DNA of 64,000 nucleotides from Ruditapes philippinarum (lineage: Eukaryota): the NCBI RefSeq assembly GCF_026571515.1, contig NW_026853814.1, positions 1 through 64,000 of the forward strand, read 5' to 3'. Each line of letters begins with the position of its first letter. Position 1 is the first letter of the stretch. The translations under genes and the position numbers were made by a program. Positions 1-64,000 of this stretch are shown in pieces. Below the pieces are notes generated by a model that was not told where the DNA came from, did not search any database, and saw nothing but the letters and a program-made list of their open reading frames with translations.

Positions 1-699
1 TTCAAAAAATTTATCTACAAAATTAAATTTAGGAGAAAAATTTTAAAGGGGGCCACAAATTATTTAAAACCCCCTTGAAAAAAATTGAAAATGAACAACT
101 GAAAAATAGCATTTTCCACCCTATACTTTTCCCGGCTTTAAAACCTTTTGTTAAGATATTTTTTTTTTAAAGGGGAACTGTAAAAACCAATGAAATGTAA
201 AATATTTTTTGAAAACTTCACGTTGAGAAAACTTTTTTTGAAAGGTACATTTTAATATATTGGACAATAATTTAAAATGAACAAAAAAACGAGGGGAAAA
301 ATAGCCAAAAAATATCCCTTTATAAAAAAATACCTTTTTTTTCGTTTTTTTTAGATTCTTTTCACTTATAAACGGGAAAACTTGAAAAATTTAAAATACT
401 AGTTTTTGGTTTTTTTGAGAATTTCCTAACCCCGAAAAAGCCCAAATTTGGTATATGTTATCATGACCACGGGTACAATTAGAGTATGTTTAAATTTAAA
501 ATACGAGAATGGGTCAATATGTAATGCAATATAATTGTATTTCTAATTTACCTCATATTTGCTTAATATTTTGTAAACTATCTATGCTTAAAACATCTGC
601 TTTCAAATGATATCAGAAAAAAAGATGAATCATTTAAATTTTTTTACAATGGTAAACCTGGCTTAATGTTGCTTGGTAATGTATGCAGGTGTTTTAACA

Positions 700-1430
700 C
701 TTAACATTGGTTAATCCGTGTAATGGCCTTTGTTAAAGGACGTTCAATTATAAATATCGAAAAGGTAAAGGAATTCCGCTTCCAGCAAGGTAAGGATGGG
801 GAATTCCCGAGGGTGCTTGAAAAGCATTGCTTTCAAATAATACCATAATCATGGGGGTTTAAAGTCAACTCATTAGGGAATTTTGGATATTAAAAATATT
901 TTCATATCTAAAATCACCTTTCACAACTAATTTCATGTAAAATATAGCTGGTAAACTCTTTGTAACTTAGTTGTTGAATACCGGACTTACATAAAATGAG
1001 CAAAACTAGAAAACTCTGCAATTAATGTTTTAAAAGACCTGTATTTTCTGCATGACAACGATCCCGGGGCACACTTTAAAGAGCTTTTGTATTTTTCCCC
1101 CCTTGGCGACTATCCTTTATCATTAGACGTGTTCTCCCAGACTTCTCACCGTGTGACCTAGCCCTCTTTCCTAGAATAACATAAAACATCCGGGAAGTCA
1201 TTTGATACAAACCATAAGAAATAGACCTTCGGTCGCTATGTTTTATCTATTGAAAAATGTATACAGAAGAAGGACTATGTCCTATGCATTTAAAAAATGG
1301 ACTTAACGTCTGTTTTAGCTCTGTAGGTTAAAGATTTTTTCCGAAGGATTGAAAAGAAAAATTCGTAAAATATTCCTCTTTGTTTTTTTTGATTGCCATA
1401 TAATGCATTACCAAATTAACCTCCGCGGTA
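700..1430 (+). mobile_element. Highly degraded mariner transposase remnant
   Basis: Broken motifs LHDNDP and PDFSPCDLALFPR (compare LHDNAP / SPDLAPCDFFLFP); resembles the 16-kb copy. Confidence 0.55.
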
Positions 1431-1959
1431 TCATTTTGCTTATCGTTGGTTTAACAAACTCGAGGGGCGATTCTCTAATTGCAAGTTATTTTTATTAGAT
1501 TTAAATGATTCATCTTTAGTTTCTTGGGTACATTTGGGAATTTGCTAAGATGCTTTTAAGGAAAGCATTTTTTACAGAAAACATTTAAAAACCTTCGCGA
1601 GGGTTAAAATTAGAAAAATTTTTATTTTTGCATTTATATATTGACCCTTCTTCGTAATTTCAATTGTAAATTCACAAATTAAAATACTTTCAAACATTCT
1701 GGTTTATGTACCCATGGTTTGAATAAAATATGAAAGCTCAGAAACTTTTCAAACGCTTTCAAACTAGCAATAGAAATTAAAATGGGTAAACTAAATGAAC
1801 AGACAATCATATGTGAAAAATAAAATGAACGAAAAGAAGTTTGTCCGTCTAACAAATATTTGAAGGATATCTATTGGCTATTGCCCCGTCTTTTTTGTGC
1901 TTGAGTTAGAATTAACCAATTTACAGGAATAATGATCAACATCACTAAATTACAGAAAT

Positions 1960-2318
1960 AATGATTCACATCACTGTGAAGCTATGCACCTGGGACTTTG
2001 CAATGTGGATTTTTTCAGTTTTGTTAGAGTTATTGCCCTTGACTTACAGTAGTATAAATTTTCAAATTTTCAACTTGTTCATGCATAGCTCAAAAAAGTA
2101 TTTCTCTTGTAGGCCTGAAAGTTTACATAGAATGTTGGTCAGCATGTGTACTTGTGCACCTTGGGGTTTGCTTGTGGATTTATTCAGGATTTGTAAAGTT
2201 CATGCCGTTTACTTAGTAAAAGTTTTTTAGTTTCAAAAATATTTGACCTAGAGTCATAAGACTGACAGAAACAGTGGCGAGTTGGGGGCACCCGTGTCCT
2301 ATGGACACATTTCTAGTT
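1960..2318 (+). mobile_element. 3' part of a Helentron/HINE-type non-autonomous element
   Basis: Ends GGGGGCACCC-GTGTCC TAT GGACAC (hairpin)-ATTTCTAGTT, the same terminal architecture as the other HINEs here. Confidence 0.6.
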
Positions 2319-3574
2319 TTTTTATTTGGGGGTTTTTTGTTAATTTTATTTATTAGATGTATTTTGCAAGTATAACAGTTTATTGACAAAGCAGTATCTC
2401 AAAGGGATTGCAATGAGTATTGACATGGGTATTTTACAATACATCTTTTACAAAATAGTACCTAAAGAGAAATATAAAAGCAGCAAAACGCACCTAATTA
2501 CAGGAGGGAAACTGGTCAAGTGTTTTCATTTGTTTATTTCCAATTTTTTGTCAGGCTGGTAAAATTAATCATACCCAATATTCTCTTCTAAATAATTGTA
2601 GACGATTTTATGACTTTATGCACATAAATTGCTGTTGTTAATGTAAAAAGGTGAGATTCTAATTTGTTATTAATGTGTCTAGCTCAGCAAGACGTATATA
2701 CAATATGAAATGAATGATTACAACTGGAGTGAAAATTCTCCACAGAGAATTTAAACTTGATTTATACTTATATTGGCAATGTGTTTCTTGTATAATTGTT
2801 TGATTTCAGGACGTTCGTTAAAATGCTTGAAATAGGTATGACTTCCTATCATGTGCATTTGTTTTAAGTTGTTTTATTTTCATAAACCACTCAGTTCGAA
2901 ACTATAAAGGTCTATCATGATATTTATTACTACTGTAAAAGAATGATTTACGACAAATGTTAAATTTATCATAATTACAGATACGTATAATACTTAACAA
3001 CCACCTTTCCTTTAATTTGGCATATTTATTTAATCAGCATGCGTCTGTTGTAATTAAATGTTTTTAAGTGTAACTTACCTAATATATTCGCTTAGAACTT
3101 AGACATGCAGAAACCACTGAAACCCTTTTCTCGAAATGTTCTAACAGTTGGCGGAATGAGATTTGAAATTTGTGGAGCTATCAAATATGATTAAAATGGA
3201 ATAACAAAAACCCTAAGAATGTATCTAATGCGGATGCTTTTGTAGAAATGTTTATTTTATGAACGATGTTTTAAATTTTGTGGTCAAGAGTATTATTAAA
3301 AGGTGCAACATATTTCATCCCCAGTATTGGCTTAAGTGATTTTGAAACCAGACACCATATTTTCACTTTCGTAATTTGCATCGTTATAATTATTTAGTAT
3401 TTTGTAAAGAAATATCACATTGTTTACGTTTTTGTTACATCTCCGTCAAATTATCCTACAGTCATCTTTCTTTTCTCAGCGCATGATAAAAAGCAGCATT
3501 TTTACATGCTTGTACCATGCTCTCATACATTAAATTATAATAGAAAAGTGTCGATTATATTTATTTGGTATTAA

Positions 3575-3924
3575 TAAGACTCCACTGAGGTGTTTTAGAC
3601 ATGATGGGACTGAAAATATTTTTTCCAGATAAATGATGTAGGTTTAGTCCACTAATCTTTGTGCAAAATTTCAGATCATTCGCGCACTTTTCGTTTTTCC
3701 AGAATAATCATTCAAATTGTAAAAAAAATGACCCAAAATGAAAAGCGTTTAAACGCTTTTCACTCAAATCGGGTTAAGAAAAACATAAAAATACGATTTT
3801 CAATTTATTACAAAGTATATTTCTTAACTGTATTTGCACATATTTCTGTTTGAAGTGCCCCAGCTCATTTACGTAAGAAATTCAAATGTTATGTTTTAGG
3901 CTTTTAAACCTCAGTGGAGTCCCT
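3575..3924. mobile_element. MITE, Kolobok-like (TTAA-flanked)
   Basis: Inverted repeats GACTCCACTGAGG (3578-3590) and CCTCAGTGGAGTC (3909-3921); TTAA outside both ends. Confidence 0.55.
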
Positions 3925-4201
3925 TTAAATTAAAGATACGAAACTAGTACATTAATTTCTTGATAAACGACGTCAGTACAAAATACTTATTATTGTAAAA
4001 TTACGCCAAATGAATGCCCACTGTAAATATCATTATGTTTCGGGAATGAACCATCACACTTAAGGTTATGTGGCGCCGAAAAGGGTAAAAGATATTTTGC
4101 CTAACCTTTGGAGTAACAAACTTAAAGCAACAAAAGGGGTCAAAACCTTCTCACCTGCTGGATCTAAAGGATGCATAGACTCCGATAATTCTAACCCATT
4201 T

Positions 4202-4482
4202 TGTTTGTTCGTTTGTTTGATTGGGTTTTACGTCACACCGACACATTATAGGTCATATGGCGCTGTTCCAGCTTTACTGGTGTAGAAAATCTCAGGTGCC
4301 CTTCCGTGCATTACTTCAGCTACGAACGGGCACCTGAGTAGAACCACCGACGTTCCGTAAGCTAGCTGGATAGCTTCCTCACATGAAGGAATCCAAAGTT
4401 CCTGTCGGTATTCGAACCCACAGCGGTGAAAGGCAATTGGTTTTGAAGTCAGCAACCTTAGCCACTTGGCCATGGACGCCCC
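4202..4482 (-). mobile_element. Full-length tRNA-derived SINE (family 1)
   Basis: A box TGGCCAAGTGG, B box GGTTCGAATACC, core GAAGCTATCCAGCTAGCTTACGG, (AAAC)n tail, and a 14-bp TSD ATTC(T/G)AACCCATTT at 4188-4201 and 4483-4496. Confidence 0.9.
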
Positions 4483-6060
4483 ATTCGAACCCATTTAGTC
4501 TTTCGATCAAGCACGATAAACGCTGGATGCAATTCTGGTGCCCCAACCCTTTAGAGCAACCCCTCAGCCACAATGGTTATTATGTTTTAGGGAGTGAGAG
4601 TGAATGATGTACTGACTAAATAAAATTAAAATGAAATTTTGCTACAATTGTATGCCTTAAAATCGGTAATTTAAAATACGCCTTGTTTGCTTGTTTTTCT
4701 GGAGGGGAGGGTTGGCATTCTACGATTTTTTTATCGTTAATGCACTACAAAGTTACATGATAACATCTAATAAAATAACATTAAGTACAACATATCATAA
4801 ATGCTAGAATCTTTACAACTAATGTTGAAATAAATGTTTTAGAGGAAAACGGAAGATTTTTTCCAAAAAAATCAGAGCCGTCTGGTATTCATTTCACCAT
4901 CTCCTTGTTTGATAATTAACAGAAAATATATATTGTATAACATAAGGAAATCGGGATATCAATTTCCACAACACGCACAAGAAAAAATATATAAACTAAC
5001 TGAAACATGGCAGATTATATGCACTTGTATTTACTGAAGATAAATATCCTTTGAAACAAAGCATGATGCATGTAAGCAGGTCTACATCAAAGATAATAAC
5101 AGGTAATTATTATCAAAATGAAACAAGGATGATTTGATTTTGACATTTCTGCTATCATTGATTCCTATTTTTAACGAAATACTATTCGTCAGAAACAATA
5201 TCCGCATTTCAAAATAATATTCTACGCACGCACTATCATTGTTAGCATATGCTTTAATGTGTATGTCTTCACGTAGGCAGGTGAAAATCAGAATCAATTC
5301 AAATCTTATTAATATATCCTTTTTTTTCATTTTCAGAATCCAACAGATCCCATATTGTACTTCATATATATAATATTATTGTGTTCATTGTTTTTGTGTA
5401 AAATTCTCAGTCAAATCCATATTGTACACAATGTAGCCACGTTTATATTTGTATTGTCTATAAAATCCATACCTAATAAATAAAAACTGTACTCTGTACT
5501 TTTCAAAATATACAGGACGTTGATGATATAATATACTTTCTTTAATGAAATATGTGTGTTTTTCCTTACAAACTTGTGGTAGCTAAGATTAAACTTAATA
5601 TGGTTCTTACAAAAACTGATTCTATTGGACTCGTACAATATACAGTAAAATAAAGGATTTACAGCTGTTAACCAGTGCAATAGAATTCAGTATTGTACTT
5701 TTACAGTGTATAATAACCGCATTATATCTCATGTTTGAGTATTGCAGTCTTTAATTGTATTTAAGTGATAATTATGTTATTTATTCATGTAACTGTACTG
5801 TAAAAAATATAAACGTGCCTCGCGATATAATATATTTTAATATAGCTTTCATGACAAACATAAAAATTACTTAAATTGTTTAGTAAGCCTATAAGCAATG
5901 ACATACTATGATATACTGAAGCCAATTTTTGGGCTTATGTGATTAAAAAAATGAATGAAAAATACACACTATAAAATGATGCGTCTTCATAAATATCAAC
6001 AAGATCAAGAAAAATGTAAATGATTCAATAAATAATGGAAATCATATTTGTGAAAAAATT

Positions 6061-6221
6061 NNNNNNNNNNNNNNNNNNNNNNNNNNNNNNNNNNNNNNNN
6101 NNNNNNNNNNNNNNNNNNNNNNNNNNNNNNNNNNNNNNNNNNNNNNNNNNNNNNNNNNNNNNNNNNNNNNNNNNNNNNNNNNNNNNNNNNNNNNNNNNNN
6201 NNNNNNNNNNNNNNNNNNNNN
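6061..6221. other. Assembly gap (N run)
   Basis: Run of N. Confidence 1.
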
Positions 6222-9200
6222 TTATTCTTATTATTTATTAGTATTATTGCTTTTATTATTATTAAAGTGGCTATCATTGCAATAACATAAATTCGTTTTT
6301 CTCCAGATGAACAGATTAGCAAAATGGAAACTACTTGAAAATTGTACCTGAGTACCCTGAAATGTATGTCACAATAATATTTTAATCATGACAGGTCAAT
6401 GTCAAAATGCAATAACTTTTTCGGATTTGATTCACCAAATTGCACTAAATGAGAAAGAAACTAAATGAAACTAAATGAAAACTGGTAAATAATTTTTCAA
6501 TGTGTAATAAATCTCACAATGAATTGTTTATTTTGTTGTTTTCCCCCTCATAAACATTTAGTGTTTTAAAAATAAAAGAAAACGGTTAATCAATACTTAA
6601 ATTGTTTGTTGTTAACCGACATTTCACAGATTTAATACATTTGTACGATCTATAAATAGAAATATTACAATATTTTAATATGCCAGTTATCTGAATTATA
6701 TTAACTTAACTTCTCTTAGGTTTTTTAATGATGTTGATGTACTGTGTATGTTCTTTTAAAGATTATCTTTCCATCGTTTATTTGCAATTTTGTTGTTTTC
6801 AATTTCAGTTGCTGTTCTGATGCGTTTTGATTCGTTAAGCATTTTATGCTTTGCACATGGATTGAATTATCGACCAAAAAACGACGAGTAATTGAATGGA
6901 TTACATTGTAAAAATACCAAAATGAACTTTCAAGAATGAGATGTTTAACAATATCACAATTCATGAGTACGTAAATAATACGTCACACCATATACAAAAT
7001 GCACGTATGAAATTAGATATGGCAAACAAGCTACGCAACATTCTAATATATCAATTTTTCCTTGAACAGAATGAGGTTGTCAATTTGTATGTATTTGTCT
7101 TTGAGTTGTTTCGATGTTTTCAATATAATTGATAAGTTGCTATTTTTTTATTACACCTGTTTTATGTAATAGTTTCTAATATCGAGATTGTATATTTATT
7201 GAATCTGATACATACTGTATACTAACAATTAAAATTGAATATTGCTTAAGCCCGGAAGGGAAGATATGCTTTACGTACATTTAACTTACATGAACAGGCC
7301 TCAGTCAAATCGAGTTGCAATTTTTGCGGGTTTTTCTTTATTTATTTTTTGTTGTTATTTAGATTAATTTTTTGGGATGTCTGTTATTGCAAAATTGGAA
7401 ATTCAGTGACGTATTGAACGACAAAAGTCACAATACTCGAATTAAGATAAATGACATTGGGTGATATACCCTAAGTACCTTTTAGTTAATAAATTGATTA
7501 AATAAATCAATTAATACGTCAATCAATCAATGACTGGTAGGTACAGGTCGGTAGGTAAATGGGCTGACAGGGAATGCCAGGCAGACAGATAGACAGAAAG
7601 GCAGACAGACAGACAGATAAATTGCTTTTATTGTCAAATATTCATTGTATTATTCAACATATTTCTTGTCATCCCACATGTAAATGTATGATCTTGTTTC
7701 AGTTTCCTTTCTTAATTTTTTTTCTTGATTTATTATTTCAGTGATTGTGATGACAATGATATATACCAATGTTCTCAATAAGACAGAAGTCAGATATTAG
7801 TTATATGTCAATGACATGAAACTGTTTACAAATACCAGTATTCAAACATAAGTAAAGTAACATTAACTTGATGGTAAATCTCAAAAAGCGCCATTTGGTG
7901 TTAATCAGCTTGATTCTATTTCTTCCGTAGTTTATTAATAGAGATATTGAGAAGTCATATTGCAATGTAAAGATTTTAATATTTTATTTTTTAAGCAGCC
8001 TTTTAGGTTATTGTATAGAAAAATATGATATCAAATGGTATAGACAAAAACCAATATTTTATTAAAAATATTTTTTCTTTCATACATTGGTGTCATATTT
8101 GCCAATGATAGCAAAATATATAACTGTCTATCTGTTGTCATCAATGTTCTTTGATCGCAATACCAACGCAGAGTTACTTGCTTTTATCATGTATTCTAAT
8201 GTAATAGTTTACCACTGTTTGAACTTTTATCCATTTCTTTGATGCTCGTTGTAAATATTGATAAGTATATTTATGTTTTCATGAAAACTACGCTACGCGT
8301 TTTCAAGTATTTATTGAGGTATTTACTTAGTATTACACCTTGTGTTACCAACCTTAAAATACTTTATTTGTAAGTTTCAATGTGTTTTCGTAACAAATGT
8401 ATATAATTAATCTATCATTTAATTGCTTTTAATAAAAAAAACTACACATTCATTTCTGAATATATTGAAAAGAGTAAAGATATTATATTTTTATAGCTGT
8501 ATTAAATTAAAGGCATGTTTCAAAAAATAACTGGTAGTTGTATCAGTGCATTATATGTTACGTTTACATTTAAATTTTCTTTTAAATTAAGTTTTAAAAA
8601 AGGATTATATTTCGAAAAGCCGTTGTAACAGTAGCTGAAAAGGAAAATAATTGGTTTGTTATTCATAGTTCAAAGACATTTTGTAACTGTTGCCGATAAT
8701 TTTTCTTTATTACTTTACACAAGAAACATTTTTGTTTTTTTATTCGTGGGAATATACTGCGCTTTGACAATGTTCTTTGCAAATATTATCTTTTAATTGA
8801 CAAGGCCTATGATAACATGATTCATTGACATCATTCAGTAATTGCGCATCATCAACATTAAAAAAACATTTGGAGTACTTCAAAAAGAAAATGTAAAAGA
8901 AAACGCTTTATGACCTGTTTCCGAAGATGTTCAAACAAAACATAAGGATGACTTTATAATGTTTAAATTACTAGTCTGAGAGTTCTCACCCGTTCTTCTG
9001 GGAAATAGTGAAACTTTATAACATGTATAACCTACATTTACAGCAAAGATTAATTACCGCATTTTAATAGGAATGAAAGTGAAATTGGATTATCCGGTTA
9101 TCAGACAGGTCATTAGACCTCTCCACCGTGTTGAGGATGAATGCTTGCAGCATCCATTTTGCCTATCGAATAACAGTTAATAAATCTCATTTAAAGCTTA

Positions 9201-10559
9201 AAATCATTAGAACCAGTCTACAAACATTGTTATGCGCACTCTACGCTTCAAAATACGACTTTTCTTAAACAAAAAAATAACATCAAGATTGACGAATCAG
9301 TAAAAGGAAAAATCAGAAAATAGCATTTACATGTACGTTGCATTTAACACTACGAACAGTGATTCATTCGGTTAATAATCCTTTCAATTCTTGTTAGCCA
9401 AATTTTTAAGCTGGTTATCTTTAACACATTTTGTTATTAAACAATTGAGTTACTAACAGTCTAGGTCATTGTTACAGCTCAGTTCTTTTTCAATATGATT
9501 ATTCCTCATTCCAAACAAGGTAAAGTCACGCAGCTAAATCGTCGCGCGCCAGTAAAGGTCGCTCCAAGGCATGCTAATATGGCAAAGTCGCGCAACAAGA
9601 AGTTGCGCAAAATTAGAGTACTATCTTTAGCTCTTCAGCATTTCACAAAATATCGGATTTTATGAATGAAATTCCTTACTGCTTTATCTATATACAGGTT
9701 ACTTGGTTCAAATATTGGGCTATTTTTTGTTTAGCTGGAAAAATGATTTTCCCAGCTTATTTTTCCGCTATTGAATTGTCAAACATAAATAAGTCTATCG
9801 ATCTTGTATTACATAAGTGGTACAAATGTATTTACTTTATGCAAGTTTGTGTTGCACTAATTTGCATTTATGAACAAATTGTTATGCTATCGAGTAAACT
9901 ATACATTTATGTATTTTTGTACTTATGTTTTTATTGCACAACAATCGACTTGTGCCTATTTTTAACATTGTTAAGGCGTGTCGGCCTACGGCCTTCGTGG
10001 TCAATTCCTACGCATCAAAACGACAAAACCGGTGATAAATAGCCGATATACACCTCTCAGGCCGATGTTATTTCTTAAACAACGCACTAAGAATTGATAT
10101 CTATTTCCTAAGTAAGTTCGTATTGCGAGTGCATATAAATTTTCAGTCATTATTAAATTGCAACTATTATTTAAGAAAATGATGCAATAGATTTTGCAAA
10201 TATGTTCAAAAGCATATGGAAATAGAAAAAAAAATTATTGTTTTTGAAGGTTTTTGTTATAGTTTTAGCAAATTTCGATATTAATTTTACAACATGTGCG
10301 GTTTTGACAATTTATGTTTCATATTTCTAACACAATTATTTCATTGGTAATGCATATAAATAAATTTTCATATTATCATAACCAGTAACATGGCATTGCA
10401 GGAAAAGAATTAGATACTATAAATATTCATACGGATAAAACGCCAATGAGATTTTCGAAACAAAGTTTACATGTCAGGCGGTATTCATGAAGCTGTTATA
10501 CAAGTTACGCAACTATAAGATGCCTTACAAGATGTCAACAATCGTCAAGCTAGTGGGAC

Positions 10560-10870
10560 GGAGGTGGATGTCATTAAATTAGTGTATTTCTATTGCAAGA
10601 CCTTTCCATCTTGTCGCTTACATAAATTTCTGGTTTTGATGCTTGAACAAGCCAAAACTAGATAGAGAGAAGGAGTCATTAAATTGAAATTTGGATTTTT
10701 ATTGCCAGACCTTCTCAGCTTGTCGCTTAAATAAATTTCTGGTTTTGATGCTGAAATATGAAAACATTAGATGGAGAGAGGTGGGGTCATTAAATTGAAA
10801 TTGGATTTTTCTTGCCAGACATTCTCATCTTGTCGCTGAAATAAATTTCTTGTTTTGATAGTGAAATTAC
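10560..10870. repeat. Three diverged tandem copies of an approximately 105-110 bp unit
   Basis: GTCATTAAATT...CTTGTCGCT...ATAAATTTCT.GTTTTGAT recurs at about 10570, 10675 and 10786. Confidence 0.85.
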
Positions 10871-13800
10871 GAAAAAAGGTTAAAATGTATTAACGTTAAC
10901 CATTCTTTCATATAAAACATGATTTTGCAATTGACAAATCAAACATTTAAAGTATGTCAGACATACCGAGCAATATCAATAGTTTTGTCATTACTTGACA
11001 TGCTTAGTTGGCGAATTAAAACACGTGAACGATTTATTTTTTAACTTTATTTTCTTTTTAGATGAAATGATTTATCCAGATTCCTAGTACTTAAAAATAA
11101 CAATCTTATAACAAACTAGGGCTTTCTCTACAATTTCGTTTTAAATTTTGTATCCTATCTATAAGCACATTTACCGAATTCTTAGCAAACAATGTGAATT
11201 GTTATGAACAGAAATATTTATTAATTGAACCAAAAATATAACATTCACTATGAGATGTAACAATAAATGACCTTTGTTAATATTTACGTTACAAATAAAA
11301 TGTGTCTTTTTCAAGTATTTATTGTTTTATCCTTAGTGAATGGAGACTTGTATATATTACCATGAATAATTTAAGCTGGCTAAAAGTAGACAAAGAAATG
11401 ATTGTATCATCACCGTAAAAACATTATAAAATGTAGAGTTTATATAACTTTTTATTTTGAAAGCCGAAGCAAATAAGTTGGTAAATATCACAGCAAAGCC
11501 TATGCAGAAAAAAGGCCTGAACTATTGAATAAGTAGTAAAAGCGCACTCTTTAGTTTAGTATTTAAAAATACGCATAAAAGATTATCATCAATTGCATTT
11601 TTGGTAAAACTCATCAGTAATAAATCGAATACAAAGTAAATTCTATGTTACATATATTTTAAATATAAAGACTGAATCAGATATAATACAAAAATGGGAT
11701 GCAAAACCTGTTCCGATTATCGGATGATATTGTGTCATTTCCATACGTAACGAAAACGTCAGTTCAATAACCGTCTGTCAACAGCAAGATATATTTATGA
11801 AGTCATACACTTATGAAATGTCGGATAATAAGGTAATGACCACCACGAACTGTCTAGCCACTTGTTAAATCTGTTTTTGATAGATATGAACTGAAAAACC
11901 TTTTGCCCTTTCTGAAAGACACTGTACTTAACATACTAGAACGATTGCAGGTTATTGCAACTAATACCATATGCAATACATTGAGATGGCAATTTTCATG
12001 ACTGTATAAATCTTATATTACATTTGAATGACAAACCAAACACGTTAAATATATTTGAAAAATGACTGTCAATTATTAAAGAAGCATTGATAAATTTTAT
12101 TTTATATATAATGTTTACAAATAACGAGACTACATTATTTAAAACCTTTACTTGATTGTCTTTTTTTCAATTCACTTACAAAAAAATAAATAATGAAAAT
12201 GACATGTTTTATGATATTTTGTTAATTAAATAGGTAATTACTAAATCATTTCTATTTTCCAGAAAAAAAAAGCCATTCATTAATACTTGTTTGACCTGAC
12301 ATTTACTATGCCAAGTTCAATGCACAACCTACACAGAATTAATTAATTTACTATAATAGTTACATTTTGTACAGACAATACATGCGTCTGGATACGCAAA
12401 CAAAACTAATTCTATCCGGCCTTGAGATAATAAATCAAACATCGAGGCTGATTGAAAAACTGCATCATAAGAACTCGCATGCTTCTACCAGTTTCAATAT
12501 ATATCGTATAATGGAATGTAATATATAACATAATGCTCCTTGTTTCATATAACTTCCTTACATCCGAAATCATTTAGTACAACTGAAATATCGTAATGAT
12601 AAACCTGGTTTAATTGTTGTCGGGTAATGTATGTATTTAACCCTTAACATGCTAATTTTTTGTAAAAGACTTGTCATAGACGTGCAAACAAGTCTGGCTC
12701 TATACTTATAGCAAAAGTTAATCAATTTCTGTTGGAGTAAGGTAAGAGTAAATTTGTTCAAAAATATTATCAATGCTTACAAATGACATATCAATCAAAC
12801 AAACAAACATAGAATTTAAAATTTTGAAAGTATGACTTTCTCAAGTCAATTATTTTACTTTCTAGCTAAATTTGTAATTACATTTTTTTTTACCTTTTAT
12901 CCTCTTTTGAAACGCTATTACCGACATTACAGCGTATATTGCTTCTTCTAAGAGCAAATTTTGGTATAGATATTGTCATAGACCGTGTTAACATGATAAT
13001 TTTAAACAACTATATCGCTATGAGGTAATTGGTCCGTATTGTGCAATTCCTAGAGATAAGACATTTTATGATGTCTACATATTAAAACAAAGCTTAATAA
13101 GCCCTGTTCTGCTTTTGTAACATCGTGCATCTCCATTAACAAACCACAACACATAAGTATATGAATTTAAATGAAATTGTACATAAATCAAGCAAGGATT
13201 AATCATACAAGACAAACATAAAAGCAACACAATCATAAGAATTCTCATAAGTAATTGAGTTTCTATTACACAAATATCTGGCATATTATCATCTAAAGCC
13301 TGAAAGTAATTGTAATAATAGTTTTATAGCTCGTTCATTTTGTACGTATGCGTGAAAATCTCTTTAAACTAGGTAGGAAAATGAAAAGTTTAAAATGATT
13401 GACCTCTTCCTGTTGAGAAACAAAATATATTAATATTAGGTTCATTTAACAAACAGATAAGAGAACGCTCAATGTAAAAGTAGTCATTTTTAATGTTTTC
13501 GTCGGCATTTCAAAATCATTTCGCTAAATCTTTGATATCAGAAAAAGGTGAAAGCGTTTTGAAAAATGAAATTGTCCAAACTACTAAATGTGTGATGTGT
13601 GATCATCATTGTAGCATGTATTTATTCTTTAATAAATAAAACGATTTCAATGAAAAACTATTTTTACATTTATTGCAAAAATCAATGAATCATCTGGGAA
13701 AAGATGTATGTAATTGCAGTGGTACAAATATGTAAGGTAGTTAAACTAAAAATATTGTAAATATAATATCTGATAATACAAACCTAAGAATTGTTTTAGA

Positions 13801-15289
13801 AAAGGTGTAAAAGTATAAAAAAAAACATCACTGCAAATATGTGATGACACAACACGTCAGTATACGGCTGATAGCAGCAAATGTACATGAAAATGACTAT
13901 ATTGCAACCAAAAATGTTATTGGTATACTGATTTTTAATTAGTTTTGTTCGGTACGAAATAAATATATGTAAATAAACCCAATTTATTAATTGTACAAAA
14001 TTAAATAAACAGATATCTAAATTTTTAAATCTGTCGTTAAGTACCCTAATCACAAAATCAAAGACATATGCTCCTTGAAAGACAACATGTGAACACACAT
14101 TTCACACACATTTCAATTATTGAATATCTCCTTTAAATTCTCTGCTTTGAAACTACATTATACTTAATTTTGTCCTTCGAAGGCTCTTTATGCCTCATAA
14201 ATGCTGTCACTTTTATTTCTAAAGAACACTATCTATTTTAAGTATTTTGCTGCAGATTCCAAAATACACTCATTTGCCATATACATGAACTTCCTTTCCT
14301 TCTTTTGCTCTGTTGGCAGTTGGTATATATATATATTTTATGGAAGCCAAATACTACTTTGTTCACATTTTGCTACCATGACGACACATTACTGCATATT
14401 CAGTTCTACTGTCTTCAGCTATTAAAAATCTAATATAATATAAATCATTATTTAACACATCTTTGACATATGAATTTTCTTGCCATTAACTGATGTATTT
14501 CAATATATGTATTGTGCAAGTAAGTAGCCCTTAGAATAATATTTCAATGTGAATTTACAAAAACATAACGGAAAAGTAAATGACTGTTTTATGAAAACTG
14601 TACGAGGCCTTGCATTTCATCAATAATGTGGATAACTATCATATTCCATTGCTTTTTAAGAAAACCATCTTTAAATATATATAGATTAATAAGAAAGCTT
14701 CAATTGGCATGTTTATTTTCAATTAACAAATATAAATTCCTGATAAATGATATGAATTGATAATGAATATGTCATAATCAAATTACCTCTGGTAGAATTG
14801 TATGTTTGGTTTATCTTAAAGTACATTTTGATAACAGTTATCTGTAGCTATCTCGTATGAAGACCTGTGAATATGCTGCAACAAGTTTGGTTCAATGCAT
14901 GCTTAGAAAAATTTGGGCATGCATTCGACATGATTTCTGGTACATTGCGCACTTTCCACTGATGAATCTGATGGTAAATTGGGGACTAATTTCTCAAAGT
15001 CATCAGTTCATACTTAAACAAGTTTATGCAATTAATAATATTATTAATTAATTAAATGTATTTCATTGATAATGTAGCTGTTAGAAGTTGATTTCCTTGA
15101 ACAAGAATCTTTATTACTTATTGCTCGGTACTGGTGTATTTCAGAAATATATTCTTAGGTGTGCCTACCAGTTTCACACAATCGAACTGAAATAATTTCT
15201 TATTATGTTAAGACCTGTTTATAAAACAAAACTATAAATTAATACCTAGATGATTTGCAAGGATGCTTGAAGCTTCATATCTTTAATAT

Positions 15290-15810
15290 CACTCAAACAT
15301 CAATTTACCAATTTATTTTTGAACATGTTATCTAAATCGTGCATTGAAGTGAACTCCAGGCGTATTTATATGTCTGGTGAAAATCTTCTGAAATCATATC
15401 GTTGATTATATCTTTACAGCTATAATGCATGTATATTCATGTCCTTATTATTACAAATCAATTATGTTATTTCAATGAAGAAGTGTTGCAATATTGATGG
15501 TTGCTACTACTCCTGAGCACAAGGGCGGAGTGATGAACTATATGGACCTATCATACAACCATCAAATATTCATTCACCAATTTACTTTTGAACATGCTAT
15601 CTAAATAGTGTATCGTAGTAAAGTTCAATCGTATTTATATTTATGATGTAAACTCTTTAATAATAAATAACAGCTTTTGTTATTTTTACGTCCTTATTAT
15701 CTAAATTCAATTGTGTTACTGCAATGAAGTAGTGTTTCAAAAATTGATGTTTTTATTACACACTTGAGCACGAATAAAAAGTATTGAATTATATGGATCT
15801 ATCATTTGTC
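15290..15810. repeat. Diverged tandem duplication, about 270-bp unit x2
   Basis: ACCAATTTA.TTTTGAACATG.TATCTAAAT and GAA.TATATGGA.CTATCAT each occur twice in register. Confidence 0.8.
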
Positions 15811-16075
15811 GGTGACCCGGCCTAAACTTAGGACAACCGTGTTTACAATTTTAAATGTAAGAAACTGTTCTGAATTTCATCAAAATTGTCTCTGTTTTTC
15901 TTAATAACATCTGAAACAATATATGAAGCTGAGGTTCAAAAACTTGAAAACAAGTAAAATAACAACCTTTGTTTACAGTCTTGAAACTAAATCAATTTGA
16001 TCTGTTCTAAATATTTTTAATGTATTTCTACCTTTATAAAGCTCAAATTAAATATGTTTATTCGAGCTAAAAAAT

Positions 16076-16857
16076 TTGTTTGGGTCAAATCCAAGGGAGT
16101 GTTTGGTACAATTTTTAATCTATCATGTTTTAATTGGAATTTTTATGTTGATAGCATATAGGAAATGTGTCAAAAAGTAAATCACAAATAAGATCTTTCT
16201 TTGATGTATATTTCGTTGAAAATAACATTTTAAAGTGGTTACATTTATATTTTACATCGAAAATATGGGCAGGAAATCAAAGACCTTGCAAAGCAAAACG
16301 CACCATGGGCATCAATAAGGTCATGCATGTATCTGTTTTAACCAATCAAGGTCCTACTATTCAAATTGTCGTACAAAGGGTTAAATCTTTAAAAGTCAAG
16401 TTTTGCAAAGGCTATGTCCTTCTGAAATTAATAAAATATTTCAAAAACCGTCGACAAACAACTGGTCTCCGTGGTGTCAGGTTGTTGTATGACAATTCTG
16501 CGTCACACAAAGCGACCATTGTAACAGGAAAAGGTTGTCGCGCTTACTCACCCTCCTTATTCGCCAGATCTTGCCCCTTGTGACATTTTCCTATTTCCGG
16601 CACTCAAAAAAAACCTTATTGGAAGCAAATACCAAACGCGAAATATTTCGTATCGGCAACTAGTATTTTCCAGTGTCTGAACAGTATTCTTCGAAAAAAA
16701 AATGAAAATGCATTCAAAAAATGGTTTAAAAACCCAAAACTTTGTTTATCACATGGTGGTGAGTATTTTGAAGGATTGAAATAATTATTTTTGGCATTGT
16801 TTGTTAAGCACTTATGAAAATTTGCACAGTTGCTATCATATTTGAACACCCATCGTA
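16076..16857 (+). mobile_element. Mariner-type transposon remnant (transposase pseudogene plus probable right TIR)
   Basis: KYFKNRRQTTGLRGVRLLYDNSASHKA, then a frameshift to HPPYSPDLAPCDIFLFPALKK; ends TTTGAACACCCATCGTA. Confidence 0.85.
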
Positions 16858-19800
16858 TCAGTGATGTCTTCAGTTCAATAACTGATGTTGAAGAAAATGA
16901 TCATGTTTTATATGAATAACACATATAATCAAATGAATCTATAAGTATCTAATTACAAAAGGAGACAAACAGGCAAAAGAATGGCTATATGTATCACATG
17001 ATTAACTATGATTAAAATGCTGTTAATGGTGTGCATGCAATGAGATGAAACATTAGACAATTAATGACTGGAATTATTGCATGCATATAGGACTTTTTGT
17101 TGTTTACTACAGACGGACAAATTCAATGATGTCTTGATGAAGGGAAATCTGGATTCTGATGAGAAAGTGATACAGAAGCATTACAAAGTTGTCCTTGAAA
17201 TATTAAATATTTGTCCTCTCACTTTTTTGCTTTTTATATTTATAATAACTAAATACTATCTGTCATTTTTAGTTGCTATAAACAATATATTTTTAGAAAT
17301 ATTGCCCAACTGTCCTTTCATGATTCCGCAATGACACACGGCAGGTAAAAGTGATTTTTTGTCAAAATAAGAATAAGTAAACTATTTACAAAATAGCACC
17401 ATAAGCGATATTGAATGTTTGCAAAACATTCCCAGTATTGACATTTAGGCTCGTGCAAACAAGTAACAGTACACAACATAGATATGTTTAAACAACAGTT
17501 ATTCAATGCATGTGACAATGAAATAACGAAATGAAGTTTTTGCCGGGAAAGGTCCTTCTTTTTAAGCATCAATGCTATAAGGAAATTTACCAACTTAGTA
17601 TTGGTTTTCCCAGGGTTAAAATTAGAGACCGCATCGCTTTCAAAATTATGAAAGCTTGCCGATGATTAGCTGTGTGAAAGGTCTCCAGAAATGACTTCGT
17701 ATTAGGTTACGGTCAGATCTAAAAGCGGAGATATATTAAGAGCTGATTTTAATTAGATTGAGATGACCGTGGCATTCTATTTCATTTCCATGTGAAACTG
17801 GAAGTGATTGGTGGAGGGCTTATATGGATTGAAATAAAATGGGGTATGAACATTTTACATTTATACACATGTATTCTTTCAAACATGTATAAAACCTAAA
17901 CTACAGGTGAACTGGTAACAGTAAACACCAATCAAATAGAAGGTACATGAAAGCACTGTTAAGACCACTTCCGACGTATTTCAGGCACAAAGGCTCCATA
18001 GTGTGAAGGTCATATAGCGAATTGATGTGGAGGGCAGAAGTAAAAGGCATTAGTTTCTTCTATAAGTTCTTTGACCTGATAAAATCTGTACAAACTTTAA
18101 ACAAACGTAATCAGGAAACAACAATGCATGTGACAACAATGCTATTTAGCCATGAGCTACCTCCAACAACCCCTGTTTAGTGTCAAAAGAAGAAGACGAT
18201 AAAAGCATATCTCTGAAAAAACGTTAGCTGCACTGTCAGAAATGATTTTCGAGTCAAGTTTGTCTAATGAACAAGAACCGGATACGCCGACAAACCCGAC
18301 TTTACCAGAAATAAACTTTGATCTTTTGGGAGCTGCAACGTGTCAAACAACCAAAATATCAAGTACGAGTACATCAACTTCTAAGATACGTACATCAAAC
18401 GCATTGAAGATTTTAGCCCATACGGAAAGAAAACAACCATCGAGAGGAGAATAGCATTTTAATTCGGCTTTATAGTAAATATTTGAGTGTCGATATCACA
18501 TTAATTTTACATTTCACTTTCGTCTAAAACTATTTATTTTTATATAAAGTGCTTATCAAATAAATAAATTATGTACGACGACATTTGTTCATGTTCGAGA
18601 AAACTCACATTGTAGGCAAGATTATAATTGTTTTCAAATAAGCAAATCTGTAAGATAATAATTTGATTTTAGTGATTAAATGTGAAGTTAACATATATCT
18701 TCTTCATAAAAAAACAGTTCTGATGTTATTTAGCAGGCAAATTATTGGAGAATGTCGCATAAGGTATCAACCACTCGGTCAACGCTACAAGGTACGTTGA
18801 ACGAGTTCATTATCTGAAAAAGCGATTCATAAAAACTGCTTTTGATGTTGTCCTGCTTATATGAAATGTTGCACTTTCCATAATGTTTCATATCCAGACT
18901 CAATAAAGTCGGGTCTGCAATTTTGAACTATTGAGTACTGGTGTTAATGTTTTTGAGGGATCTTCCTTTTTCAGATTGTTTATACAAGTCATGCAAATTC
19001 AGTTCTGTGTGATAGTTGTAAATAGTTCCCCTTTCTACATGGTGTGCATTTCGAATCTTTTACCTTGTTAAGATTATTTGACGCTATACACATAACCAGG
19101 TACATTGTTTTTGTATGTTTTTTATACTCATTTAATCGGTATGTTAAAAAGTAAAACGAAACACTTGACTCACGATTTCAATGCAAATCTTCCTCAAAGT
19201 GTGTTATTTTACATTGATTTCATATTTTGAAAATTTTGTTTTAATGTTTTTTTGAATCTCTTAAAAGGGGCTATTTCATATCCTTTGACAGAAAAAAAAG
19301 AAAATTGCTTTTAAGATATCAATTCAAAGTTTCAATACAACAAAAATTTGTTATATATTTATATGTGAGTAAAATGTATGATGTTTATATACATGTATAT
19401 TATAAATTCATGATTTTATGTTTGCTTTGACATGTCTGCATTTTCCTAAACATATATTTTGTTGATTTATCAAGAAAATGACTAGCAAAAAAACGTTTAT
19501 TTTTACTTTATACTTTTATAAAAAATAAACGCATATACATGTACATCGTAATTGAGATTCTATTTAATAATTGGATACAGATAAAAAAGCAGTTTGAAAA
19601 ATCCCTTTTACCGGTGCTATCAAATTGGAAAATCGTATGTGTAATCTACAGAACAGGAAATTAACTAACACAAATTAACATCTATCAATTGATAAAATTG
19701 TTTCAAAGTGCAAAACATAACGAAGGAAGAAATCGTATAATTCAATACAAGTGCAGCTTTTTCAGATTGTGTTTGAAAATCTTTAGGTTTATCAGATAAA

Positions 19801-21174
19801 AACAGTTGAAAATATGCCTGATGTACAGAGATCTTAAAAATGTACACTCTTTTAATCACATTTTTATACAAAGGTGACTCCTATTATAAAGAACTATAAT
19901 TTTATTTGTTTTAATAACCTTGATGATACAGCAAAAAAGGTATTTAGTAATACATGTACAACTAGAAAAAGTTAACAGCTGTGACAGATGAGTTCAAGCC
20001 AAAGGGAACAATGATGCGTCATCAGCGTAGATAATGAAAATGATAAATGGTAGAGACAAAATTAAAAATATTCGTTCAAGTGCAACATTTATGCTCCTTA
20101 TTATAAACCAACACAAGTAAAGGCATTATCAACATAAGAAAACAGAAAGGCTACTGATGTTACACCTATTGCGAATTCTAAAGAATTGGAGACAGTTTCA
20201 GCTTGATTTACTGTAGCCATGTGTTAATCCAAATCAATAAATTAACAAATTATAGCTTTTCTCATAACTAATGATCTAAATAAAGCACTCTAAATGCTCA
20301 AAATCGTAATTAAATTTTATAACAAACCGCAGCCGTCTGGTAATCTTACTTCTGGGCAGGGAGGTATTGATTAGTCTTCAAACTTTATTAATTGCACTTT
20401 CATTGCAAGTCTATGTGTTCAATATCCACGGTTCCACGGTTCCTTTCAATGATCAGCTTTCAAAGACAATCATTGTTTGTGCCGAGTAAATGTCGTAAGC
20501 ATTTGCATTTGCAATGAACATTCTATTACAGATGTTAAACTTTGATTTCCGATCCTTAAATATCGTTCTGCATGACAATATTGGTGTATTTGTTGTATTT
20601 AAGCACTTTCTGATTGTCTTTTTATCTAGTTTAGATTTTTCAGTATTCCTTATTTAAATTTTGTTCATCACCTTCAGGTTATGTTGTTTGCTTTTAGATT
20701 TGTCGTTTGCCAGCTTATCTGTCATACGCAGACTTCATAACCTCTGATCCTCTTTCCAAATTCTACTCTATTCAGTTTCGCAAATTGTCTTTGATCAGGG
20801 GACATGCATTTGATATTTTGGTACCAAAAGCCGTTTTGTTATGGCATAGCACTTACGTTCAATGTTAAATGCCGTATGAACACATCTGTGGATGCTTCTA
20901 AATTCAGAAGTTTACCAGTTTATGTCGAATTCTGCTCAAGCTGGCGCAAGAAGGCGTAAACGGAAGCTTTACTTTTCCAGTACCGTTCACTGGAACATAC
21001 GTCTAAATTCAACCGATCCTGCAATATTTTAAATTTTGCCATTTTAGACGTTCTTTAGGGATTCCGTTTTAATCATTTACATAAGATGCATTAAAATACA
21101 CTCAAGTCAGTTTGTTTATGATTTTTTCTGTTTGTTGGTCATTTATTGCTATTGAAAAGAAACTAAAATATATT

Positions 21175-21420
21175 GGGGCGTCCGTTGCCGAGTGAATAAT
21201 GTCATTGACTACAAAACCACTTGCCCCTTACCGCTGTAGGTTCAAATCCCGCCAGGAACTTATTTTTCCATTTGAAGAAGCTATATAGCTACATGTAGCT
21301 AACGGAATGTCGGGGCTTCTACACAGGTACCCGCCTCCGTCTGAAATAATGCAAAAGTAAAGCTAGAAAGTCGCCATATGACCTCTACTGTGTTGTTGCG
21401 ACGTAAAATTCAACCATAAA
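21175..21420 (+). mobile_element. SINE family 1, internally deleted copy
   Basis: GGGGCGTCCGTTGCCGAGTG...GGTTCAAATCCC...AAAGTCGCCATATGACC. Confidence 0.85.
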
Positions 21421-24134
21421 CATGTTGCTACCAAAATATGTTTACGTCTTGTAACTAGGGGAATAAGTTTTACGGACGATTAAGTGTCACTTTACGTTTT
21501 TAACTTATTTTTCATATGAATATTTCAAAGTGGTACATGTTTTCCTGTTTATCTTGGTCTACATTAGTCACATTGTGTAATTGGGATATTTAAGTTGACG
21601 CCTGCACGCTTTAGATTAAGGATACATCATAAAGTTATTTCTATTTTCTCTATGTTACAAAAAAATGCAAATTGTTAATACAACAAAAATTCAATTGTTG
21701 TACTACCAGAGTATTTAGGTCGTTTTTGTAAACACTCATTAAAACAGATAAGAAAAGTGTACGTTATGTAGGTAAACCATTTATCATAAATCTCCTTCTA
21801 ACCATTTAAACGAACTTTTTGTACTTATTCCGTGTAAAGGTATATTGGGTAGACCACTGTTACAAAACTGCTAAACATTTAATACTTTCGTGCAAATCTA
21901 TAAAATTCTATATTTGACAGATTGTGATATAAAACCTTGATCAATCAATATATAAAGTGTGATTGAACCGTACTTTGAATAAACGTGTTCAAGACCTTAA
22001 CTTGAAAGAAATTATTGCTGCTTGGTAAATGTTGCTTTCATTTAATTTGTCTGCAGAAAATAATGAATGTTTTATGTTTGGCTTTTATCCATAGACTCCT
22101 TACTGTTATTGTTAAGACGATAAATGTAATTCTTTCATTATTTGTGAAGCATAGCAGCATGCTTGTAGTAAAAATGAGAATTTCTTGACTGTTCGTCTAT
22201 TTCATCTTTCTACAATAAAATGTTTTATAGTTTCTATTAGGTACTGAATTGCAAGAAGTTATAATCATTGCATTTTTTTCGATAACTTGGCGAAATGAAA
22301 AAGTGTCAACTTATTACCTTTCTCGTTTGTCATACCAAAGCCTGAAATGATCGCCCATGTTCATAAAATCTGCATTCATAAATTGTTCACTACACATGTC
22401 TACTCTGATGTTATTGTAAAAGGGACATTGGACTAAAAAGTGCTTTTTTCATCTTCTATTTTATTATCGGTACAAAACAAAAAAATTCTCTGCTCTGGTG
22501 TTTCACTGATATAACGTCCAGTTTCAATCCTTTACGGGAGAATGCCACACCTAAATTAAGATAACATTGATCTTGCATTTTTATTCAAATATACATATGT
22601 CTAAATTGACAGAGTGTACGTTGTGAAAACAAATTCAATACATTTATATTAAAGTTATTTTACACATGCATCCATTATATATCTTAAAGGTATAAAAATA
22701 ACATCAACGTGAAAAAGAAAGTTTCTTTCAGTGTCCTGTAAAATGAGATCATTACGCACAGATCGTAGTGATATACAATTTTAAGTATTTCATTTGCCTT
22801 AGTTAGTTATAAAAGATTAAATGTCCTGCAAAATGCCACCATTTTGTCCAAATTGAAGGGATGTGATGTAATATTTTACGTATTTTAGTACTTAATATTA
22901 TGTATACGTTATGAAATTGTTGTCCTGTTAAGTGCGAGCATAGTTCCCAAATATCAGTGATATGAAGTGAAATGTGTCGGTGATTTTTACGTAATATGAC
23001 TTTATAAAAATTGAATGTCCTTTAAAATTAAGCCATAAGACCAAATGTGCAGTGATATGTTTATCCAAATCAGTGTTTATTAGAGCAATTTTATCTGTAC
23101 AACTTTATCTGTATTAAACAAATTGAAGGATATATATATCATAGTGTAAACAAATGAATAAGTATCTTATCTTATAAATCGTAGTTCGTTCTAGGTTAGT
23201 TTTTGTTGTAATTTTATTTTATGTAAATTCAATTTCCTATACTCGGTGACGTATTTCATTCTGTTATGTAAATCATCAGTTGAAATTAAGACTTGAAATA
23301 AAAGTGAAAAATTAATCCAGTTTGCAGACATCAAAACATATTTCTGCCCAGAAGTTAACTAAACAGATGGTTACGGAGTGTTAATAAATTTTATTACAAT
23401 TCAAGGAGTGTTACCGTCAAAACAGATAGGATAAGAATAGGTATAAATTAAGCTATAATGTATTGCATTTAGATAACAAATTGTAGTAAAGAGGGAAATA
23501 ATTTGTAGCTACAATTATTTATCAGTTTGATCTTGTTAAAATGCATTTCATGATGATAAAATTAATGGGATAAATGTTGCACTCAAAGCTAATTTTTATG
23601 CACACAATACATGCTTACAGTTCTTCTTTGCACCATCATGGCAGATCATCTCTATTAATTTAATATGATCTGCAAAAGTTATCAAATTTGCTTATATTTG
23701 AATACCCAAGTGCTCTTACGTTTTAAGAGCTATTCAAAGACTCAGTCTATTGTAATGTGTCTTCATGTTTTGTGTAAATTAATGATTAATTATACAATGG
23801 ACAAGCAATATGTGTAATATATTATTAATGTATTATAAATTACCCAAAAAGTTACTAAAATCTATGAACTGACTACAAAACAGGCAGATATATCATTAAA
23901 TGAAATACATGTTCAACTTTTCTTTGCACTTTACCTAAGGCGCCCTGATTCCTTGATATCTTTAATCTGTTTTCAATTACTCAATACAAATTATAACAGA
24001 CACACCTTTAATTATCGAATGTAATTATGTTGTTTACATGATTTAACCATTATACATAAAATTCACATTACCAGGAATATGAAATCATTAAATTTAAGCA
24101 GGAAATTCCGTTTATAAAAATATCTTGTTAATAT

Positions 24135-24612
24135 AATGTTAATAATTAAGTGTTTTCATAATGGCCTTGTAATTAACAAATATGCCTGAGGCCAAAGGCT
24201 GAAGGCTAATATAACACTCTTAAGCCCAATAACAAGCCCATTATGAAAACACTTAATTATTGACTTTTTTATTAATTAACTACACATCTTAAAAGGTTAA
24301 GTACTTGGTGAACAAAAAATAACTGATGCAAAATCCCGTTGTTGTGAGATATGGCAAATGAGATTCTTGTTCAAAAAATGTATCGGAAGCCTACCTTGCA
24401 GCAATTCAAAATGGCGACGTTTTCAATGAATAAAGATTCATAATGGCCGACCTGGAGAGCCAGTCAAAATTTTCCAATCTTATAATAGCCGAACTTTCCT
24501 ATAAAGGCCGTACTTTTTTCATAATGACCTTGTTCCATAATGCCGTGATGAACTTCATATTAGCCTTACATTTGAAGTGAAAACGTCCCTAATAATGAAA
24601 AATTGATTAATA
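24135..24612. mobile_element. Non-autonomous insertion specific to duplication copy 1
   Basis: Absent at the paralogous site (about 35588). Contains the inverted repeat AATAATTAAGTGTTTTCATAATGG / CCATTATGAAAACACTTAATTATT. Confidence 0.7.
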
Positions 24613-27600
24613 AATGGTGTTAATATTAACACTGCACAAAAACCATTTTATTATGCATTTGTAAATAAAATGAATAGTTTGATTTTTTTCTTATTATAAT
24701 TATTTATATGAAATATGTTTTCTAAATGATGCACATGTACATTTTCACAACAAAACCGTCGGATACAACATTGCAGTACATGTTATATTTATAAATCCAG
24801 ACAACATGCAAGTCGTGATATCAAGCAACAACCTTGCTCACATCCGTCTGTACAAAACAACAAAATGTTTTTTGTTTAAGCACGAAATTCTGTGACGATG
24901 TGTCTGAAATTTAAAAAACAACTGAACATAAAACAATAACTACATTTAATTATCGTCATTTGGTGACTTTATTTTATTTTTTCATTCGTTATATTTAATG
25001 TCTTTGATCATTTGAAAATAACACTAGTCAAATTAAATTTGTTGTTTAAGTTTATATAAAAACGTTCCACTTGCCATCATGTTTTATATTCTGAAATGCA
25101 TGGCATTAAATAATTGTTATACAGTCTCCGGCACCATTGATTCTAAATCCATAGTTATGGTAATCATTCATGAAATCTTGAAAAAAGAAAACATCAACAA
25201 CAACAAAAAAAACACACACACAAACAAATGATGACGCTTGATTACCGTTATTATTTTCATCATAATGTCTAACCATATGGCAAATCTTACGGATAAAACA
25301 TCATTACTATTGCTGCATTTTTGCAACAGGTTACTATTGCTGCAGCAAACATCGAAATTTTGAAAGATTACTGTTCACATATTGTGTTTTTTACATACCA
25401 TTAATAGTCATCTTCAAGCACCACGTAGAATAATATTGTGTAACTCAAAGACCGGTGAATCTGATTCATTCTTTTAAAATATTGACTTATGCTGCAGGAA
25501 TGTTTTTCTTAACCTATTCCAAAAAAATAAACAAAAATGTCATGATTTCACTTTCGCAAACAACACCAAATTATGCGTATCTCATAAAACTAATGAAATG
25601 AGACCATCCAAATTATAAAAACCACAATGAATGCAAATTGGATCAGTACATTGTTTACAAAATTGCATAAGAGTTTTCAAAAGTTCCGAGCAAGATCAAC
25701 AACATATATTCACAGCGATAATAAGACTAAGAAAAGACAGACCACCGAAAGTGTGTTACGTCAGACAGATCAGAAATCAATTAAAGGACACAGAATATTG
25801 ACACAAATATGTGGACCCTAGCTATTGATTAAAGAGGATATGAATGGAATAAACGCCTTCATGGTGAGATAATTTTATTGAATCACGTTGACGTCAAAAT
25901 GACTTGCACCGCTCCATATGTACTGCATTGTTTAAAATGTCTGTCTTGTTAACGTATATCATTGAATGTATACAATTGTGCTTGTAATTTAGAAGCATAT
26001 CGAATTGTAGTATATACGTTTATTCGAATACAATATGACGATTTGTTTTTATTCCATTAGGGGCAAATCCTGCAAATACCACTGCACACTTTTTTGTTGT
26101 TTTGTTGTTGGTGTTGTTGGAGTTGTGCTTGTTTGATTACAAGTGTTCTTCGCTATAAGTATTTCATTATTCTTTCAAATGAATATTAATTTATAAAGTT
26201 TGTTGTTCAGAATTAAGTCATTTAGTAAGAACTTTTTACTTTAGTTAATGACGACACCGGATTCACATTCATTAGAGTATTATGATGAAATTAGAAAAAG
26301 TATAAATATTAAGAGCAATTACAAATAAAAATGGAGTGACTCTTTTATTGGTCATAATGTTTCAAAGGGTACATTTGTATTGTTCTTCTAACGAAAACCA
26401 AACGAAACCAAACGAAACTAAATATGGAAAGAAAAACAAAATATACAATAATTAAAAGAATAAAAACCAATCAAATGCAGATTTAAAATGTTTTACTTCG
26501 TAACACATAACAAACACAACAAGATAAAACAGAAAGAAGTAAATCTCTCTCAAGAAAGATACAAATTGATAATAAGTACCTAAATAATTAACAAAATACA
26601 AATTTGTAGATGAAATATGTTGTTTTATGCCTTTGACATTCAACTGAATAATCAACACTTGATATTTGGCAATAATTAAGTAATTTTCCTAAGCTTCTCA
26701 TTCAATACCTCTGAAGATATCTTAATTTTCCTGTCCATGTGGATAACATCAGTAGAATTATATATCTTATACTTATATAATCATTCGTTTGTGAGCTTCA
26801 ATCATTTGAAAATGTATTTCATCATTGAAATGTCATGTAAAGGATTTATCACCCACGATGTTGCTTCTGATACATATTATAGAAAAAAATCATCTTTTGT
26901 CGGAAGGGGGTATTCCATATTTTCTCCAAGTAGGTTATCATAAATTGTCTAGACGAAATATCATTTTCGTGGTACGTAATTTTGTAACATATTCTTACAA
27001 TTATAGATAACTGATGCTGTCTTTATTTGAAGTGATACAATCTAATGATTAACTTAAAGAATTGCAATTACTTCATGAAGTAGAAAAATTTATGATTGCC
27101 ATATCTCAATTATAAACACAAAGCTTCAGGCCAAAAGTATATTTTTCTTGATATGATATTAAGTCTTGAAGCTTTACAATCTAAAAATACCGTGACATGA
27201 TATCATACAATTATTTTGAGATTGACCTGAATCATGATAAGCAGTGGTCAAAAATGACTTATGAAATATTTCAAACATTTTGTAAATAAACAGTAGAACT
27301 GTTGATCTTATCCAGAACAATAATTTTTTAAAAGTCAATCATTTACATTAAATGCAACGTTTAAGAAATGCTATACACAAATAATAATAAGGGGAGATCA
27401 GAAAAACAATAAAAAGCTAAAAGGGCATAATACTCGTAGTAAAAAAACTGTTTTAGTTAGCAAATTACCAAGGAGTAACGTTTGGTTTTTGTAATTTATA
27501 ATCATTTATTTAATTTTACCTTAAAATTATAGTGCTTTTAAAATCAATTTTGTAACCAGATTTTGATGGGGTTAAATTTATTAACAATGTTTTAAAATTT

Positions 27601-30600
27601 GGCACCAAAGGGGAAAGTGAACTTTTAAAGGGCTATTTTGTCAGTTTTCGAGAAATATGGAATATATTTTCCATTAACGTGCTAAATTCTTTATTTTTCA
27701 CTCGCCGTTTAAGCTCGTAAAAATGTATGGCATTTTATCAAATTTCGTGAAAATATATTCCATATTTCACTCAAACGAAAATATAAGATCTTTTAGATGC
27801 CTTATCATTGCAATAAAAGGATATTGTTTACTAAACAAGACTGTGATGAACATTAAGTTCAATGCATCAAGACATGCAGAGCTTGAGAAATGATAAAGAT
27901 ACTACATAATTTTTGTGCACCATGGACTAACATCAAATGTATTAATGTAACGAGAAAAGCGCAAAGCAAGAAAAAAGAGCATGTTTTAGCATGTGAAATT
28001 TGTTCAGACAGAAAATGAAATGAAATTATGAATTAATGATACAGTGACATGGTCCTTTGTGATACATACAAACCCAAAAGAAGCTACAGATCGATATGCC
28101 GTTTGAATAATTTCGAAAACATCAACGGATAATGTGTGATTAATTGAAAGTCAATGTTTTTATTTTTTTTCCTTTCTGTGTTTTAAAAGATAACGTAAGT
28201 GAGTACTTGAAATTAAAAGGGAAACAATAAAAACTGTAAACATTTAAAAAGAATCTTAACCTTGAGTTTTTGAAATACATTTCTTTCATAATTTACAAGA
28301 TTTTCCGAAATGAAAAGTCGAAGAAATAGTGGTACAGAGTCGTTCAATATGTAACAAATCTGACATCAATCTTTTTGTTTATTTTTCTTATTGGTAATTT
28401 TTCGCATTAACAGGAAACAGTTAATCAACATTTAAATAGTTTGTTCCCTTACCTAGATTGTACAGGTTACCATCCATACAAGCCAAAATAAATAATATGT
28501 CGCAGTTTCTTTTATCTGTTAGCTTTTAAATATGTCAGAGATTTAATGTGATTGAAAATAAAAATGATTTTGTTACATTTATTATCATATTTTCGACATT
28601 TGTTTCTCATAAACAATTCTTGTGCAACATCAGGAAACAGTTTATAAACACTAAAACAGTGAAGATTGCACAGATTTCTGTGCATGTGTATAATCCGAGC
28701 ACAATAAACAGTAGTTTCTTTATATTTATTTATAGAACGGGACAGTCCATCTAAATAATATATAGGTACTAAGTCAAATGTCTTTAACCTTGTTTAGATT
28801 ATTTAACGCTATACACATTACCAGGTATATTGGGTATGATTTTATACCCATTTAACTGGTATGTTAAGAAGTAAAACAAAACACTTGACTCACGATTTCA
28901 ATGCAAATCTTGAAGTTCCTCAAACAGTGTTATTCTAATTGATTTCATATTTTGAAAATTATGTTTAATTGATTTTTTATTCTCTTAAAAGGAGCTTTTC
29001 CCTATTCTTTGACAGAAAAAAATAAAATTCCTTTTAAGATATTGATTCAAAGTTTCAATACAACAAAACATTGTTATATATTTATATGTGAGTAAAATGT
29101 ATGCTGTTTCTATACATGTATATATGAATTCAGGATTTTATTTTTGCTTTGACATGTCTGTATTTTCCTAAACATATATTTTGTTGATTAATCAAGAAAA
29201 TGACTAGCAAAAAAAACTTGTATCCGTTTATTGTTACTTTATACTTTTATAAAAATAAACGCATATACATCGTAATTGAGAGAGAGAGTCTACTTAATAA
29301 TTGGATACAGATAAAAAAGCAGTAAGAAACAATCCCTTTTACCGGTGCTATCAAATTGGAAAGTCGTATGTGTAATCTTCAGAACAGGAAATCAACTAAC
29401 ACAAATTAATATCTATCAATTGATAAAATTGTTTCAAAGTGCAAAACATAACGAAGGAAGAAATCGTATAATTCAATTCAAGTGCAGCTTTTTCAGATTG
29501 TGTTTGAAAATATGTGCTGAGATAAAAAAAAATGAATTTAAGTAAAACTGTTGATATTTTAAATATTCAATTATATGGGGTTTTTTTGTTCTTTTTTTGT
29601 CTTTTCAAACTTAGTAAAAAATACTCAACAAAATGCAAATAGACATGTTTATTTTTCTCTGTTATGTATGTCAATATCCACAAAATAAATATATATTTAT
29701 AATATAAAAGGAAAGTCAAGGTTAATCGTTTATCCAGAAACGTACAAAAGGTCTTTAATTCTACTCAGATGATGTAGAGATCATTAAAAGATACAATCTT
29801 CAAATGACATTTTAATACTAAGGTGACTCCTATTATAAAGAACTATCATTTTATTTGTGGTAATAACCTTGATGATACAGCAAAAAAAGTATTTAATAAT
29901 ACATATACAACTAGAAACAGCTGTGAAAGATGAGTTCAAGCTAAAGGGACAATATTACGTCATCTGCTAAAATAATGAAATTGATAAAGGGTAAAGACAA
30001 AATTGAAAATATGTGTGCAACATTTATGCTCTCTTATTATTAACCAACACAAGTAAAGGCTATTATTAACAAAAGAAAACTGAAAGGCTATTGCTGTTAC
30101 ACACATTGAGAATGCTAAAGAATTGAGAGAAAGTTTCATCCTTGTTTACTGTAGCCATGTGTTAATCCAAATTAATACATTAACAAATTATAGCTTTTCT
30201 CATATCTACTGATCTAAATAAAGCACTCTAAACGCTCAAAATCGTAATTAAATTTTATAACAAACCGTAGCCGTCTGGTAATCTTACTTCTGGGAAGAGA
30301 AGAGGGTGTTTATTAGTCTTTATTAGTCTTAAAACTTTACTAATTGCACTTTTATTGCAAGTCTATGTGTTCAATATCCACGCTTTTAAACTTTCAAAAA
30401 CAATCGTTGTTTGTGTTGTGTAAATGCCGTTAACATTTGCGATGTACATTCTATTACAGATGTTTTATTTCCGATCCTTAAATATCGTTCTGCATGACAA
30501 TATTGGTGTGTTTGTTGTATTTAAAGCTCTTTCTGTTTGTATTTTTATCTAGTTTGGAATTTCCAGTATTCATCATTTAAATATTGTTCATCACCCTTAG

Positions 30601-31035
30601 GTTATGTTGTTTGTTTTTCTGACCCTCTTTCAAAATTCTATTTTATTCAGTTTCGATTGTGTTTGATCAGGGGACAAGCGTTTGGTATTCCGGGCCGAAA
30701 ACCCGTTTTTCATGGCATAGCACTTATGAACACATCTGAGGATGTTTGTAAATTCAAAAGTTTACCAGTGTATATCAAATTCTACTTAAGCTGGAGCTAG
30801 AAGACGTAGACAGATGCTTTACCTCTCCAGTACCGTTCAATGGAACATACTAAATTCAACCGATCCTGCAATATTTTAAATATTGCTAGTTAGTTTAGAC
30901 GTTCTTTAGGGATTCCGTTTTTATCATTTACATAACAGGATAAGATTCAGTGATCGAAGAGATGCATATAAATACAGTTCGCTTACGATTTGTTTTGGTC
31001 ATTTATTGCTATTGAAAAGAAACTAAAATATATAA

Positions 31036-31280
31036 GGGCTTCCGTTGCCGAGTGAATAATGTCGTTGACTTCAAACCACTTGCCCCTTACCGCTGTAGGT
31101 TCAAATCCCATAAGGAACATTAATTGTTTCCATTTGAGGAAGCTATTTAGCTAGCTTATGGGATGTTAGGGCTTCTACTACTCAGGTACCCGCTTTTGCC
31201 TGAAATAATGCAAACAGTAAAGCTAGAAAGTCGCCATATGACCTCTACTGTGTTGGTGCGACGTAAAATTCAACCAAAAA
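31036..31280 (+). mobile_element. SINE family 1, duplicated paralog of 21175-21420
   Basis: Same position in the duplicated unit and the same internal deletion. Confidence 0.85.
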
Positions 31281-34200
31281 CATGTTGCTACCAAAATCAG
31301 TTTACGTCTTGTAACTAGGGGAATTAGTCTTACGGACGAATAAGTGTCACTTTACGTTTTAAACTTATGTCTCATATGAATATTTCAAAGTGGCACATGT
31401 GTGCCTGTTAACTTGGTCTACATTAGTCACATTGGGTAATTGGGACATTTAAGTTGACGTCAGAACGCTTTAAGTTAAGGATACATCATAAAGATATTCT
31501 TTTTTTTGCTTTATGTTACAAAAAATGCAAATTGTTGATGCTACAAAAAATGCAATTGTTATACTTCCAGAGTATTTAGGTCGTTTTGTTAAAACTAATG
31601 GAAACAGATAAGAAAAGTGTACGATATGTAGGTTAAACCATTTATCATAATTCTCCTTCTAACCACTTAAACGAACTTTTTGTACTTATTCCGTGTAAAG
31701 TATACTGGGAAGACCGCTGTTGCAAAACTGCATAACATTTAATACTTTCGTTCAAATCTATAAAATTCTATATTTGACAGATGGTGATATAAAACCTTGA
31801 TCAGTTTATAAGGTGTGATTGAACCGTACTTTGAATAAACGTGTTCAAGAGCTAAACTTAAAAGTAATTATTGCTGCTCGGTAAGTGTTGCGTTCATTTA
31901 ATTTGTCTGCAGAAAATAATAACTGCTTTATGTTTGGCTTTTATCCATAGACTCCTTACTTGTTATTGTTAAGACGATACATGTTATTCTTTGATTAATA
32001 TGTGAAGCATAGCAGCATCCTCGTAGTAATAATGAGAATTTCTTGGTTGTTCGTCTATTTCGTCTTTCTACAATAAAATGTTTTAATTAAAACGGATAAA
32101 AACTATATACCTCAAGACTGATCTGTGCTTTTCACAATAGGGAGCTTTCATTTTTTTATCTTGGACAAAACAAGCTTAAAACGTAAATAGGATTTGAATT
32201 AATATTTGTCTCGGGTATTTAACATTGAACTGGATATCTTGATTTTCTTTTTTAACAACACAAAGCTATCCTAATAGCATTTGTTTTGAAACTTTCACTT
32301 CAACTGTCTGCAAAATTACCTACGAGCAGAAGTTAATAAGTAGTTGAATCAGATCAAGATTTACATTTATTGTGAGACTGCATGTTCAATATTTATTTTG
32401 GGAGAGGTCATTTCGTTCGATACTGTTTTCAGTTGACGCAGAAAGAAACTGTTCTGTTAATGCAGAATTTATGTTTTGTTGGTTTGTTTCTCTGGCTTGT
32501 TTGTTTGTGTTTTTTGTCTGATTTGTACGCCGATTTTAACACGTTTTGTCATATTTTAGCTGTCGGTGCACATAAACGGACTTTCTGGAAAACCGTCAAG
32601 TAATTAGAAATGTCTTCTATTACTAACCCGAATGATTCAATTAGACAGAATCAGCGGTGAGAGAAAAGAAATAATAAGAAATAATTATTTTTAAGTATAA
32701 GATACATATTTTTTAAAGATTTCATTAAAAGAGTACCTTCATCACGCCATATATTAACACTGGCTATAGCTTTTGCTCATCGGAGCGGCGGTTGAGTATT
32801 CGTCGTATAAGCGGTGGATAGAGAGCCGTTTGCTGCTTGTCGGAGGAAGATGTAGATAATGATTGAACTTACAAGTATCATGGAACCATGCTGAAAATTT
32901 TAAAATCATGCGTAAACACATTGTCATCTATGAAATACAAATATTAAGGTAAGTGCGCTGGTCTCTACATAAAGGGGAATTGTTTCACATGGAACATAAC
33001 GCATTTGTTTTGCATTGGATAGAAATAAAACATCTGAATTTTTCGTTGACTTTTTGAAATTAGGAAAAAAGCTTGTTTTGAAGAAATTTAAATGAATGTA
33101 TTTTAAAGTTTTTGAGATGATTTGGATAGTGCTGTGTGGCTTCAAAAACTTTAATATCAGCCTTTTATATGGTAAAATGAGGTCACACGTGTATGGTTTT
33201 TTATATGTTGGTTAGATTTGGTGATTTTTTTTCTATTGTTGGTCAATTGCTTAAGAAAAGTTTCTCTATCGTTTAATTGGGATAAAAATAATTAATAACC
33301 AAGGCTTTACGAGCGTGTCACGTCTGTCAAGTTATAAATAAGATACATGGTGTCGGATTCCCGGCACAATACGACATTGATTGTAGCGTACCCGTCATGT
33401 CACAGTATATCAAGAGTACTACTAGTACGACGTAATGAACTTTGCCTTTAAATTCAACAACTGCGCACATCTACACAGACATTCGTCTACGTAGGCAATG
33501 CACAGCAGACCATTCCTTCGCAGCAGCCAATTTACGTATAATTATGTCATAGTTGTTTGTTTGTTTCTTTTTTTGATGTTTTTTTTTTTTTGTATTTCTG
33601 TGCAAAAAACATTTTTGTTTTCATTCATATGTATAAACCCTTTCCTGTTGACTAAAACACTTTAAATTAGAAATAATACCACAAAATTAAAAAAACAATT
33701 GAAAGTTGGGAATTTTATTGTCTTTATAAAGGTCAAATAAAATAATGATCTGCTTGTGAATTCAAAATTGCAGGTTTTGTCTGCATTTGCATTTTCAGTT
33801 TCAATATTTGATGTTATTTAACACAATACGAAGAAAGCAAAATATAAAAAGAATATTGCGTAATCAAAGGTTCTTCAATAAAATTGATCAATAAAGATTT
33901 TCACAATAAATAGGAAAGATATTTGTCTAAATTGACAGTGTGTACGTTGTGAAAACAAATTAAAGACATTTATATTAAAGTAATTTTACACATATATCAA
34001 TTATATACTCTAAAAGGTATAAAAGTAACATCCAAGTGACAGTAAGTATTTCATTTGCCTTAATATATTATAAAAGATCTAATGTCCTGCAAAATGCGGT
34101 CATTATATCCAAATTGAAGGGATATGATGTGTTATTTTAAGTATTTCAACTAAATTAATACGTTATGAAAATGGTGTCCTATAAAATTCCAAATATCAGT

Positions 34201-36136
34201 GATATGATGTGAAATAGTTCTGTGATTTTTACGTAATATGACTTTAATTTATAAAAAAAAATTGTATGTCCTTTAAAATTAAGCCACAAGACTCAATGTG
34301 CAGTGATATGTTTATTCAAATACTTGTTTATGAAAACAATCTACAACTTTATCTGTATTAAACAAACTGACGGAAATATATTTCATAGTGCAAACAAATG
34401 GACCATTGTCTTAACTTTTAATTCGTAGTTCGTCCTAGTTTAGTTTTTTGTATATTACATTTCCTATACTCTTATAGTGACTTATTATATTCTGTTATGT
34501 AAATCATAAGTTGAAAATAAGATTTGCAATAAAAGTGAAAAAGTAATCCAGTTTGCAGACTATAAAACATATTTCTGCCCAGAAGTTAACTAAACAGATG
34601 GTTACGGAGTGTTAATGAATTTTATTACAATTTTAGGAGTGTTACCATCAGAACAGATAGGATAAGAACAGTTATAAATTTAGCTTTAATTTATTGCATT
34701 TAGATAACAAAATGCTGTAATAGAAAGGGAATTGATTTGTCGTATCTTGTTAAATGTTGCACTCAAAGCACATATTACATGCTTACCATTCTTTTTGTAC
34801 CATAATGGAAGATGATAAACTGTCATTGTATCCATTAATTAAATATGATCTGCAAAAGTTATTAGACTTGCTGATATTTGAATACCCAAGTGCTCTTACG
34901 TTTTAAATAGCTATTTAAAGTCTATTGTAATGTGTCTTTATGTTTTGTGTAATGATTAATTATACAATTGGCAAGCAATATATGTAATATATTATTAATG
35001 TATTATTAATTGCGTAAAAGGTTAATTAAAATGTATTTACTGACTACGAAACAGGCAGATTTATCATTAAATGAAATACATGTTCAACTTTTCTTTGCAC
35101 TTTACCTAAGGCGCCCTGATACTGATTTTCAAACTTGATATCTTTAAACTGTATTCAATTAACTAAATACGTTAGTAAACTAATTCCCGTTATATGCAAA
35201 TGAAAGGAAAGATTGCAAAGTGTAGTGCTATAAACAAAACAATATAGTAAAACATACAACTTCGAAAACTGCAGACATTGGTTGGTTGATTGATTGATTA
35301 TTTGATTGATTGGGATAAATCGATCGATTGATTATGTTCAAGACAGGCAACTTAAAGACTGACATTTCAAGCACATCATAACATCGGCTTAAACAGTATT
35401 CATTCTCCGACCCAAAATGTATTGAAACATTTTTCTGTTGGGCATATGTTTTATAACAGACACGCCTTGGATAATCGAATGTAATTAGGTTGTTTACATT
35501 TTTTACCATTGTACATAAATGCACAGTTACCAGGAATATGGAATCATTAAATTTAAGCAAGGAATTCCGTTAAAAAAATATCTTGTTAAATGGTGTTAAT
35601 ATTAAGACTGCACAAAAAAATTATTATGCATTTGTAGATAAAATGAATAGTTTGATTGTTTTTATCATTTTTAATATACAACCTGTTTTCCAAATGATGC
35701 GCATGTACATGTTTACACAAAATTGCAGTACATGTTATATTTATAAGTCCAGTCATAATATCAAGCAACAACCTTGCTGACATCCGTCTGTACAAAACAA
35801 CAAAATTGTTTTTTTTGTTTTAACAAAAAATTATGTGACTTTGTGTCTGAAATTTCAAAATAACTGCACCTAAAACAATAACTACATTTAATTATCGCCA
35901 TTTGATGACTTTCTCTTTCTCTTTTTTTTCGTTAGATTTGATGTCTTTTGATCATTTGAAAATAACACAATTCAAATTTGAATTTGTTGTTCAAGTTTAT
36001 ATGATAACCTTTAACCTGACAATGTTTCTTATTCAGAAATGCATGACATTAAATAATTGTAATATAGTCTCTGACACAATTGATACTAAATCCGTGGTTA
36101 TGGTAATTGTTCATGAAATCTTGAAAAGAGAAAACA

Positions 36137-36220
36137 TCAACAACAACAAAAACAACAACAACAACAACAACAAAAAACAACAAAAAAAACAACAACAACA
36201 AAATAACACACACACACACA
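36137..36220. repeat. (CAA)n/(CA)n microsatellite
   Basis: Seen directly; longer than its paralog at about 25195-25225. Confidence 0.9.
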
Positions 36221-39200
36221 CGCAAATCATAACGCATGATTACCATTATTATTTTTCATCATAATGTCTTACTATATGGCAAATCTTACGGATAAAAAAT
36301 CATTACTATTATTGCATTTTTGCAACAGGTTCAGTAAATCATTCCTGCAGCAAACATCGAAATTTTGCAAAGATTTGTTTTGACAAATTGTGTTTTCTTA
36401 CAAACAATTAATAGTCAGTACCACGTAAACTAATATTATATAACTCAACGACTGGTGAATCTGGTTCATTCTTTTAAAATATTGACTTGTGCAGCAGGAA
36501 TATCTTACTTAACCTGTTCAAAAATTTAAACAAAAATGTCGTGATTTCACTTTCGCAAACAACAAAAAAATATGCATATCTCAACCAGGCGATCAAAACA
36601 ACGGTAAATGGAAAATTTAATAAGTACAGTGTTTACAATGTTGCATCAGAAATTTTAAAATTTCCGAGCACTATGAACAACATTAATCCACAGCGATAAT
36701 ATTGCAAGGAAAAAAAGACCAGCAAAAATGTGTTACGTCAGACTGATCAGCAATCAATTAAAGTTCTGTACACAGAATATTGACACAAATATTTGGACCC
36801 TAGCTATTGATTAAAGACGATATGAATGGAATAAAAGCCTTCATGATGAGATAATTTTATTGAATCATGTTGACGTCGAAAAGACGCCGTGACTTGCACC
36901 GCTACCTTTTTACTGCACTGTTTAAAATGTCTGTCTTGTTAACCCATATTATTGAATATATACAATTGTGCTTGTAATTTAGAAGCATATCGAATTTTAG
37001 TAAATACGTGTATTCGAATACAATATGACGATTTGTTTTATTTCATAGACTTATATTAGGGGCAAATCCTGCAAATACCACTGAACACTTTTTGTGTTGT
37101 TTTGTTGTTGGTGTTGTGGTTGTTTGATTGATTGTATTTTATTAGCTACAAGAGTACTTCTCCATAAGTATTTCTTCATTCTTTCAAATGAATATTAATT
37201 TTTAGTTTGTTGTGCAGAATTAAGTCATTTAGTAAGAACTTATTTCTTTAGTTAATGACGAAAATGGATTCACATACATCAAAACATATGATGAGGTTTG
37301 AAGAAAATATATAGATTAAGAACAATTACAAATAAAAAATGAGTGACTAGTGTAATGGTCATAATGTTTCAAAAGGGATAAATTTGTAGTGTTCTTCTAA
37401 CGGAAACCAAACAAAACCACACAAAATAAAAAAAAATGAAAAGACAAACAAAACATAGAATAATTAAAAAGAAAAAAAACACAATCAAATGCAAATATTT
37501 TTTTTTACTTCGCAACAAGATAAAACAGAAATAAATAAATCCCTCTCAAGAAAGATGCAATTTTGATGCATAATACCCAAATAATTAACAAAATACAATT
37601 TTTTAGATAAGTATAAGCTTGTGCCTTTGACATTCAACTGAATAATCAACGCTTGATATTTGACAAGAAGTAATTTTCGAGTAGAACAAACTGAGATACT
37701 AAGCTTGTCATTCAATATCTCTGAAGATATCTTAATTTTCCTGTCCATGTGGCAACGAAAAGCTGATAGCTTCAATAGAGTTATATATCTTATACTTATA
37801 TACTAATTCATTTGTGAGCTTCGAAACTGTGATGTCATTATTGAAAAGGATTTATCTCCCGCTTCTAATACAAATGAAATTATAGAAACAATTAATCTGT
37901 TGCCAGAAGGGGGTATTCCGTAATTTCTACAAGTAGGTTATCATAAATTGTCTAGACAAAGTATCAATTTCGTGGTTCGTGCTTTTGTAACATATTCTTA
38001 CAATTATCGATAATTGATGCAATCTTTATTTGAAGTGACACAATCTAATGATTAATTTTAAGAGTTGCATTTACGTCATGAAGAAGAAAAAGTTATGATT
38101 GCCATATCTCAATTATAAACACAAAGCTTCAAGCCAAAAGTATATTTTTATTGATATGATATTAAGTCTTGAAACTTTACAATCTAAAAAATACCTTGAC
38201 ATGATATCATACAATTATTTTGAGATTGACCTGAATCATGATAAGCAGTGGTACTGTAATTCGAAAATGAGTAATAAAATATTTCAAACATTTTGTAAAT
38301 CAACAGTAGTCATGTTGATCTTATACGGAACAATAATTTTTTAAACGTCAATCATTTACATTAAATGCAATGTTAAAGAAATGCTATTCACAAGTACTAA
38401 AAAGGAGAGATCAGAAAAACAATAAAAAGCTAAAAGGGCATAATACTCGTAGCAAAAAAAAAACTGTTTTTAGCAAATTACCAAGGAGTAACGTTTGGTT
38501 TTTGTAATATAATCATTTATTAAATTTTACCCCTAAAATATGGTGCTATATTAGCGAGATTAAGATTACATTTGTGAGAAAAGAAATATGAAAAATAAAT
38601 ATGAAAGTGGGCGAAACTATGATAAATTGTGTATTGAATTTGAACCATGTCACACCGTCACACACCTATAATTAATCAATATATTACGGTACAAATGCAA
38701 CTGCACGGCAAAAAGATGAGTTTTCCTAATATGTAAACTGGTTATTTTGACATTTTTCGAGTAATATGGAATATATTTTCACTTAACATGATAAAATTCT
38801 TTATATTTCACATGGTCGTGACTTTGAGATAGGTACAAATCCAAAACAAGAAAACGTTATATTTACAAAGCTACAGATAGCTATGCCAATTATTATTTTG
38901 AAGAAATTCAACGTATAATGTATGATTAATTGAAAGTACAAATATTTTTATTTTTTCCTTGCTGTGTTATAAAAAATAACGTAAGTGAATACTTGAAATT
39001 AAAAAGAAAACAATATAAGATGATAACACTTCAAAAGAATCTTTACCTCGAGTTTTTAAAATACATTTCTTTCATAATATAAATATTATTTCCAAAATGA
39101 AATAACTTGTTTTATTCATGTGTGATTTACATGTACAAGATTTGACGAAATGGAAAGTTTCAGAAATAGACAGGATCGTTCAATATGTAACAAATCTGGC

Positions 39201-40240
39201 ATCAATTATTTTGTTTATTTTTCTCATTGGCAATTCTTTTGCATTAACAGGAAACAGTTAATTAACATTTAAATAGTTTGTTCTCTTACCTAGATTGCAC
39301 AGGTACCATCCATACAAGCCAAAATAAATAATATTGCAGTTTCTTTCATCTGTAAGCTTTTAATATGTCAGAGATTTGATGTGATTGAAACTAAAAATGA
39401 TTTTGATACATTTTTGTGGTTTAAAGTATATTCTTTAGTTCATTTAAAATCATATTAACGATATTTGTTTTTCTCATAAGCAATTCTTGCGCAACAACAG
39501 GAAACAGTTAATTAACACTAAAATAGTTTGTGCTCTTACCTAAGATTACTCAGGTTTCTATGCATGTGTATTATAATCCGAGCACGATAAACAGATGTTT
39601 CTTCATATTTATTTATAGTGCGGAACAGTCCATATAAATACTATATAGGTACTAAGTCAACTGTTGCACATCTAAGTGATTGTACGTTTGACTGATAATT
39701 GTAAAAGTAAGTAATAAACGTCGCAAAAGCTCAATCGGTAAACACTAAGTTCAAAAAGAACCTATTCCAGACAGAGGCAGACATTTTAAGAGAAACGAAA
39801 ATACAATATCTTTCAGTTCATATGCGTAATCATGTATTTATTTTGTCAGACAGTATGTAATTTAAAAAAAGAAATAAAATGAAACAATTTCCACAAAGTT
39901 TCGAACTCACTAGCTTAATTCACTGTCATATCAATAAGCGCTAAATATTGTGCTATAGTGTCAAACGAAGATGATATCTCATTAAGTATAATTTGTATAT
40001 TTTTTAAAGTAAGTATTTGGTTAATCACTTGCAGTTTACCATTGTTTACCTGAGATCATTTTTTTATGGACTGTGCTTGATGATCATGTTCAAACTATAC
40101 GTGCTATGATAAATAATATTACAATATTATATTTCTTTCATCTGTAAGTTGTTAATGTATCAGTAATTTGAAGTGATAGTAACCTATTTTTATGAATATT
40201 TTTAATGATTTTGTTTGATGCATTTGTTTTTGTTCGATGC

Positions 40241-40830
40241 ATAGTTTGCTCACCTATCACAAAGTGACATGATTACAATTTGTGAGGGCAAGTCGTCCGT
40301 CAGTCCGTCCGTACGTAAACTTTTACTTTAAACGACACCTCCTCTTAAACCCCTAAGCCAATTTCATTTAAACTTTCCAGGTGTGTTCCTTGGGCGGTCA
40401 CCTTTTAAATATTGCTCAAAAAATTGAACTCCATGCTGAACTGGTTACTATGAGAACGGAAAGAAAAAACTTTAAAATTCTTCTTAAAAAAACAAAGAGC
40501 TAAAACTTAGATATTTAGCATGAAACTTTTCCTAGTGGCTGTCTACTAAGTTAATTCAAATAAAATCGCTTCCAAGGTCAAAATTTGCCCCACCCAAGGT
40601 AGTCATTTATTTTCTTGATATGCATATAGAAAACAAATCTTCTTTTTTAAAAAAACCAAAAGACCTAAAGTTTAGAAGATATTTAGAATGAAATATCTCT
40701 ACTGGATGTCTACCAAATTTCATCAAATAAAAGCCCTAGGGTCAAAACTGCCCCCCTATTGGCTCCTTGATTTTCCTTATATGTTTATAGGTAAAACAAA
40801 ATGAAAAAGGCCAAAGAGTTAAAGCTTAGA
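40241..40830 (+). mobile_element. 5' part of a degraded HINE/Helentron-type element
   Basis: GCTCACCTATCACAAAGTGACA head, (GTCC)n microsatellite, then two diverged internal repeats. Confidence 0.6.
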
Positions 40831-41347
40831 CCTCTTAAGCTTAGTTTTCATAGCAACCAGTTACTTTAAAACAGCCATTGGCTTTGCATAGCAAACTGTA
40901 AATTTCACCAGCAGGAATTAACTTTCCATAGCAATGATTGAATCTACCATTGAATTTCATAGTTTAAATTAAAGTATAGTTCTATCAAATGTTATCAATG
41001 ACATTCTTGCAAATGACCATGGACAATTTTTGATGACAATTTGATACTTATCATGGTGACCTTAATGCACTGCATAGTCCAATTATTACTTATTTCACAA
41101 TAAAATCTGAATGTCATTTGGTTTAAGTAAGATAATCATGTATCATTATCAAGTCCTCAAATTTCTATATAATTGATTTTCTTAATAACAAAGAATTTTC
41201 TCGTCTCCCTCTAGAACAAAAAAAGGAAATTCTGCCGTGGAAGATCTTCAGTGACATTATGCATTTTCAACAAACTTATAACAATTTGACTACAATTCTT
41301 TCTCAACAAAAAATAACATATTTTCTCAACTTTTTTTGCTAGATATA

Positions 41348-42729
41348 CTACATGTACTCAACTTTTGCTAAGCACCATATGTTTGAGTGTGAATATGTTT
41401 TGGGATAATTTTATTAACGCCGTGAGAAAGTTATTTAATGTTGATTTAATGTTTTATCAATTCAGCTGAAGAACGAATTTAACCATATAAATGAGTCTTA
41501 CTCTGATTTTGTGCTAGGGAAAAGGATCCCCTTTTTAAAGATTTTAGAACATGCAGCGTATTTTTCAAATTTTTTTTTTTCTTGTTTTCTTGTGAATCGT
41601 GACTATCACTGACAGCTTAACAGCGGCTTCTCAAACACCCTATTAGATTTCTGATCGTTTTAACGGATATGGCTGCCCATTCTTGGACCTATATGGCTCC
41701 AAGGTCCTGGATAGTTATTGGTTGCAGCTGACGAGATGAAGTTCTAACCTGCAGCTGATTCCACATGTGTTCTATTGGATTAAAATCAGGTGAGCGAGCT
41801 GGTCAGTCCATGCGATCAATAGACTTTCTCTCTAGGAAGTCCTGGGCCATCCTGGCGCTATGGGGCGAGCATTATTATCAATTAGAATGAACTGATCGCC
41901 GACTGCACTAGCATACAACCTAACCTGATTGTCTAACATGCCGTCTATGTATCGCTGAACTGCCAATGTGCCTCTACTTAGCACAACCAGGTCGGTTCAT
42001 CCATCCCAGCTGATGCCTTCCCACACCAAAACTGACCCACCTCCGTAGCAGTCATCCTGCAACCGTTCACCTCGTCTTCTCCAGTGTCGATCATGCCTAT
42101 CTGTGAAGTCTAGGCAGAACCTTGACTCATCAGTGAAAAGAACGTGTCTCCAGTGTTGCATGGTCAACCGTGTATGCTCCATGGTCCATTACAAACGGGT
42201 CTGGCGATGTAAACGCGTCATGAGGATACGTATGCAAGGTGTTTTCGATATCAAATTAGCATCATGCTGCCTTCTACGTACCGTCTGCGTGACAAAACGG
42301 ACCCTGAAGCATTAGCAAGGTAATTTCGAAGAGAAGTTGCTGTCGAAAACCTTGCACGACGTGCCTTAACTACCAAAGGCCGATGCTGAGCTGGCGTGTG
42401 GCCCTTTTCCTATCTCCAGCATCCTCCTGGCGGGCGTACCATATAGCCATTATATCTCCCAGACGGTGTGGTGTACACCAATAAGCCGGTAGTCGCAATA
42501 TAGCAAAAGACGTCACATGTGATTGTACACCCGATCAAAAACAGGAAAATATTGGGATGCATGCTTTCCATGTTAGACGATGTGCAACGATTAGTCAACA
42601 CCGATTCATGCCAGGGGACTATCTCAAAGCATTGGCTACATCAGAATTTTCAAAAATTGGAAATAAAATCTGTTTTATACTTGTGATAATATAATATTTA
42701 ACTTATGGTGCTTAGCAAAAGTTGAGTAG
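41348..42729 (-). mobile_element. Tc1-family transposon with both TIRs and a disrupted transposase
   Basis: TIR CTACTCAACTTTTGCTAAGCACCATA at both ends, TA-flanked. Minus-strand WRHVLFTDESRF, GGGSVLVW.GI, DNNARPH and PARSPDFNPIEHMW with stops and frameshifts. Confidence 0.93.
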
Positions 42730-44125
42730 TACATAATCGAAAGCTGAACTGACGGTGCTCTATGACTAAGGACAGGGATCGTTTTATATCTTCTGTAAGA
42801 GAAGGAAACTGGTATGTTGACAAGATAAACAAGATCAACAACACTTGATGATGTTTATTGTTTATCTTGTCAACATAACGTAAAAAACCTTAATGTATAA
42901 GGAGTATGAAACGTGAAATACGACATTAATATACTCTTGCTGCAAATTGATAATAATCTATGTGGTGACATGAAAAAATATACGTTTGATTTTTTCAATG
43001 TCTATTCGAACAAGATCTAACTGTTAACTTGCATTTACATTTTCTGTTAGTGAAAGCATTTGTTACCTTGAAAATTCATAAATCAGCCTAATGAATTGAT
43101 CATACTGTCATAATTTTTATTACTGACTATAATCATAAAATTCTGAAAAAAATATGAACTCCCCCCACCTCCCCCTCCCGTTGGCATAAAAAGCCATTCC
43201 AATGCAATGATTTTTTTATAAATAACACGTTTAGCTACTAATATTGGCTTTACACTTAATGATTCTTGCATTCAGAATTGCATAAGTTACAACGGCGACA
43301 TTTAAAGTCTCTGGAAAATCCCTCCTTGATATCAAAAATCAATTTTGATTGGTTATAACGCAACTCAAAGTACACCAATATCACCATTTATCTAATTTAA
43401 ATGTGTTTCATATCATATCTAGTCAGTTAATTATTTCCAATTGTCCTTCTGACACTTTATTCTTGGGTATACCTCGGTCACATATCGTAAGTAAAACTGA
43501 TTAAATTTCATCTTTTACCTTGGACTTTAAAGTTACAGTTTAGTTTAGTTCACAATTAATATGTTGGACTAAGCAGCGATATTAGGTGTATAGCCAAATC
43601 ATAGTTTCCATTAAGTCAGGTTACACTTTTCATCACAATTTATTGTATGTGATAAAAAATTAAATATGTGCGATGTAAATTCTGAAACAAACAAGATTTT
43701 GACAGAACAAAGTCCTTGGTGTTGTATATTCTTGTTTGGTTGGTTATAAACCATATAGACATTGTAGAGGTCATATGTTCTAAAGGAACACAGGCCTTCT
43801 GTAAGCTAGCTTCTTCTAATGAAGAATTCATAGTTTCTGTCTTCGAACTTATAGAAATTGTAAGACCATTGGCAAAGGAAATCTTGCAGATGTCTCAAAT
43901 AAATAAATCATCAATGTTGAATACATGTACTGCTTAATCAGGTGCTTGTATGAGAGGACATAAGCTCCTTTGATTATAACATACCGGTCTCTGATCATAC
44001 TCGATAATGCAAAGCCTGCTACATATTTATTTTTACCATGTTTCGCTTCCTTTAGAAAGTCCATTTTATTTTTTTCAACATTTAACAAATGGGTCACATG
44101 CAGAACCTCTTACGCATCACACATC

Positions 44126-44131
44126 TTTATT
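44126..44131 (-). promoter_or_regulatory. Candidate AGGF1 polyadenylation signal AATAAA
   Basis: AATAAA on the minus strand about 470 nt after the stop codon; position is the only evidence. Confidence 0.4.
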
Positions 44132-44596
44132 GGTTACATTTAAAACAACAAGAAATTGGCTTCCATATTTATAATTTAAACACATAAAAAGCTAACATAA
44201 TCGTAGTCATAACAAAAACACAATATATTTGCTGTTTATACTGAATATTTTCAGCATTTCCCTGTTACAACTAGTCAAACAGTTTGTTTGTAACTCAACT
44301 TAATTCTGGTTGACTGTTACATCGAAAATGACATTATATGGTAGGTATCCTAATGTTCTTGATGTAATTATGAATCACATTATCAAGCGTTTTGTGGATT
44401 TTCGCAAATGGATTTTCAAAATGTACCATTTAATCAGAGGAAAGTAAGGCTTTGCCACACATTTTTCACCTCCTCAGTTCCACCATTTTGCATGTGCATC
44501 ATTAAGAAAACTCCCCAGAATTCTTTACTTTCTCCATGATGTATGCTTCCTTTTCATATGAACACAAAGCTTAAAGGGAATACAGTATTTAAATTG

Positions 44597-44812
44597 TCAA
44601 GTAAACTCTGTGTCTCCCTTTGTCCATGACTTATTTGTAACCGTTTGTTTTTTTTGCTCACTGTTTCCTTCGATTTGTTTGAACCTTTGTTGCGCTTGTA
44701 GTCTTCTACTTGCTTTTCTCATGTCAACAGTATTAGCATCATCGGCAGTAAAAGCCCCGGCACTAGCTGATCCAAGTCCTGCCTTCTGACTAGCTCTCAA
44801 TGTCACAGAAAT
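44597..44812 (-). CDS. AGGF1: AGGF1 last coding exon (ISVTLRASQKAGLGS...WTKGDTEFT*)
   Basis: ttttag acceptor, G-patch end AGLG, TGA at 44597-44599. Confidence 0.9.
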   Translation of the reverse strand: MSVTLRASQKAGLGSASAGAFTADDANTVDMRKASRRLQAQQRFKQIEGNSEQKKQTVTNKSWTKGDTEFT

Positions 44813-47800
44813 CTAAAACAACCAAACAGAAAGACATACTAGAATTATATGAAATTTTCATTTTTATAAATTTCTAAGTTACTTATTTTTTATACAAATG
44901 CCTACAGGGCCTAAAAACTTTTTGGATTGGGCTATACGTGGCATCAACACTGTAAAGGTCATATGACGACTTTCCAACTTTACTAGTGAAGTAGAACCAC
45001 TAATGTTCCATAAGCTTGCTGGGTATCTTCGTCACATAAAAGGATCCAAATTCACTGGCGGGATTCGAACCCGCAGCTTCTCTGATTCGACGTCAACGAT
45101 GTAACCACTCGGCCAGGGATGCACCTATTTACAATATCCCTATTACGGAATATAAAAGGGAATATTCAATAAAGCCAACCACTACTTCCCCTTCAATCCC
45201 AAACAAAAGCTGATGTAAACACAAATTAAATGTATATATGATTGGGGTAAAAACTGTTTCCTTTCAAAACATTCAATTTTAGTATGCATAGAAGTGACAC
45301 TTCTGCAATCCAGTTATTATCTTCTTTTTTTATTTACCTAGGTCATTTGGAATAATACCTATCAAAGTGCAAACAAATCTTCTTCAAACTATAGACAGCC
45401 TTATGTAGCTTTATCCTTTAAGTGATTTGGTACAAAAGCACTTGATTTGTGTATTTATAAATTCAATCACATACAGAAGCATGCTGGGATAGGGATAGAT
45501 AGAGAGGAGTGTCTGGTTTTAAATTTTGATTACTGAATCTATTTTCTCAATGAACGCATTACCATTTAAATTCTATGCCCTTATGAAATTCTGCTAATGA
45601 CACAAGTAATAGATTGAATAAGCTCTCATAATAAAAATAGATGCAAAATTTAGACGAAAAAACAAAAAGTGAAAAGATGGGGAAAAGTCTTGTTGTCACC
45701 TCCATAAGGCATGGGAACCCTGCAAGGACGTAACAAGCTTTCAATCAAACATTTTGTTATGTAATATGCGTTTGGAAAAGAAAGCAATGCAGTTTATAAA
45801 GTAATAAATTATTTTGATTTTCAAAATTTTTAATACTAACATATTTTATGCACCTAGTTTATCAAATCATTAATTTTGCCATCTAAAACTTTTATCACCT
45901 TAGACTTTTGATAATATTTGTTTTCAAATTACACTATGTCATAAAAATTGAATGTCATTGCATTCTTCATTGCATTTTTTCTTGTTGCTGCTTTCAATTT
46001 ACAAAAAAAAATAAGCATTGATAATAATGTCATTATTTGTATAACATATTCTACATTCTACTGCCTTGGACAGATATTTATATAGTTCTTGAAGATATAA
46101 ATATATTTATCTTAAGTTTAATTGTTTCAACCTTTATTTTACTGATCTTAGGGTTAAGCACTTTAAAATCAATAAATTAACATTAACAGCTGATTATTGA
46201 AAGATTGTGTGAATGACATAAATCTTATTTCATGTTCTGGTCAGAAAACTACCAATGATTAACCAAACATGCCCTGTCAACAAAACCAACATGCCCTGTC
46301 AACAGAACTAACATGCCCTTTAGACAGCTTAACTCAATTACATACAACACTGTTTCTGTTTTGAGCACTTAAAAGGTCATTTTTACATAATAACATTTAG
46401 CATACATTTCAGAACCAGGAAAGGGAACAGTGACATTCTATAATCACTATTTGTGTCCAACAACACTGGCAACAGCATTTAGATAAATCTATTAAACTGT
46501 CAGAATCAGATATTCAACAGCTATATAAATTTTGTATTTTAAAATAAAAATCTGGCCCAGTGTATGAAAAGGAATCATTCATAAAATGCATAAATTTCAT
46601 GGAATAAGCCAATTTTATTGTGATGTAAATAATAAATGGAATTTAAACATTCTTGTGCATAGCTTATTGCACAAAACATAATAAACTTCGGCTATCTGAC
46701 CGTGTTTTGGAGGCTGTCTTTCTTTTAAGAAAAGAAGGGATCATAAGTAGTGAAAATTAATTTCATTTAGAGAGATGGGCTTGATGTAGTTAGCCATTTA
46801 ACATTTGACCCTTAATGTCTCAAACAAACTATTTTGTTTTTCATTTCAAAGATAGTGGACAATTAAACTACAGCAGCGTTGCATCATTATTAGCTTAAAT
46901 AATATCCATCATAATGTGTGTACCGTATTGCAAAATATGTAACATTTTCATAAATAAAGTAAACACTCTGATGTAGATCCTATATTGCACTGTAAACAAC
47001 AAATTGATAAACGGAACATTGTTTTTCACTTCCTAAGTTTATAATGTTTGTCTTAATGACATGTCATGATTGAGTGAAACAATGCTGAAATATTTACAAT
47101 AACATACTCTGTTTGTTTTAATATCACACAAAACCTGGTTTACTTCATTATTTTTACAGGTGTTTAACATTAAGGTATTTTTCCATCTTTTAACAATTTC
47201 AGTGAATATCTACTCCAGTTGAAAATAATCAAAGAAGCACTGGTTGACTGAATGTAATTGTCTGTTTTTCTGGATCTTAATGTAACACAGTCATGTTTTT
47301 GGTCTTATCTCAGTGGTCAATCCATCTAACAGGCTTTCCTGGATAACTAACCAGTCATTACCAATTTCTGGCCAAGTTACCAGCTATTTATCCCACATGA
47401 ATTCTCAATCAGCAGTGAGAGACAAATGACCATTATATTCAATGTCCCAGATTATCTGTCATGGAGAAATTATGCCTCGCCCTCAGGTTCAAACCAGGCA
47501 CCTATGGATTACTTATCTCATGCTCTCCCTCTAGAGCTAAGTGGGTGTATGGTACAGCAAATTAGACTGTACAGAATCCTAGATTATCATACTTCAAAGT
47601 AAAGAAACATTACGATTCTTTATGATCGCATAATCATACAGCTTAGCTATCTAGTATTTCATAAAAAAGATAATCTAATATTGAACAATGCTGAGCAAAA
47701 TATTATGCACTGCACTTCTCCTAGTCATCATCTATCAAAATGTTCAGTTTCAAGTTAATTCAGGAAAAAAATCAAGGGAAATGCAGAAAGGGGCATAATA

Positions 47801-50800
47801 AAAAAGAATGGGACTTAACAGAGTTAAAAGAGTTAAAGTTCTTCAACACTGCTTTTCTTCTAGTCAGCATGAATCTATACAAGTGTAATAAATGTCAGTG
47901 CTCTTGTTTAGAAAAATTTGGAGCTAATATTCCAAGCTCCTTCTTTATCACCTTATAGGAAAAAAACTACATACATGAAAAGTAAAAGCTTACAATCATT
48001 TTTTTTGTACACTTTACAAATATATTTATAAATTTGAATAGTTTTTATATTTTGAAAAAAGTTGATACAAATCTAGAGGTGTGGAACTTTAAGTAAATAG
48101 AATTATTCAGTAAATGAAAACTTACTGGCTCTTGAATACCCTTATTATTCTTCCCAAGAGAATCACCTTCCTTCCAGCCCATCTTTTGTAACATTTTATG
48201 ACCCACATTGCCTGTTGATATCGGTCTGAAACGATAATAAAGTACAATATTATACCTTAAATTAACCTACCTTCCTTATACATGTACATATATTATTGAA
48301 GTTTCGCAAAAATATTCAAACTTTTAAATAGAACGATATTTTCAGGTGTCAGTAGCGGTCTGATAAAAAAGTACAATAACTGCCTGAGTGGGCACTATTT
48401 ACCTTTTTATCAAATAGTGAAATTCTAGAGCTGTATAAAGGCATAGAGGATTATACCAGAAATACATAATACAAGATGACTGAAAAAAATTTCCATTATA
48501 TATAACATGAAAATGTGATGGTTAAGCAATATAACCTTGTTCCTCCTTAGAAACAGTGTGCAGTATGATCAAACCTTTTAAGATCATAGAAACATCCTAG
48601 TTGGCTAAAAAAGTGAACAGACAGAAAATTAGAATGGATGTCGAGCATGGACAATGTCTTATACACTCAACAATTTAATAAGGATATACTGGATCCTGAA
48701 GAGATCCCATGGTACGAATACGAAGCATTGATTGGGTACAAAAGATGAGGTATAACAATGTATAATTTACCTATGTACAGAGGCAGGTGCCTCTTGTTTC
48801 TGACCTGGTACATCACTACCTACAATTTTCCTTCTCTCTTCAGCTTTGTCCGTGTAGTTAGGATTATTGAACACTTCTACATTGTTCTCATATGCCGAGT
48901 TCTAAAATTAATGATCATGCCCATTGTCAACAACAACAACAGAATTAAGCAAACTTTCATGGGCAGACAACTTAGTTGGACTGTGACCCCTAAGTTTTAA
49001 TTTCATCAATATTTGTTTCAATTATGATTATCTTAAATCATGCAAAGTTTGAGAAAATTCTCTGTGCTCTTGCCTTTGTTAAAAAATGCACTACTCCTGG
49101 AAATTTCTTTTTTAATTCAATCAAACAATTAATTATCAAATAAACTATGATAATGATTCAGATATGAAATTTCATCCCTATTATCTTTCCTGTTACAATG
49201 ATGTATCCATACCTTTAGACCATATCTTTTCTTGATTTGGTTTAATTCTTGCTTCTTTTGGCGTAGTCTTTCCTCCTTGGACAAAACTTTGATTTCTGAA
49301 TTAAAATGAAATAAATATTTTAAAAGTATTAATCAACTTATTACTTAAATTAAATAACTAAAATTATTCAAAGACAATGGGAAAGAGTTAAAATACACTA
49401 TGAAAAGGACAGACCTTGCCCCTTGTTTGAATCGTGACAGGGACTTTGGATTCTTTTAGGTCAGTAAGCTATCCAGCTAGCTTAAGGAATATTGTAGGTT
49501 CTATTCAGAAGCCTACCTGTCCCTGTAATAATGCAAAGTTTTTTCTCCACCAGATCAGATGTAAAGGCGCAATATGACCTTAAAAAGTTTCCGTGTGCCT
49601 ACAATTTTTTTTCATTTAGTTGATTAAGTTTAATAAGGTAAAATCGAAAATAAAAGTACCATTCTGTGGCTGCTTGCTTTATGCTTGCAATAACGTACAT
49701 GGTTCAACTGGACATGTTTTACAGAAGTAGTACTAGAATATTGGTAGGCTTAACATGTATCTGACTTAAAACAAATCTTCACTCAGATCTGTTAAAGGCG
49801 TTAATCAATAATTAAAAATTTGCTGTTAGAATGCTATTTTAATATAGTAGAACGTCATTCCTATAAATCTGATGTTTTCTATATCAACAAACTTTATGTG
49901 AGATTTATAGATAAGAACTTACTGTTTGGTAGACTATATCTATCAGGGTAATTTTAACATTGTAAAAGGCCTGCCAATTTCCATTAAAGTATCACGGAGA
50001 TAATATCCTGAGAGACGCGAGGGTGACTTATTTATGACATAATACAGCTATGCACAATTATTGTCTATAATCAGAAAATTTACCGATATTACGAATATTC
50101 ATTCTAAACTTTATTGGAAGAATTTATAGTATAAATCTTACATTTCTGGACGACAATATTAGCCCCAAGACACAAAAACGTTTACTGAAGCTAATATTCT
50201 GTATGTACTGACAGCGTGTTTGATTCTTTTTATTGCATATGTAAACCACATCTGTTTTCAGAAGGAATACGACATACTATAAACGGTACCAAAAAGCAAT
50301 CTTAGGACAAAAAAACAGCAAAGAATGGCAAATGTGTCATATTGAACATTCAATGACAACCGGCATCTGAGAACGTTTCTAAATGTACAAAATTTCATAT
50401 TAAATATTGATTTCTGCTTGAGCCAGTGATAGGGGGCATGAACAGTCACTTGGACCCATTAAAAGGCACAATCAAACCAAGCTTAAAACATTTCCAATTT
50501 GTTGTTTTGGACGTTCTGGAGGGATACTGTTTTCTTTTTTAGAGGCAACAAAATTAAACTACAAAACCACAATATAAAAGACTTTTTATTACAACTTACA
50601 GGTGATAATCTTTGATCATTGAGAAAAGTTCCATTCTGACTAGCGTGATCATATATCTCATATTGACTAGCACCTTCATTGTACTGAATCTCAGCATGTA
50701 CCTGAAATAACAGTATACCTTATATATACAGGATATTGAATGAGTGTAAGTTCAATACTGAATTTAATATTTTATTCAACAAGTTCAATAAATTCAGTAA

Positions 50801-53800
50801 TGAACCTATACGAATATAATACTCTATTTATCACATACCCAAAATAAAGACTGTTTTAAGTGAAAAAGAATCATTTTCTCATTGTCATGCCTATAGTGTA
50901 ATACTTATAATTAGCACGTTTTTATACTCTGTTTGTATAAGGGCCATGTAATACCATTTCCAAGGGTCGCAAAAGCGTAATGTGATAAATAGATATATCT
51001 TCCATATCAAGCTAAGCAACAACTGATTTCTTCCAAACCTGATGTTAAGTATTTACATCTATTAAGAACAAATAAATAATAAAGGGTGTAGTTGATACTT
51101 ATATCAGTTAAACACAACTGTCAACTGCAAATATTTAACTACTTTTCAAATAAGGAAATATAGATACAATATATCATTTTTTTATATATTACAAAAAAGA
51201 AAATTTTAAGATGTTGGACTGTCCTGAATTCTGAAATATTCCTTGAAAACTTTCATCCAAGCAGAACTGATCAATGTCTTAATCTTTTGGCCAAAGTAAA
51301 ATCTTTACCTTGCTAACATTAAGGTCTGGTATACAAATATCACAGTTTTCTCTGCCAAGTTTTGCTCCAGTACATGTTACAATGTGCAATGTTCCTACAG
51401 GGAGATAATCCGACTCCAAGACCATCATTCTTATACAAGGGGGATAACTTCCTGCCACCTCTGAAAAAATATATATTTATTTATTTCTACATTTATTTAT
51501 GACAACTTTTTGAATAGCCTTGTTCTGTTACTAGCTAAAACTAGCTAAAGCATGCACATACATAACCAGTGGTAGAGTGGTTAATGCATCAGACTAGTAA
51601 TCTAACGATTGATGGCTGACTGGGTTCAAACCCTGTCAGTTGGAAGCTATTGTTTCATGGAGCAGGTAATTTTACAATCGATGGTTCCATGGAAAAATTA
51701 CAAAATGAGACTTGGCTTTCTACAATAACTAAAATCAATTCTAAATAAACTAAAACATATGAAAGTCAAAAATCAGCAAAAGTTGTCTTCTCTTGTGTTT
51801 CTACAGGTATATCTAGCTACATATGATAATTTTGATTTTTACAAAATAATCTTATAAAAGAAAATAACTAGAGGATGCTTTTGTAAAAAAGCGCATGTCT
51901 CCCCCACTGCACTGTGACCTTGACCTTTGACCCCAAAAACAATAGGGATCATCTGCTCTATAAGACCAATCATCCTATGAAGTTTGAGGGCTGTAGGTCA
52001 AAAGGAACTCTAGTTATCATCCGGAAACGAGAAATTGACCAACGGTCACTGTGACCTTGACCTTGACCTTTGACCCCAAAAACAATAGGGATCATCTGCT
52101 CTATAAGACCAATCATCCTATGAAGTTTGAGGGCTGTAGGTCAAAAGGAACTCTAGTTATCATCCGGAAACCGAGAAATTGACCAACGGTCACTGTGACC
52201 TTGACCTTTGAACTACTGACCCCAAAAACAATAGGGATCATCTGCTCAATAAAGCCCAATCATCCTATGAAGTTTGAGGTCTGTAGGTCTAAAGGAACTT
52301 TAGTTATCATCCGGAAACGAGAAATTGACCAACGGTCAGTGTGACCTTGACCTTTTGACCTACTGACCCCAAAAACAATAGGATCATCAGCTCTATAAGA
52401 CCAATCATCCTATGAAGTTTGAGGGCTGTAGGTCAAAAGGAACTCTAGTTATCATCCGGAAACGAGAAATTGACCAACGGTCACTGTGACCTTGACCTTT
52501 GACCTACTGACCCCAAAAAACAATAGGGATCATCTGCTCTATAAGACCAATCATCCTATGAAGTTTGAGGGCTTTAGGTCAAAAGGAACTCTAGTTATCA
52601 TCCGGAAACGAGAAATTGACCAACGGTCACTGTGACCTTGACCTTTGACCTACTGACCCCAAAAACAATAGGGATCATCAGCTCTATAAGACCAATCATC
52701 CTATGAAGTTTGAGGGCTGTAGGTCAAAAGGAACTCTAGTTATCGTCCGGAAACGAAGAATGGACGGACGGACTGACGGACTGACGGACGGACGGACGGA
52801 CGGACGGACTGACGGACAGGGCAAAAACAATATGTCTCCCCCCGAGGTGGGGGAGACATAATAAATGCAATATGGAAACTTTCCAGTTTTGTTTATGGAT
52901 ATATCTGGTGGTACATTATTTCAAGCTTGAACAATTGCTTGTTCTTGGTATTCAAAACTTCATAACAAAATTAATAAAGTTGTTTAAAATATGAAATTAT
53001 TTACAATTTAATCAACTAGTGCTATTGTTATTTACAATACATATGAAACTTACCTCTTTCAATTGAGTCATTTTTTTAAACTTGAAATATTTTCTCCTCT
53101 TTTTAGATATTTTTTTTAATTTATGGGATAAAAAAGTGAATATAATAAATACATATCTACAGTACAGCAGTCAAACCTTGTTCTTCTTCATAGCTTTCAT
53201 TCCCATCCATATCTTCATACATATCTTCATCAGTATCACTGTAGTAAGAACTGTAACTCTCACTTGACTGTTCAATATCTGAGTCAGTAAGCTCCCCTGA
53301 TTCAGCTTCATTCTCACTACCATCACTATGACTACGATAACTTCTACTACTTTCACTACGCCTTTCTCTATGATGATGCCTCCTTTCAGATTTCTTTTCA
53401 TGTGACTTTCTTGAATTACTTTCCATACTGTTTAACTGATGGTCATCCTTGAAATTATTGATTACTGCAGTATCTTTTAAATTATCAGATTCGTTTGCAT
53501 CATTCATATTATCATCATCAACATGTTCTTCACCATCTATCTCAATAACCTCATCTGCATCATCTATAACAATAAACTCATTTTCAGAGTCAAGATCAAA
53601 CTCTTCAGCACTATTTGTTGTAAGATCCTCATCACCGTCATCAACTTCATCCTTACCGGATAACTTACTGTCTTTTGATTGTAAAGTCTTGGACTTTGTC
53701 ATTTTGGCAGATGGCTCTGTATGTTTTTTCCTTTCATTTCTTTTCTTAACTTTTGTTCTCTCACCATGATCATTTTCTCTCACCTTAACATCATTTTCAT

Positions 53801-56800
53801 CACTATGCATCTCCTTCAACTCTTTTCCATACTCCCTTTTGCCATGTCTTCGTTTAGACCTACTTCTACTTCTCCGCTTGCCCCTTCTTTCATTTCTATC
53901 ATATGACCTATAACCTCTCTTACTCTTCCTCTCTGACCTATAACCTTCTTCACCTGACCTTCGGCGTCTGTCATTACCACTTTCACCACTGTCAACAATA
54001 TCTGTATATTTTCTTTTTCTTTCCCTTTTTTCGTGATATGAGTCTCTTCTATGCTGTGACCTATTTCTCAACTGATTTTCTTTCTCTGCTTGTCTTCTCT
54101 CTTTCCGGTTTTTGAACACCTGAAATAAAATGAATCTAGGTCAAGGTCGCTCTGCTGATTATAGTTACCTAGGGCATGCTTCCGAGCATTTCTCGCATAC
54201 GGTGAAATCTTCAAGTCTTCCAATCCCAACAAAACTTGACACATCACTCCATCATCCATTCTGTTGCACTGAGAATAGACAGAAGAAAAGAAAAAGAGAA
54301 AATAAAGGCTGATATTTATTTAATTTTGAAAACTTCTATTCAATAACATAATTGATTTGCTTACTTTCAAGAGAAAATTTGAAATCATTTTATTAAAGCT
54401 AATTCAATAAAATATTTGCATGGTAACGACATAGTTAAATAAAGATACTTTTTATAGCACAATGCTTATTGCATACTTTTTTAAAATCTAGTCATTTGTA
54501 TTATACCACACATTCCACTGTTTTGTTACTCAATGTAAGGAACAGACTATGGGCATAAAATAATTGTTTTCATTTCACTACAATGTATATGCAACAAATA
54601 CTGCTTTCCCATACAATGAATTCTTTTTTTTTTGTTGTAATTTTCTGATTCCATGTTTATCCATATAAAATAGGCATGGACAATATTTTATTTCTATATA
54701 AATGTATACGCACTTTAATGATTTCAAAAGTTTTATGATTTTTTGATGATATTCATAACTATACAATGTGTTAAAAATTTACACTTCTGTCATTTTTCTC
54801 CTTGACAATGAAATTAGCATTTATTATGTTATCTTATTATTTATATGATATAACGTTTAGCCTACTGGTGGCAACTCATTTTACCCATGCATCCAGTGCA
54901 GACCTGAAGATCAGTTAGCATATATGTGCCATCTGATCATGACAGCACTGTTTGCTATTCATTCAATATCTTAAAGGCCCATTATGCCTCAGAAATGCTA
55001 TCAGTTTCATTTTTCAAAAACTTTTATTTATTGGTATCTTGTTACAGTTTCTAAAAAAACATTTGCCATAAAGATGAACTACCGTTTACTTTCTTTGCTA
55101 TGTGTCAATTAGTAAAAATATAGTAAATTAGTATTTTGTATGAAAGTCAAAATACTACTTTGTTTACATTATTCAACCTTGCACATTTTGTGGTACTTTC
55201 CTCAGTTGTTTTAACATCAAACTAGCTCTAAATAAATTAATAAACATTTTTAAACACATGGTTTTCACATTTATAAAGAATTAAAACAAGAGCTGTCCGT
55301 AGGACAGCAACGCTCAACTATTCTTAGTGCTTGATAGTAAAAATAAATGCTTGATACAGTTACCTCCTCCTGTTTACAGGTTGGGGTAATGATGGTGAAC
55401 AAGTGTGCAAAAGTTTCAAAGCCATATGTCAATGGACTTTGAAAATATTTGAGGTATTACAAAAACTTTAACGTAAATTCTAAGTCAAAAAGGGGCATAA
55501 TTCTGTCAAAATGCTTGAAACAGTTACCTCCTCCTGTTTACAGGTTGGGGTAATGATGGTGAACAAGTGTGCAAAGTTTCAAAGCCATAAAAGCCATATG
55601 TCAATGGACTTTGAAAATATTTGAGGTATTACAAAAACTTTAACGTAAATTCTAAGTCAAAAAGGGGCATAATTCTGTCAAAATGCTTGATACAGTTACC
55701 TCCTCCTGTTTACAGGTTGGGGTAATGATGGTGAACAAGTGTGCAAAGTTTCAAAGCCATATGTCAATGGACTTTGAAAATATTTGAACTATTACAAAAA
55801 CTTTAACGTAAATTCTAAGTAAAAAAAAGGGGCATAATTCTGTCAAAATGCTTGATACAGTTACCTCCTCCTGTTTACAGGTTGGGGTAATGATGGTGAA
55901 CAAGTGTGCAAAGTTTCAAAGCCATATGTCAATGGACTTTGAAAATATTTGAGGTATTACAAAAACTTTAACGTAAATTCTAAGTCGAAAAAGGGGCATA
56001 ATTCTGTCAAAATGCTTGATACAGTTATCTCCTCCTGTTTACAGGTTGGGGTAATGATGGTGAACAAGTGTGCAAAGTTTCAAAGCCATATGTCAATGGA
56101 CTTTGAAAATATTTGAGGTATTACAAAAACTTTAACGTAAATTCTAAGTCAAAAAGGGGCATAATTCTGTCAAAATGCTTGATACAGTTACCTCCTCCTG
56201 TTTACAGGTTGGGGTAATGATGGTGAACAAGTGTGCAAAGTTTCAAAGCTATATGTCAATGGACTTTGAAAATATTTGAGGTATTACAAAAACTTTAACG
56301 TAAATTCTAAGTCGAAAAAGGGGCATAATTCTGTCAAAATGCTTGATACAGTTATCTCCTCGTGTCTACATGTTGGGGTCATGATGGTGAACAAGTGTGC
56401 AAAGTTTCAAAGCCATATGTCAATGGACTTTGAAAATATTTGAGGTATTACAAAAACTTTAACATAAGTGGTTATGCCGACGCTCGGGTGACTACAATAG
56501 CTCTACTTATTCTTATCGAATAGTCGAGCTAAAAAATATGGATTTGTGAGGCATAATGGGCCTTTAACATTTACCCTTTAAGTTAAGTTGATGACTGGTT
56601 TTGTCCATATTAATATATGGACAGTTCCAGTTATAACATTTAGCATGGTAAAAGTTAAATATGTAACAGTTCAATTTCTAAACTTCATCTTTAAAGTTTT
56701 AAACAAGTTTGTGATGGCAAACTTTAAAAAAAATTCAAACCATTTTTCCACTTCACTCGGTCAAAATTATTTTATCTTTTCATTAATTCTTTATAATATT

Positions 56801-59800
56801 AGACATTATAAGTTTCCTAATAAATTGTTATGTTTCGAGTTGAACTTACTTTGTCATCAGCTGAATGCCTCTCATTGTCCCTTTTCTTTCTTGCTGTATT
56901 TCTAGATTTTCTAACTTTGGAAAGGTTTTTCTTAGACTGATCATGATCCATGAAGTTTGGCTGTTCTGTTGTCTTAAAACATAAATTTGCAGAATTTTGA
57001 TAGCTCTCAGTCAAAACTAACAATTCAGCATTACAGTCATATACTATTAGTTTTATTAATTTTTTGTTACTTTTGTTGTTTTCACTTTTAAATTAACTCC
57101 ACTGAGGTTTTATTTGACATAACATAATGATTTTGTTTGTTTGTTTGTTTTATTGGATTTTACATCACACTGAAACAGTATAGGTCATATGGCAACGTTC
57201 CAGCTTGACTGGTGGAGGAAGACCTCAGGTGCCCATTAGAAAGGAACGCGCCCCTGAGTAGAACTAGCTGGATAGCTTCCTCAGATGAAAAAAATCCAAA
57301 GTCCCCGTCAAGATTTGAACCCACAGTGGTGAGGGGCAAGTGGTTTGAAATCAACGAACTTAACCACTCGTCCACGAACACTCCTGACATAATGAAAAAA
57401 ATCCACGAAGCAAGAAATGGTGTATAGATTTAATTCAAAATCATATAAATATCAAGTCCTAGGAAAGATAATAACCAAATATCATACCTGACTTTGTGTA
57501 GGAATCTCTATCTGAGAATGAAATAGGTATTCACCAGTGTCATAGTCATAATAATAGTAGATGCCCGTCTTAGGATCATAGAATAATGACTTGTGCTGTA
57601 AATAGAGGTAAAGATAAAACTTGAATGAAATACTTATTTTATTTAAAATATTATTTCTGACCAGATTAATATTATATTCATTATATCTTAAGAAATGCAT
57701 TGTATTAAGAAAGAGCTTTGATATGATGTTTATGTTCTTTTTGGGTTTTATGTCGCAACTTCCAGCAATAAAGGTGGAAGACTTCAGCTGACCCCTTTGT
57801 GCACCTGAGTAGAATTCCTGACATTTGTAAGCTAGCTGGATGCTTCCTTGTCTAAAACTTCCAAAGTTCCTAGCCAGATTGATTTCAAAGATGTCTCTCT
57901 TTCTAACCCTATCTTTATCTGCTGAATTCTTTTAAAATAAACTTGTCATGTACTTATATTTTGTGAGTTTAACCCTTTAAATAATTCATTAATTGGACCT
58001 GTCCAGCTTCCATATTTGGAATACTCCAGCTTAGTAATGTGACATTATGTCAAGATGAAAGATAATGTATTTCAACCTCCAATCTTCTATAAAATTGTCA
58101 AAATGATAGTATGTTGTTTGAACTAAGAAAGAAAAACAGTTTACTGGGCCTATTCAATATTGCATATTCATACCAGAAAAAAAAGGACATTCATCTGAAA
58201 ATCTTGAAAGTGTATTAAGATTTTATACTAACTTGATCATAGTAATAACCAGTGGCTGGGTGGTAATAGAGGCCCGAATGATCGTCATACACATAACCTT
58301 GATCCTGCAGCATGTTGGCCTGTTGTTGTTGTACCACAGCCTCTGCTGCCTGTTTTATACTGTCAGCTATAGAGATAGCGTCCATCTCTGAGCCTGCCTG
58401 CTAATACAACAAAGCAAAACCATTTCGTGTTAGATTCTCTCTTTAAAAAGACTGAATTTATAAGATAATTACAGTGAAGTAACAGTAATTATCAGATTCA
58501 TAAAATGACTGATTAACAAACGTTCTATCATTTTTCTATGTAAATAAAAAACAACATCTTAACATGAACAGGGCTGGCAAAATCTGATTTTGACATACTT
58601 GTTCGTTTTTAAGTGAAGCATTTTTCATTTTGTCCGTATGATATTTACATAGTTAATTCTTGAAAATCTTCACTTGTCTGTACAGGCTGTTGGACAACCT
58701 GGGCAATACGGACAATTGATTTTGCCAGCCCTGATGAATAAACTAATGTTGGAGTTACAGTAACAGACACTTTGTATAAGAAATACAGCATCACCATGGT
58801 AACTAAGCATTTGTAACACCCACAATCCCAGCAAGCCAATTGAATCTCGGAATACTTAATGCTCTTAATACATTCAAACATTTCAAGCAAATATGGTACC
58901 TTCAATACAAGTTAATTTACTATAATTCTAAATCTACAACACTTTCTGGCTTAAAAGTAACATACAAAGTACCTGCAGTGTAGAAGGTATCTCAGGAGTG
59001 ACTATAGCTACATCAGGTGTCTCACTTGTCTCGACAGACATTTTCATTGACTCATCATCGGCATTCCATTTTGGCATAGTGTCAACTCCTGTTGTGTAAC
59101 ATTAAATATTTAAGAGTCAGGGCCTGGAAATCTAATTTTTTCTCACTAACAGTGAAAACAATCCACTCTTTAAAAAAAAGCAGTTATTCATTTGACATGA
59201 TAAAAATATCTGTTATAAATAAACTTAACATACATACAAAACATACATAATAACTGGTTAGAATTATATTTTGTCCGATGAAATTGTTCCATTTTTCAAA
59301 TTCTTCCAAAAAGAGCATCATACTGTGTAAAGATACAAAACATAATGTCTACAACTTGTCTAAATAGTAGGGGCTTCCATTAAGTTCCAAACTTAAAGTC
59401 AGAGAGTGCAAATTGTCCGACATTGGACGTCACATTATATAGGTAAAGAAGAAAAAGCATTACATTTTGGAAGTCACAACCCAAAATCAAAGGGTAAATT
59501 ACTCCCAAACTCCCACTTATGGGAGCCTTGATTAAGTCAGCATGAATTCAATTAATTCTGTCATTGTGCCACAAGATTTCATTTCATGTATATACTTACT
59601 AACAAACACTAACCTGTTTTTTTAACCAAAAAAATATACTTGACGTGTCTTAACTAAATCATACATATTTCAAACTTGTCATGAATTATCTACATCACCA
59701 GTTACTATGATAATAGTCAGATTTATTTTTTCTATTTCCTCATCACAAAATTCACCTGTGGTATAATTCAGAAAGTCCTCCTTATCTACCTGTACATGTA

Positions 59801-62388
59801 CACTGCATGTTTGTACAGTTTTCACCCGGTGAATTTCACTACTTAGTTTCTCAACCTGTAAAATAAACATGTGATCACTAAATTTTATTGTTTAATGAAC
59901 CAATTCAGAAGTATCCTCCTATAAACTAGACCTTATGCAGGGCTCATCCTGGGGGGAAATTTTAGGGAGAAGTGACTTCCTCGCGAAAAATAGGGAGAAG
60001 GGAAACAGCCCAATGTGTATGCATTAACATGCATGGCTATACATCCTTAACTATAATATAAACACAATTAAACTATTTATCAGCTAATTTATAAGCTTTC
60101 TCTACATATTTGTTTATATATTTTCATGTAGATTTATTGATAATAATGTGTAAAAAAAATTTGATGAATAAATTAATTTCATATTTTTACTTTCCTCACT
60201 TTTAATAGAAGATAAAGTTTCAAACAAAATCTGCCTATTCTGTTCTGATTACAGAAAATTCTTATATGATCTTGCATGTTGTAATGTCATATTTATGTAC
60301 ATATAGTTATGCTTATAAAACAATTTTCAAACATCTTAATCTGAGCGTCATATTTATGACATAAAAACAAATATATATATTGAAACAATAAGAACACTTC
60401 TTTCCGTTATATACATGTTCACATGATATACGATTGATATGTAGCATGCCGATCATGATTCGTAGTTTTTCCGGGATGTCGTGCCCACGTGCGTAAGCTG
60501 TGTCAAATTTGGCATTTCTACAAAGATAACAATGCCAAACACTCTCACTGTCTTCAACATACCAATCGTAAGATTTTTGCGAATTGGCTTCCTTAAATTT
60601 TTGCGTCAGAATCAGTAACTTTCTTTTACTTCTAGGTTTGGGCATTTCGCCCTGTAGCCATGACGTGAGCGACATAACAATTTTTTAATTTATGTTAACT
60701 AATTTATGTTAACAGACTGAAATCATTCAAAACTATGATTAAGTTTTTAATCCGGTCGCTGATCATTAATGAAATTGATTATTTTTAATTGACTAACAGT
60801 TTTGTGATAGCCGTGAAAAACCCATTGCAGATCGCCTTTACTCGGGTTAAACACCGCGTGTATATCAAATAGGGAAGATTTGCATGTGTTTAGATGATCG
60901 GGAAAAAACAATCTATAATTATCGCCAAATCCCGTATTAAACTCGCAAAACTGTCACACAATTTTACCCGTTTCGGGCCGATGCTCACATTATTTACTGT
61001 CTAGAGTAGGCGGTCTATCGCTTTGCATACAGGTAGAAGGGTAGTATAAAGCGACGCTCTGATTGGATAATGATAATTAGCAGTTGTCATATGGGCGTAT
61101 ACAATCTCTGCTCTTTACATCGCCAAGTAATTATTCTTTGGGAATTAAGATTTTATCGGCGATGTTGACTTCTCTTTGATCAATTGTGAGAGCGAAATGG
61201 AAATATACACGGCGAAGTTTTCGCCTGAATCGCCCTTCCGGATGAGCCCTGCTTATGGGGACTTTTTGCCCTTAAAATAGTGTTTCCCATAAGTAGCCCA
61301 TCATTTAAGAGTTACTGTCTATTAATAACTTTAAAAGTTAAAAGAGTGTTAAAAGAAAATCACTTTTTATCAAAACTTTCAAATACATGTAGAAAACTCT
61401 GTTAAATAAATGGCAAACTATTTAAAGACAGTGGTTATATCTAATTGAAAATTATATGAAGATAATTTAATATTATGTCAAGTGGTTATATCTAATGTCA
61501 AGTATATATAAAGTTAAGTACCATACTCCTTAAAACCTCGTTATAATCATTTGCCTTAGTCAGCTGCCGTTCACTCCTGTGCAATTTCTTCTTAGTAGCT
61601 TCTAACTCAGTTCTGCATTCATGAACTAGTTTGATGGCCTCTTCTTTCGACAGATTGGTACAGTCTGATTTTTTATCCATGGTTTTCCTGACATTGTTCA
61701 AGCACGTATCTAACTGTGGACACGGCGTGGATGGAATTTCATGCTGTGCTATTGAAGGTGACTCTGGTTCCAACTCTATTTTAGATGATGATGATGATTT
61801 TAATTCACATGTTGATGATATTTTAACAGATGATGATGATTCTGTATTAGATGATGATGACTTTATGACAGATGACTTCGGATTAGACATTGAAGATGAT
61901 TTCACATTAGATGGCATATCATCTTTTATATGTAATTTTACATCAGACTGTGACATTGAATTTACAAGTGATGATTCAGATGATAGTGATACAGACTGTG
62001 TAACTGTTGGATGTACAATGTTTGAATCAGACTGGTTTGCTGTCTGAACTGTAAATGCATTTGATGATGAAATGTCAGATTCAGACTGTGTTGTTGAAGC
62101 AAATAAGTTTGAATCGGGTTTTTCCGTATTTAAATCATTGGCTGCTAATATTATATCAGATTGTGAGCTATCTGAATGTATGAATGTTCCCCCAAGTACA
62201 GAGGACACTTTGGTTTCCAGTGAAAGAGGAGAGGAATTCTCATGATTTTCCACATTACTACAGGTACTTTCATGCACTTTCTCCAGGTCCGTAGTGATAT
62301 GTTGACTTCCCTGGTTTTGTATCCCTCCTGTTGTCTGACTGATTAGACCAAGCAGTTCAGCATCTGTTAACTTCTCCGTACTTGCCAT
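44597..62388 (-). CDS. AGGF1: Angiogenic factor with G-patch and FHA domains 1 homolog; whole multi-exon coding span
   Basis: Manually joined GT-AG exons give a coiled coil, an OCRE Tyr-repeat (GYVYDDHSGLYYHPATGYYYDQHKSLFYDPKTGIYYYYD), FHA (PPCIRMMV...LGRE...VSKVHAEI...SQNGTFLN) and a G-patch (NVGHKMLQKMGWKEGDSLGK...AGLG). This domain order is diagnostic of AGGF1. Confidence 0.93.
44925..45122 (-). mobile_element. SINE family 1, degraded intronic copy
   Basis: TGGCCGAGTGG A box, GGTTCGAATCCC B box, AAAGTCGTCATATGACC 3' segment. Confidence 0.8.
47280..47547 (-). mobile_element. Second tRNA-headed SINE family, degraded
   Basis: Minus-strand TAGCTCTAGAGGGAGAGC A-box-like and GGTTTGAACC B-box-like head, followed by a body unrelated to family 1. 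Confidence 0.55.
48126..48225 (-). CDS. AGGF1: AGGF1 exon, G-patch (PISTGNVGHKMLQKMGWKEGDSLGKNNKGIQEP)
   Basis: ttcag acceptor, CCA|gtaag donor, 100 nt, phase 2 to 0. Confidence 0.95.
48771..48901 (-). CDS. AGGF1: AGGF1 exon (NSAYEN...YTDKAEERRKIVGSD...APASVHR)
   Basis: ttttag acceptor, AG|gtaaat donor, 131 nt, phase 0 to 2; YxDxAxxRR motif precedes the G-patch. Confidence 0.92.
49213..49295 (-). CDS. AGGF1: AGGF1 exon (IKVLSKEERLRQKKQELNQIKKRYGLK)
   Basis: attcag acceptor, AAG|gtatgg donor, 83 nt, phase 1 to 0; resembles the conserved LSKEE...ELKKI..KYGL segment. Confidence 0.9.
49415..49590 (+). mobile_element. SINE family 1, degraded partial copy
   Basis: GGGACTTTGGATTC...AAGCTATCCAGCTAGCTTA...ATATGACC. 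Confidence 0.75.
50600..50701 (-). CDS. AGGF1: AGGF1 exon, FHA core (VHAEIQYN...DHASQNGTFLNDQRLSP)
   Basis: tttcag acceptor, CCT|gtaagt donor, 102 nt; completes the SxxH motif and carries SxNGT. Confidence 0.93.
51309..51460 (-). CDS. AGGF1: AGGF1 exon, FHA start (EVAGSYPPCIRMMV...LGRENCDICIPDLNVSK)
   Basis: ttttcag acceptor, AAG|gtaaag donor, 152 nt, phase 1 to 0; contains the FHA GR motif. Confidence 0.93.
51866..52862 (-). mobile_element. Complete HINE/Helentron-type element with six approximately 145-bp tandem repeats
   Basis: Minus strand: 5' subTIR ATGTCTCCCC with an adjacent inverted copy, (GTCC)n microsatellite, six units containing GTGACCTTGACC (plus-strand reading), 3' subTIR GGGGAGACAT, hairpin GCTTTT-TTAC-AAAAGC, CTAGTT. 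Confidence 0.9.
53177..54119 (-). CDS. AGGF1: AGGF1 alternative exon B: 314-aa Arg/Ser/Lys-rich then Asp/Glu/Ser-rich domain
   Basis: ttatttcag acceptor, 943-nt open frame (RRSRSRSKRR, ESGELTDSD), CAAG|gtttga donor, phase 0 to 1. Confidence 0.82.
54169..54268 (-). CDS. AGGF1: AGGF1 alternative exon A (CNRMDDGVMCQVLLGLEDLKISPYARNARKHAL)
   Basis: Very long pyrimidine tract plus ctcag acceptor, G|gtaact donor, 100 nt, phase 0 to 1, open frame. Confidence 0.7.
54975..56563. mobile_element. Kolobok-like MITE hosting a nested HINE
   Basis: TTAA|AGGCCCATTATGCCTCA ... TGAGGCATAATGGGCCT|TTAA. Confidence 0.85.
55285..56533 (-). mobile_element. HINE/Helentron-type element with seven approximately 164-bp tandem repeats
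   Basis: Ends AACAAGAGCTGTCCGTAGGACAGC (hairpin) and GAATAGTCGAGCTAAAA; near-identical units start at about 55347, 55511, 55683, 55848, 56012, 56175 and 56339. Confidence 0.9.
56850..56972 (-). CDS. AGGF1: AGGF1 exon, basic NLS-like segment (TTEQPNF...RKKRDNERHSADDK)
   Basis: Strong AAA|gtaagt donor. The acceptor is ttttaag (or an in-frame downstream CAG), phase 0-0; the 5' edge is uncertain. Confidence 0.7.
57133..57385 (-). mobile_element. SINE family 1, near full-length intronic copy
   Basis: Core GAAGCTATCCAGCTAG, (AAAC)n tail, flanking direct repeat ACATAATGA. Confidence 0.85.
57488..57595 (-). CDS. AGGF1: AGGF1 exon, OCRE C-half (HKSLFYDPKTGIYYYYDYDTGEYLFHSQI)
   Basis: tacag acceptor, CAG|gtatga donor, 108 nt, phase 0-0. 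Confidence 0.92.
57740..57880 (-). mobile_element. SINE family 1 fragment
   Basis: GCACCTGAGTAGAA...GTAAGCTAGCTGGATGCTTCC. Confidence 0.7.
58233..58400 (-). CDS. AGGF1: AGGF1 exon, OCRE N-half (SIADSIKQAAEAVV...GYYYDQ)
   Basis: tagCAG (NAGNAG) acceptor, CAA|gttagt donor, 168 nt. Confidence 0.92.
58569..58733. mobile_element. 165-bp hAT-like MITE
   Basis: TIR CAGGGCTGGCAAAATC / GATTTTGCCAGCCCTG; ATGAA is directly repeated on both sides. Confidence 0.85.
58973..59088 (-). CDS. AGGF1: AGGF1 exon (GVDTMPKWNADD...PSTLQ)
   Basis: acaacag acceptor, CAG|gtactt donor, 116 nt, phase 1 to 0, open frame. Confidence 0.8.
59756..59855 (-). CDS. AGGF1: AGGF1 exon (VEKLSSEIHRVK...DFLNYTT)
   Basis: ttttacag acceptor, G|gtgaat donor, 100 nt, phase 0 to 1; continues the coiled coil. 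Confidence 0.85.
59938..61251 (-). mobile_element. Internally deleted hAT-like element retaining a zinc-finger N-terminus
   Basis: TIR CAGGGCTCATCC / GGATGAGCCCTG with CTTATG on both sides. ORF 60313-60675 has YDWYV...WHCYLCR...YARG, like TTF-type/ZNF862-related hAT zinc fingers. Confidence 0.8.
61522..62388 (-). CDS. AGGF1: AGGF1 first coding exon: Ser-rich extension plus start of coiled coil
   Basis: ATG at 62388 lies just downstream of an acceptor (tttag|GTAAAAATG), so an upstream UTR exon is implied. The exon ends ...NEVLRSM|gtactt, phase 0. Confidence 0.85.
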
Positions 62389-62528
62389 TTTTACCTAAAA
62401 TAAGCCATAGAAATCTTTGAATACTTTTAACTCAGAATTATGCATTTGATAAGACTGGTGCTGTTCAGTTGGGGCACTCTTACAAAAATAATAAGAACAA
62501 TGCAATCAGACTTTTTCCTAGGTACAGG

Positions 62529-63097
62529 CAAAGGGACCCGGCACAGTGTTGGGATAGTGTAAACAAGAGCTGTCGGTAGGACAGCAACGCTCGACTATTC
62601 TTAGTGCTTGATAGTAAAAAAAAATGCTTGATAAAGTTACCTCCTCCTGTCTACAGGTTGGGGTCATGATGGTGAACAAGTGTGCAAAGTTTCAAAGCCA
62701 TATGTCAATGGACTTTGAAAATATTTGAACTATTACAAAAACTTTAACGTAAATTCTAAGTCGAAAAAGGGGCATAATTCTGTCAAAATGCTTGATAGAG
62801 TTACCTCCTCCTGTCTACAGGTTGGGGTCATGATGGTGAACAAGTGTGCAAAGTTTCAAAGCCATATGTCAATGGACTTTGAAAATATTTGAACTATTAC
62901 AAAAACTTTAACATAAGTGGTTACGCCGACACTCGGGTGACTACAATAGCTCTACTTATTCTTATCGAATAGTCGAGCTAAAAAGTAATTATAGAAAAAA
63001 TATATAGTTTATATATAATATATATTATCTATAAACTATATATTTTTTCTAGAATTACTTTTTTTACACTATTCCAACACTGTGTCGGTTCCCTTTG
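62529..63097. mobile_element. Fold-back MITE (P- or hAT-like) with a nested HINE
   Basis: Almost wholly palindromic once the HINE is removed; CAAAGGGA.CCG.CACAGTGTTGG ends; 8-bp TSD GGTACAGG at 62521-62528 and 63098-63105. Confidence 0.88.
62561..62983 (-). mobile_element. HINE of the same family as 55285-56533, with only two repeat units
   Basis: Same termini and the same approximately 164-bp unit. Confidence 0.9.
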
Positions 63098-64000
63098 GGT
63101 ACAGGTACTTTGACATTAAATATTTTCATTTTCATTGAAAACTAAAGATATTTTGATAACTTATAGGTGTTCAAATAATGAATAAAATAACAAAGTCAAA
63201 TCTTAAGTCTGTTCACTGACACTAAACTAGTCTATATAATGTCCAGATTTTGACAGTTACCAGTTTTCGCGATGTAAACAAGTTAATAATTTTGCAAGAC
63301 AATCATTAACGTGCAATAGTATTATACATTTGAATTTGGCAAAAACACTTACAGAGCAAATGTAGACTTTTATAAATTGATGCTATATCAAAGGTTCTTT
63401 TGCACCTATCGATAAATACATACAATAAGATAGAAAAATTGACTTTTTTATTTTCTTTTTGGGCAATGGTGCGCTTGATTGTTAAACTATTAATTTTTGA
63501 TTTAATCGAACAAATTGTGTTGTTTTCCTGTGGTCATTTGCGGGTTTACCATGTATTTTTTAATATATCACGGATTTATATTACATGTACTATAAATCCT
63601 TGAATATAAGTATTGCTACTCCGTGTTCACTCATTTCAGTAAAAATATAAATCTGCTTAGTGCTAATAGATCTATGTCTTAATTTAAAATTTCTTATGAA
63701 AACATAATTATTATAACATGATAAAAAGGAATTAAGACGTATTTTAAATTGCTTTTTTTAGGATTGAACCAATGACCAGTGCTAACTCTGCTTCAGCATT
63801 GATAAAAAAATGGTTCTGAATTATTTATTTAATACATTAAAGGCTTAGTAAATAGTTAATATTGTGATCAAATTTGAAATTTTACCACGATCAGTCTCGG
63901 CTTATATTGACTGACGACCATTTATCTTTGGGCCATATATATTATCTGTAAATCTTCATCAATATACTAGCTTACTAAAATAAATACAAATGATAAAATC

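What the first reader, a model, noticed from the sequence alone, without database searches (positions are those of the whole stretch)
53177..54268. Mutually exclusive exon switch in AGGF1: 33-aa peptide versus 314-aa RS/acidic domain
Seen: exon A (54169-54268) and exon B (53177-54119) both run phase 0 to 1 between a phase-0 donor (56850) and a phase-1 acceptor (51460), and they are only 49 nt apart. Either alone keeps frame into the FHA domain. Joining both gives TAG after about 19 codons, retaining the 49 nt gives a stop at 54068-54070, and skipping both frameshifts. A branch-like TTGAC sits about 27 nt from A's donor. Known: donor-to-branch-point steric hindrance enforces exclusive splicing in alpha-tropomyosin, and OCRE and G-patch are RNA-processing modules. 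Inference: a hard-wired binary switch adds or removes a large RS-like, acidic disordered region between OCRE and FHA, possibly controlling nuclear speckle localisation or condensate behaviour. I do not know of this being described for AGGF1.
Basis: partly seen in the sequence, partly recalled or inferred. Interest (0 to 1): 0.8.

Follow-up and report, generated by a model that had tools for sequence, protein, structure and literature searches.

The report
Alternative short exon in clam AGGF1
A clam splicing-factor gene (AGGF1-like) has a real extra 100-base exon just 49 bases in front of its large linker exon. The two are probably used one at a time, but the reads that would prove this were not seen.

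Summary
Exon A is 54268-54169, a 49-nt spacer follows, and exon B is 54119-53177. Both are 3n+1 and open in frame. A joined to B stops at the 20th codon after A. Retaining the spacer stops at 54070-54068. Skipping both shifts the frame.

Exon A looks like more than chance:
- It has the best acceptor between exons U and F.
- It is the only one of 833 open, frame-keeping AG..GT candidates with strong sites.
- Its GC is 0.45 against 0.31 in the intron.
- It is single copy.
- It lies in a bin with assembled depth in 2 of 3 probable-RNA contig runs, while neighbouring unique intron has none.

Contigs directly show U>B (skipping A) and B>F in run X8. No junction of exon A was visible, because repeats in the introns swamped the single read-laying output. 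Contig ends in the two runs with depth over A's bin fit A>F rather than A>B, but this is indirect and depths partly disagree.

Verdict: a real alternative exon, probably mutually exclusive with B (about 0.5). A poison exon or a young cryptic exon remain possible. Steric enforcement and any speckle or condensate role are inference. Nothing was noted at this place before in the scan. Interest is modest.

The parts
56850..56972 (-). Exon U, the upstream constitutive exon. It ends in phase 0 at 56850 (AAA|GTAAGT). The acceptor is at 56972 or, 12 nt later and still in frame, at 56960.
   Evidence: Sequence. X8 contig record 19 joins 56958-56848 to 54117-53828; 2 letters at the joint fit either side.
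54269..54310 (-). Long pyrimidine tract and CAG acceptor of exon A. PolyY is 0.89 over -20..-3, the highest of the 11 strong acceptors in the U-F interval.
54169..54268 (-). Exon A: 100 nt, phase 0 to 1, 33 codons plus 1 base, donor TAG|GTAACT (6.5 bits), GC 0.45, single copy.
   Evidence: Depth over its bin in X4, X1 and about 106 letters of raw RNA reads in X24; none in X8.
54120..54168 (-). 49-nt spacer between A's donor and B's acceptor. TTGAC lies at 54144-54140, with the candidate branch A at 54141, 27 nt from the donor.
   Evidence: The branch point is inferred from the motif only.
53177..54119 (-). Exon B: 943 nt, phase 0 to 1, 314 codons. Residues 1-110 have net charge +20 (R 25%); residues 171-314 have net charge -35. 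Weak donor AAG|GTTTGA (2.9 bits).
   Evidence: Contigs of X1, X4 and X8 cover it. X8 joints U>B and B>F.
51309..51460 (-). Exon F, the first FHA-region exon, with a phase-1 acceptor after TTTTTTCAG.
   Evidence: X8 record 17 joins 53177 to 51460. The X1 and X4 contigs begin at 51462, two letters (AG) before F.

Best explanation
Exon A is a genuine, sample-dependent alternative exon of a bivalve AGGF1-type gene, and it is used instead of the large exon B, not with it. The default mRNA joins U to B to F and encodes a 314-residue basic-then-acidic disordered linker between OCRE and FHA. In some samples the strong acceptor of A is used. A's donor then lies only 49 nt from B's acceptor, so at most about 37 nt separate it from any usable branch point. 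That pairing is therefore disfavoured, and A's donor joins the next acceptor, F. The reading frame agrees: both exons are 3n+1, so only one-of-two gives a full protein, while A+B, A+spacer+B and neither all run into early stops.

Shown: the geometry, the frames, the splice-signal strength, U>B and B>F joints, and assembled depth over the bin that holds A in 2 of 3 contig runs.
Inferred: the A>F and U>A joints (from contig ends only), the steric block, and any function of the short isoform.
For: - Sequence and frames.
- A is the only 1 of 833 frame-keeping candidates with strong sites. It has the best acceptor in the interval, and its donor (6.5 bits) is stronger than B's (2.9 bits).
- Exon-like GC of 0.45 and single copy.
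-, A used or skipped: X8 has no depth in A's bin and has unbroken contigs U>B (record 19) and B>F (record 17).
-, branch at F: X1 and X4 have depth in A's bin, and there the F contig starts at 51462, which is 'AG' plus F (X1 record 1; X4 contig at 51420 with from_end 43). The X1 B contig (record 2) runs 28 letters past 53177. Together that is the 30-letter overlap of a graph branch, meaning a second predecessor of F that also ends in AG. A ends TAG.
-, no branch at B: X4 record 15 runs 18 letters upstream through B's acceptor unbroken, so no second predecessor of B (neither A>B nor a retained spacer) survived in that assembly.
-, not pre-mRNA: unique intron bins are 0 in these runs, so unspliced RNA is an unlikely source of the branch.
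Against: - No junction of A was seen. 175 joints and 6137 pieces were not shown, and the call is capped at one.
- In X4 the depth of F (18.3-20.3) equals that of B's 3' part (17.8-20.2), which leaves no visible surplus for an A>F form. My estimate for A (8-20) rests on binned, flat contig depths.
- The 'remainder' control failed: X8 has 391 unexplained depth-letters in the lower bin although A's bin is empty there. The ratio test against spacer retention is therefore not clean.
- The branch at F could also come from any other exon ending in AG, from unspliced RNA (the intron ends CAG), or from a polymorphism at B's third-last base.
- Coding signal in A is weak: log-odds +3.9 bits. About 24 of 245 (9.8%) stop-free intron windows do as well, and every in-frame window of B does better.
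- The one related ORF, P0001, differs at 3 of the 30 residues of A that it covers.
- No protein carrying A's peptide was found in the 46-145 aa range (1 hit of 1 candidate, a genomic read-through ORF).
- Introns of about 50-56 nt are spliced in other animals (PMC13644364 introduction; 10.1101/784868 abstract).
Confidence: 0.5

Rival explanations
1. Poison cassette exon. A is included together with B by removal of the 49-nt intron. The 100-nt insertion shifts the frame, translation stops 20 codons into B, and the mRNA is degraded or yields a truncated OCRE-only protein. This would be a way for a splicing cofactor to limit its own output.
For: A+B gives a stop at the 20th codon after A. AGGF1 is described as a splicing factor (PMC13111387, passages), and such genes often carry poison exons (my recall). 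Another note of this scan reports a U1-70K poison exon in this genome (unchecked). A's coding signal is weak, and the one related ORF has 3 replacements in the 30 residues of A that it covers. In X4, F depth equals B 3' depth.
Against: X4 record 15 passes B's acceptor unbroken for 18 letters, so there is no second predecessor of B in a run with depth over A's bin. The branch is at F, not at B. A's estimated depth is not far below B's in X4 and X1, which is unexpected for a degraded form. The 49-nt intron, with at most about 37 nt from donor to branch, is at or below the usual lower size of animal introns (PMC13644364). A being both 3n+1 and stop-free in the gene's frame would be a coincidence of about 0.33 times 0.1-0.2 (my estimate).
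Confidence: 0.2
2. Young, cryptic or allele-specific exon without a function of its own. A chance open stretch with good splice signals is spliced in at a low or genotype-dependent level in this highly heterozygous species. Its partners are mixed (F, B, repeat-derived pseudo-exons), and the frame compatibility is coincidence.
For: By itself, 1 open in-frame pair among 16 strong pairs is what chance could give. Coding signal is weak. A's peptide was found in no other protein of 46-145 aa in the protein collection and has no second copy in this genome. Heterozygosity of about 4% is reported for the Manila clam assembly that matches this genome's statistics (PMC9803972). Presence in X1/X4 and absence in X8 could be genotype. 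The introns hold tandem repeats with strong splice-like sites.
Against: A has the strongest acceptor in the interval, a roughly 40-nt pyrimidine tract, and exon-like GC. Depth over A's bin is comparable with B's in two runs from two studies.
Confidence: 0.2
3. Exon A is not part of AGGF1 mRNA at all. The depth in bin 54190-54385 would then come from another transcript or from leftover DNA or pre-mRNA.
For: The runs are only guessed to be RNA. No piece lying on A was listed.
Against: Neighbouring unique intron bins are 0 in the same runs, while exons U, B and F are covered. The flank and A itself are single copy.
Confidence: 0.1

Closest known systems
Mutually exclusive exons enforced by donor-to-branch-point proximity (alpha-tropomyosin exons 2/3, recalled; 57 of the human MXE clusters, 9%, in PMC5740500)
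   Same: Two adjacent alternative exons are separated by an intron too short to hold a donor and a branch point at working distance. Here the whole intron is 49 nt, against the <50 bp criterion of PMC5740500.
   Different: A and B are not homologous duplicates and differ about tenfold in length (33 versus 314 codons). They code for a disordered linker, whereas 87% of the MXE-encoded regions that paper analysed lie within secondary-structure elements (PMC5740500). The branch point is unmapped, and the junctions of A were not seen.
[quoted passage not shown]
   Same: Both exons are 3n+1. Both together, or neither, gives an early stop.
   Different: Whether joint-inclusion transcripts exist here is unknown.
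Poison (NMD) cassette exons in splicing-factor genes
   Same: An alternative exon in a splicing-cofactor gene brings a premature stop when included next to the constitutive exon.
   Different: Poison exons need not be open and frame-compatible with skipping of the next exon. Here the contig ends argue against an A>B junction.
Vertebrate AGGF1 (VG5Q)
   Same: OCRE, FHA and G-patch in that order. Nuclear and splicing-related roles are reported (PMC13111387; bioRxiv 10.64898/2026.06.30.735655, passages).
   Different: The clam linker exon B has no detectable relative among 1.84 billion representative proteins. I found no paper that describes a mutually exclusive or poison exon within AGGF1 itself, judging from listings and passages of two hits.

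Membership tests
Mutually exclusive exon pair (RNA criteria of PMC5740500) | Junction from the upstream exon to B that bridges A | tested here: met
   X8 record 19 joins 56958-56848 to 54117-53828; 2 letters are ambiguous.
Mutually exclusive exon pair (RNA criteria of PMC5740500) | Junction from A to the downstream exon that bridges B (54169>51460) | tested here: inconclusive
   Not visible in the truncated tables. Indirect only: F contigs of X1 and X4 start at AG+F, with a 30-letter overlap to the B contig.
Mutually exclusive exon pair (RNA criteria of PMC5740500) | Junction from the upstream exon into A (56850>54268) | tested here: inconclusive
   Not visible. Only depth over A's bin in X4, X1 and X24.
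Mutually exclusive exon pair (RNA criteria of PMC5740500) | No A-B joining reads, unless joint inclusion shifts the frame | tested here: met
   Joint inclusion shifts the frame, with a stop at the 20th codon after A, so the criterion holds whichever reads exist. No A-B joint was seen, and X4 record 15 is unbroken through B's acceptor.
Steric-hindrance MXE | Donor-to-branch-point distance below the working minimum (<50 bp in PMC5740500) | tested here: inconclusive
   The intron is 49 nt, so any branch point inside it is under 50 nt from the donor; the TTGAC motif lies at 27 nt. The branch point is not mapped and the species' minimum is unknown.
Classical duplicated MXE | The two exons are homologous, of similar length, and encode the same structural element | tested here: not met
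   33 versus 314 codons. A's peptide has no other match in the genome, at E up to 10.
Poison/NMD cassette exon | Transcripts that contain A joined to B, with a premature stop | tested here: inconclusive
   The stop is confirmed in sequence. The junction was not seen, and contig topology argues against it.
AGGF1 family | OCRE, FHA and G-patch domains in this order in one gene | tested here: met
   Pfam OCRE E=1.5e-07 at 58400-58234, with its second half at E=4.1e-4 (below cut-off) at 57931-57485. FHA E=1.6e-08 at 50719-50486. G-patch E=6.3e-15 at 48266-48060. Exons were searched one by one; the joined protein was not searched.
AGGF1 family | Orthology to named AGGF1 proteins by sequence search | not tested
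RS domain | A long run dominated by Arg-Ser dipeptides | tested here: not met
   14 RS/SR dipeptides in 314 residues. Residues 1-110 are R 25%, E 13%, K 12%, S 11%. This is a mixed-charge Arg-rich region, RS-like only.

The most novel reading that the evidence does not exclude
A non-homologous exon pair acts as a regulated two-state switch in a bivalve G-patch/OCRE splicing cofactor. The switch would be locked both by a sub-minimal 49-nt intron and by the reading frame. One state carries a 314-residue block-charged (basic then acidic) disordered linker, and the other replaces it with a 33-residue peptide. That would change how the protein partitions into nuclear bodies or engages its helicase partner, in a tissue- or condition-specific way.
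Probability: 0.15. Interest if true: 0.5.

Novelty: new member of a known kind. Interest (0 to 1): 0.3.

Why it matters
If A and B are truly exclusive, this is a clean natural case in which alternative splicing adds or removes a whole block-charged disordered region of a splicing cofactor while leaving all folded domains intact. That would be a convenient handle for asking what such linkers do.

It would also be an invertebrate example of exclusivity enforced by intron shortness plus frame between unrelated exons. Most catalogued MXEs are homologous duplicates.

The mechanisms themselves are known, the event may be species-specific, and its use is unproven. The value is therefore local rather than general.

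Tried and rejected
- Protein-database fishing for transcripts with exon A. The 83-aa open stretch 54319-54071 found 1 protein among 1 candidate: P0001, 63 aa, from JGI. It reads through the 49-nt spacer, so it is a genomic ORF, not a spliced product.
The metagenome scan matched 489 pattern stretches, and none was confirmed.
- Exon B against 1.84 billion representatives gave 0 hits at E<=0.001. In hindsight the exon A stretch would have been the better query.
- RNA structure. The pyrimidine tract before A is complementary to a purine run in B (21 nt, 86%). However, the 341-nt fold has z=-0.10, and 46 of 100 shuffles fold at least as well. Rejected as composition.
- Depth-ratio test for spacer retention. 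The X8 control leaves 391 unexplained depth-letters, so the test is not clean.
- Depth just upstream of F. It is explained by a dispersed repeat at about 51569-51656 (40 scored matches of 897 candidates), so it is not evidence for intron retention.
- Coding-potential test. It was equivocal. One search had two training pieces in the wrong frame and is superseded. still had one 28-codon piece of 680 codons in a wrong frame.
- mis-set U's acceptor and F's donor coordinates. Only its rows for OCRE1, A and B and U's donor score are used.
- Earlier notes of the scan: nothing at this place. The other look-ups gave only the species lead and two related notes.
- Literature. I saw only listings. I read passages of PMC13111387, PMC5740500, 10.64898/2026.06.30.735655, PMC13644364 and PMC9803972, and the abstract in the listing for 10.1101/784868.
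- The supplements of PMC9803972 (lists of alternative-splicing events in the Manila clam) were closed and may bear on this gene.
Full report
**The locus.** The window's minus strand carries one multi-exon gene between about 62.4 kb and 44.6 kb.
- Pfam finds an OCRE domain in the exon at 58400-58234 (E=1.5e-07), with its second half in the next exon (E=4.1e-4, below the curated cut-off).
- It finds an FHA domain at 50719-50486 (E=1.6e-08) and a G-patch at 48266-48060 (E=6.3e-15).
- That order is the AGGF1 architecture, which I recall rather than tested.
- I searched exon by exon.
- The genome (G000) has 1,408,138,951 bases in 15,874 contigs. This matches the long-read Manila clam assembly of PMC9803972 after its stated removal of 27 contigs: 15,908 contigs, 1,409,123,410 bp, GC 0.32, heterozygosity about 4% (passages).
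- Several unchecked notes of this scan also call it the Manila clam. I treat the species as probable, not proven.

**The observation.**
- U ends AAA|GTAAGT at 56850 in phase 0.
- Exon A is 54268-54169, 100 nt.
- A 49-nt spacer follows at 54168-54120, with TTGAC at 54144-54140. Its A at 54141 lies 27 nt from the donor and 21 nt from the acceptor.
- Exon B is 54119-53177, 943 nt.
- F begins at 51460 in phase 1.
- A then B gives a stop at the 20th codon after A. Spacer retention gives a stop at 54070-54068. U straight to F is out of frame with a stop at codon 10.
- B encodes 314 residues: E 15%, S 13%, R 13%, D 12%, K 10%. Net charge is +20 in residues 1-110 and -35 in residues 171-314. There are only 14 RS/SR dipeptides. 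It is a block-charged, RS-like linker, not a canonical RS domain.
- Neither A nor B hits any Pfam family. B has 0 hits at E<=0.001 among 1.84 billion representative proteins.

**Is exon A more than chance?**
- Between U and F there are 833 AG..GT candidates that are open and 3n+1. Only 1, exon A, also has a donor of >=4 bits, polyY >=0.7 and a pyrimidine at -3. The donor matrix is recalled.
- Without conditioning on frame there are 11 strong acceptors, 36 strong donors and 31 strong pairs. Of these, 16 do not involve B's body, and 14 of those 16 lie in two intronic tandem arrays. Only A is open and 3n+1. That alone could be chance.
- A has the best acceptor of the interval (polyY 0.89), and its donor (6.5 bits) is stronger than B's (2.9 bits).
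- Its GC is 0.45 against 0.31 for the surrounding intron.
- It is single copy as DNA and as peptide.
- Codon-usage log-odds in the gene's frame is +3.9 bits, against -18.6 and -1.0 in the other two frames. About 24 of 245 (9.8%) stop-free intron windows do as well, and all in-frame windows of B do better. The coding signal is equivocal.

**RNA evidence.**
- None of the 20 holders of the stretch is on record as RNA. 14 are guessed to be RNA, with about 100-200 million letters of contigs each.
- One raw RNA run of the species (X24) was added. I laid X24, X1, X4 and X8 on 51250-57100.
- Intronic repeats took nearly all the space in the tables: 175 joints and 6137 pieces were not shown.
- X8 record 19 joins U to B and skips A. 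X8 record 17 joins B (53177) to F (51460).
- The bin that holds 79 of A's 100 bases (54190-54385) has depth 7.88 in X4, 1.74 in X1 and 0 in X8. X24 has about 106 letters of reads there, at an overall exon depth of only about 1-4.
- The unique intron bins 54386-54581 and 51642-51837 are 0 in the three contig runs.
- So the bin that holds A carries assembled depth in 2 of 3 contig runs, which come from two studies, while the adjoining unique intron bins carry none. No listed piece lies on A itself.
- If all that depth lay on A's 100 bases, it would be about 20 in X4 and 4.6 in X1, against 11.7 and 6.7 for the adjoining B contig.

**Which partner does A have?** No junction of A was visible, and read laying is capped at one call. 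What remains is contig topology.
- In X1 the F contig (record 1) starts at 51462, the two letters AG before F. The B contig (record 2) runs 28 letters beyond 53177. Together that is the 30-letter overlap expected at a branch of a 31-mer graph.
- This means F has a second predecessor that also ends in AG but differs at the base before. B ends AAG, A ends TAG and the intron ends CAG.
- In X4 the contig over 51420 also ends at 51462 (from_end 43), unlike X8 (41), whose contig runs on into B.
- X4 record 15 passes B's acceptor unbroken, with 18 further letters that do not match the spacer. So no second predecessor of B (A>B, or a retained spacer) survived there.
- The pattern 'branch at F, none at B, only in the runs with depth over A's bin' is what A>F predicts. 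It is not what a poison cassette predicts.

**Against this reading.**
- F's depth in X4 (18.3-20.3) equals B's 3' depth (17.8-20.2), which leaves no surplus for an A form.
- The branch could stem from another AG-ending exon, from unspliced RNA, or from a polymorphism at B's third-last base.
- Graph cleaning can delete thin links.
- My ratio test against spacer retention fails its X8 control.

**Mechanism.**
- A 49-nt intron cannot place a branch point more than about 37 nt from the donor.
- PMC5740500 uses <50 bp as its criterion for steric interference and finds it in 9% of human MXE clusters. It finds frame incompatibility in 60%.
- On the other hand, a 56-nt human intron is spliced with SPF45 (10.1101/784868, abstract in the listing). 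A hard block is therefore not assured.
- The long UCUU-rich tract before A resembles PTB-regulated exons (recalled, untested).
- A base-pairing idea (A's pyrimidine tract with a purine run in B) has no support (z=-0.10).

**Conservation.**
- The only related sequence is P0001, a 63-aa JGI ORF that reads through the spacer. It is 94% identical and has 3 replacements (D>E, C>S, L>F) in the 30 residues of A that it covers.
- That level equals the species' reported heterozygosity, so it shows no special constraint.

**Comparison and novelty.**
- AGGF1 is reported as a nuclear G-patch protein and splicing factor (PMC13111387; 10.64898/2026.06.30.735655; passages).
- I found no paper that describes a mutually exclusive or poison exon within AGGF1 itself. 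One search gave 32 papers and one search gave 7. I saw listings only, plus AGGF1 passages of two of them.
- The mechanisms are known ones, so this is at most a new member of a known kind.

**Verdict.**
- Exon A is probably real.
- Mutual exclusivity with B is the best reading at about 0.5. The rivals are a poison exon at about 0.2, a cryptic or allele-specific exon at about 0.2, and not part of the mRNA at about 0.1.
- The functional claims are untested.

Noticed in passing
window 55345-56467 and 51915-52756: There are two intronic tandem arrays: 164-nt period with 6.8 copies, and 146-nt period with 5.8 copies. Their units carry strong acceptor- and donor-like sites. Both belong to very abundant repeat families, with contig depths in the thousands to above 100,000 in the RNA-like runs.
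   Followed up: partly
window 51569-51656: A dispersed repeat lies about 110 nt upstream of exon F's acceptor (40 scored matches at 79-91% identity, of 897 first-look candidates in the genome). It explains the read depth just upstream of F.
   Followed up: partly
window 53765-54119 (also donors after 53954, 53864, 53784, 53657): Exon B contains several strong internal donor-like sites. Use of the one after 53765 (8.1 bits) would give a 355-nt, 3n+1, in-frame short version that keeps only the basic half of the linker. No RNA evidence was seen for it.
   Followed up: no
window 54271-54307 versus 54002-54032: The pyrimidine tract before exon A is complementary to a purine-rich run inside exon B (21 nt, 86%). 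The 341-nt fold is no more stable than shuffles (z=-0.10).
   Followed up: yes
window 53177-54119: The 314-residue linker exon has no detectable relative among 1.84 billion representative proteins. Either it evolves very fast or this clade's AGGF1 is missing from that library.
   Followed up: partly
window 41835-42188, minus strand: Open stretches there read like a DDE transposase remnant of Tc1/mariner type. I recognised this by eye from the translation only.
   Followed up: no
window 56960-56972: Exon U has two in-frame acceptor candidates 12 nt apart (TTTTAAG|ACA and GAACAG|CCA). The X8 contig starts at 56958, so the choice is open.
   Followed up: no
window 6061-6221: There is a run of 161 N (assembly gap or masked). 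It was left alone.
   Followed up: no
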